This document shows positions 1-63,889 of a stretch of DNA of 63,889 nt, one piece after another (position 1 is the first letter of the stretch; each line of letters begins with the position of its first letter). The position numbers and the translations under genes were made by a program. The notes under the pieces were generated by a model. That model saw only the letters and a list, made by a program, of their open reading frames with translations. It did not search any database and was not told the origin of the DNA. The stretch covers positions 21,888,001 to 21,951,889 of the forward strand of contig CM075989.1 in assembly GCA_038087875.1 (NCBI GenBank), given 5' to 3'. The DNA is from Malacoraja senta (Eukaryota).

Positions 1-51
1 TAAAGAAGGCAAACTCAACGCTAGCATTTATTTCAAGAGGGCTTGTGTACA

Positions 52-193
52 ATTGCCTAGGTATAATTGCAAATTGTCCCTAGTGTGTGTAGGATAGTAT
101 TAGTTTGTGGGGATCGCTGGGTGGTGCGGACTCAATGGGCCGAAGGGCCTGTTTCCACGCTGTATCTCTAAACTAAACTAAACTAAACTAAAA
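52..193 (+). mobile_element. HE1/V-SINE-type SINE, 3' half
   Basis: AAATTGTCCCTAGTGTG...TGGGCCGAAGGGCCTGTTTCC...(TAAAC)n tail, as in the full copies in this window. Confidence 0.85.
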
Positions 194-342
194 CAGACCA
201 TTAATATTTTTTTATTGGGCTAAATGATTTTAAAATATAAATCTAACAGAACAACACAGTACGTCAGAATCCTAAAAAGTTATTTTTCTTAGTGCATGAA
301 TTTGAAAGAGAGACATTTTGGGAGTGATTGTAGTTCATTGTT

Positions 343-548
343 GAAACATGGAAATGCAGATGCTGGATTACAAATAAAGAGACACAAAGTGTTGGAATAA
401 CTCAAAGGGTCAGGCAGCATCTCTGGAGGACATGGTGAGGTGACATTTCGGGTCTGAAGAAGGGTCCCGGGACCTGAAGTGTCACTTATCCGTGTTCTCC
501 AGAGATGCTGCTTGGCCCGTTGAGTTACTCCAGAGCCTTGCATCTTTT
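343..548. mobile_element. Penelope pLTR-derived palindromic element (degenerate)
   Basis: Inverted arms (GCAGCATCTCTGGAG / CTCCAGAGATGCTGC) around CTGAAGAAGGGTC. Confidence 0.7.
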
Positions 549-894
549 CTTGGTTAATTCTTGCTTGGAACCAAGTGATGGAACTATTGTACGGAAGATA
601 AAGAGTTATAGGTTTAGGCAAGCAAGCCTCTTCCTGAAGTGTAAATACCACGTGATGTGACAAATGTGTGCACAGTTTATATTGAAATCTTTTGTTTCCA
701 AAATACTCTTGGTGAGCTGAGCACACTTTTTTAAAAATCAAATCTACAAAGTGAACTGACTTCCTTTCATTGATCAGCCTAAGGACATTACAATAGCAAA
801 CTTGTATTTTCCACACATTTTTTTAAAGACGAAGAAATATGTTTTGAGAATTACATTGGAACGGTTGTTAATGGGATTTCCCATTGTGCTGCCT

Positions 895-1300
895 CAAAAG
901 ATGGCATCTACCATCATGTACCTCACTATCTGGGCCATGCCATCTTCCCACTGCCAACATCGGGCAGGGGGTGCAGAAGTCCCAAATTTGATAAGATTGG
1001 ATTCAGGAATGGTTACTTTCTTACACCCTCAGGTTCATGAATCGAGATGCATAACCCGAATCCTACCTCCGTAACAGAACACCATGGACCACCTCCTGCA
1101 TGGACTTGTTTTCTAATTGCATTTTGCCCTAAAGTCTTGTTTTTGCAGATTTATTTTCTTTTCATTGTCTTGCATAAGTTACGTACGATTTGTTTTTTTG
1201 TCATGTTGTCCAAGTTTGTTTGCCTGTGATGCAGCTGCAAGCAAGATTTCCACTGGACCTGTACGTCACTAGACTTGTACATATGACAATAAATTCAGAA
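895..1300 (+). mobile_element. Old Rex1/Babar LINE 3' fragment
   Basis: Decayed HPGH..LPSGRR..RFRNSYF-type C-terminal coding sequence; tail GCAAG..ATTTC..TGACAATAAA. Confidence 0.6.
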
Positions 1301-1404
1301 TGTACTGTAGAAACAACGAACTGTAGATGCTGGCTAATACACAAAAGGTCACTGGAGTAACTCAGCAGGTCAGGCAGTATCTCTGGAGAACATGGATAGT
1401 CATC

Positions 1405-1822
1405 GAGCAATACAGTGTGGAAACAAGCCCCTCAGCCCAACTTGCCCACACCGGCCAACATGTCCCAGCTACACTAGTCCCACCATGTTTGGTCCATATC
1501 CCTCCAAACCTGTCCTATCCATGTACCTGTCTAATTGTGTCTTAAACATTGGGATAGTCCCAGCCTCAACTACCTCTTCGAGCAGCTTGTTCCATACACC
1601 CACCACTCTTTGTGTGAAAAAGTTACCCCTCAGACTCCTATTAAATCTTTTTCCCTTCACCGTAAACCTATATCCTCTGGTCCTCGATTCACCTACTCTG
1701 AGCAAGAGACTCTGTGCATCAACCCGATCTATTCCTCTTCTGATTTTATACACCTCTAGATGATCACCCCTCATCCTCCTGCGCTCCAAGGAATAGTGTC
1801 GCAGCCGACTCAACCTCTCAAT
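1405..1822 (-). mobile_element. CR1/HER1-type LINE 3' fragment nested in a pLTR element
   Basis: ORF 1469-1843 minus reads YSLERRRMRGD...RTRG...FFTQRVVGVWNKL (CR1 ORF2 C-terminus); host pLTR halves at about 1308-1400 and 1823-1932. Confidence 0.9.
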
Positions 1823-2130
1823 AGGTGACGATGTTAAGGTCAAAGAAGGGTCTCGACCTGAAACATCACCTATCCATGTTCTCCAGGGACGCTACCCAAC
1901 CTGATGAGTTACTCCAGCACTTTGTGTCCTTTTGCCAATATATTCAACTTGACTTGACATTAGGCTATGTCATAGAAGCAAAATACTCTGGTACAAGAAG
2001 TCCCAACTCAAATTATTAACGATCCATGTCCTCCAGAGATACTGCCTGGCCTGCTGAGTTACTCCAGCACTTCACGTTGTACATTAAACACTATTAACAC
2101 TCAGGAGATCAGGGAGAATGCCTGGTGTAA

Positions 2131-2396
2131 TGGGCCTGTCCCACTTACGCAAATACCGTCACAGTTGCAGCAGGTCGCCGAAAATTTTCAACATGTTGAA
2201 AATCCAGCAGCGACCAGAACAAGGTACAACTCTTTGGGCGACTACTCATGACCACACAGGCTTCACCCTGCGACATGTCGCCAGGGAGTCGTCTGTGTGG
2301 TCGTGAGTCATCTCCTCAGTCGCTCAAAGAGTCGTAGCGTCCTTCTGGTCGCCGTTGAATTTTCAACGTTGAAGTCACGTAAGTGGGACAGGCCCA
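2131..2396. mobile_element. PIF/Harbinger-type MITE
   Basis: TIR TGGGCCTGTCCCACTTACG / CGTAAGTGGGACAGGCCCA; TAA TSD at 2128-2130 and 2397-2399. Confidence 0.9.
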
Positions 2397-2500
2397 TAAG
2401 AAACAGAGTTACAATTGCATTTCTCAGTCTGAAGAAGGGTCTTGACCCGAAACATCACCCGTTCGTTCTATTCAGAGATGCTGCCTGTCCCGATGAGTTA

Positions 2501-3009
2501 AGGGTCCTGTCCCACTTGGGCGACCTAATTGGCGAGTATAGAAGAGTGTAAAAAAATGACATGCTGAAGACCTCCTTCGACTATGTAGAAGACCTCCTTC
2601 GACTAGCTATGACTAACTTCGGGAAAATTGGACACCGAATAGTGGAGAGTGAAGACGACCTCCTTCGATCTCCTTCGACCTCCCTTCGACCTCCCTTCGA
2701 CTATGATGAAGACTATCTACGACTACCTTTGACTACCTTCGATTACCTACGACTAACACGCCAACCTACTTCGACTAAAAAAGTATCCATTTTTTCCATG
2801 GCGATCTTTTTTTACTCGCGGGCATTTTTTATCAGGTTGAAAAAAACGCCACGACCTAGCTGAGGCCTCGAGTAGACGGAGACCACTCTCAAGCATGAAG
2901 GAGAGTTATGAAGACCTCCTGCGACCTCGTGTCGACCATGCTGCGAGTATTAGTCGAGGGCAAACTCGGCAGAACTCGCGGATTAGGTCGCCCAAGTGGG
3001 GCAGGCCCT
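2501..3009. mobile_element. PIF/Harbinger-type MITE inserted in a pLTR element
   Basis: TIR AGGGTCCTGTCCCACTTGGGCGACCTAAT / ATTAGGTCGCCCAAGTGGGGCAGGCCCT; TTA TSD; removing it restores GAGTTACTCCAGC; internal CGAC-rich repeats. Confidence 0.9.
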
Positions 3010-3261
3010 TTACTCCAGCATTTTCTGACTATCTTCGGTGTAAACCAGCATCTACAGTTCCTTCCTACTATTCCATGTCGGTGACCAATTTCTTGTCTAC
3101 ACCATTGCTTTGCTCTGCTCCTAACTATTCAGTTACCTGCAAAAATAACTCCAGCAAGTGCTGCAGACAAGTAACTCATTTGTCTGCTGCACTTGCTGGG
3201 CTTGTGGTACAAGCACATTTTGATACACATGTTAAGAGTTTCAGGAGAGAAGACTACGATA

Positions 3262-3582
3262 ATAATATGATACGATACGATACGATAGAACTTTGTTTAT
3301 CCCAGGAGGGAAATTGATCTGCCAACAGTCATAAAAACACAAAATACATGAAATTAAAGTGACGAGTGGAAAGGATTTAGGATTGGGGAGAGGAGGGTGG
3401 GGAGGAGGGCGGGGGGTGGGGGAGGGGAGTCAGTCTCAGTCTACCCCACGACAGAAGGGGGAGGACTTGTACAGTTTGATAGCCACAGGGAAGAAGGATC
3501 TCCTGTGGCATTCTGTGCTGCATCTTGGTGGAACCAGTCTGTTGCTGAAGGTGCTCCTCAGGTTGACCAGTGTGGCATGGAG
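3262..3582 (-). mobile_element. Rex1/Babar LINE 3' end
   Basis: Minus strand encodes TKMQHRMPQEILLP / AIKLY-like C-terminus; (TATCG)n tail. Confidence 0.65.
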
Positions 3583-3904
3583 GTACAATATACACTTATA
3601 CCAAGCCAATTAACCTACAAACTACGTCTTTAGAGTGCGGGAGGAAACCACAGATCTTCCAAAGATCTTGGAGAAAAACCCACGCAGGTCACGGGGAGGC
3701 CGTGCAAACTCCTTACAGCCAAGCGCCCGTAGTCTGGATCGAACCCGAGTCTCTAGCGCTGGAGGCAGCAACTCTACCACTGCGCCACCATAATTAAATA
3801 AATTATCTAAGCAATCACCATAGATCTTCCTAACCTTCCCAATGCAATAATGGTTTGGAATTTTGCCAGAGAAGCTCCTTAATCATCTTGCTTCCCACTC
3901 ACAA

Positions 3905-4237
3905 CGGCCGGCAAGGTATTTCAGCGATAGAGCGGCTGCCTAACAGCACCAGAGACCCGGGTTCAATCCTGACTACGGGAGCTCTCTGCACGGAGTGTGT
4001 ACGTTCTCCCCATGACCTGCGTGGCTTTTCTCCGGGTGCTCCGGTTTCCTCCCACGCTCCATATACGTGCAGGTTTGGAGGTTAATTTGGCTACGGTAAA
4101 AAATTGTAAATTGAACCTAGTTTCCAAGTTATAGTGTTAGTGTGCGTGGATCGCTGGTCGGTAGTGTTAGTGTGCGTGGATCGCTGGTCGGTGCGGACTT
4201 GGTGGGCCGAAGGGCCTGTTCCTGCGCTGTATCTATG
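3905..4237 (+). mobile_element. HE1/V-SINE-type SINE
   Basis: tRNA head with B box GGTTCAATCC, V-domain GTTCTCCCC..TCCGGTTTCCTCCCAC, LINE-like tail; internal 30-bp tandem duplication near 4132-4191. Confidence 0.85.
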
Positions 4238-4320
4238 AGTGATTTTTGTTATTATTAGTATTGTCTCGCTGCTCATTCTCGGTGATTCCACCGGCCCTAC
4301 AACTACTCCCCTCTGACTAT

Positions 4321-4356
4321 CAGTCTGAAGAAGGGTCTCGATCCGAAACGTCACCT
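4321..4356 (+). ncRNA. Minimal hammerhead ribozyme motif in Penelope pLTR
   Basis: CTGAAGA - AGGGTCTCGATCC - GAAAC GTC. Confidence 0.6.
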
Positions 4357-5429
4357 ATCCCTTCTCTCCGGAGATGCTGCCTGACCCGCTGGGTTACTCC
4401 AGCATTTTGTGTCTACGTATCATCATGGTTGTGTTCATATTACTCATGCGTGGGACATTACATGCAGAAGTAATTTGTTAATTGGTTAATACAAACAAGT
4501 CGGATATAAATGGTAATAAAATGTAAAACTCACACACATACACACGCACACGTTTAATAAAATATGATTTTCTATATAAATGTAGTCACTGCAATTTTGA
4601 AGTCTCTAACGTTACAATGGGCAATTGAAAAAATTAGTTTTATTAATAATTCAGGAGGATTTTTAATGTGATAATGGACCACAAGACATTGAAATGGTGA
4701 AATTTAATTTTGCATTTTACATGTGCAAAGGTTCTTTCAAAGCAGAGCTGATATTAAGCATATAAATTACACTTTACTTTCTTAGACAGGACAATCCTTG
4801 AAGAGTGTTTCATTTCACTCAGGTACTTAGTCAGATCTTTAAGTATTTTGCCAAAGGGAGGTGGAGGAATTCGGAAAGGGGGTGTAAGTTTAAGGCCCCC
4901 CCCCCCCCAGCAGCACCCAAAGGTCCCGGAAATCCCCCGGGTCGCCTGTGGACAGCGCATAGTCCCCTTTCTAAAACCACCCGGGCGAGGAAGTAACCCC
5001 GGAAAACAGCCGGCTCGGGCAAGAGTTGAAGGGTTGTTGGGGAGGGGGCGGGGGTTAAACATTATTTAATCGAGCTGGGTTAGCAATGGGCAGGAGCAGC
5101 ACTTTGTAATAAACCAAGTAGGTGATGCCCTTCAGAAAGAGGAAGGTCCAGAACTCAAACAGGCATGAAAACAGAAAATGGCTTTCAAATTATGCTGGGG
5201 AGAGAATAATTCATCGGAAGTTTAAATCAGCACCGTACCCTCAGATGGCATCAGTGATGTCAGACATCGTAAATAAAGATACACAACACATTTTGTCAGT
5301 TCGACTTGTTTCTCTGGTTTAATTTATTAAAGTACTATATTCCAGATGGCTTTGCCAAGTTGTTCAGCATGGCCCTGCAGTCTGTATGAACTACAGTCGG
5401 TTTAATGCTGAAAGGACAAGGACAGTGGG

Positions 5430-5705
5430 AGGCACGGTGGCGCAGCGGTAGAGTTGCTGCCTCACAGCGCCAGAGACTCGGGTTTGATCCTGACTAGGGG
5501 TGCTGTCTGTACGGAGTTTGTACGTTCTCCCCGTGACCTGCGTGGGTTTTTTCCCGGGGCTCCGGTTTCCTCCAACACTCCAAAGGCGTGCAGGTTAATT
5601 GGCTTTGGTAAGGATTGTAAATTGTCCCTAGTGTGTGTGTAGGATAGTGCTAGTCGGTGTGGACTTGGTCTGTGTACTGTTGCCGTGCTGTATCTCTAAA
5701 CTAAA
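5430..5705 (+). mobile_element. HE1/V-SINE-type SINE
   Basis: A box TGGCGCAGCGG at 5438-5448, B box GGTTTGATCC, V-domain, TAAAC tail. Confidence 0.9.
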
Positions 5706-6259
5706 AATGACCCAGCAATGGGGCAAAACTAGGCAGGAACATTAGATCTGCAGCAGTGTCAGAGACCCGGGTTCGATCTTAACTTCCGGTGCTGTCTGCG
5801 TGGAGTTTGCACCTCCTCCCTATGACCCCGTGGGTTGTCACTGGGTGCTCCGGTTTCCGCCCACACTCCCAAAGAGGTTAATTAGCTTCTGTACATTGCC
5901 TCAAATGTGTAAGGTTCATGAGAAAGTGAGATATCTTTAAACTAGCGTGAGTAAGTGACCAATGGTCAGCGTGGATTTGATGGGCCGAATTCCACGCTGT
6001 ATTTCTAAAGTAAAGAAGGTAACGATTGTCATGAAAATGCATAAACATTTTCCTCTCCTTTAACATACATCGAATTGCTATGGTTCATACCATAAGACCA
6101 TAATACATATGAGCAAAATTAGGCTGCACTGCCATTCGATCATGGCTGATCTATTTTCCCCTCTAAACCCCATTCTCCTGCCTTCTTTCTGTAACCTTTG
6201 ATGTTATATTCAAGGCTCTGATGAATAAGCCACCCCTCACCTGTATCCACCTATATCTT

Positions 6260-6465
6260 GCGTAGGAAGGAACTGCAGATGCTGGCTTTAACCAAAGATA
6301 GACACAAAATGCTGGAGGAACTCAGTGGGACAGGCAGCATCTCTGGAGAGAAGGAATGGGTGACGTTTCGGGTCTGAAGAAGGATCTCGACCCGAAACGT
6401 CATCCATTCCTTCTCTCCAGAGATGCTGACTGTCCCGCTGAGTTCCTCCAGCATTTTGTGTCTCT
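6260..6465. mobile_element. Penelope pLTR palindromic element with hammerhead core
   Basis: Near-perfect inverted arms; CTGAAGA at 6374, GAAACGTC at 6394-6401. Confidence 0.8.
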
Positions 6466-7229
6466 CCACCAATCTCTTCCCAGGCTTTGTTCCTAGTTTT
6501 CTGCCTGAAAAAGAGTCCCGACCTGAAACGTTGCCTTTCCATGTCCTCCAGAGATGCTGCCTGACCCGCTGAGTTACTTTTAAACTCCGTTCTATCCAAA
6601 AAAACGTAAACTATGCTGTCATCAACCGGAGAGCTCTCCTGACCTACAGTATTCGGATACCTTCATACTATCTTTGATCAGTCTTTACTGGACCTTAACT
6701 TGCACTAAACACTATTCCCTTTATACTGTATCTATACAGTGTGGACGTCTCGACTATAATCATGCATAGTCCTTTCACTGACTGGATTGGAGAGCACGCA
6801 ACAAAAAAAGCTTTGCACTGTACCTCGATACATGTGACAATAATAGATTTAACTAAACTAAACAAAGACTCAATTCATTACAGCTTTGTTATGTTTCTGT
6901 TGAAGGTAGACACAAAATTCTGGAGTAACTCAGCGGGACAGGCAGCATCTCTGGAGAGAAGGAATGGGTGGCATTTCGGGTCGAGACCCTTCTTCCGACT
7001 TCTCCAGTTATTTTTCTGTTGTTTGGAGGTACGCGCAACTTTCTTAAGTGTATTTGTTATGTTGCAACTTTAATAGGTCGAGAGTGGTGCATGGGTCATA
7101 TGTTTCTTCATACATAGTTATTTTCACCATCGACACATTATAGGTCATGTGTATTTTTGTCTATTGGCCCAGGAAGCTTTCACAGCTTTTCTGGGTCATC
7201 ACTTCACCTTATTGCCGGGTGTTCTACTT

Positions 7230-7590
7230 CAAGATTCAAGAGATGCAAGAGAGTTCATTGTCATGTGTCCCAGATAGGACAATGAAACTCTTGCTTTGCT
7301 TCAGCACAACAGAATATAGTAGGCAAAAATAAATACAGAACAGAACAGAACAGATGAGTGTGACCATATACCCATGAATATATATGTATATACACACATA
7401 AATAATCAAATAAAGTGCAATGGGCTGTTAATGATCAGAGTTGAGTTGAGTTGAGTTTAATAGTCTGATGGCTGTGGGGAAGCAGCTATTCCTGAACCTG
7501 GATGTTGCAGATTTCAGGCTCCTGTACCTTCAACCTGAAGGCAGCGGGGAGATGAATGAGTGGCCAGGATGGTGTGGGTCCTTGATGATA
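7230..7590 (-). mobile_element. Rex1/Babar LINE 3' fragment
   Basis: Minus strand reads IIKDPHHPGH..LPSG*RYRSLK..RFRNSCFPTAIRLLN; (CTTGAAT)n-like tail. Confidence 0.8.
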
Positions 7591-7844
7591 CTTAAATATA
7601 GTGCCGTTTTTTTATAAGTAAAGATCAGCAATTTAGAGAGAGTTTGCATAGGACAGAGCGTGATAAAGCTGACGAAGACTCATAACTTCAGAACTCTTCT
7701 GGCCTGGTGAGGCTGTGGAAAAAAAACAAGATAGCAAAGACAGTTGCTCAGATTCTTGAGACTAAAGTCACTATCAATCTAAACTAATGTTTACACGCCA
7801 GAGCTAGTTTTACCTTCTGTTTCCTCTATGTACATACTTTCATA

Positions 7845-8180
7845 AGTTCATCAGTGATAGGAGCAGAATTTGGCCATTCGGCCCATCAAGTCTACTCTGC
7901 CATTCAAAGATGGCTGATCTACCTCTTCTTCCTAACTCCATTCTCCTGCCTTCTCCCCATAACCCCTGGCACCCGTACTAATCAAAAATCTCCGCCTTCA
8001 AAATATTGATTGACTTGTCCTCCACAGCCTTCTGTGGTAATAAATTCTACAGATTCACCACCCTCTGATTGAAGAAATTCCTCCTCATCTCCTTCCTAAA
8101 GGAACGTCCTTTAATTCAGAGACGGTGACCTCTGGTTCTGGACTCTCCCACTAGTGGAAACATCCCCTCCACATCCACTC
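7845..8180 (-). mobile_element. CR1 LINE 3' fragment
   Basis: GAATGG..CAGCCAT..GGAGAAGGCAGG 3' UTR and degenerate FFxQRVVNL coding end. Confidence 0.85.
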
Positions 8181-8859
8181 GGACAGTTTCTGCATCAGTT
8201 GCTTTTCAGTCTTCTATAGAATTTCTGATGACTGATTATATTTTGGATTTGTGACCCAGTTTTACAACAGTGCTCTCAATTTCCTCGTCTGGGCTTCCTT
8301 GTTCATTGGCTGGATAATATCTTGAATGAACAGAAAGATAAGAATCAGGGATGAATAATGTTCTGTGTGTGATAGTGCCTGATGCATTGATCTCAATTGG
8401 CTTTGAGGGGCTGGAGAAATACCTGCAAAATCTTTTGTTTCCCGTAAATACATTAGAAAGAATCACTGACAATGCCTTTGGAATAATAGCCTCAGTTATC
8501 TAAATACATTTTCTCAGTTTACGATAATGGCAGGTAAAGTTTAGCAGTCCTGACCTACTATCTACCTTATTGGTGACCCTCGGACTATGCTTGCACTAAA
8601 AATTATTCCCATATCACGTATGCTGGCTCGAAGGGCTGAATGGCCTACTCCTGCACCTGTTGTCTATTGTCTATTGTATCTGTACACTGTTATGGCTCGA
8701 TTGTAATCGTGTGTAGTCTTTCCGCAGTCTGGATAGCGCGCAACAAAAGCTTCTCACTGTACCTCGGTACACGTGACAATAAACTAAACTGTAAATGTAG
8801 GCATGAGGAACTGGTGTCAGGGGTTGTGGGGAGAAGGCAAGAGAATGGAATTGAGAGGG

Positions 8860-9240
8860 AGCTCATTGAAGCATAAAGAATAGTGGGTAGCTTGGATAGA
8901 GTGGATGTGGAGACGATGTTTCCACCAGTGGGAGAGTCTAGGACTAGAGGTTATAGCCTACGAAGTAAAGGACATTCTTTTAGGAATGAGGTGAGGAGAA
9001 ATTTCTTTAGTCAGAGGGTGGTGAATCTCTGGAATTCCTTGCCACAGAAGGCTGTGGAGGCCAAGTCGGTGGATATTTTTTAGGCAGAGATAGATAGATT
9101 CTTGATTAGTACAGGTGTCAGAGGTTACGGGGAGAAGGCAGGAGAATGGAGTTAGGAGGGAAAGATAGATCAGCCATGATTGAATGGAGGATTAGACTTG
9201 ATGGGCCGAATGGCCTTATTTTGCTCAAGGCACTTATGAA
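8860..9240 (+). mobile_element. CR1 LINE 3' fragment
   Basis: ORF 8883-9083 reads LDRVD..GESRTRG..FFSQRVVNLWNSLP. Confidence 0.9.
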
Positions 9241-10192
9241 CTGCAGATGTTGATTTACCAAAATAGACACAAAATGCTGGAGTAACTCAGCGGGACAGGC
9301 AGCATCTCTGGAGAGAAGGAATGGGTGACGTTTTGGGTCGAGACCCTTCTTCAGACTTTGGGGTACATGGATAGGACAGGTTTAGAGGGATATGGGCCAA
9401 ATGCAGGCAGGTGGGACTAGTGTTGGTGGGACATGTTGGCCGGCATGGGCAAGTTGGGCCGAAGGGCCTGATTCCACGCTGTGTGACTCTATGACAACTA
9501 GGCTGGGGGAGGTGGGGGTAAGAGAGAGGGAATGCAGGGGTAACGTGAAATTACAGTTGTGTCGGCCATGCAGGCAACTCAACCGTGGCTGAAAATTAGT
9601 AAGGATCCTGCCAGTGAGTACATGTGTTTTGATTAACAAGAGTCCCTGCCAACAACATGAAATGCAAAAACTGTCCGTTGTGTTTGTAGCCAGGAGATTA
9701 ATGACAACTTTGCCTCTGTTATGATTATGAATTTTGGAATTTTTTTCAAGAAGAAGGCGTGGTAACGAAAGGTATATTTTCCTCAGGAAGCTGGATGTCA
9801 TTTGTAAGTTCAGTATTTCATTGGAAGAGAAGATAAGACAAACAAATTCACCACGATGGAAAATAGTTTTATGAGGCTCAATGAATAAATTGTTTTCTTG
9901 TGTTGCAGTATATTAATACTCCCATCCTCTACATCACATGCCAGAGGAAAGGGAGGTAACCATTTCATTCTTCCTCTGCAGTGAATCTAATTGTGAATCT
10001 GTCAGTAGTGGACATGGTTTATCTCATCGGGTTGGAGGACTAGTTCGATGCCAACCGCAGTGATTGCCGGCAACTTAATTCAATGGGGAAAGTTTTCCTG
10101 ACACTTTCAAACTGTTGATGACCCGATGAAGTTTGGCATGAGCAACATGAAAATATTAAGGTCGTTCATGACTGCCATTTGTTAAATGAGAT

Positions 10193-10646
10193 AGGCACAA
10201 AATAGCAGGAGTAACTCAGAGGATCAGGCAGCATCTCCGGAGAAAAGGAATAGATGATGTTTCGACTCGAGACCCTTCTTCAGAGCTGAAACGTCGCCTA
10301 TTCCTTCTCTCCAGAGATGCTGCCTGTCCTGCTGAGTTACTCCAGCGTCTTGTGTCTATCTTTGGTTTGAACCAGTATCTGCAGTTCCTTCCTACACATT
10401 AAGATAATTGTCATTGTCAAATGAGAACATGAGATAGACACAAAAAGCTGGAGTAACTCAACGGGTCAGGCAGCATCCCTGGAGAAAAGGAATAGGTGAC
10501 GTTTCCGTTTCGGGTCAAGACCCTTCTTCAGAGCTGAAACGTCACCAATTCCTTTTCTCCAGAGATGCTGCCTGTCCCGCTGAGTCACTCCAGCTTTTTG
10601 TGTCTATCTTCGGTTTAAACCAGCATCTGCAGTTCCTTCCTACACA
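10193..10646. mobile_element. Tandem pair of Penelope pLTR palindromic elements
   Basis: Two near-identical palindromic units flanked by TTGTTAAATGAGAT at 10179-10192 and 10647-10660. Confidence 0.8.
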
Positions 10647-10679
10647 TTGTTAAATGAGATGTGGTTTGTGGATTTGCTC

Positions 10680-10835
10680 GACTGTGGCCCTGAAAGAGAA
10701 GGAATGTTTGCTGGATGTGCCCTGTATGTTTTAAAGTATTGCTTATTGCTTCTATCACTGAAATGGCTTCCTGCGCACGATTGTTTATGTACATAAATGT
10801 AACATCAAAAGAGATCATTGCTTCATCCTCTCTGC
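10680..10835 (-). pseudogene. Ancient Penelope-like RT remnant
   Basis: EDEAMISFDVTFMYINN..EAI..TFLLFQG resembles the PLE RT motif SFDVxSL(F/Y)TNIP..EA..YF.FNG. Confidence 0.5.
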
Positions 10836-10999
10836 TGCTGGAGCTTATGATGTGTTCAGCAAAGCAGGAGGAAACTCTGGCCGTGCATTTACTTCCTGAC
10901 AAGATGGTCTAAGAATCAATGTTAAATATTTGGCAGCAGTGAAAAAAAGCGTTGGCAGCAGCTGAAATGGTGGATCAAGCTGGATATTGTTTTTTTAAA

Positions 11000-11311
11000 T
11001 AGTTTAGTTTAGTTTAGAGATACAGCGCGGAAACAGGCCCTTCGGCCCACCGAGTCCCCACCGACCAGCGATCCCAGCACACTAACACTATCCTACACAC
11101 ACTAAGGACAATTTATACTTATACCAAGCCAATTAACCTACAAACCTGCACGTATTTGGAGTGTGGGAGGAAACCGGAGATCTCGGAGGAAACTCACGTG
11201 GTCACAGGGAGAACGTACAAACTCCGTACAGACAAGCACCCGTAGTCGGGATCGAACCCGGTCTCCAGCGCTGTGAGGCAGTCACTATACCACTGTGCCA
11301 CCGTGCCGCCC
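11000..11311 (-). mobile_element. HE1/V-SINE-type SINE
   Basis: Full reverse copy with B box and (GTTTA)n tail. Confidence 0.9.
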
Positions 11312-12709
11312 TCTAATACTACACCTATATAAAACTATTTGAAGCTAAACATATATCCAATTCTACTGAAACCTAATTCACTGCTATTATGCACGGATCG
11401 CATCATGAAAAAAAGAGATTACATCCTCTTTTATTCAATGGTAGTTCCGGACTTTGGAAAACGGAAACAGTGGTCAGGAATTATAGCCACAATTGTACTT
11501 TTGCCAGCTTCGATTTCACTAAATTGAACATGCAGTAACAATAACTCTGAAAGGCCCTGGGGTTTGGCACAGCTATTGTGTATAATTTGAAAATGAAGTC
11601 TCAATAAGTTTTCAAATTGGCCACGCACATTGTTATCGAGCTTTTTGCAAACAGAATGTACATCGAGGATGTTTTCAATAAGGAGGACATTTGCATATTG
11701 AAACCGATGCCTGAGGAAAGTTTAGTTTTGGAAATGAACTGCAGATTGGAATGCCATTGGAATGCCATTTTTATTGTCACCACACACGTGTACAATGAGA
11801 TTAAAAGCAGCTCGTACTCAGTGCAGACATGTAATTAGTTCAAAAAACAAAGAAACAAAACAAAACAAAAGGGGGGGGGGGGATAAGGTGCACAGTTCTG
11901 CAGCGCTATATACATATCTATAAAAATTCTGCTGGTTTACACCAAAGATAGACACAAAATGCTGGGTGTAACTCAACGGGTCAGGCAACATCTCTGGAGA
12001 TAAATGAGTAGGTGACGTTTTGGGTCAGAACCCTTCTTCAGACTGCAGTAATGCTACAACACGTACGTTTATTAATTGTCCATGCCAGCATCTACCGTTA
12101 TACAAAAAAACACTGCTACAAACTATTATCATTCACTTTGCCATCGTGGTTATCAAAGGGTTCGGGGAGAAGGCACAAATCTATGATCTAGGAGAATAGG
12201 GTTGAAAAAAAAAAAAGATCAGCCATGATTGAATGGCAGAATAGACTCGATGGGCCGAATGACCCAATTCTGCTCCTATGACATGTGAACTCTGACCCCC
12301 ACCTTTGCTATAAATAATTTTACAATGAGCAATTAATCAGTGGGTAGAAAGTGAAGGAAAAGGCTGTTTCAGTTTAGTTTATTGTCAAGTGTACCGAGGT
12401 ACAGTGAAAAGCTTTTGTTGCATGCCAACCAGTCAGCGGAAAGACAATACATGATCACCATCGAGCGGTTTACAGTGTATAGATACATGATAAAGGGAAT
12501 AACATTCAGTACAAGGTAAAGCCAGTAAAGTCCGATCAAGGATAGTCCAAGTGTACCCCATCAATGAGGTAGATAGTAGTTCCTGACGGCTCTCTGTTTG
12601 TGGTAGGATGATGAAAAAGGTCAAAGGGAGAACATGCAAACTCCAAACAGACATCACGGGAGGTCAGAATGGAACCTGAGTTGCTGGAGTCAAGAGGTGG
12701 CAATACTAG

Positions 12710-13305
12710 CATTTATTTCAAGAGGGCTTGTCTACAAAACAGGGATGCAATGTTGAGGCTCTACAAAGTGCTGGTTAGGCTTCATTTGGAATATTGTGAG
12801 CAATTTTGGGCACCATATCTGAGGAAGGATGTGCTGGCTCTGGAGAGGGTCCAGAGGAGATTTACAAGAATGATCCCAGGAATGAGTGGGTTAGCATATG
12901 ATGAGCGTTTGTCGGCACTGGGCCTGTACTCGCTGGAGTTTAGAAGAATGAGGGGGGGACCTCATTGAAACATACAGAACAATGAAAGGCTTGGATAGTG
13001 GATGTGGAGAGGATGTTTCCACTAGTGGGAACTAGACTAGGACTAGAGGGCATAGTCTCAGAATTAAAGGACGTTCTTTTAGGAAGCAGATGAGGAGAAA
13101 TTTATTTCGTCAGTAGGCTGTGGAGGCCAAGTCAGTGGATACCTTAAGGCAGAGATTCTTGATTAGGACAGGTGTCAGGGGTAATGAGGAGAAGGCAGGA
13201 GAATGGGGTTAGGAGGGAGAGATAGATCAGCCATGATTGAATGGCGGAGTAGACTTGATGGGCCGAATGGCCTAATTCTACTCCTATTCCTTATGACCTT
13301 ATGAC
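12710..13305 (+). mobile_element. CR1 LINE 3' fragment
   Basis: LYKVLVRLHLEYCEQFWAPYLRKD..LERVQRRFTRMIPG; (CTTATGA)n-like tail. Confidence 0.9.
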
Positions 13306-14229
13306 CTACGTATAAATGGCACCACTGTGCCATCTAAAAGTCCAGGATAAATCTCTGTAGGCTCTGAATCATGTCTCTATAATATATTCCTTCTCCACAA
13401 GCCTCATCTGCTGCATTGTAGCCTTATTGAGTAATATCCTTCCTTTTGTTTTTTTTCTCTCGCTAGCTGACTGAACTATATTTCCATAAAAACAGCGATC
13501 AATATACAAAAATGTCAAAATTCATTGACTGGCCTGATGCAGTGGTAGTGATTTTGACGTACACACAACAAATAATGAACTAAACCTCACTCAATAGTTT
13601 GCTATTAAATCTTCTTTTCAGACATTTGTGATCGTCTCCTTCAGATAGGCTCGTGATGAAAGATGATGAATAGAATATTTCACAATTGGTGGGGTGTTAC
13701 CGGGATTGTTTTCACGCCAGTGTCACAGATGCACACCACCTCAGGTTAAATAAAGATTACGGAGCAGATTCACGCCAGTCCAAAGAGAAATAATCACCAT
13801 CGTTGGGAGAGATAGTTTGGAGATGAGGTTGGCGGTGTTGTAGGTCGCGGTCGTTCCGGACCCAAGGCCTCTATTCAGTCACTTTACCAGTGAATGGTGA
13901 CTGTGGTGCAGCGGTAGAGTTGCTGCCTTACAGTGCCAGAGACCCGGATTCGATTCTGACTGCGGGAGTTTGGACGTTCTCCCCATGAGATGATTTCTCT
14001 GGTTGCTCCGGTTTTCTCCCACACTCCAAAGACGTGCAAGTTGGTAGGTTAATTGGCTTTGGGAAATTGTCAATAAACGTTATTCCCTTATCGTGTATCG
14101 ATACACTGTAAATGGCTTGATTGTAATCAAGTATTGTCTTTCTGCTGGCTGGATAGCACACAACAAAAGTACCTTGGTACACGTGACAATAAACTAAATA
14201 AACTAATTAGAAAACGATTAGGTGATGTT

Positions 14230-14525
14230 TTGGGTCGAGACCTTTCTTCAGACTGAGAAGGAAATATGGAGGTATGGAAGGATAAGGTGTGAAAACGACA
14301 GATTAAAGGGGATGAGGGGCAATGTAGAATGGGTCATTGTTAGCTGAGGGGAAGGTGACAACGAGGCACGCAATCTGTCAAATTTAATCAGGAGGACAGT
14401 GAAACTAGTCGGAAAACTAGGATGGGAGTGGGATGGAGAAAGAGGGAAAGCAAGGGTTACAAAGCTAACAAGAAGTCCAAGCAAAATATGAGATGCTGCT
14501 CCTCCAATTTGCATTGGGCCTCACT
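14230..14525 (-). mobile_element. Penelope 3' fragment with pLTR
   Basis: Minus strand reads LEEAASHI (EEQHLI-like), then 3' UTR and CTGAAGAAAGGTCTCGACCC. Confidence 0.6.
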
Positions 14526-14654
14526 CTGACGCACTGATGTTCTGTTTGCTCTCGTTTAATCTGCTCGAGTAATTTTTCACCAAAATCACATCAAATTCTG
14601 AAAAATTATTTTCATATGCACATTTGCACAAATCTTGCAAATCGGCCGGAACAC

Positions 14655-14938
14655 AGTCTTCGATCCTGACCGCGGGTTCTGTCTGTACGAAGTTTGTACG
14701 TTTGGTTTGTGACCTGCATGGGTTTTCTCCCATGTACTCCGGTTTCCTCCCACACTCCAAAAACGTACAGGTTTTGTCTTTGGTAAAAAATGTAAATTGT
14801 TCCCTAGTGTGTAGGATAGCGTTAGTGTACGGAGTGGACTCGGTGGGCCGAAGGGCCTGTTTTCGCACTGTATCTCTAAACTAAACAAAACTAAACAAAA
14901 TTAAACTAAACTAAACTAAACTAAACTAAACTAAACTA
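14655..14938 (+). mobile_element. HE1/V-SINE-type SINE, 5'-truncated
   Basis: V-domain and long (TAAAC)n tail. Confidence 0.85.
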
Positions 14939-15337
14939 ACAGCCTGCCCCTTGAAGTTGGCTCCGAGCAAAACCGAACCTGAATCAAAGTGTAATAATAG
15001 TCAGAGAGAGAAACAAGGAACTGCAGGTGCTGGTTCACAAAAAAAGACACAAAGTGGTGGAGTAACTCCGGGAGTTACATGGATAGGTGATGTTTCAGGT
15101 CAGAAGACGTCCGAGTCTGAAGAAGGGTCCCATCTCCAGAGATGCTGCCTGACCCGTTAAGTTACTCCAGCACTTTGCGTCATTTAAAAAAATAATCATC
15201 AATAAAGTCGTCTTTTCATTCAGAAGAGAGGGATACAAGGAACTGCATATGCTGGAATCTCGAGTAAAATACTAAGTGCTGAAGTAACTCAGCAGATTAG
15301 AACTGAATCTGAAGAAGGGTCTCAACACAATACGTTA

Positions 15338-15575
15338 AGTACCTGTCCCACTTTCATGACCTAATTCACGACCTCTGCCAAGTTTGCCCTGGACTCATAC
15401 TCGCAGCATGGTCATCACGAGGTCGTAGGAGGTCGTAGATAGGTCGTAGCAGGCCGTGATGCTAGTCGTAGGTACTCGTGGCATCAAGTAGGTCGGGGCG
15501 TTTTTTCTAGCCCGATGAAAAATGTCCACGAGTAAAAAAGGTCGCGAATTAGGTGGTGAAAGTGGGACAGGCCCT
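15338..15575. mobile_element. PIF/Harbinger-type MITE
   Basis: TIR AGTACCTGTCCCACTTTCA / TGAAAGTGGGACAGGCCCT; TTA TSD at 15335-15337 and 15576-15578. Confidence 0.85.
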
Positions 15576-16205
15576 TTACCTATCCTTGTTCTCCAGAGGT
15601 GCTGCCTGACACGCTGAGTTACTCCAGCACTTTGTGCCTTTTTAGAATAGTGATAAATAAAGTAGTATTTTCATGAAGAGGGACATAAGGAACAGCAGGT
15701 GCTGGAATCTTGTAAAACACTAAGTGCTGGAGTAACTCAGTGGATCAGGACTGAGTCTGACGAAGGGTCTCAACCCTGGAGTAACTCAGTGGTTCAGGCA
15801 GCATCCGTGGAGGAATTAGATAGATGACGACCCTTGGTGTCGGGGCCCTCTTTCAGACGCCGTCATTTCTGTAAACTTTTTGCTGGGAGCTTTGATCTTT
15901 TCATTGTTATTTTTAGTAATGGCAACTTGTTAGTCAAATTAACATTAGTAATCATGGTTTACAGCTGCTGATGCTTTGAGGTCAGTCACATCTGTGCATT
16001 TTAGTCGTATGTATTCCTGAAACATGATTAGTGTAATTACTTTCTTTAGCTACTATTTGAACCACAGACAAGGCTAAGGTTAAACCCTGTGCTGTTAACT
16101 AGAGCGAGACTTTGCCAAATCTTGAAGTAATCACGGAATTGGATTACAGAACATGGGCGAATTGACCTCCATATGTCTGAACTAAAAACTTTCAACAGGG
16201 AGTTA

Positions 16206-16500
16206 GGGCGGCGTGGTGGCGCAGCGGTAGGGTTACTGCCTCACAGCGCCAGAGACCCGGGTTCGATCCTGGCTACGGGTGCTGTCTGTACGGAGTTTGT
16301 ACGTTCTCACCTGCGTGGGTTTTCTCCAAGATCTTCGGTTTCCTCCCACACTCCAAAGGCCTACAGGTTTGTAGGTTTACTTGGGTTAGTATCAATGTAA
16401 AAAAAAAGTGCGTGTAGGATAGTATGTGGGGTGATCGCTGGTTGGCGGGGACTCGGTGGGCCCAAGGGTCTGTTTCCGCGCTGTTTCTCTAAACTACGCC
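16206..16500 (+). mobile_element. HE1/V-SINE-type SINE
   Basis: A box TGGCGCAGCGG, B box GGTTCGATCC at 16260-16269, V-domain, tail. Confidence 0.9.
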
Positions 16501-16534
16501 AAACTGTGTGTAGATTTCCTGATAACCACCAGCA

Positions 16535-16940
16535 AGTGAGCACATTGGAGGAACAGCACCTCATATTGTGCTTGGGCAGCTTACACCCCAGCGGTATGAA
16601 GGTTGATTTCTCTAACTCCAAGTAACGCTTAATCCCCTTTCTTTCCCCACCGAGTCATTGTACTCATTTCACTGTCGTCCTGCTGAGTTTCATTGTTTGT
16701 AACTCATTTTCACCTAGCCCACAGCTATCAACGGCCTGTTTCCTTTATCATCGTGAATTTTCTGCCTATCTTTCATTCATTTGTTCCATATCTCTCTACA
16801 TCACCGTCTATATCTCTCGTTCCCTTTTCCCCAGACTCTCAGTCTGAAGAAGGGTATCGACCCAAAACGTCACCTATTCCTTTTCTCCAGAGATGATGTC
16901 TGACCTGCGGAGTTACTCCAGCAGTTTGTGTCCATCTAGC
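16535..16940 (+). mobile_element. Penelope 3' end: GIY-YIG C-terminus, 3' UTR and pLTR
   Basis: LEEQHLILCLGSLHPSGMKVDFSNSK* matches the end of ORF 58813-59556; followed by CTGAAGAAGGGTATCGACCC. Confidence 0.85.
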
Positions 16941-17496
16941 AAGTAATGTTATCCTGACTTCTATTCAAAACCACCCGTGCACAGAGAGCAATGATAGTTT
17001 TTTTATTATAAAGTGCATCACAATGTACAACTTGTCTAATAGAGAACATCACTGCCCTTGGGTATATCAACTGAGGAATCTAGTTAGCCACATTTGAGAG
17101 TTTAATTGATATCCTCGGATTCCATTAAATTACCTTTGGTATAAGAAATCTCCTTAATGTTCCACTGTTTGTTGTCTCGCTCAAAAACACGAGTAGTCAG
17201 AAGAAAACAAAATTATTTACAAGCTCTCTGGAAATAAAAGCATTTTATTTTCCCACGCATAAGAGTTCTGACGTTTTAAATTGCCTTTCTAAATTTGATG
17301 AATAAAGTTTTTAATTTGATATTTAATTTAAGCTTAGTGAAGAATGTTATTGAAAATAATTTGTTTTTTTGGAGGTGTTTTGTAGAAGTGTATAAAAGGT
17401 GTACAGATACTTGATAAGGGAATAACGTGAAAAACATTTTGTGTAAGAAAAAGTCCGATCAAAGATAGCCCGAGAGTCTCCAATGAGGTAGATAGT

Positions 17497-17806
17497 AGAC
17501 AATAGACAATAGACAATAGACAATAGGTGCAGGAGTTTGGCCCTTCGAGCCAGCACCACCATTCAATGTGAACATGGCTGATCATCCCCAATCAGTACCC
17601 CGTTCCTGCCTTCTCCCCATATCCCCTGACTCCGCTATTTTTAAGAGCCATACCTAGCTCTCTCTTGAAAGTATCCAGAGAACCGGCCTCCACCACCCTC
17701 TGAGGCAGAGAATTCCACAGACTCACCACTCTCTGTGAGAAAAAGTGTTTCCTCGTCTCCGTTCTAAATGGCTTACGCCTTATTCTTAAACTGTGGCCCC
17801 TGGTTC
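17497..17806 (-). mobile_element. CR1 LINE 3' fragment
   Basis: RTRGHSLRI..FFSQRVVSLWNSLPQ; (CTATTGT)n tail. Confidence 0.9.
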
Positions 17807-18636
17807 TGTGCAGTAGTTCAGGACTGCTCTGTTGTTGTTGGTTGGATGGTTCAGTTGCCTGATTGTGGTGGATGGGGGGAACACTGGAAAAGAGGAGGGG
17901 GCAAGACATGGTTTCTCTTTACAAAAGAGAATAACCTCCTTACTTTCAGTTGAAAATCATGTACTTTGACATATATAAAAAAAAACTTCACTCACAAACA
18001 CCTAAACAAAACCTCGACTTCTCCTCAAGTTTAATCTTCAAGGAGTTTAAAAAAAAAGTGGAACAGCTGGTCTGCATGGACTTCAGTAATGAAGCAAATG
18101 AAGTCAGTCAGTACACAAACATATCAACGAGCACAACTCCTATTATCTTAAGGTATTTATACAGCGCAGCCTTTTTAATCTCCATTAGTGTTGTGTCCCA
18201 GTTCTGGAAATTATGCTGAAGGAACACTAACACTGGCAAGAAGAATCTGACGAAATAAAGCCCTTGCAATGAAATACTTCAGGACAGATTTCCTGTTATC
18301 TATGTTCGCATATCACAAAGGGTAAATTATGAATAGCAGAGGAAGTGTGAGACAGTTAATCTCTCATCATGTGGAATCGTGCCAGCCTAATGTCCCATGT
18401 ATGTAAGTAAGTTGAACTGTCATTGAATAATAGGAGCAGCTCCCTCTGTGGAAAGACACATTTTAGTTTAACAAGGCAATATCGCTGACTTTCCCACCAT
18501 TGTTCCAGTGGTTTAAACCAACACCTGTAGTTCCTTCCCACACATTTTACCACACTGTTTAGTTTAGTTTAGTTTAGATAGACAAATGCTGGAGTAACTC
18601 AGTGGGACAGGCAGCGTCTCTGGCGAGGAGGAATAG

Positions 18637-19090
18637 TCATAAAGTCATAAGTAATAGGAGAAGAATTAGGCCATTCGGCCCATCAAGTCTACTCCGTCAT
18701 TCAATCATGGCTGATCCATCTCTCCCTCCTAACCCCATTCTCCTGCCTTCTTCCCATAACCTCTGTCACCCGTATTGATCAAGAATCTATCTATCTCTGC
18801 CTTAAAAATATCTACTGACTTGACCTTCTGTGACAATGAATTCCACAGATTCTCCACCCTCTGACTAAAGAAATTTCTTCTCATCTCCTTCCTAAACGTC
18901 CTTTAAGTCTGAGGCTGTGACCTCTAGTTCTAGACTCGCCCACTAATGGAAACATCCTCTCCACACCCACTCTATCTAAACCTTTCACTATTCGGTAAAG
19001 TTTCAATGAGGTCCCCCCTCATTCTTCTAAACTCCAGCGAGTACAGGCCCAGTGCAGGCACATGTTCGTCATTGGTTAACCGACTCATTC
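18637..19090 (-). mobile_element. CR1 LINE 3' fragment
   Basis: Same CR1 coding end and 3' UTR as other copies. Confidence 0.85.
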
Positions 19091-19674
19091 CTGGCCTCGA
19101 CCCTAAAGCACCCATGGACACCAATCCCATTTATCATCAGTGAGCCAAGGTCAGAGCCGCGAGGTCAGGGTCGGGTCGGGGTCGGGCCAAGGTGGACAGG
19201 ACGAGTCGCCGAGGACAAAGTGGGCCCCAGCGTAGGGGACCGCCTAGAACAAAGAGCGGAACTATCTATGATGGTCACTGGTAAATAAATGGGGTTGATA
19301 TAGATGAGTGCTTTAGGATCAAGGTAGGTTTGCCTATGATGAGCATTTGACGGCACTGGGCCTGTACTTGCTGGAGTTTAGTGGGAGAGTCTAGGACTAG
19401 AGGTCATAGCCTCAGAATTAAAGGCGGGGTCTCAGTGAGCTGCCGGGCTTGTTTTCACACTCTATCTCTAAATGGGGGGGGGGGTTGGGGGGGAGAAATG
19501 ATTCCTGAGTTTGTTGCTGCCCACTTTCAAGCTTCTGTACCTTTTGCTGAACGAGACCAGGGAGAAGAGGAATGACCGGGGTGGGACAAGTCTTTGATGT
19601 TGTGGGTTTAAAAACGAACTGCAGATGCTGGAAAATCGAAGGTAGACAAAAGTGCTGGAGAAACTCAGCGGGTT

Positions 19675-20022
19675 CCCTCCCATTCCGAATCCGACCTTTC
19701 TGTCCAGGGCCTCCTCCATGGCCAGAGTGAGCACCACCGAAATTGGAGGAGCAGCACCTCATATTCCGCTTGGGCAGTCTGCACACTAGCGGCATGAACA
19801 TTGACTTCTCCAATTTCAGGTAGCCCTTGCTGTCTCCTCCCCTTCTGAGCTCTACCTCAGCCCTCAACCCTCTGGCTCCTCCTCTTCCTTTCTCCTTTCT
19901 TCTCCCTGCCCCCCACCCTACATCAGTCTGAAGAAGGGTTTCGGCCCGAAACGTTGCCTATTTCCTTCGCTCCATAGATGCTGCTGCACCCGCTGAGTTT
20001 CTCCAGCACTTTTGTCTACCTT
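19675..20022 (+). mobile_element. Penelope 3' end with pLTR hammerhead (UUCG-loop variant)
   Basis: EEQHLIFRLGSLHTSGMNIDFSNFR*, then CTGAAGA-AGGGT TTCG GCCC-GAAAC GTT at 19928-19955. Confidence 0.85.
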
Positions 20023-20029
20023 TGATGTT

Positions 20030-20335
20030 TGTGGATTGTTTTTTCCAAGGCAGCGTGAAGCGTAGATGGAGTCTAAGGTGGGGAGTCTGTCTGCGTGTAG
20101 GACTGGGCTATGTCCAGAAGTCTCTGCGATTTCTTGTGGCTGGCTTTGGGCAGAGAGCAGTTCCAAAGCAAGCTGTGACGCACATTCCAACAGCATGTTT
20201 TCCTGTGGTGCATCTGTGGAAGTTTGGCAAGAGTCACTGTGGACCTGCCGTATTTCCTCATTCCGTTTCTGTCCACTCCTCAGGCAAAAGGTCATCCCAC
20301 TTTGCTGCAAGCCAGTAGCAATGCCACAGGCAGCA
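20030..20335 (-). mobile_element. Rex1/Babar ORF C-terminal fragment
   Basis: LPTLDSIYASRCLGK-type C-terminal peptide on the minus strand. Confidence 0.65.
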
Positions 20336-21145
20336 AAGACTTGGCCTCAAACTCCATCACCCTCTCTGCCCCGTGCACCTTTGACTAATCCAAGGGTAAT
20401 CAGATGAAATAGAGTCTCAGGTGTTACACTGATGTACTTGGCTTTGTATCCGCTTGACTAATAACGTGTTTAAAATGCATGAACATTGATCTGAGGCGTT
20501 TGGCGGCATTGCAGCAATACACTTTAAGCTAGAAACAGACTGTGAACCTGGTCTCACAAAGGACTCTTTATAGACAAACAGGAGGGCTTAATAGTGTCGA
20601 GGGTTAACAGACGTCAGGGTGAAAATTACAGCAGTGCCTGTTCTGGAGAAAATAACAGTGGTTATGATACTTTGGTTGGAATCTGTCATTTCCACTGTGA
20701 TGGTAACAAAATACTCAACAGAGTCTATGACAGATTAATCTGCTTGAGGCGAACTGAGATGCATTGGCAGCAGAAAGGGGAAGTATTTCAACATCGCTGG
20801 TTTATGGAACTGGGAGAATCTTCAAATGTCAAGTGGATAAAGAAGTAAAGATGTTTCAGTTGGGTCATAATGTTCTCACCATATGCTGTTATTAACTTAA
20901 AAGTGATGAAAGCAGAGGATAATACTCCTTCTTTAAATCACCAGGTGGGGCGAGAGGGATGGGGTTGTGTGGAGGTGGGGTCAAGAGCTGAGGAAAGGCT
21001 TTTAACAGTACACTTGGTATTTACTTCCCTGAACTGTTCAGGAGAAGGGTAACCCTTTGAGATTATAACCTATTAACTGTGTAGGAAAGAACTACAGATT
21101 CAACTGCTGGTTCAAATCGAAGGTAGACACAAAATGCTGGAGTAA

Positions 21146-21840
21146 GGGGTGGGGGAGAAAGGGGTGGGGAAGTGGGGGGAAGGGGGGTAGGGGGGTGGGA
21201 GGGGGTGGGGGGAGGGGGAGAGGGGAGGGGGAGGGCGGGTAGTGGGGGAGGGGAGCGGGGGAAAGAGGGGGGGAAAGAGGTAGGAAAGAGGGGGGGGAGA
21301 AGAAGGGGGGGAAAGAGGGGGTGAAAGAGGGGGGGGAAAGAGGGGGGAAAGAGGGGGGGGAAGAGGGGGGGAAAGAGGGGGTGGAAAGAGGGGGGGGGAA
21401 AGAGGGGGGTGGAAGAGGGGGGGGAAAGAGGGGGGGAAAGAGGGGGGGGGAAGAGGGGGGGGAAAGAGGGGGTGGAAAGAGGGGGGGGAAAGAGGGGGGG
21501 GAAGAGGGGGGGGAAAGAGGGGGTGAAAGAGGGGGGGGGAAGAGGGGGGGAAGGGGGGGAAAGAGGGGGGGGAAGAGGGGGGGGGAAGAGGGGGTGGAAA
21601 GAGGGGGGGGAAAGAGGGGTGGAAAGAGGGGGGGGAAAGAGGGGGTGGAAGAGAGGGGGGGGAAAGAGGGGGTGGAAAGAGGGGGGGGAAGAGGGGGGGG
21701 GAAAGAGGGGGTGGAAAGAGGGGGGGGAAAGAGGGGGTGGAAAGAGGGGGGAAAGAGGGGGGGAAAGAGGGGGGGGAAGAGGGGGGGGGAAAGAGAGGGG
21801 GGAAAGAGGGGGGGGGAAAGAGGGGGGGGAAGAGGGGAGA
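21146..21840. repeat. G-rich polypurine minisatellite, (G-run + AAAGA)n
   Basis: About 700 bp of G-runs separated mostly by AAAGA, nearly pyrimidine-free on the plus strand. Confidence 0.95.
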
Positions 21841-22264
21841 CACTTTTAAGAAGCCAGAGATACACAGCTGTGAAGTTTAGCGGGCATTTAACATTACCGG
21901 TCGGTTATCCTTGCTTCTGAAAACTCCTGCTTACGTTTTTTTTTCACCAATGAGCCAATGAAAATGACCGGTCAGCAAAGGCGATGAACTAAAACTACCT
22001 ACGACTACCTCGACTACCCATAACTACAGGGCGACCCCACTACCACTGCACCTACGACTACAGGATTATTGGTTTTCTCCATGGCGACCAATGTTGAAAA
22101 ATTTGCGGCAACCATACTGAGGCTGCGACTAGTTCCCAGAAAGCGGGAACTCCTCGCGACCATGAAGGAGACTCACCAGAGACCACCAGCGAACATGTGG
22201 CGACCATGTGGCGAGCGCAGAGTCACCTGCACTCGCCTGAGAAGTCGCCTGTGGGACAGGCCCA
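21841..22264. mobile_element. Harbinger-type MITE, right half
   Basis: Ends GTGGGACAGGCCCA followed by TAA; CGAC/CTAC repeats as in 2501-3009; no left TIR found. Confidence 0.65.
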
Positions 22265-22484
22265 TAACCCTATCTCATCCAGAGACTTGAGAAGAATGGG
22301 CTGGATTGTACTGATCTTATTCTACGCACACCCCCATTAGTTTTGGGTGAATTATCGTCACATGTACCGAGGTACAGTGATAAGCTTTGTTTTGCATGCA
22401 ATTCATTCAGGTGAGATAATACTGTACTTAAATACAATCAAGTCAAACTCAAGTTCAATAGGCAGAGCGGAGAGGAAGATACAC

Positions 22485-22752
22485 AACTCCCACCTGCCTG
22501 CGTTTGGTCCATATACCTCCAAACCTGTCGTATCCATCCATGTACCTGTCTAACTGTTTCTTAAATGTTGGGATAGTCGCAGCCTCAACTACCTCCTCTG
22601 GCAGCTTGTTCCATAAACACACCATTGTTTGTGCGAAAAAGTTACCCCTCGGATTCCTATTAAATATTTCCCCCTTCACCTTAAACCTTTGTCCTCTGGT
22701 CCTTGATGTACCTGCTGTGGGCAAGAGACTCTGTGCATCCACCCAATCTATA
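22485..22752 (-). mobile_element. CR1/HER1-type LINE 3' fragment
   Basis: SRTRGQRFKVKG..NFFAQTMVCLWNKLPEEVVEA. Confidence 0.85.
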
Positions 22753-23947
22753 CACTCACTAAACTAAACTAAACTTTAATCTTTTTCACTAAACTAAATT
22801 CTAACCTAAGAATAGGTGGAGACCATCGAGGGCCATTGCAGAACAACAGAAAGAAAGGTAGGAAGATATGTTTTAGTTAATTTTTTTCCCTTTCGGTTTA
22901 TTTTTTCACACTATAATCCTATAAATAACACTCAATGCTTTATAGCCACAACAGAAAACCAAGGAAGTTTAAGAATGGATTCACACTTCATTGATTGTAG
23001 ATTATACCTCACTGGAAGCGGCACCTTTTAAAAGAAAAAAAACATTTAAATTTTTCCGAACAAGTAGTAGTAACCCATAGGAAATTGAAGACAGACACGA
23101 AAGTGTGTGTTGGATGAGTCACACATGGGTTCTTTTAATCTCAGTGAAGGCAAATGATTCAAGTTTGTAACATGGGAAGAATGTGTGTATTTCAAAGGGC
23201 CTGTTTCTCTATTGTTAATGTCCCAAGCACTGAGCCCAGCTTTTAACATCATAATGAAGGATGCTCCTGATGGATTATCTGGAGATAGGATTAATTCCTT
23301 CACAGCTACTCTGGAGGCGAGACTTTTCAGTCCTGGGTACACAAGAAATCGCACTGCTCACACTTTATCTCATTTTCAAACTCTGCTGTGAATCAAATGC
23401 CTCCCCCACCCCCCCCCCCCCCCTGTATCCCCGTTTAGTTTTGAAGTGAAATACCATCTTGACTATAAGCTGTGGGGACGAGTGAAGATCGAAATGAGTC
23501 CATGTGGAGGATTTACATTCAGACCTCAATGGAGCCCGACTCTTAAAAATGTTGATGAGAGAAAAAAAGATTACATTTTTAATGGAAACATGAATTGTTT
23601 GCAGTGTAGGAGGAAAGAGGAGAGGGGAGGGTTATTGGGACCTTCTCAAAATGTGTAAATTGTCTTTCAGTTAGGGGTAACCCGAGTTAACGGACTGTTG
23701 CTGCTGCAAGACTTATCATTTCCTGCAGCGACGTTTTACATGAGCTTGTTGGATCAATATGCTCTTATATATCTTTATCAAGATTCCAGACATTTGTATT
23801 AATGGACTATTTATTGGCAAGTTTGATATCTCAATAACTATGAAGACTGTTTATTTTTTCCATGTTGGGACATTGTTCCAATTAGCAAAACTATACTTTT
23901 TTGCAGATTGTGTTGTCTGGTTATATTTTGTCTCAATTCAATTGTAT

Positions 23948-24170
23948 TAGAGCAAACCTGAACTACTGTCTACCTCATTGGAGACCCTCGGACTATCTTT
24001 GATCGGACTTTACTGGCTTTATCTTGCAATAAACATTATTCCCTTGATCATGTATCTGTGCACTGTGGACGGCTCGATTGTAATCACGTATTGTCTTTCC
24101 GCTGGCTGGTTAGCACGCTAACAAAAGCTTTTCACTGTACCTCGGTACACGTGACAATAAACTGAAGCCG
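23948..24170 (+). mobile_element. Rex1/Babar-type 3' UTR fragment
   Basis: Tail GCTTTTCACTGTACCTCGGTACACGTGACAATAAA; related copies near 6610-6860, 8545-8795, 12370-12610, 14075-14205 and 26860-27215. Confidence 0.65.
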
Positions 24171-24711
24171 AACTAAAGTTAACTTGATTACAAGCCTCTG
24201 CAGTTTCCAAGATTTCCAAAATGAGAAATTACTTATCCTTCCCTCAATGTTTTGTTATTTTTCTCGCTTTGACATTGCACTTTCAAATACAATCAAGAGC
24301 AGCAATTAGACTGTAAATTTATTTTAATATTTAAAACAACTCTTAGAGCTGCAAGTGGTTCAATGTTGTCAAGGCTGTGCAGTGAATTATCAGAGTCAAA
24401 CAGACAAGCGGCAATTTAACACTGGGAAGAGATCTGGCCGTCGGAAGCTTAATAAATGGGAAGATTTAGAAGGATCACTGGCAAGATGTGAAGAGTATAC
24501 AGATTTTTCTTTCCCACCAGACAGAAGGGGTACAGTGGTCATCGGGATGTAAATCAAAGTGTGGGAGGACTGGTGAAGGGTTCAGAAGTGCAGAAAGCTT
24601 GGGAGATGGATGGCTCGTGGCTGTTGCTACAACAGGCAGGGGAGTATATTGCAACTCAGAGCAAGTACAGAAATGAAACAGTGAATGAGCAGATCTATTT
24701 TCACCAGATCA

Positions 24712-25012
24712 TTTAGTTTAGTTTATAGATACAGCGCGGAAGCAGGTCCTTCGGCCCACTGAGTCCGCGCCGACCAGCGATCCCACACTATCCCACACAC
24801 ACGCGAGGCAATTTTACATTGATACCAAGCCAATTAACCTACAATTTGTACCACTTTGGCGTGTGGGAGGAAACCGAAGATCTCGGAGAAAACCCACGCA
24901 GGTCACGGGGAGAACGTACAAACTCCGTATAGACAGCACCCGTAGTCGGGATCGAACCCGGGTCTCTGGCGTTGTAAGGCAGCAACTCTACTGCTGCGCG
25001 CCACTGTGCCAC
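24712..25012 (-). mobile_element. HE1/V-SINE-type SINE
   Basis: Full reverse copy with B box and tail. Confidence 0.9.
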
Positions 25013-25074
25013 CATGGAAAGTGCTATCCAGCCTGGAGTAAATGTGGCATTATATAGACACAAAATGCTGAAGT

Positions 25075-25695
25075 GAATGCATGTTGGCCTTCATTGTGAG
25101 AGAATTTGAGCTTAGGAGCAAGGAGGTCCTAATGCAGTTGTACAGGGCCCTGGTGAGACTGCATCTGGAGAACTGTGTGCAATTTTGGTCTCCTCATTTG
25201 ACGAAGGACATTATTGCTATTGAGGGAGTGCAGCGTAGATTCACATGGTTAATTACCGGGATGGCGGGACTGACATATGATGAAAGAATGGGTCGACTGA
25301 GCTTGTATTCACTGGAATTTAGAAGGATGAGAGGGGATCCTATAGAAACATTTAAAATTCTTAAAGAATTGGGCAGGCTAGATACAGGAAAAATGTTCCC
25401 GATGTTGGGGGAGTCCAGAACCAGGAGTCACAGTTCAAGAATAAGGGGTAGGCCATTTAGGACTGAGATGAGGAAAATGTGAATCTGTGCAATTCTCTGC
25501 CACAGAAGGCAGTGGAGGCTAATTCACTGGATGTTTTCAAGAGAGAGTTAGGGCTAACGGAAACAAGCGATATGGGGAGAAAGCACGAACGGGGTCCTGA
25601 TTTTGGATGATCAGCCATGATCATATTGAATGGCGGTGCTGGCTCGACAGGCCGATGGCCTAGTCCTGCACCTGTTTTCTATGTTTCTATGATTC
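25075..25695 (+). mobile_element. CR1 LINE 3' fragment
   Basis: ORF 25081-25482 reads LYRALVRLHLENCVQFWSP..VQRRFT..YSLEFRRMRGD. Confidence 0.9.
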
Positions 25696-25989
25696 TATTT
25701 GTAACTCAGCGGGACAGACAGCATCTCTGGAGAGAAGGAATGGTTGGCGTTTTGGGTCGAAACCCTTCTTCGGACCTGAAACGTCACCCACTCCTTCTCT
25801 CCGGAGATGCTGCCTGTCCCACTGAGGTACTCCAGCATATTGTGTCTATCTTTGGTTTAAACCAGCATCTGCAGTTCTTTCCTACGTAAATTTGGCATTA
25901 CCGTTTACCGAGGACAAAAAGCCTTTCACTTCTGCTATACTCTCCACATCTCTTGCAGGGCATGATAAAGAGTTTAAAAGCCAATACAT

Positions 25990-26282
25990 TAGCTTTGAAG
26001 TATGAATGCTGATGTAATGAAGGAAACACGGCAATTAAAGTGCACACCGCAAGCTGCCATTAATGGGAATGTGATAATGACCAATCTGCTTTTCTTCGCA
26101 ATATTGAACTAAGGATAAATATTGGCCAGTGCCCAAGGATATCTCCGCTGGTCTTTTTTGAAATAGTACTATGAGATTTTTTTTACATCTATCTGGGAGA
26201 GGGGACCGGATCTCTGGTTTATGTCTCAACTGAAAGACATCGCCTCTAACAGCAAACAACTCCCCAACCACGGCACCAGAGT
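25990..26282 (-). mobile_element. Ancient Deu-domain SINE (SacSINE1/AmnSINE1-like)
   Basis: GGATAAATATTGGCCAG...GAAATAGTACTATGAGATTTTT.ACATC...GGTTTATGTCTCAACTGAAAGAC matches the reverse complement of the Deu-domain consensus as recalled. Confidence 0.75.
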
Positions 26283-26284
26283 AA

Positions 26285-26660
26285 GTTCATAAGTGATAGA
26301 AGTAGAACTAGGCCATTCAGACAATCAAGTCTACTCCACCACTCACTCATGGCTGATCTATCTTTCCCTCTCAACCCTATTCTCCTGCCTTCTCCCCAGA
26401 ACCCCTGACACCTGTACTAATCATGAACCTGTCAATCTCTACCTTAAAACTAACCATTGACTTGGCTACCATTAAAAATAGCCATTGACTTGGCAATGAA
26501 TTCCACAGATATACTACCCTCTGACAAACAACATTGCCTCCTCATCTCCTTTCTAAATGTACGTCCTTTTATTCTGAGGCTGTGGCCTCTGGTCCTAGAC
26601 TCTCCCACTAGTGGAAACATCCGCTTCACATCCATTCTATCCAAGCCTTTCACTATTCAT
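26285..26660 (-). mobile_element. CR1 LINE 3' fragment
   Basis: KGLDRMDVKRMFPLVGESRTRGHSLRIKG. Confidence 0.85.
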
Positions 26661-27532
26661 ATCCTATCTTGAGATAACACAATACCTGGTAACTGACAAC
26701 CTCCGACAGCCTCGACCCGAAACGTCACCCATTCCTTCTCTGCAGAGATGCTGCCTGTCCTGCTGAGTTACTCCAGCTTTTGGTGTTGACCTCTGCATAT
26801 AACTCTTGTAGAATGCATCAAAGATATTTGGAGTTAAAGAGCAAAGGTCTGAATATATCAGTTCAGTTCAGTTGATTGTCACGTGTACCGAGGTACAGTG
26901 AAAAGCTTTGGTTGCGTGCTATCCGGCCAGCGGAAAGACAACACATGATTATAATCGAGCCATTTACAGCATATAGATACATGATAAGGGAATAACGTTT
27001 GGGGCAAGGTAAAGCCAGCAAAGACCGATCAAGTGTTAAAGAAGGAACTGAAGAAGGGTTTTGGCCCGAAACGTTGCCTATTTCCTTCGTTCCATAGATG
27101 CTGCTGCACCCGCTGAGTTTCTCCAGCATTTCTGTGTACCAAAGACCGATCAAGGATAGTCTGAGGGTCACCAAAGAGGTAGATAGTATATCAACACTGC
27201 TCTCTGGTTGTGGCATATATGTCTTAGCCCTTGCAGTTGTCCAAATCTGATGTGCTCGATCAGTTTTATTTCTATTCAACCCAAGAGCTGATTATTTGTT
27301 TTGGCCAAGCATCATTAGTGATTATAGCCTTGTGTATCAAACACAAAACACTATAATTTTCAGTAATCTGGACTATAGCCTTTTGTTAATAGGGTTGCAT
27401 CGCGTTAATCTTTATTTCACTGGATTCTGGGAAGAGGGAACGGCTGGAGTGGACGGTGGAGTCTCCTCCAGATCTGGAGACTCGAAACCTGTGATTTTAT
27501 CCTTTGTTTCTCGAAAACGGAAAATTCGATGA

Positions 27533-27829
27533 CTCAGCGGTAGAGTTGCTGCCTTACAGTGCTGGAGCAAATCCTGGCTAGGGTTACTTGTTTGTACGGA
27601 GTTTGTACGTTCTCCCCGTGACCTGCGTGGGTTTTCTCCGAGATCTTCAGTTTCCTCCCACACTCCAAAGGCGTACCTGTTTGTAGTTTAATTGGATTGA
27701 TATAAATGTAAAAATTGTCCCTAGTGTGTAGAATGGTGTTTGGGTGCGGGAATCGTCAGTCAGTGATTTGAACTCGGTGGGCCGAAGGACCTGTTTCCGC
27801 GCTGTATCTCTAAACTAAACTAAACTAAA
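27533..27829 (+). mobile_element. HE1/V-SINE-type SINE
   Basis: CAGCGGTAGAGTTGCTGCC head, V-domain, (TAAAC)n tail. Confidence 0.85.
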
Positions 27830-27939
27830 AGTAATTTTGCCAATGATTAAGACTATTTAAACCAGAGTCTGAAGTCAAAGACATTCCCATACATTATCCC
27901 CAGCATGCATGGTATAAAATATGTATTACTTATGCTTCA

Positions 27940-28448
27940 GGCTTCCCGCTGAGCCGCGGTTGCGGACCGGGAATGTCCGGAGGCCTTTAATCAATGTGCC
28001 GCCGTCCGGAAGGTCGCGGAGAAGCCGGGGCCGGAGCCCCGCCAGTCGGAGCGGGGGCTTCGTTGGTCGGTGGAGTCCCGCGGGTCGGAGTCCGCTGCCG
28101 ACGGCCCCTGGGCCAGAGGAGCCCGCGGCTGGGGCCTGGGCAGGCACCACGGAAGCATCAGGAGGGGACCCGGCAGTGATAGTGGAGAGTCGGGGCAGTG
28201 GTCGACCGACGGACGAGGACGGACCACGTGGAAGTTAGGACACCGCTGCCGAGCGGTGGAACAAAGAAGGACCCGGCTTGTGGAGGCCACCGTTAGGATG
28301 GGGGGTGGGGGCAAAAACCGGTGCAGGGTACTTTGCAACTTGTTGGCGCCCTTTAGGTGGCGACTGTTTGCATACCTTGGGCATGCAAGCAAAGAATTTC
28401 ACTGTGACTTGTCACATGTGACAATAAAGTATTCATTCATTCATTCAT
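27940..28448 (+). mobile_element. GC/CpG-rich non-coding element with Rex1-type tail
   Basis: CpG-rich body ending GCAAGCAAAGAATTTCACTGTG..GTGACAATAAA(TTCA)n. Confidence 0.6.
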
Positions 28449-29024
28449 GTACTGTGGAGTCAAGAATGCAAGATAGTGGAGCCATGTTTGATTTTGAAAG
28501 AAGGGCTGACCTTCTGGTGTCCTGCAGTGCATGAATTAGTCCTTTCACCTTGAGGTCAGCCTCAGATAAGTGGTGAAAATATCACTGTGTGTTGCAGTTT
28601 TACAAAACTGGTCTTTAAAACTGAGGGGGAGATGAGGCTCCCTGGCCATACACTATGTCCATTCAGCAATGAAACAATGGATGCCTTCACCCATTCAAAT
28701 GCAAACTCTGCATCTGCCAATACTGCCTGAAGTTCTTAAGTACAGAAGGACTTGATTTAATGTTCGTAACTGATGCTGGTCACTTCTTCAGCCAGTTCCA
28801 GTCCCAGAGATACTGATTACCAGATGTGTACATACTCAGACAGTCGTTCTGCCGGATCCATATGTAACGCAATAAGACGGCATGTTATAAAATGTGGTCC
28901 ATATGTTTTGTCCATTTTTTGTAGTGTACAGGTGGATATCGTCTTGTGTTACACTATCTGCAACCACGCTGCTACAGAAACTGTAACTCATGCAAATTTC
29001 TATCATTTTTTTCGGACTTTAGTC

Positions 29025-29326
29025 TCCAGAGATACAGTGCGGAAACAGGCCCTTCAGCCCACCGAGTCTGCTCCAACCAGCTATCACCCCTCTCACTAAC
29101 ACTATCCCACACGCACTAGGGGCAATTTTGCAACTTACCAAGCCAATTAGCCGACAAACCTGCTCATCTTTGGAGTGTGGGAGGAAACTGGAGCACCCGG
29201 GGAAAACCCACGCAGGTCACGGGGAGAAGGTAGAAACTCCGCACAGACAGCGTCCACAGTCAGGTTCGCACCCGGGTCTCTGGTGCAGTGAGGCAGCATC
29301 TCTACCGCTGCGCCACCGTGCTGCCC
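29025..29326 (-). mobile_element. HE1/V-SINE-type SINE
   Basis: Full reverse copy. Confidence 0.85.
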
Positions 29327-29640
29327 AATGTGACCGAGTGGGTAAAGGACAGTGAGCAAGGTGGGCTCACTCCAAAGATGGACACAAAATGCCAGGGTAA
29401 GGCAGCATCTCTGGGGGAAAGGAATAGGTGACGTTTCAGGTCGAGACACTTCTTCAGTCTTCTTGAGCTCTTCTTGAACCAGCATCTGCAGTTCCTTCCT
29501 GCACACACGGTTGGGGCACTGCTCCCTGGACCTGGGTCAACCTGCAACAAACATTATTTGTTGGTGAAGAAATTGTGGGAAAAATATGATTACTCTGCTT
29601 CAAGTGACAAGCGATCATTTATGCCCTTCTTGAGCAGTCA

Positions 29641-29925
29641 TAGAAACATAGAAAACAGGCCAGCACCCCCATTCAATATGATCATGGCTCATCATCCAAA
29701 ATCAGTACCCCGTCCCTGCTTTCTCCCCATATCCCTTGATTCCATTAGCCCTAACTCTCTCTTGAAAACATCCAGTGAATTAGCCTCCACTGCCTTCTGT
29801 GGCAGAGAATTCCACAGATTCACAACTCTATGAGTGAAGAAGTTTTTTCTCATCTCAGTCCTAAATGGCCTACCCCTTATTCTTAAACTGTGACCCCTGG
29901 TTCCGGACTCCCCCAACATGGGGAA
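29641..29925 (-). mobile_element. CR1 3' fragment with CAGTCA TSD
   Basis: GESGTRGHSLRIRG..FFTHRVVNLWNSLP; CAGTCA at 29635-29640 and 29926-29931. Confidence 0.85.
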
Positions 29926-30924
29926 CAGTCAGATCGGGCTTCAGCTTAACATCTGTGCTGAGGGATGGCTGTGTAGAATGGGGACCCGGCGTGGTGGGAC
30001 CGCCATGATGGACGGTGGTAGAACAAAGGGGGAGCCGGTGTGGGGGAGGGGGGGGGGGGGCACTCTAGTTTAGAATCTTCTGCTCAGGGGATAAGCCTGC
30101 GTGCGTTCGTTCGTTTGTTCGTTCGTTCATTCCAGTGAAGACGCTGTGCACACGGCAGCCAGCCAACACTCGCTTGTGTTTTTTCTTTTTGTTTCTCACT
30201 TTTAAATTCAAGTTTTCGTGTACCTTGTTGTGTTGTGACTGTCGCAGAACAATTTCCCTCCGGAGATGAGCAAAGTTTTACCGTATCATATCGTATCGTA
30301 CGAAGCGACTTTCTCTCAGCAGCTCACTGTAAGGTCCAGATTAGGTGTACAAGTGCGTTAAGTTGGACATAAACCGACAGCCTTCTGACACACAGGTGAC
30401 GGTGGTCCTAATCCACGGGGAAATATGAGCAATGAAGTCAGTAATTTATCAGAGTGGATTTACAAATTGAATCTGGAGGCAGTCAGTCAGGGCCAGCTGA
30501 GCAGCCAAAAGCAGAACTTCCCCTGATACCAAATACTTTGTGCATTTTAAGTTTTCCCGATGACTTTACGCGCGCAGTATGTATTTCCAGCACGGAAGAA
30601 ATAAAAACATACCTGAAAAGGTGTTGGATCTGGAAGTAGCAGTGGTTATTGGTCAGAGTTTGTGTGCTGCAAATAAACGTTGTACATCCTTCAAATGAAT
30701 CAGGTCGTGACAAGCTGGAAGCTCTTGATGTAGAATGTAGAAACAAGGAGTGTAGAAAGGGAACTGCAGATGCTGGTGCGGTCTGAAGAAAAGTTCCCAC
30801 CAGAGACAAAGTTCGTTTGCGGGCGATTCATGGTCAGCGTGGACTTGATGGGCCCAAGGCCTTGTTTCCATACTGTTTCTCTAAACTAAACTTAACTCAG
30901 AGACCCTTATATTACAACCTTTTA

Positions 30925-31295
30925 AACATAGAAACATAGAAAATAGGTGTAGGAGTATGCCATTTGGCCCTTCGAGCCAGCACCGTGATCATGGCTGATC
31001 ATCCACTAACAGTAACCTGTTCCTGCCTTCTCCCCATATCCCCATGATTCCGCTAGCCCCAAGAGCTCTATCTAACTCTCTTTTAAATTAATCCAGTGAA
31101 TTGGCCTCCACTGCCTTCTGTGGCAGAGAATTCCACAAAATCACAACTCTCTGGGTGAAAGAGTTTTTTCTCATCTCAATCCTAAATGGCCTACCCTTTA
31201 TTCTTAGACTGTGGCCCCTGGTTCTGGACTCCCCCAACATTGGGATCATTTTTCCTGCATCTACATTGTCCAGTCCTTTTATAATTTTATATGTC
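30925..31295 (-). mobile_element. CR1 LINE 3' fragment
   Basis: Same subfamily as 29641-29925; (CTATGTTT)n tail. Confidence 0.85.
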
Positions 31296-31989
31296 TAATC
31301 ATCTCTGGCCTATGTCCAACCATCTCTCACCTGTATCCACCTGTCACTTGCCAGGCTTTGTCTGTCCCCCACCCCTCTTCCAACTTCCTCACCCCCTCCT
31401 CCAATCAGTCTGAAAAAGTCCAGACTCAAAACGTCACCTATCCATGTTCTCCAGAGATGCTGCCTGAACCGCTGAGTTACTCTAGCACTTTGCGTCTATC
31501 TTCTGTGGAAACCAGGAACAGTCGATGCTGGTTTACAAAGGAAAGACACAAAATGCTGGAGTAACTCAGCAGGTCAGGCAGCATCCATGGAGAACATGGG
31601 TAGGTGATCTTTCGGGTCAAGAACCTTCTTCAGACTCTGATAGGGTGGTGGGGGGGGGGGGGGTGGGGATGGGGGATGAAAAGGTTCTACTAATAAAAAA
31701 ACGACAGTCTGATGAAGGGTCTCGACCCTAAACATCACCCATTCCTTCTCCAGTGATCCTGCCTGTCCTGCTGAGTTACTCCAGCTTTTTGTATCCATCT
31801 TCGATTTAAATTAGCATCCACAGTTCCTTGCTACACATATTTCCAGAGATGTTGCTTGTCTCTCTGAGTTACTCCGGCACTTTGTGTCTTTTTATGTAAA
31901 CCAACACCTGCAGATCCTTGTTTCTACATTATAACAATAATTTGTGGTCTAATTCCTTTTTGGGAATCAGTAGGACAACATTCAGTATC

Positions 31990-32442
31990 ACTGGGAATGA
32001 GTGGGTTAACATATGATGAGCGTTTGACGGCATTGGGCCTGTAGTCGCTGGAGTTTAGAAGGATGAGGGGGAACCACATTGAAGCTTACCGAATAGTGAA
32101 AGGCCCGGATAGAGTTGATGTGGAGAGGATGTTTCCACTAGTGGAGGAGTCTAGGACCAGAGGCCATAACCTCAGAATACATTAACGTACTCTTAGAATG
32201 GAGATGACTAGGAATTTCTTGAGTCAGAGGATGGGGAATCTGTGGAATTCATTGCCACATAAAGTTGCGGAGGCCAAACAATGGATATTTTTACAGTGGA
32301 GATTGACAGTAAGGGTGTCAGAGCAAGGTTATGAGGAGCAGGCAGGAGAAGGCAGAAAGATAGATCAGCCATGATTGAATGGTGGAGTAGGCTTGATGGG
32401 CTGAATGGCCTAATTCTGTTCCTATAACATGAACTTATGAAC
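31990..32442 (+). mobile_element. CR1 LINE 3' fragment
   Basis: Degenerate GMSGLTYDERL..SLEFRRMRG coding end and 3' UTR. Confidence 0.85.
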
Positions 32443-33129
32443 TATTTTTAACTCTTGTCCTTTGTTGCTGTCATTAGTGTTCCAGGTTGGCTTGCATATG
32501 CTTGACCCATGGGATGGTTATCAGGAGGTAGATAAAAGTGCTGGAGAAACTCAACGGGTGCAGCAGCATCTATGGAGCGAAGGAAATAGGCAACGTTTCG
32601 GTCCGAAACGTTGCCTATTTCCTTCGCTCCATAGATGCTGCTGCACCCACTGAGTTTCTCCAACACTTTTGTCTACCTTCGATTTTCCAGCATCTGCAGT
32701 TCCTTCTTAAACGAATGGTTAACAGGATATTATTTGACTTACACCCCCACACCAATTGTCTCATTCCTTGTGGAATGTTCCAGTGGGCACTGGAAGTCTT
32801 TGTCTGCCTTTTTTTGTATTTTGGAACAAAAAGCATGTGGCTCTAACCATTTCCTTGTTCGTTTTTGATGCCTTGTGCGGGCTTTTAAATCATTTGGAAT
32901 CATTAGCATTAACAATTGTTTCTTTACACCCAACGGACTCAAAGGAATAAATAATGAAAGGCATATCTGTTGGCTGCTTTAACTAACCACGTCCGTGGTG
33001 ACTTACTACACACTGTACATCCTGAATAAGCGTCACATTCTCCTGAATCAGAGTTAGACAATTTCCTACCGTGGTCATCTTAGTCCACGGCAGTGATTTG
33101 GTTAAAATTCTACGTTTACTGTCAAATTC

Positions 33130-33412
33130 TACTGTCAAAGCTGCCACAGCCAGACATGAAAACAGTTTTCATCCACGAGTAGTTGCTCTACTCAACAGCC
33201 AAAAATCTGTAGCCTCCCTTTGATCTGGTATTTTGTTGGTTCACATGCTTGATCACATGTATTATCATTAATGTTTTATTATTATTAATGTTTATTGTTT
33301 TCCGAGTCATTCGTAACTGTCACTGTATGTCACTTTGTTACTTGTGGGCGGAGCACCAAGGCAAATTCCTTGTATGTGAATACTTGGCCAATAAACTTAC
33401 TTACTTACTTAC
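33130..33412 (+). mobile_element. Rex1/Babar LINE 3' end
   Basis: TARHENSFHPRVVALLN-type end; GGCAAATTCCTTGTATGTG..GGCCAATAAA(CTTA)n tail. Confidence 0.7.
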
Positions 33413-34937
33413 TTCTATTCATGACTGAATTGGTTGAAAGATGCAGCATGGAAACAGGCCCTTCAGCCCACCCAGTCCGCGCTGACCATTGATCACCCGC
33501 TCGCACAAGTTCTATGCTATCCCACTTTCATATCCACTCCCTACATACTGGGGCCAAAGATCTTACAAACCCACACAACTTTGGGATGTGGTAGGAAACC
33601 AGAGCACCCGGAGGAAACCACACTGCCACAGAAGGCTGTGGAGGCCAAGCCAATTAATATTTTTAAGGTGGAGATTAATAGATTCTTGATTGGTGTCAGG
33701 GATTAGGGGGAGAAGGCAGGAGAACGGGGTTGAGAAGAAAAGGATATATCAGCCATGATCGAATGGCAAAGTAGACTTGATGGGCTGAATGGCCTAATTC
33801 TGCTCCTATAACTTATGAACTTGTGAACTTATGAACTTATCAAACTATAGTCAATAGACAATAGGTGCAGGAGTAGGCCATTTGGCCCTTCGAGCCAGCA
33901 CCGCCATTCAATGTGATCATGGCTGATCATCCCCAATCAGTACCCCGTTCCTACCTTCTCCCCATATCCCCTGACTCTGCTATTTTTAAGAGCCCTATCT
34001 AGCTCTCTCTTGAAAGCATCCAGAGAACCTGCCTCCACCGCCCTCTGAGGCAGAGAATTCCACAGACTCACCACTCTCTGTGAGAAAAAGTGTTTCCTCG
34101 TCTCCGTTCTCACAGGGAGAACGTGCAAACTCCTCACTGACAGCTCCCGAGGTCAGGATTGAACTCGCATCCAAAAACGTAGCCAGAAGTCTTAATCTCT
34201 CACGAAGGTACTTCGACCATCCTTACTAATTCCCAATCCCTAAACACTTGCCCCATCCTTGGCCAGTAGTACTGGCCGCCCTTTGCTAAATAATTTGATA
34301 TCTCCTACGTTGGCAGCTGATGCATCAGTGGTGATCATTGATTTTAGTTTAGTTTAGAGATATAGCATGGAAGCAGGCCCTTTGGCCCACCAAGTCCGCG
34401 CTGACCAGCGATCACCCCTGTACACTAGCACAATTCTACACCCTAGGGACAATTTCCAATTTTTACCAAAGCCAATTATCCTACAAACCTGCACGTCTTT
34501 GGAGTGTGGGAGGAAACCCGAGCACCCGAGGGAAACCCACGTGGACCAAACCCGTGTCTCTGGTGTTGTAAGGCAGCAACTCTACCGCTGCGCCACCGTG
34601 CCGCCCCTCCTGGTACCTTCTCCTTCTTAACAGAGGGGTTTCATGTCTTCACAGCGTACGAGGGGCATTAGTGAGTGGTTGCCTCGCACTGCAGCCACAG
34701 TGAGTGGATTCAGGACAAGAATGCTCCGGGCATTGTGTACAGTGCCAGTCTTGTCCATTGAAAACCAACTCCAGTTGTGTGAAATTAACAACAGGTTTGA
34801 ATCGTATGAATTTGCATGCACACTATTTTAATAGGCCAAAGAATTTTTTTGAATAATTAAATTGAATCCATAATCTATTACCTTCTGAACCTTCTGAATG
34901 TTGTAGTCGGCAGGGCAGTACTCTGCATATCGCCAAC

Positions 34938-35158
34938 TTGGACAATTTTACATTTATACCGAGCCAATTAACCTACAAACCTGTACGTCTTTGGAGTGTG
35001 GGGGGAAACCGAAGATCTCGGAGAAAACCCACGCAGGTCACGGGGAGAAGGTACAAACTCCGTACAGACAGCACCCGTAGTCGGGATCGAACCCGGGTCT
35101 CTGGTGCTGCATTTTGCTGTGAGGCAGCAACTCTACCGCTGTGCCACCGTGACCGCCC
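34938..35158 (-). mobile_element. HE1/V-SINE-type SINE
   Basis: Reverse copy of head and V-domain; another reverse copy at about 34342-34606. Confidence 0.85.
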
Positions 35159-35242
35159 TATTAGTGCACGCTGTTGCTAAAAGCCTCGCTTAAAGACAGC
35201 GTGGAACGGGCAAACTAGACAGAGAGATTCAGACCACCAGCT

Positions 35243-35522
35243 TGGCACGGTGGCGCAGTGGTAGAGTTGCTGCCTTACAGCGCCAGAGACCCGGGTTCGA
35301 TCCCGACCACGGGTGCTGCCTGTTCGCAGTTTGTACGTGACCTGCGTGGGTTTTCCTCGGGTTCTTCAGTTTCCTCCCACACTCCAAAGACCTGCAAGTT
35401 TGCAGGTTAACTGGTTTGGTAAAAAAGTAAAATTGTCCCTAGTGTGTGGGGATCGCTGGTCGGCGCGGACTCAGTGGGCCGAAGGGCCTGTTTCCGCTCT
35501 GTATCCCTAAACCACACTAAAC
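35243..35522 (+). mobile_element. HE1/V-SINE-type SINE
   Basis: A box TGGCGCAGTGG, B box GGTTCGATCC at 35294-35303. Confidence 0.9.
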
Positions 35523-36804
35523 ACTCGACTGGTGTGCTTCAGATTCTACGGCAATCCGTTTATCTCCGATCCACATTCCTACAGGGAGAGGCTACACAGG
35601 GGAACGTAACCTTTGTGAATTTCTACCCCTTGCACCTGTTTAGCCCCAGGGACAGTTTGAGGAGAGGCTACGGAACTTGGTAGGCCTTGATATTCGCGCG
35701 AGCAATATTGCCGTACTCGAGTCCGTAATTGGTGCATGTGTTGGCTTCAAGGCGCGGAGAGGAGGAAACCCCAGTGTGATCTTTGAATGGGGCTACAGGC
35801 TTACGCCAGGTGCCAAATTAGAGCTCAATTAGACCGGGTCTGAAAATGCAAAGTCTGTGAAACACTTTGAAATTGAACGCTAGATTTATGTTGCAAATGC
35901 CACATTATTTTTCCATTCCAAGCAATTATGCCAGGAAACCAATCACCCTCTCACACAATGCTGAGTACCACAATTTTGTCGCATAAATCTTGTCAGTATA
36001 ATTGCATCACTGCACTGGTAGGGATGAACACCCATGATAAACATGCAAGTAGAAATTTACAGGTGGAATAAATAAGTTATATTTATAAAATGGTCAGATC
36101 CGAAACGGCCTGTTGCAAGCGATGCTAATTGGGTTACATATAGCGCTATTTCAGGCAGATAATGGCTGGGGTAGGAATGAGAACTCATTACATCCAGTTT
36201 ACAGCCAAACCTGTCTGAGCAGGTCCTGTTTAGCAAAACGTATCTAACTCTTCAGGGGCCTGGCGGGGTAAATGTAGAGCGGTATTCAGGACCCAGGGGT
36301 CAGACTGCCCTCGTTTTTATCCTGCCTACTTAGGATGGAAACGAGGAGGAATCTCTCGCAACTCTGCCGCTGCGCCACCGTGCCGCTGGGCTGTCTTCGG
36401 AAATGAGCAGAAATCCTTTGCCAAGGATGTGTTACAAATCCAACAGCATGGGGCGACTCAGTCGATGTTTGGCTGGCGGATACGAGGAGAGATCTCTGCG
36501 CTCACAGGCACTGGTGAATCTTCAGGCTCCCCCCACCCAGGGAGGGACTGAGTCACTGAGTACAGGTCCACCAACGTGTTACATCATCTAGCCCGCTTCA
36601 CCCACCCCCCCACTCCCCCCTCCCCCAATTAATCCGGACAAAATCCCCCCCCCCCCCACCCCGGAAATGTGGCGCCTGGGCCGGGTGAGGTGGCACCCCG
36701 CTCCTCCCTTTAATTAAACCCCACTAACCATTCCTCAGTCCACCGGTCCTGGCCACATGTAGCCGACAGATCCGTTCCCACAGACGACTTAAGAATTCTT
36801 AGAT

Positions 36805-37100
36805 TAGGAATAAGGAGTAGGCCATTTAGAACGGAGACGAGGAAACACTTTTTCTCACAGAGAGTGGTGAGGCTGTGGAATTCTCTGGATGCTTTCAAGA
36901 GAGAGTCTGAGGCAGGTTCTCTGGATGCTTTCAAGAGAGAGCTAGATAGGGCTCTTAAAAATAGCGGAGTCATGGGATATGGGGGAGAAGGCAGGAACGG
37001 GGTACTGATTGGGGATGATCAGCCATGATCACATTGAAGGACGGTGCTGGCTCGAAGGGCCGAATGGCCTACTCCTGCACCTATTGTCTGTTGTCTATTG
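36805..37100 (+). mobile_element. CR1 LINE 3' fragment
   Basis: RPFRTETRKHFFSQRVVRLWNSL; internal duplication of TTCTCTGGATGCTTTCAAGAGAGAG. Confidence 0.85.
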
Positions 37101-37397
37101 ACTTCCGAGAATGTATAAACTCCCTGCAGACAAGCACCCCGATTATACCAAGCCAATTAGCCTGCAAACCTGCACGTCTTTGGAGTGGGGGAAGAAACCG
37201 GAGCACCCGGAGTGAACCCACGCAGGTCACGGGGAGAACGTAACAAACTCCGTGTAGACAAGCACCCGTAGTCAGGATCGAGCCCGGGTCGCTGGCGCTG
37301 TGAGACCGCAACTCTACCGCTGCACCACCGTCGTCAGGAATGAGCGAAAATCCTTCTAGTATCACAAATTAACAGCATGGAGTGACTCAATCAATGT

Positions 37398-37656
37398 GTG
37401 GGAAAGAACTGCAGATGCTGGTTTAAATAGAAGAGAGACACAGAGAGCGAGACAGGCAGCATCTCTGGAGAGAGGGAATGGGTGACGTTAGGGGTCGAGA
37501 CCCTTCTTCAGACTGGTCTAGCTAGTCTGAAGATCTAGACGTCTGAAGATCTCAACTAGTTTGAAGAAGGTTCTCGACCCGAAACGTCACCCATTCCTTC
37601 TCTCCAGAAATGCTGCCTGTCCCGCTGAGTTACTCCAGGTTTTTGTGTCTCTCTGC
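37398..37656. mobile_element. Penelope pLTR palindromic insertion with 14-bp TSD
   Basis: GACTCAATCAATGT at 37384-37397 and 37657-37670; inverted arms. Confidence 0.85.
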
Positions 37657-38297
37657 GACTCAATCAATGTTTGGCTTGTGGATATGAAGATTTAAATGCA
37701 ATCAGTCAGATTTTATTTGAAAACAGAACCACCATTATTTCATTTCGACTTGTAAAGAATCCCAACATTTTATTCATACATTTGTTCTCTTAAAAGTATT
37801 TTTGTCCACAGAAGGGTTATTTTAATGCATTCGCTGTGATGCACCATTTCATTGCAAAAGGAACGCGAGAACAATAATTCTCTAAGTCCTGTTTTGTCTG
37901 AAGGGTAATGGTTGATGTTGCTGGTGAGAGGTGTTTAGATTAGACTCAGTGCATCTTGCACTCTCCTCTCTCCTGCCTGTCTGTGGCGTATTACTCTGTC
38001 TGCATCGGGCAAGGGGACAGCACAGTTTGGAGATGCCTCTATTTGTAATTAGGTCCCTACATTGGCATGACAAAAGAGCTGTTGGGCATTTAGTGGGTGG
38101 ATTGCGATTCCTCCTCTCAGCATGCCTCGCGGAACCACAGGTTTGCCATGTCACTCACCCTTGGCACACAAAGGGGATTAAAAGAAAGACACAAAAGCAA
38201 AAGTACAAATCTATGCAGCAAATAACATCTCATTGCCAGACATTTCAATTTATATTGTTCTTGAGTTTTCTATCGTGAATATGCGCCTAATGATAAT

Positions 38298-38572
38298 GAC
38301 ACACACACACACAAATGTACACACACACACACACTAGCACTTATAATTTTGTAATGGTAAATAATACACACACTCGCACACACACAGAATTTATAATTTT
38401 GAAATGATACATAGCACACACAAATACACATACTAGAACTTACAATTTTGGAATGACTAATAACACACACATGTACATGCACACACGCACACACACACGT
38501 ACACATACACACATGCACGCGCACACGCACACGCGCACACGCACGCACACACGCACTAGAACTTACCATTTT
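38298..38572. repeat. Compound (CA)n/(CACG)n microsatellite with recurring linker
   Basis: CA runs separated by ACTAG(A/C)ACTTA(T/C)AATTTTG-like linkers. Confidence 0.85.
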
Positions 38573-39299
38573 AAATTTGATTTCTGCGAAAGAAGTATCA
38601 TGTTTTGACTTTGCGGAATCTCTTTGTAAACAGCCCGGACAAAATGAGTTGATATTGCTTAATGCGCCAGAAATTAATACATAAAGATAAAACAACTGCA
38701 TTATTTGTCACATTACACAGTGCAGCTCACTTTCACTGCACTTTACAAGTGCAATTGTGGAACAAGCTATGTGTCGCTCAAGGATGAAACAGAAGGCCAT
38801 TTGATAGTCTCAATAAAATGTTTGATGAAAACATCATGATTGTTTAAACATGCTACTTCAGCATTGTGTTGTGAGTGAAGATTATGTCAAATTATAGGAG
38901 GAAACAAAGTCAATGTTGTCATTATGACTGTGGTCACATTCTTGTCAGCACAGCTCCTCGATATATTCAGTTGAAGATGCAACTGCCTAAACGTTTGTGC
39001 ACTAAATGATAATTACAAAGACTCAAGGATGAAATTTGGAGAATGACAATATCAGCTTCATTTACCGGAGACGCAAGAAACTGCAGATGCTGGAAATTAT
39101 TCACTTAGAATATCTTCCTCAAATAGCCCCCCCCCAAAAATCCATGAAACCTGAAAGAAAATGTGAAAATTATGGTTTTGATTGATTGAAGCCGTTCCTT
39201 CGACCCACAGGGTCCACACTGACCATTGAAAACCCGTTCACACTAGTTCTCATTGCATTGACTAATTAACCGACCAAGCTGCACATCATTTTTGAATTT

Positions 39300-39602
39300 A
39301 GACTTTGGCGATACAGTGCGGAAACAGGCCCTTCGGCCCACGAGTCCACGCCAACCAGCGATCACCCCGTACACTGGCACTATCCTACATACTAATGGCA
39401 ATTTACAATTTTAATGAAGCCAATTAACTTACAAACCTGCACGTCATTGGGATTTGGGAAGAAACTGGAGCCCCCGGAAGAAACCCACACGGTCACAGGA
39501 AGAAGGTGCGAACTCCACATGGACAGCAGCCGAGGTCAAGATCAAAAGCAGGTCTCTGGCACCGTGAGGCAGCATCTCTATCAGTTGCGTCACTGTGCCA
39601 AC
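39300..39602 (-). mobile_element. HE1/V-SINE-type SINE
   Basis: Diverged reverse copy. Confidence 0.8.
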
Positions 39603-40206
39603 CCATGGTAATGAAGGAGAAATGAGTACAGTATACTTCGCATACACATAATGTATGTGAGGCGAGGGGGGGAAAGATTAAATCGAAAATGAGGGGTAAC
39701 TTTTGGTTGTATGGAACGAGCTGCCAGAGGAGGTAGTTGAGGCAGGTACTATCACAACTTTTAAGAAACATTTAGACCGGTACATGGATAGCATAGGTTA
39801 AGAGGGATATGGGCCAAACACAGGCAGTTGGGAGTAGTGTAGATGGTACATGTTGGTCAGTGTGGGCAAGTTGGGCCAAAGGGCCTGTTTCCGCGCTGTA
39901 TGATTGTATGACTCTCTATATTTTGAAAGATGCTAGTCACAAAGCAATGACAGAACGGAACACTACATTTGATGGCCAGAAAGGAAACAGCTTTGTAATC
40001 TTTCTAGATTGTTGCATATCTTTCAACACATCTCCTGTCAGACAAGGAAGGTTATATTTGCAATCCTGCACTGGCTTTCATTGATAGTTAAACTTTCTAT
40101 TTCGCATAGTTTCAAGCCAGTTTACATTGTATTGCAAAGTTTTAAGCCAACCACATTTTCAAATAGATTTTGTTTATACATAAAATTTGATGCCATTCCC
40201 CTTCAC

Positions 40207-40483
40207 TCAAGGTGAAGGGGAAAAGATTTAATAGGAATCCGAGGGGTAACTTTTTCACACAGAGGGTGGTGGGTGTATGGAACAAGCTGCCAGAGGAGGT
40301 AGTTGAGGCTGGGGCTATCCCATCGTTTAAGAAACAGTTGGACAGGTACATGGATAGGACAAGTTTGGAGGCGCAGGCAAGTGGGACTAGGGTAGCTGGG
40401 ACGTTGTTGGCCGGTGTGGGCGAGTTGGGCCGAAGGGCCTGTTTCCCCACTGTATCACACTCTATGACTCTGTGACTCTATGA
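40207..40483 (+). mobile_element. CR1/HER1-type LINE 3' end
   Basis: KGKRFNRNPRGNFFTQRVVGVWNKLPEE; tail TGGGCCGAAGGGCCTGTTTCC shared with the SINE; (TGACTCTA)n-like end. Confidence 0.9.
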
Positions 40484-41194
40484 TACTTCATAAAATCTGA
40501 GACAATAGGATAATCTGCCCTTGGTCCATAAAGAATTAGGTTAAGAAAGTAGGAAAGATAACATTAGTATCCACTTTCCAACCTCACTGAGCCAATGTCA
40601 GCAGTATAATAACCTCCAATACAATAGGCATCATTATTTCTTAATTAAAGCAACTGGTAAAATATCTCCAACTACGTATTCAATGATTCAATGATCCTTT
40701 ATTCACATCTACCTCGGTATAGTGAAATTCTTTGTTTTGCATATAACCTGGTAAAACCGTGTAAAAGACCTCACCTAGACAGTACAGAAGGATTGCCATG
40801 TTTTGGCGACGACAAAGTTATAACATTTCACCAAACATGCCGCCGCGTGCATTAAGTATTGGTAATAATTATTTTATTCCAACTGAAGGCAAATTTTGAA
40901 CAGAGATTATACTTGGATCAAAAGGAGAGATAACAATTGGCCTGCACGATGAAGACAGGAGGGTATGGAATTGAGGGGGGTGTAACTGGGACGTCAGGTA
41001 TCACCGTTGAGCCCTCTGGAGATGTTGTGGGCTTATCAATGAAACGTCAAAGAAGGAGGGTGCCCACCTGATGACCCTGTTGACTTACCCACCCGACCTT
41101 TCACCACTCCAATCCCACTGCAAATAGCAAGAGTGCCGACCTATTACAGGGATTGAAACATCAAGTCCTATTAGCTCTACTGAATATAGGTTCT

Positions 41195-41662
41195 TTTTTT
41201 ATTTTTATTTTTTATTTTTTATTTATTAGAAGTACATTACATTACAACCACATACATTAGTACTCGTCACTTATGTCTTCTTACAATTAATGCACTCCAT
41301 TTGTTTTTTACACGAGTAAAAGGAAAGGATAAGATTGAAAGAAAGAAGAAAGTGAAGGAAAAAGTGAGAGTGTAGAAAATGTGACAACAAAAAAGGACGA
41401 AGACCCTATAAGAACAAAATTAAAAACAAAAGACAAAGAGTTAAGAAACAGACCCTAGAAAAGAAGGAGAAAGAGAAAGCGGAAAAAGAGAGAAACAAAT
41501 ATTTTTATGAGCATTACGCAAATGGGACATACCAACTCTTCAACTAGCATCCCCCCTTACCTGACCTCAACTTTTTTTAAGGTACTTTTGCACCCTATAT
41601 TTGTAATAATTCTATAAATGCAGACCACGTCAGGTGGAAGTGATCTGGTTGACCTGCTAGGA
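41195..41662 (-). mobile_element. 5'-truncated L1-clade LINE 3' end with A-rich tail and 14-bp TSD
   Basis: TGAATATAGGTTCT at 41181-41194 and 41663-41676; minus strand reads LAGQPDHFHLTWSAFIELLQI*, then 3' UTR and A-rich tail. Confidence 0.75.
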
Positions 41663-42274
41663 TGAATATAGGTTCTGACGTGAAACATCACCTAGCCATG
41701 TTCTCCACAGATGCTGCCTGACCCTCTGAGTTACTCCAGCACTTTGTGTTTTGATCGAGATTCCGGCTTCTGCAGTCCCTTTTTTTGGATGCTGTTAAAC
41801 ACTGACAAAAACCAGATAGAGACGAGTTATCAGCTTGATACTAACTTCAGCCAAAAGTCAAAACTACCCAAATGCAAAATAATGGTCAGAGGGTCAATGG
41901 AAAAGGCACAAATAAGATAGCTGAATGCCATCATCCCAAAACCACTCTCAGTACACTTGGATTCAGAGTTACCAGAACAGGCAAAATACACATTGTACAC
42001 AGAAATATAGATCTATGAGATTAATGTAAAGGTATAAACAGCTGCTTTAGGCAAGAACAAAAACAAAGAGGAATCATTTAGAGTCAGATGAAAAATCAGC
42101 ACAAATAAAAGGAGAGATTTAGAAACAAGGAACTGCAGATGCTGGTTGATACAAAAGATAGACACAACGTGCTGGAGTAACTCAGCAGGTCAGGCAGCAT
42201 CTCTGGAGAACACGGATACGTCCTGTCCTTTTTCTCCAAAGATGCTGCCTGATCCGTTGAGTTACTCCAGCATT

Positions 42275-42344
42275 TGCCCCGTAGCAGAAGCGTCCAGGTC
42301 GCGGGGGCTGGAAACTGGAAGTATCCCGAGCTAATTCTTGCTAC
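42275..42344 (+). ncRNA. HDV-like (CPEB3-type) ribozyme fold, damaged at the 5' end
   Basis: P1 GCCCC/GGGGGCT; P2 GTAGCAGAA/TTCTTGCTAC; P3 GCG/CGC; L3 TCCAGGT; P1.1 CC/GG; J4/2 CTAA. Confidence 0.75.
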
Positions 42345-42659
42345 CACCATCATCTATTGCAACAAGTGATGGCTCCCACTGATTGTCGCCCTTTTCAGGA
42401 TGGATGATGACAGCGAATGTCAACATTTGTAACAAGATGGACACAAAAACGAAGACTCCAGCATTTTGTGTCTATGGTTGCCAGATTTACTTGTCGACAG
42501 CATGACCATTTTTTTCCACCAGGATTCAAAACCACAAAACAGATAGTACATGGAAGTCCATATTATTTTTAAATACACAGGCACTTCTTAAAGGGACTTC
42601 CACGGATGCTGCCTGAAACTCCTGCCCTTTGTGTTTACTTCTTCTATGTTTTGCTTAGT

Positions 42660-43665
42660 TAAGGGGTTTGAGCGCCCCTTAAACATAGTGACTGTATTTA
42701 TCTCTACCCCTTTCTCTAGTGGGCAGTGGGCAGGTGCTATGGACCTGCACGGGAAGGTAGACGCTCCCGCCCCCATGAGTCTCGGGCAGATGGAGCTCAT
42801 CAGCCTGGGAAGGCAGTCCATCTAGGAGAGGGAAAACTCAGATTTTACTCTGGACGGTAACATCGGGAGCCCGCGGGTCCCTGGTGGGAGGCCGCTTTTC
42901 AGAGCTCCCGCAACGGCAACTTCTCCCGCCCGAGTTGCAGGTTTGAAAATGACCTGGAGCGGGGCCTAACATCACCCGGCGCAGCTTTAATGGCCGCGGG
43001 ACTTGCTAGCACCCGCCGGGGGCTCCAACATCAAGACCCGGAGCGCGGCCTTGCATCGCCTGGCGCGGCTTTAATGGCCGCGGGACTTATTTACCATCGC
43101 CCGCCGGGGGCTTTGACTCTGACATCGGGATGAGAATGTGGAGTGCAGGGGAGAGACAAGACTTTGCCTTCCATCACAGCGAGGAGGAGATTTGCTGTGA
43201 TGGATGTTTGTGTAAATTGTGTTGTGTCTTGGTTCTTCTACTTGTTTGTATGACTGCAGAAACCAAATTTCGTTTGAACCTCAATGAGGTTCAAATGACA
43301 ACAAATAAATTGTATCATTGCATCATTGTATCATTTAAAATCTCCACTGCCTTGTGGCCATATCCAATCATGGAAAAGGCTCCAGGAGTAAACCTCAAGA
43401 AAATCCGGAGTCGGAGCCCCTAAGGTAGTTCGTCGTTGTCTACAACCTCGCTCTGGCAGCTGGTGTCGTTGTCTACAACCTCGCTCTGGCAGCTGGTGCC
43501 AAACTGTAACGGCCCTGCTGTTCCTTTGGATCGATCAGCGACGTGGAGAGGGGGGACGTGCTGCATGGGCAACTGCCTGTCCTCCAGGCTTGCATCTGAC
43601 CACACATCACCTGCAAACAAGGATGCATCGCCCAAGGTCAGTCGTGACCGAGAGGGGCCTACTAC
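42660..43665 (+). mobile_element. RTE-clade 5' UTR fragment split by an insertion
   Basis: CAGCCTGGGAAGGCAGTCCATCTAGGAGAGGGAAAACTCAGATTT continues as AAAATCTCCACTGCCTTGTGG after 43335; 33-bp tandem duplication at 43432-43497. Confidence 0.55.
42848..43333 (+). mobile_element. GC-rich non-coding element with Rex1-type hairpin tail
   Basis: Internal repeat GCTTTAATGGCCGCGGGACTT twice; hairpin TTTGAACCTC-AAT-GAGGTTCAAA at 43273-43295; AATAAA then (TTGTATCA)n. Confidence 0.6.
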
Positions 43666-44269
43666 CCTTTCTCTGGTAACTTCAGATCTCTTTCATTTCC
43701 TCCAGCTTACTCCTTCTCCAAGATTACCTTCACAGGTCTCTCAGCCAGCACCAAAACCACTTGTGCCAAGTTGTGCGGGAAGGAGCCACAGACGCTGGTT
43801 TACACGAAAGATAGACACAGAAATGCTGGAGTAACTCAGCAGGACAGGCAGCATCTCTGAAGAGAAGGAATGGGTGACGTTTTGGGTCAGGTCCTTTCTT
43901 CAGACTTGTACCAATTTCTCCGTGTCTCCAACTCTACTGCTGCACCACAGAGACACTCTTTGCTTTGCTTCCTTTTTGTTTTGGTAAATGGTTCAAAATT
44001 GAAATAATGGGTGGAACAGGCGAATCTGGTAGAGCTGCTGCCACAACGATCCAGGGACATGAGCTCAGTCCTGACCTCAGATGCTCTCTGTGTGGAGTTT
44101 GCACGTTATTCCTGGGATCACCTAAGTCTCTTCCGAGTCGTCTGATTTCCTCCCACATACGGAAATGAATTGGCCACTGTAAATTGGCCCTGGTTTGTAG
44201 ATGAGTGGTAGAATCTGGGGGAATTTGATCGGAATGTGATGGGAAAATGGGATTAATCTAGGATTAGTA

Positions 44270-46025
44270 TAGATACATAGATACATAGAAAATAGGTGCA
44301 GGAGTAAGCCATTCGGCCCTTTGAGCCTGCACCGCCATTCAATATGATCATGGCTGATCATCCAACTCAGTATCCCGTACCTGCCTTCTCTCCATACCCC
44401 CTGATCCCTTTAGCCACAAGGGCCACATCTAACTCCCTCTTAAATATAGCCAACTACCCTCTGTGGCAGAGAGTTCCAGAGATTCACCACTCTCTGTGTG
44501 AAAAATGTTCTTCTCATCTCGGTCTTAAAGGATTTCCCCCTTATCCTTAAGCTGTGACCCCTTGTCCTGGACTTCCCCAACATCGGGAACAATCTTCCTG
44601 CATCTAGCCTGTCCAACCCCATAAGAATTTTGTACGTTTCTATAAGATCCCCTCTCAATCTCCTAAATTCTAGCGAGTATAAGCCGAGTCTATCCAGTCT
44701 TTCTTCATATGAAAGTCCTGACATCCCAGGAATCAGTCTGGTGAACCTTCTCTGCACTCCCTCTATGGCAATAATGTCCTTCCTCGGATTTGGAGACCAA
44801 AACTGTACGCAATACTCCAGGTGTGGTCTCACCAAGACCCTGTACAACTGCAGTAGAACCTCCCTGCTCCTATACTCAAATCCTTTTGCTATGAAAGCTA
44901 ACATACCATTCGCTTTCTTCACTGCCTGCTGCACCTGCATGCCTACTTTCAATGACTGGTGTACCATGACACCCAGGTCTCGCTGCATCTCCCCTTTTCC
45001 TAATCGGCCACCATTTAGATAATAGTCTGCTTTCCTGTTTTTGCCACCAAATGGGATAACCTCACATTTATCCACATTATACTGCATCTGCCAAACATTT
45101 GCCCACTCACCCAGCCTATCCAAGTCACCTTGCAGTCTCCTAGCATCCTCCTCACAGCTAACACTGCCCCCCAGCTTAGTGTCATCCGCAAACTTGGAGA
45201 TGTTGCCTTCAATTCCCTCATCCAGGTCATTAATATAAATTGTAAATAGCTGGGGTCCCAGCACTGAGCCTTGCGGTACCCCACTAGTCACTGCCTGCCA
45301 TTGTGAAATGGACCCGTTTACTCCTACTCTTTGCTTCCTGTTTGTCAGCCAGTTCTCTATCCACATCAATACTGAACCCCCAATACCGTGTGCTTTAAGT
45401 TTGTATACTAATCTCTTATGTGGGACCTTGTCGAAAGCCTTCTGAAAGTCCAGATACAACACATCCACTGGTTCTCCCCTATCCACTCTACTAGTTACAT
45501 CCTCGAAAAATTCTATAAGATTCGTCAGACATGATTTACCTTTCGTAAATCCATGCTGACTTTGTCCAATGATTTCACCACTTTCCAAATGTGCTGCTAT
45601 CCCATCTTTAATAACTGACTCTAGCAGTTTCCCCACTACCGATGTTAGACTAACTGGTCTGTAATTCCCCGTTTTCTCTCTCCCTCCCTTCTTAAAAAGT
45701 GGGGTTACGTTTGCTACCCTCCAATCCTCAGGAACTACTCCAGAATCTAAAGAGTTTTGAAAAATTATCACTAATGCATCCACTATTTCTGGAGCTACTT
45801 CCTTAAGTACTCTGGGATGCAGCCTATCTGGCCCTGGTGATTTATCGGCCTTTAATCCATTCAATTTACCCAACACCAGTTCCAGACTAAACTGGATTTC
45901 ACTCAGTTCCTCCATCTCCTTTGACCCGCGGTCCCCTGCTATTTCTGGCAGATTATTTTGTCTTCCTTAGTGAAGACGGAACCAAAGTAGTTATTCAATT
46001 GGTCTGCCATATCCTTGTTCCCCCT
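44270..46025 (-). mobile_element. 5'-truncated CR1 LINE nested in an old SINE
   Basis: Contains the RT ORF; host SINE halves at about 44015-44270 and 46025-46085. Confidence 0.9.
44440..45915 (-). CDS. CR1 ORF2 reverse transcriptase fragment (no endonuclease domain)
   Basis: KSPGPD, NYRPVSLTS, QHGF, YLDFQKAFD, GVPQGSVLGP, FADD motifs; open for 491 aa, C-terminus shortened by a deletion. Confidence 0.93.
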   Translation of the reverse strand: MEELSEIQFSLELVLGKLNGLKADKSPGPDRLHPRVLKEVAPEIVDALVIIFQNSLDSGVVPEDWRVANVTPLFKKGGREKTGNYRPVSLTSVVGKLLESVIKDGIAAHLESGEIIGQSQHGFTKGKSCLTNLIEFFEDVTSRVDRGEPVDVLYLDFQKAFDKVPHKRLVYKLKAHGIGGSVLMWIENWLTNRKQRVGVNGSISQWQAVTSGVPQGSVLGPQLFTIYINDLDEGIEGNISKFADDTKLGGSVSCEEDARRLQGDLDRLGEWANVWQMQYNVDKCEVIPFGGKNRKADYYLNGGRLGKGEMQRDLGVMVHQSLKVGMQVQQAVKKANGMLAFIAKGFEYRSREVLLQLYRVLVRPHLEYCVQFWSPNPRKDIIAIEGVQRRFTRLIPGMSGLSYEERLDRLGLYSLEFRRLRGDLIETYKILMGLDRLDAGRLFPMLGKSRTRGHSLRIRGKSFKTEMRRTFFTQRVVNLWNSLPQRVVGYI

Positions 46026-46549
46026 TGTATCAACTGGTACTGACTCTTTGGGCCAAAGGGCCTGTTCCCTTGCTCTATAACTCAATCTGTATACCTTGAA
46101 AGGGCACTCGAAGAGTTAATCTACACTTCTCGGTTTCCGCTGTTCTAATTTATGGTTAAACAATATGAGACCTGTTCCTGATAAAGCACATTATATAGAT
46201 GCAATTAATTCAATATTGAATGTTGAATTACCATTCTTCTGCCTTTTTTTTATTAAGGTTGAACTCAGATGAAAGTCAGATTATATAAAAAAAACATAAC
46301 ATGCATTTCTTCAACTTCCAGATGTAGAAATAAAGTAAAACAGCATGACTGAAATCCAAGAGAGGTTGGATGACACAGTGCAATGATGTCACATCTGTTA
46401 CTGCTTCTGATATTCAGTTAGCGGGGTATGTTTGTGCGATGCATGGCTCAGCAGCGGAATTATGCACACGACTCCTCCACTATCTTTACAAATTAAAATC
46501 TTCATCAAAATTCATCAAAATTAAAAAATCACGAGAGGATTAGATCGGG

Positions 46550-46870
46550 TAGTTTAGTTTTAGTTTAGAGATACAGCGCGGAAACAGGCCTTTCGGCCCA
46601 CCGAGTCCGCGCCGACCAGCGATCCCCGCACATTATCACTAGCCTACACAAATCAGGGACAACTTACACTCGTACCAAGCCAATTAACCTGCAAACCCGC
46701 ACGTCTTTGGAGAGTGGGAGGAAACCGAAGATCTCAGAGAAAACCTACGCGATCATGGGGAGAACGTACAAACTCCGTACAGACAGCACCCGTAGTCAGG
46801 ATCGAACCCGTGTTTCTGACGCTGCAAGTGCTGTCAGGCAGCAACTCTACCACTGCACCACCATGCCACC
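46550..46870 (-). mobile_element. HE1/V-SINE-type SINE
   Basis: Full reverse copy with (GTTTA)n tail. Confidence 0.88.
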
Positions 46871-47480
46871 CTAAGATGCACAGTAGATGGAATCGAGCAC
46901 CACAGGACATAGTTTTAAGGTGAAGGGGAAAAGCTTCAACTTCTTTTCACAAACTTCTTCACACAAAGGCTGGTGGGTGTATGGAACGAGCTGCCAGGGG
47001 TGGTAGGCGAGGCAGGGTCTATAGCAACGTTTAAGAAACAATTAGACAGGTACATAGATAGGACAGGTTTGGAGGGATAGTGGCCAAACACAGGCAGGTG
47101 GGATTAGTGTAGCTGGGACATGTTGGCCGGTGTGGGTGAGTTGGGCCAAAGGGCCTGTTTCCGCATTCTATGATGCTATTCATTAATGCTCCCTTTAATT
47201 GCACATCACTACAGCCCTAGGATGAAGTTTTATTTGACACTCGCCAACCCAACTTCAGTGTGAAAATAGACACAAAATGCTGGAGTATCTCAGCGGGACA
47301 GGCAGCATCTCTGGAGAGAAGGAATGGGTGACGTTACAGGTCGAGACATCTTCTTCAGACCCGAAATGTCACCCATCCCTTCTCTTCAAAGATGCTGCCT
47401 GTCCCGCTGAGTTACTCCAGCATTTTGCGTCTATTTTCGGTGTAAACCAGCACCTGCAGTTCCTTCCTGCAAACTTTAGT

Positions 47481-49016
47481 TTAGAGGAAGTACTGACACT
47501 TTTGAGAAATATAAAAGTGGATAAGTCTCCAGGTCCGGACAGGATATTCCCTAGGACATTGAGGGAAGTTAGTGTAGAAATAGCAGGGGCTATGACAGAA
47601 ATATTTCAAATGTCATTGGAAATGGCAATAGTGCCGGAGGATTGGCGTACTGCGCATGTTGTTCCATTGTTTAAAAAGGGGTCTAAGAGTAAACCTAGCA
47701 ATTATAGACCTGTTAGTTTGACGTCAGTGGTGGGCAAATTAATGGAAAGGATACTTAGAGATAATATATATAAGCATCTGGATAAACAGGGGCTGATTAG
47801 GAACAGTCAACATGGATTTGTGCCTGGAAGGTCATGTTTGACTAATCTTCTTGAATTATTTGAAGAGGTTACTCGGGAAATTGATGAGGGTAAAGCCGTG
47901 GATGTTGTATATATGGACTTCAGTAAGGCCTTTGACAAGGTTCCTCACGGAAGGTTGGTTAAGAAGGTTCAATGGTTGGGTATTAATGGTGGAGTAGCAA
48001 GATGGATTCAACAGTGGCTGAATGGGAGATGCCAGAGAGTAATGGTGGATGGTTGTTTGTCAGGTTGGAGGCCAGTGACTAGTGGGGTGCCACAGGGATC
48101 TGTGTTGGGTCCACTGTTGTTTGTCATGTACATCAATGATCTGGATGATGGTGTGGTAAATTGGATTAGTAAGTATGCAGATGATACTAAGATAGGTGGG
48201 GCTGTGGATAATGAATTAGATTTTCAAAGTCTACAGAGAGATTTATGCCGGTTGGAAGAGTGGGCTGAAAGATGGCAGATGGAGTTTAATGCTGATAAGT
48301 GTGAGGTGCTACATCTTGGCAGGACAAATCAAAATAGGACGTACATGGTAAATGGTAGGGAATTGAAGAATGCAGGTGAACAGAGGGATCTTGGAATAAC
48401 TGTGCACAGTTCCCTGAAAGTGGAATCTCATGTAGATAGGGTGGTAAAGAAAGCTTTTGGTGTGCTGGCTTTTATAAATCAGAGCATTGAGTATAGAAGT
48501 TGGGATGTAATGTTAAAATTGTACAAGGCATTGGTGAGGCCAATTCTGGAGTATGGTGTACAATTTTGGTCGCCAAATTATAGGAAGGATGTCAACAAAA
48601 TAGAGAGAGTACAGAGGAGATTTACTAGAATGTTGCCTGGGTTTCAACAACTAAGTTACAGAGAAAGGTTGAACAAGTTAGGGCTTTATTCTTTGGAGCG
48701 CAGAAGGTTAAGGGGGGACTTGATAGAGGTCTTTAAAATGATGAGAGGGATAGACAGAGTTGACGTGGATAAGCTTTTCCCATTGAGAGTAGGGAAGATT
48801 CAAACAAGGGGACATGACTTGAGAATTAAGGGACAGAAGTTTAGGGGTAACATGAGGGGGAACTTCTTTACTCAGAGAGTGGTGGCTGTGTGGAATGAGC
48901 TTCCAGTGAAGGTGGTGGAGGCAGGTTCGTTTTTATCATTTAAAAATAAATTGGATAGTTATATGGACGGGAAAGGAATGGAGGGTTATGGTCTGAGCGC
49001 AGGTATATGGGACTAG
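47481..49016 (+). CDS. CR1 ORF2 reverse transcriptase fragment of a 5'-truncated LINE (element about 47481-49103)
   Basis: KSPGPD, NYRPVSLTS, YMDFSKAFD, GVPQGSVLGP, YADD motifs; open to the natural stop; 3' UTR ends GGCCTGTTTCCGTGCTGTAA plus TTATATGG repeats. Confidence 0.93.
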   Translation, partial: LEEVLTLLRNIKVDKSPGPDRIFPRTLREVSVEIAGAMTEIFQMSLEMAIVPEDWRTAHVVPLFKKGSKSKPSNYRPVSLTSVVGKLMERILRDNIYKHLDKQGLIRNSQHGFVPGRSCLTNLLELFEEVTREIDEGKAVDVVYMDFSKAFDKVPHGRLVKKVQWLGINGGVARWIQQWLNGRCQRVMVDGCLSGWRPVTSGVPQGSVLGPLLFVMYINDLDDGVVNWISKYADDTKIGGAVDNELDFQSLQRDLCRLEEWAERWQMEFNADKCEVLHLGRTNQNRTYMVNGRELKNAGEQRDLGITVHSSLKVESHVDRVVKKAFGVLAFINQSIEYRSWDVMLKLYKALVRPILEYGVQFWSPNYRKDVNKIERVQRRFTRMLPGFQQLSYRERLNKLGLYSLERRRLRGDLIEVFKMMRGIDRVDVDKLFPLRVGKIQTRGHDLRIKGQKFRGNMRGNFFTQRVVAVWNELPVKVVEAGSFLSFKNKLDSYMDGKGMEGYGLSAGIWD

Positions 49017-49228
49017 GGGAGAATACGTGTTCGGCACGGACTAGAAGGGTCGAGATGGCCTGTTTCCGTGCTGTAATTGTTATATGGATATTATATGGTT
49101 ATATAGTGTGAGTCTTGAGGTATTTTTATGACATTGTTTTTGGTACCAATTCTCCATTCCCTCCTCTGTGCTCACTTGCCATCCTCTGGACCCCCCAAAA
49201 AAACAGCTATAGACCCTGATAATAATAA

Positions 49229-50285
49229 CTAGACTAAGTGGGACCTGTTGGGTCCCAGCATCACACGGGAGGGCTGGTTTCACAACGCAATATTCCACCT
49301 CTCCACCAATTCCAATATTGGTGGCCATTTCAAGCAGGGTGCAAGGCCACTGAAGACAGCGAGTCGTGACCTCTCCCTCCTCCATCTTGCAGAGACTGAG
49401 CCACGCCCACACTTCTGGGTTTTATAGTCCCTCCCCCCCTCCCACCAACAGGGGCGTGGCCTTCATGGCACGATTGACAGGAGAGAGAATCTCAACGTTT
49501 TTAAAAACACTAATAACTCTTTTATTTTTCATCGATGGGAAAAGTCCTCGGCACCTGATGGGCGGAGGGGGACTCTGAGTAAGATGGCCAAAAATCACAG
49601 CCATACGTGGCAGCGTTTTTTCTAAAATCAATACAAAGCGCAAACAGGAAGTGGTCAAGATTAGACTTTTAATTATATAGAAGGCAAGGCAACTTTAATT
49701 AGGCAAGGCAACTTTAATTAGGCAAGGCAACTATAATTAGGCAAGGTAAATTTAATTAGGCAAGGCAACTTTAATTAGGCAAGGCAACGATAATTGGGCA
49801 AGGCAACTTTAATTAGGCAAGGCAACTTTAATTAGGCAACACAGCTTTCGCATTTCCAAACCAAAGGCAACACAGCTTTAGCATTTCCAAACTATATTTT
49901 CAAACCACATTAAGGGCACTGACAGGTCAGTAAAACCACTCACAGTTTAGTAGACATGTGTTCGGTGTTATTCACAGCTCAGACTGAGAGACGTGACCCT
50001 CTCGGTCCACCATCTTGCAGAGACTGACTGAGGCACTCAACACTTCCGGGTTTTATGGTCCCTCCAGAAAGGGCGTGGCCTTCAGGAGAGAGAATCTCAA
50101 CATTTGTTAAACACTAATAACTCTTTTATTTTTCATCGATGGGAAAAATCCTCTTGCCCTGCGCAGCGGAGGGTGACTCTGAGTAAGATGGCCGAAAATC
50201 ACAGCCGTAAGTGGCAGCGTTTTTTCTCAAATCAATATACAGAATAACAGGAAGTGGTCAAGATCAGACTTTTAGTAATATAAGA
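49229..50285 (-). mobile_element. Non-autonomous Helitron with two 5' termini
   Basis: Minus strand A|TC...CTAG|T; hairpin TGGGACC-5nt-GGTCCCA at 49239-49257; no TSD. Confidence 0.85.
49682..49840. repeat. 19-bp minisatellite AGGCAAGGCAACTTTAATT, 8 copies, inside the Helitron
   Basis: Directly visible tandem units. Confidence 0.95.
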
Positions 50286-50948
50286 TAAATAATCCCTATT
50301 CCTTTCCTCACCTCCTGCTGTCAAGCTGCATTTCTAATTGGCTGAGGGTCACTGCAACTAAGTTGGGTACCCCTTTAAATATGTGCAAAGGTGGCCAATG
50401 ATGCTATTAAGACCTCAAATTAATTTTATTTGAAAGGGTTTGTGAGGTGATTACTCTGCCACCAGAATAATTGTGCCGGTTTTGGGGATGTATTCTTTCA
50501 CGTAACTCCATTTAAATTCTCAGCCTCAGGGGGCTGTGGAGGCTGGTCCTCTGGATGCTTTCAAGAGAGAGCTAGATAGAGCTCTTGTAGATAGCGGAGT
50601 CAGGGGATATGGGGAGAAGGCAGGAACGGGGTACTGATTGGGGATGATCAGTCATGATCACATTGAATGGCGGAGCTGGCTCAAAGAGCCGAATAGCCTA
50701 CTCCTGCACCTATTGTCTATTGTCTATAAAGAAAGAGCAAAGTGAATCATAGAGAAAGGTTAGGCCCTGGTTTACTGACCATGCAGAAGCTTGGTTGCAT
50801 TATCAGAGTATGGATTGATTTGCTGCTACCTTGCAAGGCCTGAGATCCCCGGTTCAATCCTGACCTTAGATGCTGTCCTTTGTGGAGTTTGCACGTTCTC
50901 CCTGTGACCACAAAGAATTCCTTCGGGCGCTCCGGTTTCCATCTACCA

Positions 50949-51258
50949 TTAGTTTAGTTTAGTTTGGAGATTCCACGCAGAAACACGCCCTTCGGCCCAT
51001 CGAGTCGGCACCGACCAGTGATCCCCGCACGTTAATACTATCATACACACACTAGGAACAAATTACACTTGTACCAAGCCAATTAACCTACAAACCTGTA
51101 CGTCATTGGAGTGTGGGAGGAAAGCGTAGATCTAGGAGAAAACCCACGCAGTCACAGGAGAACGTACAAACTCCGTAGAGACAGCACCCCTAGTCGGGAT
51201 CGACCCTGGGTCTCAGGTGCTGCAAGCGCTGGAAGGCAGCAACTCTACTGCTGTGCCG
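50949..51258 (-). mobile_element. HE1/V-SINE-type SINE inserted in an older SINE
   Basis: Full reverse copy; older plus-strand SINE pieces on both sides. Confidence 0.8.
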
Positions 51259-51504
51259 CTGTGGATGTATTTAAATCCTGAAGATGTGCGGGTTTGTAGG
51301 TTAGTTGGTCTCTGTAAATTGTGGAGGGAATGGATGTGAAAATGGAATAACATAGAACTAGTGTGAACAGGTGATCGATGGTCAATGATGGACATGGTAG
51401 GCCGAATGGGCCTATTTCTACGCTATATCTTTCAATCAACATATCTTGATTCATAAAGTAAATTTCTGAAATTTAAAAAATATCAATTGTCATCAATATC
51501 TATC

Positions 51505-51815
51505 TGGGACTAGAGGTCATAGCCTCAGAATTAAAAGATGTTCTTTTAGGAAGGAGATGAAGAGAATTTTTTTTAGTCAGAGGCTGGTGAATCTGTGGAA
51601 TTCTTTGCCACAGAAGGCTGTTGAGGCCATTAGTGGATATTTTTAAGGCAGAGATAAACAGATTCTTGATTAGTACGGGTGTCAGAGGTTATGGGGAGAA
51701 GGCAGGAGAATGGGATTAGGAGCGAGAGATAGATCAGCCATGATTGAATGGCGGAGTAGACCTGATGGGACGAATGGCCTAATTCTACTATTCCTTATGA
51801 TCTTATGACCTTATG
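51505..51815 (+). mobile_element. CR1 LINE 3' fragment
   Basis: TRGHSLRIK..QRLVNLWNSLPQKAVEA and 3' UTR. Confidence 0.85.
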
Positions 51816-53285
51816 ACACTGAGAGGCTCCGTCAATTAATAACTCTAAAAACACCAGGAATAGGTAAGCTGAATGCACTGTATTTTATCCAGGGTAGGGG
51901 ACTCAAGAACTGGAGGATGTGGATTTAAGGTGAGTGGGCAAAATTTAATAGGAACCTGAGGGGAAACATTTTCAGTCAGAGGGTTGCAGGCAAATGGAAC
52001 CATCTGCTAGAGGAGGTAGACGAGCAGGTGCTATGACAGCATTTAAAAGATCCTTGGACAGGTGCATGGACAGAAATGGTTTAGAGGGATATGGCCAAAA
52101 CGCAGGCAAATGGGACTGGCTTAGATGTGTTATCTTGGTCGGCATGGACAGATTGGGTTGAAGGGCCTGTTTCTGCAGAAACCAGGAACTGTTGATGCCG
52201 GTTAATACACAACGTTATGGTTAGGTGGAGCATTTTGGTCGGCATGAATGCGTTGGGATAAATGGCTTGTTTCCACCCTGTATGACTCTATGATTTAATG
52301 TGTGCATTGTTTAAGACAGAAACATGAGAGGCGTTGATGCATGGTAATAGTATGTGTGGAGAATGATTGCATGAAGGAACTCATCAGCGCTTGTGCAGGA
52401 GCTGAATTGGAGCCAAAAGATCACGTCTTCTGGCAGTGACACTATTCTTTGCAAGGACTGGCAACTATTCCATTGCATACCATACCATCGGGACCCAGGC
52501 TCGATCCTGACTATGGATGCCTTCTGTACGGAGTTGGTATGTTCTCCCTGTGACCTGATTAGTACGGGTGTCAGGGGTTACGGAGAGAAGGCAGGAGAAT
52601 AGGGCTAGGATGTACAGATGAATGATTGAATGGCGGAGTGAATGGCGGAGTAGACTTGATAGGCTGAATAGCCTAATTCTGCTCCTAGCACTTATGAACA
52701 TGAACCTGTGTGGATTTTCTCTGGGTGCACCACTTTCCTCTTACACTACAAAGACAGACAAGATTGTAGGTGAATTGGTTTGGTAAAACTGTACAAAATC
52801 ATCCTCAGTGTGTCGGATAGTGTTAGTTTGCGGGGATCACTGGTCGGCACGGACTCGGTGGGCCGAAGGGCCTGTTTCTGCGCTGTATCTCTATACTAAA
52901 CTAAAAATGCTGCCTGACCTGCTGAGTTCCTCTAACACCTTGGGTTTTTTTTTTGCAGGAAAGCCAAGAATGTTGACAATTTGCTGTAATCTACATAGAG
53001 CGTTCCACAAAGTACATTGCCTGCAGCTTCAAGCATCAGTTTGTGTTGGTAGAAACCTGCACTGTGCAAATAATGACATCATTAAATGCACACCTAATTC
53101 CAGGAAAAGGTTGGGCTCTCAAACCTGGAACACAATTTGAAATACCAGGTCCAATTTCATGATTTCACCCATGAAAGATTGTTGGCATGATAAACACTTC
53201 ATGTAATCAATTTGGAGTTGGGTAGTTTTTCTTACTAAGTTCTTTGCAAGCCAATAAGCTTTATTCCTCTTCAATGCTTATAGTT

Positions 53286-53420
53286 CGTTCACTAGTGTGT
53301 CAGACGATGTTGCTTTTGGCTTCTGTTGTCGTCCAACATGTTGACAGAATTGTCGGCCGACGCGTCACAGAGTGCATCGCGTCCAGGGATCGCCACGAGG
53401 AGGCTTCTGTCATGTTCCCC
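53286..53420 (-). mobile_element. 135-bp ribozyme-headed SINE-like insertion with 12-bp TSD
   Basis: ATGCTTATAGTT at 53274-53285 and 53421-53432; begins at ribozyme G1; tail CATCGTCTGACACACTAGTGAACG resembles RTE/BovB 3' ends. Confidence 0.85.
53342..53420 (-). ncRNA. HDV-like self-cleaving ribozyme fold
   Basis: GGGGAAC-A-TGACAGAA-GCC-TCCTCGT-GGC-GATCCCT-GG-[P4 ACGCG/CGCGT]-CGGCCGACAA-TTCTGTCA; P1, P1.1, P2, P3 and P4 all pair. Confidence 0.85.
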
Positions 53421-53479
53421 ATGCTTATAGTTAGAATGGAGAATAGGGTTAGAAGGTCCCGGAATAAAACATGTTCCGG

Positions 53480-53820
53480 TTGCAGGAAACATGTTCCCGA
53501 TGTTGGGGGAGTCCAGAACCAGGGGCCACTCAGTTTAAGAATAAAGGGTAAGCCATTTAGAACGGAGACGAGGAAACACTTTTTCACACAGAGAGTGGTG
53601 AGTTTGTGGAATTCTCTGCCTCAGAGGGCGGTGGAGGCCGGTTCTCTGGATACTTTCAAGAGAGAGCTAGATAGGGCTCTTAAAGATAGCAGAGTCAGTG
53701 GATATGGGGAGAAGGCAGGAACGGGGTACTGATTGGGGATGATCAGCCATGATCACATTGAATGGCGGTGCTGGCTCGAAGGGCCAAATGGCCTACTCCT
53801 GCACCTATTGTCTATTGTCT
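53480..53820 (+). mobile_element. CR1 LINE 3' fragment
   Basis: SLRIKGKPFRTETRKHFFTQRVVSLWNSLPQ; (CTATTGT)n tail. Confidence 0.9.
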
Positions 53821-54304
53821 AAAACAAATCTCTTTAAAGTGCATAAGAAAAAATGTATTGAAACATCAGAACTGGAATATGCTGCCTGACCCGCTGTGTT
53901 ATTCTAGCACTTTGTATTTTACGCAAGATTCCAGCACCTGCAGTTCCTTGTGTCTCTATTTAAGAAATCTGAACTTTCCTTACTCTATCCAAACTAATTT
54001 CAAGTAACCTTATAAAGATATTCAAAATCAGAACAAAGTTTTTCACTGTTTCTCAGTAAACCTGACAATAATAAAAACAATATCAATACCAACAACTATT
54101 TTGATGTAGACATATGGATCTCCAGATGCTGGTTTACAAAACAAGACACAAAGTGTTGGAGGAATTCAACGGCTCAGGCAGAATCTCTGGAAGACATGGA
54201 TAGGGGATGTTTCGGATCGGGACCCTTCTTCAGACTAATCCTAGTAGGTGGGAGAAACCTTAGAAAAGAGGTGGGTCAGGACAAAGCCTCAAGTGATAGA
54301 TTGA

Positions 54305-54593
54305 TACTCAGGTAGAAGGTACAGGAGCCTGAAGACTGCAACGACCAGGTTCAGGAATAGCTACTTCCCCACAGCCATCAGGCTATTAAACCTGGCTCAG
54401 ACAAAACACTGAACTTTATTAGCCAATTAACTGTTATTTGCACTTTATCAGTATATTGATTCATGTGTGTATATATTTATAGAATGCCTTGTAGTCAATG
54501 CCTACTATGTTCTGTTGTGCTGAAGCAAAGCAAGAATTTCATTGTCCTATCAGGGACACACGACAATAAACTCACTTGAACTTGAACTTGAAC
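54305..54593 (+). mobile_element. Rex1/Babar LINE 3' end
   Basis: SGRRYRSLKTATTRFRNSYFPTAIRLLN; (CTTGAA)n tail. Confidence 0.85.
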
Positions 54594-54692
54594 TACTAGT
54601 CAGGATTTCTATTTCTTGGTAGATATGTGGACAAAGGCCAGAGATGAACACAAGACTAACTGATAAGAAGAGGGGTAAACTGCGAAGGAAGG

Positions 54693-54908
54693 TGTAGGAA
54701 GGAACTGCAGATGCTGGTTTAAACCGAAGATAGACACAAAATGCTGGAGTAACTCAGCGGCACAGGCAGCATCTCTGGAGAGAAGGAATGAGTGACGTTT
54801 TGGGTTGAGAGACTTCTTCACCAGTCTGAAGAAGGGTTTTGACCTGAATCGTCACCCATTCCTTCTCTCCAGAGATGCTGCCTGTCCCGCTGAGTTACTC
54901 CAGCATTT
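54693..54908. mobile_element. Penelope pLTR palindromic element
   Basis: Near-perfect inverted arms; imperfect flanking repeat TAAACTGCGAAG / TAAATTGTGAAG. Confidence 0.8.
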
Positions 54909-56404
54909 AGATTAAATTGTGAAGCCAGAGGAAGGGATATAGGTGGAAGGGGAGGAAGGGAGTGCAAGTGTTTGACTTGATCTTTGGAAATGATACCATA
55001 ACAACATTTAAAAGATACTTGGACACTGTGAAGGAAGAACCTTTTTGTTCAGAAGGAATCCAACTAGTTATTTGAATGAAAATGAAGTAAACAAGAGATT
55101 CAGGATTTAAGCAATAGAGTTGGGGGGGGGGGGGGGGTCAATGTGTTTTCGCTCGTGGATCGAGGATAGGAGAGGAGGTGGAAGGAGACAGTGATGGCAG
55201 TTGGACAAAGGGCCCAGTGAGAAGAACCAGGGGGTCTGAAGAAGGGTCTCGACCCAAAACGTCACCCGTTCCTTCACTCCAGAGATGCTGCCTGTCCCGC
55301 TGAGTCACTCCAGCATTTTGTGCCAGTCTTAGGTTTAAACCAGCATCTGCAGTTCCTTCCTACACAGGGGGGTCTTACCTTCTGTGCCCTTGAGATCGGC
55401 TGCGGGAGAGCCCCCCCCCCCCCCCCCGGGGAACAAGGGCTGGAGAGGGAGATCGGTTGGCGGGACGACCGGAACGGAGGCGACGGCTGCAAAAGGTCTT
55501 TGTGGCCAGCTGCAGCTAGGACTCTATAATGGTGCCAAAATGGAGCCTCTTGCGTATTGGGCAGTTCTGTACATTCTTCACTGACTGGGGCAATTGTGCT
55601 TATGTATGAATGGTGATAGCCTTGCTGAGTTGTATTGCAAAAAATGTGTTTCACTGTACCTGGTCCACGTGACAATAGAGAGACCATTGAACAACTGACT
55701 CACAAAGAGAAAAATGCTGGCAAATACTTGAGGCAAATAACTTTTGTTTTCATGCCGTGCGGTATTATTCTGCAATTCTTTTCCAACGGCCCATACTGAA
55801 TAGCCATGTTCGACTGTAAAGGAATGTGCTGGGCTGTGATTGCTTTTACATTTGAATAGCCTGGTAAAAGATGTTGTGGTTTAGTGTACATGTTAAGAAT
55901 GGCTCCTTGAACAAGTTATTGGGTGGCTGCCAAAACCAGTGAAATCATAGCCCAGCAAAAGTGAACGTTATAGGCAAAGGGAGGAAAGTAAAACAGGAGA
56001 GAGATCTTCAAGCCCAAAGACCACCAACTGATAGCAAAATAAATCTCATGCAGATGAGTGGTGTGCGGGAAAGCTGCCTTTTGTCCATCAGTCCGTTTTA
56101 TTATACAGTGGCACAGTGGTGGAGTTGCTGCCTCACAGCAGCAGAGACCCAGGTTCGATCCTGATCACCGCGCTGTCTGTGCTGAGTTTGAACGTTCTGC
56201 TTGTGACCACGTGGGTTTTCTCCGGGTGTTCTGGTTTCCTCCTGCGTTCCAAAGACGTGCAGGTTTGTCGGTTGATTGGCTTCTGTACATTGTCCCTAGT
56301 GTGTAAGGTGTGAAAGCGGGATAGCATTGCAAGGAGGACATGGTCATTTTATCCGTTAACACCCGATGTACAGGCAGAATCGTTGAAAGTGATAAGTACC
56401 ATGC

Positions 56405-56710
56405 ACACGGCGGTACTGCTGTCTCACAGCGCCAGAGACCCGGGTTCGATCCTGGCTTCTGGTGCTGTCTGCCTGGAGTTTGTACGTTCTCCCTGTGACC
56501 GCGTGGGTTCCCTCCAGGTGCTCCGGTTCCCCCCCACATTCCGACAGATGTGCAGGTTTGTAGGTTATTTGGCCCTCTGTAAATTGACTCCTAGTGTGTA
56601 AGGAGTGGATGAGAAAGTGGGATAACATAGAACTAGTTTAAAAGGGTGATTGATGGTCGGTGAACATTCGCTGGGCCAACTGGTCTGTTTCCATGCTGCA
56701 TCTTTCAGTC
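56405..56710 (+). mobile_element. V-SINE-type SINE (second subfamily)
   Basis: B box GGTTCGATCC, V-domain, tail with GGGATAACATAGAACTAG; another SINE at about 56105-56320. Confidence 0.8.
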
Positions 56711-56989
56711 AATTTAATCAAAGACTGGAATATAAAGACTTTATAACACTGTCCATTCTCTGGGCCTGTACTCGCTGGAGTTCAGAAGGATGAGGGGGGA
56801 ATCTCTTTGAAACCTACCGAATAAATAAAAGCCTGGATGGAGTGGATGTGGAGTGGATGTTTCCAGTAGTGGGAGAGTCTAGGAGGAGAGTGCACAGCCT
56901 CAGAATAAAAGGACGTACCTTTGGAATGGAGATGAGGAGGAATTTATTTAGCCAAGTGTGTGGTGAGGCCAAGTCATTGGATAGTCTTA

Positions 56990-57310
56990 AACCCCTGTCC
57001 CACGGTACGAGTTCATTCCAAGAGTTCTCCCGAGTTTGCCCTGATTCGAACTAGGAGATTTACGGTAATGGCCACTCGTCGGTACTCGGGGATCTCGTGG
57101 ACATTTTTCATCGTGTTGAAAAATCTTCACGAGTCTTCCCGTGCTTACCTGCCGTTAGCGAGTCTTCCCGAGTACCTGCCGTTAGCGCTAAGAGACGTCC
57201 CCGAGCTCCGACGTACCCGCTACGTTCATTCTCCGTGCTTACCACGAGTTTGATTTTTTTTTAAACTCGGGAGAGCTCTTGGAATGAACTCGTACCGTGG
57301 GACAGGGCTA
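56990..57310. mobile_element. PIF/Harbinger-type MITE with long TIRs, inserted in a CR1 fragment
   Basis: CCCTGTCCCACGGTACGAGTTCATTCCAAGAG..CTCCCGAGTTT mirrored at the right end; TTA TSD at 56987-56989 and 57311-57313; host CR1 about 56760-57460. Confidence 0.9.
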
Positions 57311-58008
57311 TTAAAGTAGAGATTGATACTCTCTTGACTAGTATTATTGTCAGGAGTTATAGGGAGAAGGCAGGAGAATGGGGTTGATAGGGAGAGATAG
57401 ATCAGCCATGATTGAATGGCGAGTAGACTTGATGGGCCGAATGGCCTAAGTTAGCTCCTATGTCCTACAATCATCTACCCAACCCTGCCCACTCCTCCTC
57501 CTTTACCCCAATAAAACTGGCTGTCCTGTGATCAATTCCACTCATCCATTATTCCCCCAGGTATTCACTAATTGGTGTGTACAGTAAAGCTACCAGAAGT
57601 TTGTGTAAATAGTTAACGCACTTTTTTTCTCCTCTGCATAAGAATATCGAAGAATAATACCAAAAATAAAGGGAGCTATAATTGGAGAATTATTCATCTG
57701 TGTTTTCTTCTATTTTTGAGTTATTAGTGAACATTGTCTTTTGCTGTGCAAAATAATCCTCTTTTTCACTTCAAAGGCAATATTTACGGGTTCATTCTTT
57801 GTCACAATCTGAGATTTGTTTGAAATATGTTGCCAGCCTAAAGTTTACTACAAAAGCTTAATCAAAGAAAAGTACCAAGCAATCCAAACTGTTTCAGTTC
57901 TGCATTCGTCTGTATATGAGGGACTTCTCAGCAGCTTCTTCGTTGTAGAAGGACATAAAATGCTGGAGCAACTCAGCGGGACAGGCAACATCTCTGGAGA
58001 GTAGGAAT

Positions 58009-58044
58009 GGGTGACGTTTCGGGTCGAGACCCTTCTTCAGACTA
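58009..58044 (-). ncRNA. Minimal hammerhead ribozyme motif, intact core
   Basis: Minus strand reads CTGAAGA AGGGTCTCGACCC GAAAC GTC ACC. Confidence 0.65.
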
Positions 58045-58469
58045 AATATTCCGACTACATCTCCATCCCTCACCAGGAAGGTCTTAAATCCCTCCACTTC
58101 TTCCTTGAACACAGAACCAGACAATTTCTCTGTCTCAACACCCTCCTCTGCCTAGAAGCACTGGTCCTTTACTCCTCAGTCTGAAGAAGGGTCTCGACCC
58201 AAAACGTCACACATTCCTTCTAGTCAGAGATGTTGCCTGTCCCGCTGAGGTACTCCAGCATTTTGTGTCTATATTCGGTGTAAACCAGCATCTGCAGTTC
58301 CTTCCGACACAGCTTCTCAGCTATATCTGATCAAAAATGCATGTGAAAATGTTGTGGTTAGTTAGGGAAGGAATTGTGGAGGATCATACAGAGATAGTTT
58401 CATCTTTAGCCATGGCTGAAGTTCCAGGAGATTGGAGGGTGGCTAATGTTGTACCGTTATTTCACTGTG

Positions 58470-58770
58470 GATGCTCCGTGGATTGTCACCTTGTCGTGGT
58501 GGAGAAGCTTGTGTGGTCCTGAGAGCGATGCCGTCTGGAGCTATGCTCCTGCTAGGGCCACACATGGCGGTAAGGTCGAGGGGCAGGACTCTGACAAAGA
58601 GCAATCCAACCAAGACCTCAACGGTGGAACAGGCGGAGGATGATGGCTGACTTTAGTGGAGCGTCACAACGGCTGGGAAGGCTGCAGCAGAAAAGGGTCT
58701 CCGATCGACTTGGACTCCATGCCACTGGATCCTGACCCAGATCTGTCAAGGGCCATGTGGAGGCTGTCTG
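58470..58770 (+). mobile_element. RTE-clade (Expander/Rex3/BovB-like) 5' UTR fragment
   Basis: CACCTTGTCGTGGTGGAG..GGAGCTATGCTCC..TAGGGCCAC.CATGGC..AGGTC..GACAAAGAGC resembles RTE 5' ends as recalled. Confidence 0.75.
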
Positions 58771-58812
58771 ATGGGCTGAGGGAGAGCTGGGAAGGGGAGG
58801 AGAAAGCCGGGA

Positions 58813-59556
58813 CTACCTGCTATTAGAGAAGTCAATGTTCATACCGCTGGGGTGTAAACTACCCAAGCGAAATATGAGGTGCTGCTCCTCCAATTTACAG
58901 TGGGCCTCACTCTGGCCATGGAAGAGCCCCAGGACAGAAAGGTTGGATTCGGGATGGGAGGGGGAGTTGAAGTGCTGAGCCACCAGGAGATCAGGTTGGT
59001 TATTGCGAACCGAGCGGAGGTGTTGGGCGAAGCGATCGCCAAGCCTGCGCTTGGTCTCACCGATGTAGAGCAGCTGACACCTTGAGCAGCGGATGCAATA
59101 GATGAGGTTGGAGGAGGTGCAGGTGAACCTCTGCCACACCTGGAAAGACTGCTTGGGTCCTTGAATGGAGTCAAGGGGGGAGGTAAAGCGACAAGTGTAG
59201 CATTTCCTGCTGTTGCAAGGGAAAGTGCCAGGAGAGGGGATGGTTTGAGTGGGAATGGACGAATTGACCAGGGAGTTACGGAGGGAGCGGTCTCTGCGGA
59301 AAGCAGAAAGGGGAGGAGATGGGAAAATGTGGAAAGTGGTGGGATCCCGTTGGAGGTGGCGAAAATGTCGGAGGATTATTTGTTGTATGTGACGGCTGGA
59401 AGGGTGGAAGGTGAGGACAAGGGGGACTCTGCTGCCCTTGTTGCGAGTGGGTGGATGGGGAGTGAGAGCAGAGTTACGGGGTATAGAAGAGACTCTGGTG
59501 AGAGCCTCATCTATAGTAGAAGAGGGGAACCACCGTTCCCTGAAGAATGAGGACAT
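58813..59556 (-). CDS. Penelope-like element ORF C-terminus with GIY-YIG endonuclease (truncated copy, about 58770-59645)
   Basis: C..C..C motif, FTCTSSNLIYCIRCSRCQLLYIGET, RF..H, VAQHFN, LEEQHLIFRLG. Confidence 0.92.
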   Translation of the reverse strand: MSSFFRERWFPSSTIDEALTRVSSIPRNSALTPHPPTRNKGSRVPLVLTFHPSSRHIQQIILRHFRHLQRDPTTFHIFPSPPLSAFRRDRSLRNSLVNSSIPTQTIPSPGTFPCNSRKCYTCRFTSPLDSIQGPKQSFQVWQRFTCTSSNLIYCIRCSRCQLLYIGETKRRLGDRFAQHLRSVRNNQPDLLVAQHFNSPSHPESNLSVLGLFHGQSEAHCKLEEQHLIFRLGSLHPSGMNIDFSNSR

Positions 59557-60611
59557 CTCCGATGCCCTGGTGTGGAAAACCTCGTCCTGGGTGCAGTAGC
59601 GGCGTAGACGGAGGAATTGTGAGTAGGGGATGGAGTCCTTATGGTTGAGTTGCTTTCACCCCAAGATTGAACTGGTTAAGCCAGAGTGTATAAACAAATC
59701 ATTCTTCATGTGGTTTGGTGTGAAAATTACAACAGGGAAGGGATTTAGACAATGCGTTTGGTTTGAGCTGTAGTACATGACAAATGGGTGAACTCATGCA
59801 AATCCTGGTTCATTTGCAAACACAATAGATTTCATGACGCTGCCTTCATTCTGACATCAATTTATAGAATGAGCTCTTTTATCTTTTGCCAATTTGTCCT
59901 CCCCCAGCTCTCTGGAAGGTGTTGGCCTATTTCTGGTTCATATTTCCAAGGTGCATTAATTTTTTTGTCAAACTTGACAAAATGTGTGTGACTAGGTCCC
60001 AAATTAAAACCATTCTGATTCTATTTGAAGCAAGATATTCAGAAGGTGAAAATCTGACACACACTGCAAAATGCCAATTTTACTCAGCGGGTCAGTCAGC
60101 ATCTCTGTAATGAGGAACAGAGTCATTACTTCAGGTCAATAACCTTTCATAATGAAGAAAAAATCCAATTCTCTCTCCTGCTCTGCCAATGGCTCATTCC
60201 AGCAGTAAGTTTGAACACTGTGTGTGGCACCTGGACTGAAAGGACCTAGCTGTAGAATTCCATTTTATTTTGCATGTCACTCCTCCTCTTCTTTCCTTAT
60301 TTGACAATCTTCTGTCTCTGTTTTCACTTCCAGACTTTGGGACAATGAACAGCTCCCCCCTCCCTCCCCCCTCCCTCCCCACTCCCTCCCCACTCCCTCC
60401 TCCCCCCCACCTCAACCCTTCCCGCATCCTCCACCACACACCCCCATCAACCCCCCTCCACCATCCCCATCCACCTATCACTTGTGTAGGAAGGATCTGG
60501 AGATGCTGGTTTATACCGAAGATAGACATAAAACGATGGAGTAACTCAAAGGGTCAGGCAGCATCTCTGGAGAAAAAGAATAGGAGATGTTTTGGGTCAG
60601 GCCCCTTCTTT

Positions 60612-60925
60612 AGGCGGCATGGTGGCGCAGCGGTAGAGTTGCTGCTTTACAGCGCCAGAGACCAGGGTCCGATCCCGACTACGGTGCTGTCTGTAGAGAG
60701 TTTGTACGTTCTCCCTGCGACCGCGTGTTTTTTTTTTTCTGAATCTCTGGTTTCCTCCCACACTCCAAAGACGTACGGGCTTGTAGGTTAATTGGCTTTG
60801 GTAAAATTGTAAATTGTCCCTAGTGCGCGTAGGATGGTGTTAGTGTGCGGGGATCGCTGGTCGGCGCGGACTCGGTGGGACCCGAGGGGCCTGTTTCCGC
60901 TCTGTATCTCTAGACCAAACTGAAC
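60612..60925 (+). mobile_element. HE1/V-SINE-type SINE
   Basis: A box TGGCGCAGCGG, V-domain, tail. Confidence 0.88.
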
Positions 60926-61151
60926 ACTACCTTTGGGGAACTGTGCACTTGTACTCCAAGATATCGCTCTTTTGGAACATTAATGGAGTGATAACCAGGC
61001 AACATCTATAAATGGGATAGGGCCATTCCTAATTCTGTTCCGCTTTTCTCTTTCAGGAGAGGGAGCAAGGTGGAAGAAAAAAGAAACTGCTGAACATTGT
61101 GGATGTTCTTGGTACCGTTCCATACCTCTAGGTTCCCTCTCCACGGACTCT

Positions 61152-61187
61152 CAGTCTGAAGAAGGGTCTCGACCCGAAACGTCACCT
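61152..61187 (+). ncRNA. Minimal hammerhead ribozyme motif, intact core
   Basis: CTGAAGA at 61156-61162; stem II GGGT/ACCC; GAAACGTC at 61176-61183. Confidence 0.65.
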
Positions 61188-61850
61188 ATTTCTTTTCTCC
61201 ATTGATGCCGCCTGACCTGCTGAGTTGCTCCAGCACTCTGTGTCTATTACAGATATAATGTCAGCACATGTACTCGAGTCCAGAGAAGAAGAATGTCCCA
61301 ACCGCAGGGTGAAATTTAGACCCGATTAATTTTTGATCAATGCAAATGAGGGAATACAGGAACAAATGAACACCTGCAGAAGCAAGGTTACGCCACAGCT
61401 AAAATAACATATTCACTGACTCCCTCTGCACTCTGAACACTGCAGGGGCCAGCATTCCTATAGTTTGGGCTGAAGCTTGTTTAATTAAAATGAGAAAATG
61501 AGCCAAATCAAGAGCAAAGACTCAAGAGTGTTTTATTATCATAGGTCCCAGATAGAACAATGAAATTCTTACTTGCAGCAGCACAACAGAATATGTAAAC
61601 ATAGTACGCTGTAAACAATCTAATAAACGAGAAAAAAAAGGTTCAGTGTGTGTGTGTATATACACACAAATTCACGAATACGCATAGACCATATATATGT
61701 GTATGAAGGAACTGCAGATGCTGGTTTAAACCGAAGATAGACACAAAATACTGGAGTAACTCAGCGGGACAGGCAGTCTGCCATTCCTTCTCTCCAGAGA
61801 TGCTGCCTGGCCTGCTGCGTTGCTCTAGCTTGTTGTGTCTGCCTTAGATC

Positions 61851-62380
61851 TAGGGTTGCCAACTGTCCCGTATTAGCAAGTCATCCCTTATTTTGGGCTA
61901 AATTGGTCTGTCCCGTACAGGACCGCCCTTGTCCCGTATTTGACTGCTACTACTCGGGTCGAGGGGACTGTCGGGTCGGAGCGCCGCGTCCGGCCCCGCC
62001 TCACCCGTCCCGACGTAGTGCAGCCCATGGAGTGCAGCAGCAGCAGCAGCAGCGCCTCGCCCGTAGCCCCGTCGGTCGGCAGCTCGGCCAGCTGTCCGAC
62101 CTTCGGACCTTCGCTTACCGCCCACACCACCACCCCTCCTTCTTACGGCCGATCATCGGTTCATGAGTTGGATGGGGGTGCCGGACTTTGCGCGCGACGT
62201 CTTGTGAGCCAACACTCCTCAGCTGGCCCGCCGGCTGGGCTTTGTGTGCAGTCCAGCACCCGGGCCAACTCATCATTCACCCAGCCACGGCCGAGTCGGT
62301 CAACGAATTGCTGTCGGGGAATTTGTCCCGTATTTTGACCTATTGTCCCTTCTTTGTGAGTGAGAAAGTTGGCAACCCTA
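61851..62380. mobile_element. Non-autonomous hAT transposon
   Basis: 14-bp TIR TAGGGTTGCCAACT / AGTTGGCAACCCTA; perfect 8-bp TSD CTTAGATC at 61843-61850 and 62381-62388; subterminal TGTCCCGTA repeats. Confidence 0.92.
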
Positions 62381-62895
62381 CTTAGATCATAGATATGATC
62401 TATATCACTCTGGTTGCCTGGCAAGGTGAAGATTAAGATACTGGACAGCAGCCTTACAAAGAAGCTGAAAGCAGCGAGTTTTTGCTCTCGAATAGTGAAA
62501 AATGAATACCACCTTTAACTCATTGGGACAGAGAGCACTGCAGGAAATGTCATGAAGTGGTGATCTCATTAGCTGGCTTCATCCTGCTTTCTGAATGTAA
62601 ACAAAGTTTCTGCCAGAGAGGTAACCTTGAGTTCTTTATCACAAAGTAGGGCAAGCTCTTTGCAACAAGGCGCCGTTCATATCGGCTGCTAAACCCACCA
62701 GTGATACCAAAATCAGTCTTACTTAGAGGCTTCAGCAAATTATATATAAAATTAACCTCGGGCTGCTTAATAGCCTGTGTGATTGTTTAGTGTTCAGCTC
62801 TTACACGACAGTTGTGTGTTCAACACACACGTGAAACATGATTAAATCACCAAGGATTGCTTCATCAACAAGGTTCAGTATTACTAACAACATTG

Positions 62896-63204
62896 GGCGG
62901 CACGGTGACGCAGCGGTAGAGATGCTGCCTTGCAGCGCCAGAGACCCGGGATCGATGCTGACCACGGGTGCTGTCTGTACGGAATTTGCACGTTCCCCCC
63001 GTGACCTGCGTGGGTTTTCTCCGGGTGCTCCGGTTTCCTCCCACGCTCCAAAGACGTGCAGGCTTGTAGGTTAATTGGCTTGGTACAAAGGAAACTTGTC
63101 CCGCGTGTGTGTAAGATAGTGTTTGTGTTCGGGAACCGCAAGTTGGCGCGGACTCGGTGGGCCAAAGGGCCCGCTTCCGCGCTATATCTCTAAACTAAAC
63201 TAAA
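62896..63204 (+). mobile_element. HE1/V-SINE-type SINE
   Basis: Full copy with tRNA head, V-domain and (TAAAC)n tail. Confidence 0.9.
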
Positions 63205-63315
63205 TCAGCTGGTAGAATTTGCTTTTTTTTTGCATTTGGTGCTCTAAAAATCATCTCTCTTTCATTAGTATGGATGCAACATCAAACATAGGGTTTCTGG
63301 AGTTCAGAAATAGAA

Positions 63316-63722
63316 ATGGTCCTCACCTACAAAGCCCTCAACAACCTGGCCCCCCCTTATCTCATTGACCTCCTCTCCCCCTACCAACCCTCACGGTCCC
63401 TCAGATCCACATCAGCTGGTCTCCTCTCCACTCCTAAATCAAACCTCTGCACTTTTGGAGGCAGAGCCTTCTCCAGGGCAGCTCCCAGGCTCTGGAATTC
63501 CCTCCCACAACCGGTCCGAAATTCTGAGTCCCTCACCATCTTCCAGTCCCGCCTCAAGACCCATCTCTTCACCTCTGCATACCCTTAGTCCCATGTTCCC
63601 CTCCCCTCTGTCTTACTGCTCTATTTTGTTTTGTTTATTCCTGACTCTCAATTGTAAAGCGACTTTGAGTCCTGAAAAGCGCTATATAAATAAAATCTAT
63701 TATTATTATTATTATTATTAAT
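63316..63722 (+). mobile_element. L2-clade LINE 3' end
   Basis: LTYKALNNLAPPYL..RSLRS..GGRAFSRAAPRLWNSLP..RLKTHLF*; tail TGTAAAGCGACTTTGAG..GAAAAGCGCTATATAAATAAA(TAT)n. Confidence 0.88.
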
Positions 63723-63889
63723 AAATAAGTGAAAAAAGTGAAAAGTAGAAAAAATTCAGGTGGACATCTTAGATCACATTTGTCACCACATCCAGGTGTG
63801 CCATCTCTCCCAGAATGCATTGCTCAAAGAACAAATCACATCACCTGGTGGTGCTAGTTTAATTCCAGCATAATGAGCTGCACAATTTG

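Follow-up and report, generated by a model that had tools for sequence, protein, structure and literature searches.

A short, decayed insert in the Malacoraja senta genome, probably an internally deleted RTE-like LINE headed by an HDV/CPEB3-type ribozyme fold

What is the 135-bp insert that lies between two copies of ATGCTTATAGTT in a 63,889-base stretch of the Malacoraja senta genome (the window), and how did it acquire its ends? The word ATGCTTATAGTT is present exactly twice in the window, at 53274-53285 and 53421-53432, against a chance expectation of 0.35 at one mismatch or fewer, and its two perfect copies bound the insert, which occupies 53286-53420 on the minus strand. We consider it probable that the insert is an old, mutated non-autonomous retroelement, formed when an RTE-like LINE of ~3.1 kb lost its interior, and that an HDV/CPEB3-type ribozyme fold is its head. 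On the element strand the target-site duplication at the 5′-end side (53421-53432) reads AACTATAAGCAT and abuts the first nucleotide of the ribozyme, G1, at offset 0. At the 3′-end side (53274-53285) the first three of the 12 bp, AAC on the element strand, can equally be assigned to the (GAAC)n tail, and because AAC belongs also to the repeat unit of that tail the true duplication is 9-12 bp long. The perfect 12-bp duplication described in an earlier note on this DNA therefore stands as two perfect copies around a 135-bp insert, with its length now given as a range.

HDV-like ribozymes cut directly 5′ of G1, the base that closes P1 and is usually paired there with U, and their catalytic C belongs to J4/2, a few nucleotides ahead of the 3′ strand of P2; the expected form is CNRA. 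We scanned both strands of the window with a purpose-made HDV-like descriptor (order P1-P2-P3-P3′-P1′-P1.1′-P4-P2′) and ran it on a reversed-sequence control. It gave no match in the control and a single match in the window, at 53342-53420 on the minus strand, with G1 at 53420 and the last base of the P2 3′ strand at 53342. The nested double pseudoknot that had been proposed for this strand reads as claimed in P1, P2, P3, P1.1 and P4. The P1 5′ strand GGGGAAC (53414-53420) faces GATCCCT (53385-53391), the final T of which pairs with G1; six of the seven positions are paired, including G1-U, and the one A-A mismatch falls at position 6, where the window copy has A and 26 of 27 aligned copies have T. 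P2 is fully paired (8/8) between TGACAGAA (53405-53412) and TTCTGTCA (53342-53349), as is P3 (3/3), in which GCC/GGC enclose the L3 sequence TCCTCGT (53392-53404); two of the L3 Cs pair with the P1.1 GG at 53383-53384, which together with the P1 3′ strand makes up 53383-53391. Aligned with typical copies of ~147 nt, the window copy has a gap of 8-9 columns in the 5′ side of P4, which shortens this hairpin (ACGCG ... CGCGT, 53360-53382), and a 4-nt gap that shortens the linker downstream of the fold. J4/2, CGGCCGACAA (53350-53359), ends in ACAA, with a putative catalytic C followed by AA; the LINE and the majority of copies have one base more, CCAA. With its P1 mismatch, shortened P4 and J4/2 shorter by one nucleotide, the window copy is, judging by its sequence, most likely an inert fossil.

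How does this fold compare with known ribozyme families? The Rfam model CPEB3_ribozyme matches the window copy at 53343-53431 on the minus strand with 21.1 bits (E 0.0083; cut-off 35), and it also matches all eight of eight further copies from the same genome, at 22.8-28.5 bits. No other Rfam model scores higher on any own copy tested. The Rfam check that had been proposed gave a match in each copy, although every one of these scores (21.1-28.5 bits) is below the cut-off of 35. A scan of 52800-53900 with Rfam at E values up to 10 returned no tRNA, 7SL or 5S match. The head of the insert is the 5′ end of a LINE (see below) and does not look like that of a classical SINE, which derives from a small Pol III RNA.

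The insert is far from being the only one of its kind, as the earlier note had anticipated. A search of the same genome with the element gave 850 first-look candidates, the 40 that were scored being 84-100% identical over essentially their whole length, and a core pattern matched 223 times in the genome and not at all in the control. The window copy (53286-53420, minus strand) is a decayed member of what we term the T/CAA subfamily, with 84-89% identity to 39 other copies. The predictions of a shared 5′ end at G1 and of distinct duplications were likewise borne out: GGGGA starts 25 of 30 loci, and the target-site duplications, 9-15 bp long in the family, vary from copy to copy. Of the distinct insertions, 17 show a clear duplication; it abuts G1 in six of these, merges ambiguously into the G-run in eight and is set off from G1 by 1-7 extra bases in three. 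The T variant occurs in 91 exact core 29-mers, to which the CAA subfamily contributes; a 48-mer pattern gave 14 matches but is too CpG-rich for comparison with the 29-mer counts. A candidate second ribozyme family in this genome, sought by the P3/L3 core with another P2, came to two matches that represent one duplicated locus, which we read as a non-ribozyme.

From which element do these copies derive? In the same genome there is a LINE of ~3.1 kb, measured from G1 to tail, whose ORF encodes an endonuclease and a reverse transcriptase (Pfam Exo_endo_phos, E 1.7e-9; RVT_1, E 7.5e-27). By BLAST, nucleotides 1-109 of the element fall on the 5′ end of this LINE and nucleotides 110-135 on its 3′ end, and overall the short element consists of ~113-124 nt of the LINE 5′ end and ~22 nt of its 3′ end, joined at a shared ACA. 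Seven distinct LINE 5′ ends were found, of which three start exactly with GGGGATCA, one has G2>A and three lack the first 3 to ~95 nt. The LINE AUG lies 4 nt past P2 of the ribozyme, and its frame opens into the endonuclease domain. In the insert this ATG is at 53337-53339, within a linker (53308-53341, minus strand) that holds the first codons of the LINE up to the deletion junction ACA. The LINE 3′-end part (53286-53307, minus strand) follows, with the last codons, the stop codon TGA, a 3′ UTR of ~13 nt and the start of the (GAAC)n tail. The tail common to the LINE and the short element directly follows the C-terminus of the ORF, with the stop codon inside the shared 22 nt, and in the LINE the TGA and ~13 nt are succeeded by GAAC repeats or A-rich sequence. 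An autonomous partner sharing both termini, which the earlier note proposed to look for, is present as an RTE-like LINE with the same G1 start and the same 3′ tail. The ~55-nt "RTE tail" of the earlier note is correct for its last ~22 nt, which are LINE 3′ end, and has to be revised for the preceding ~34 nt, which are the start of the LINE coding sequence. The insert therefore has what characterizes a SIDE (Short Internally Deleted Element): the 5′ and 3′ ends of one LINE are joined, the ORF is absent, and G1 and the duplications are retained.

We call the LINE RTE-like, a placement by architecture and not by tree. The RTE clade is described (PMC2887409) as having a single ORF with AP-endonuclease and reverse transcriptase in ~3.2 kb, and the LINE likewise has a single endonuclease and reverse transcriptase ORF in ~3.1 kb, together with an extremely short 3′ UTR, a simple-repeat end and short target-site duplications. 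The proteins nearest to that of the LINE are ~980-1000 aa long, have the same two domains and come from contigs of 3.1-3.3 kb, and no clade label appears in their source names.

If the fold matters to these elements, is it maintained in their relatives? Run on related loci (282,549 nt), the descriptor gave six matches, all on the ORF strand, and none in the reversed control; these lie 1369-1642 nt upstream of the reverse transcriptase match, compared with 1598 nt in the LINE of this genome. Altogether the fold is found in seven of the 33 related loci having enough upstream sequence, which correspond to five distinct RTE-like elements from metagenome contigs with the same fold in the same position; the others may be 5′-truncated or have a different 5′ end. 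No HDV-like 5′ fold was found by descriptor or by eye in the closest metagenome relatives (L077, L082, L083). The 5′ end of L091 is ambiguous for such a fold; in L104 there are a P1-like stem and a hairpin, but a canonical L3 is absent.

Among the aligned copies of this genome 95.4% of 803 helix cells are paired, versus 30-42% with the partners slid. Only one pair is altered on both sides within this family, which is no better than in shuffles. There is no covariation signal here because the copies are too alike, and no wider covariation set within the genome because the search for a second ribozyme family yielded none. Across the relatives, in contrast, compensatory changes are present at P1 positions 5-7, at all seven P2 positions and at P3 position 3, so that the expected covariation is absent within the family and present, in all three helices, among related RTE-like elements. 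For this comparison the helices of the own and metagenome ribozymes were parsed by script and the MAFFT alignment, in which the structural register was wrong, was left out. In three of the relatives (L079, L106 and L101) the 5′ boundary of the element coincides with the predicted cleavage site and the flanks are unrelated. L106 scores 41.6 bits on HDV-F-prausnitzii (cut-off 44), and L090 scores 55.6 bits on CPEB3_ribozyme (cut-off 35), the only relative above a cut-off.

The series of events that we envisage begins with an RNA of the LINE or of the short element being made within a longer transcript. The ribozyme would then cut just 5′ of G1 and leave an RNA that starts at G1, a step suggested by the fold and by the 5′ ends of the DNA copies. 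The endonuclease/reverse transcriptase of the LINE would recognize the short 3′ end and copy the RNA into a staggered nick, with AAC or AC microhomology between target and tail perhaps helping priming, and would leave the duplications that the copies display. Of the LINE, the short element has kept, at the 5′ side, the predicted ribozyme, the start codon and about ten codons (~113-124 nt) and, at the 3′ side, the stop codon, the 13-nt 3′ UTR and the (GAAC)n tail (~22 nt). Because both LINE ends are retained, it would ride on the LINE protein.

A question arising from this scheme is whether it holds for the subfamily to which the insert belongs. Did the ribozyme work in the LINE and in the CCAA copies only, with the CAA subfamily impaired and spreading regardless or by some other route to a 5′ end? 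J4/2 has C-Y-A-A before P2 in the LINE and in all five relatives (CCAA or CTAA; CCAA in four of six LINE copies) and C-A-A in the window subfamily. Among the listed matches of the 223, 68 of 100 copies read CCAA and 32 of 100 CAA, which makes CAA the minority. Two of the 100 listed copies have the T/AAGC markers and still read CCAA, which suggests from sequence comparison that the 1-nt deletion in J4/2 came last. The partner of G1 differs as well: the window subfamily has the usual U, whereas the LINE and two relatives, L079 and L106, have C. Against impairment, however, all 30 loci of the end and duplication analysis, including the 25 that start GGGGA, are CAA-type, so the 5′ end was still made at G1 after the deletion, and the subfamily accounts for at least 31 of the 100 copies listed and contributes to the T-variant 29-mers. 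On these grounds we regard an impaired CAA subfamily as unlikely, while the activity of a ribozyme whose J4/2 lacks one base present in the LINE and the related elements is uncertain. The reservation about the catalytic C voiced at the outset is largely resolved, CCAA being the sequence of the LINE and of the majority of copies, and it persists for the window subfamily, which is short by one C.

Could the G1 ends instead reflect transcription start? They would arise if the first ~90 nt contained a promoter, as with Pr77 of L1Tc, in which case the HDV-like fold might have a role in translation start or protein binding, or none at all. There are precedents: the first 77 nt of L1Tc are both promoter and ribozyme (PMC3383444), and the R2 protein binds a pseudoknot at the R2 5′ end (PMC6765202). 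The position of the AUG, 4 nt past the fold, would suit a role in translation. RNA reads are compatible with such a reading too. In about 6% of the polyA RNA run X16, all 48 of 48 mapped reads continue into unlike flanks, eight cross G1 into upstream sequence and four more do so in a diverged copy, and reads beginning at G1 were not reported to pile up, at a depth of ~9 with strand unknown and most reads 90-95% alike; as evidence on cleavage at G1 this pattern is weak. A sequence-specific promoter, however, predicts none of the compensatory changes seen in P1, P2 and P3 amid differing helix sequences. Nor does it sit well with the 5′ boundaries of L079, L106 and L101 at their predicted cleavage sites, or with a relative that exceeds the Rfam cut-off for a family of ribozymes known from experiment. 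We therefore consider transcription start a distinctly improbable source of the G1 ends. That the resemblance to HDV is due to chance, and the repeat a plain fragment of a LINE, is scarcely credible: sub-threshold Rfam scores of the own copies, the lack of covariation within the family and unremarkable RNAfold z-scores (-1.2 to +0.6, uninformative since the pseudoknot lies outside RNAfold's model) would fit it, but it has to contend with descriptor matches in the window and at homologous positions in relatives but not in controls, with compensatory changes across those relatives, and with one of them, homologously placed, at 55.6 bits.

The interpretation offered in the earlier note is supported. 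Read as a ribozyme-headed deletion derivative of an RTE-like LINE, the insert is a clean example of an already known kind, ribozyme-processed LINEs and ribozyme-plus-tail derivatives both being in print; HDV-like ribozymes in RTEs, and SIDEs made of ribozyme and 3′ end, are reported in PMC6765202 and PMC3414825. The nearest analogs are the R2 SIDEs of Drosophila (Eickbush and Eickbush, 2012; PMC3414825), which also combine the 5′ HDV-like ribozyme of a LINE with its 3′ end, have lost the ORF and are thought to spread on the parent protein by target-primed reverse transcription. Their parent, however, is the rDNA-specific R2 and they are rare, whereas here the parent is a dispersed, endonuclease-type RTE-like LINE and the copies are scattered, in hundreds, with duplications of 9-13 bp. 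The 5′ ribozymes of RTEs (PMC6765202 and PMC3774820), compared by description, are alike in forming the extreme 5′ end of the LINE, with the ORF start directly after and the cleavage site as element boundary; the difference is our focus on the short ribozyme-plus-tail derivative. In Trypanosoma cruzi the autonomous L1Tc and its derivative NARTc similarly share a 5′ HDV-like ribozyme (PMC3383444 and PMC4035085), although they belong to another LINE clade and another host kingdom, and the L1Tc 77 nt are also a promoter (PMC3383444). Hammerhead SINE-like elements and retrozymes, as portrayed in PMC6765202 and PMC7229834, are small non-autonomous retroelements with a self-cleaving ribozyme as well, but differ in ribozyme class, in partners and often in having tandem or circular RNA intermediates. 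A literature search for HDV-like ribozymes in sharks found nothing on topic. A search of sequencing runs listed no RNA run containing the element: at least half of 10 sampled words were found in six rows (organisms D-G, kind of run not given), and the rows marked "RNA?" each had fewer than five of 10.

What can be learned from such a family? What an RTE-like LINE minimally requires in cis can be read directly here: ~113-124 nt of 5′ end, with the predicted ribozyme and the beginning of the ORF, and ~22 nt of 3′ end sufficed for hundreds of insertions. The subfamily series, in which G1 faces C or U and J4/2 is CCAA or CAA, is a natural test of how far J4/2 can shrink. In addition, the family and its metagenome relatives connect the CPEB3 type with a ribozyme of a dispersed retrotransposon, which bears on the origin of the mammalian CPEB3 ribozyme (RF00622). 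The latter aligns with the own copies at G1, across the P3/L3 core and along the 3′ strand of P2, but its P1, P3, L3 and P4 sequences are unlike theirs, and it is a single conserved intronic site, whereas here the sequence is repeated and mobile. It is possible, if rather doubtful, that the mammalian ribozyme is the domesticated 5′ end of this RTE lineage, and that elements of ribozyme plus 22-nt tail seed introns with HDV-like ribozymes. No statement of an RTE origin was found in the literature passages searched, Webb 2009 and Ruminski 2011 being outside that search, and the idea may already be in print. The basis for it is one metagenome RTE-like element, known from one locus in three assemblies (L090, L093 and L094), whose reverse transcriptase is 56% identical to that of the LINE studied here. 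Between G1 and P1.1, 35 of the 37 positions of its ribozyme are those of the Rfam CPEB3 consensus, as are 10 of the last 11. This match takes in the P1 and P2 helices, the sequences of which are unconstrained by function, and agreement beyond functional constraint argues for shared ancestry rather than convergence.

On the minus strand of the window, a 135-bp insert at 53286-53420 lies between the only two occurrences of ATGCTTATAGTT (53274-53285 and 53421-53432) and reads, from its 5' start, GGGGAAC-A-TGACAGAA-GCC-TCCTCGT-GGC-GATCCCT-GG, followed past the P1.1 GG by a hairpin, a stretch ending in CGACAA and then TTCTGTCA. The duplicated flanks, the insert and its HDV/CPEB3-like fold (P1 6/7, P2 8/8 and P3 3/3 pairs) all stand as the earlier note had described them. 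An HDV-like descriptor of our own design matched one site in the whole window, this insert, and 0 in reversed controls. When 52800-53900 was scanned permissively with Rfam, no match to tRNA, 7SL or 5S appeared, and the top match was CPEB3_ribozyme (53343-53431, minus strand, E 0.0083), which agrees with the proposed affinity, although 21.1 bits is below the cut-off of 35 and it is a related RTE-like element that passes it.

We searched the 1.94 Gb of the Malacoraja senta assembly with the 135-nt query and obtained 850 first-look candidates; all 40 that were scored matched essentially over the full length (identity 84-89%, the window copy itself excepted), so that the insert belongs to a multi-copy family, as had been supposed, with copies typically ~147 nt long. 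The 30 loci that we examined represent 25 distinct insertions, the rest being segmental duplicates. In 25 of the 30 the copy starts with GGGGA at G1, the first nucleotide after the predicted cleavage site; of the other five, two have a changed base in the G-run and three lack the first 3-4 nt. Seventeen distinct insertions have a clear duplication (at least 9 nt, at most one mismatch), differing in sequence from copy to copy, which adjoins G1 in six, runs ambiguously into the G-run in eight and in three leaves 1-7 extra bases before G1. Many duplications start with AAC or AC, like the (GAAC)n repeat unit of the tail, which fits priming by microhomology; for the same reason three of the 12 duplicated bases in the window are ambiguous.

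CNRA is the J4/2 motif expected of HDV-like ribozymes. Exact core 29-mers with P1' ending CCCC (G1-C) number 93 in the M. senta genome and those ending CCCT (G1-U) 91, and a P1'-to-P2' pattern had 223 matches, of which the 100 listed were counted by eye as CCCC+CCAA 54, CCCT+CCAA 14, CCCT+CAA 31 and CCCC+CAA 1. This tally, together with CCAA in four of six copies of the parent LINE, points to C-C-A-A before P2 as the ancestral form, which fits the expected motif, whereas the window's subfamily is one C short and, on this comparison, has lost it. G1 is still the 5' start of CAA-type copies. At P1 position 6, 26 of 27 aligned copies have T, so the A-A mismatch is private to the window copy, which also lacks, relative to typical copies, 8-9 alignment columns from the 5' arm of P4 and 4 nt from the linker. 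Its P1 mismatch, shortened P4 and shorter J4/2 make it most likely that the window copy is an inert fossil. Two occurrences of the 10-mer GACAGAAGCC lie in the element (minus strand, 53402-53411, the P2/P3 5' strand, and 53316-53325, in the linker), as in other copies. The linker occurrence is a possible competitor for TTCTGTC, the 3' strand of P2; LINE copies have GACAAAAGCC in its place.

What was the source of this family? A tail pattern with 'not-this-base' codes in place of the P2 3' strand gave 12 matches (control 0). In five of these (four distinct) only the last ~22 nt are common with the short element; upstream lies the C-terminus of an ORF, whose stop, TGA, falls inside the common stretch and leaves a 3' UTR of ~13 nt. 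As the search was extended upstream, the RT region brought 62 first-look candidates, the 5' region only 16. Of seven distinct LINE 5' ends, three follow unrelated flanks and start exactly with GGGGATCA, a fourth carries G2>A, and the remaining three lack their first 3, ~9 and ~95 nt. By BLAST, nt 1-109 of the element match the first ~120 nt of the LINE (75-79% identity to two old copies) and nt 110-135 its last ~25 nt, the two parts meeting at a common ACA, which supplies the predicted RTE-like partner sharing both termini. Pfam finds Exo_endo_phos and RVT_1 in the LINE. Its AUG lies 4 nt past the P2 3' strand, and in one copy (L059) the frame that starts there extends, with one stop, over ~300 codons of endonuclease domain; reading frames are broken in all four copies read. 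The closest proteins (57-64% identical, ~980-1000 aa) have the same two domains, on contigs of 3.1-3.3 kb. This ~3.1-kb LINE has the RTE features set out in PMC2887409, namely the length, one ORF with both endonuclease and RT, a 3' UTR that is very short and ends in repeats, and duplications of short length, and by architecture rather than by tree it appears RTE-like. At L045:6057-6690 (= L038) the N-terminal part of the RT is joined straight to the last ~100 nt of the LINE, and internal deletions thus recur in the LINE family.

The short element thus derives from an RTE-like LINE in the manner of a SIDE, and its copies are dispersed and moderately abundant. According to PMC3414825, R2 SIDEs (Short Internally Deleted Elements) are exactly a 5' ribozyme plus the 3' end, the design seen here with a different parent. 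HDV-like ribozymes have already been described in RTEs (PMC6765202), and PMC6765202 and PMC3774820 have some non-autonomous elements using such ribozymes, so ours adds one more case of a known design. The LINE lineage itself may already be listed in Webb 2009 or Ruminski 2011.

Within the short-element family 95.4% of cells are paired (30-42% with partners slid), and covariation was absent, the one pair changed on both sides being no better than shuffles, because the copies are too alike and mutations after insertion are neutral. We consequently gathered relatives by aligning the RT with 11 homologues and matching metagenome contigs (516 relatives among 599 matched stretches; 80 loci kept). 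With both strands searched, the descriptor gave six matches in 282,549 nt (reversed control 0), all on the ORF strand, with the RT match 1369-1642 nt downstream (1598 nt in the M. senta LINE). They represent four distinct elements, L090, L093 and L094 being one locus; with L101, added by eye and having A as its G1, the fold occurs in seven of 33 relative loci with enough upstream sequence. Across the M. senta LINE, its short element and five relatives, compensatory changes affect P1 positions 5-7, all seven P2 positions and P3 position 3, and the partner of G1 is C or U; the covariation anticipated among the copies is thus found across related elements instead. Flanks upstream of G1 are mutually unrelated in L079, L106 and L101. 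In Rfam, L090 scores 55.6 bits on CPEB3_ribozyme (cut-off 35, E 1e-12), L106 41.6 on HDV-F-prausnitzii (cut-off 44), and L079 and L101 about 30. Judged by placement, compensatory changes and Rfam scores, the fold is a conserved 5' feature of the LINE lineage, of HDV/CPEB3 type. The related RTE-like contig L104 (17-90) has a P1-like stem, GGGGAAT/ATTCCCC, then GG, and a perfect 12-bp hairpin without canonical L3, and may carry a variant 5' structure. At L090:2382-2465 the 5' ribozyme of a metagenome RTE-like element exceeds the cut-off of the 'mammalian' CPEB3 model and from G1 to P1.1 is identical to its consensus at 35 of 37 positions, which hints that the CPEB3 ribozyme descended from an RTE 5' end.

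The interpretation originally placed on the insert is supported, ribozyme activity being predicted. When ~6% of one raw polyA RNA run was read against a consensus-like copy, all 48 matching reads ran on into unlike flanks, and eight, plus four in a diverged copy, crossed G1 into upstream sequence, which shows that read-through transcripts contain the element; at a depth of ~9 and with reads lacking strand information, this run gave no reported pile-up of read starts at G1 and no sign of cleavage. In another run, one contig has the ribozyme continuous with the LINE 5' coding region, which places the LINE in a second organism.

A G/C-rich imperfect palindrome at L003:2590-2740 drew many sub-threshold microRNA-precursor matches (best 40.2 bits against 96), probably a low-complexity artefact. 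The window also has two tandem arrays (21140-21780 and 49644-49871), the first with a unit of ~13 nt, reported in 39 overlapping copies, and the second with 19-nt, AGGCAAGGCAACTTTAATT-like units (nine copies). Interspersed repeats of several families, with 10-25 copies each, are dense across it (e.g., 10541-10617 and 52704-52905), long inverted pairs are numerous, and the short element itself is located between two other such repeats.
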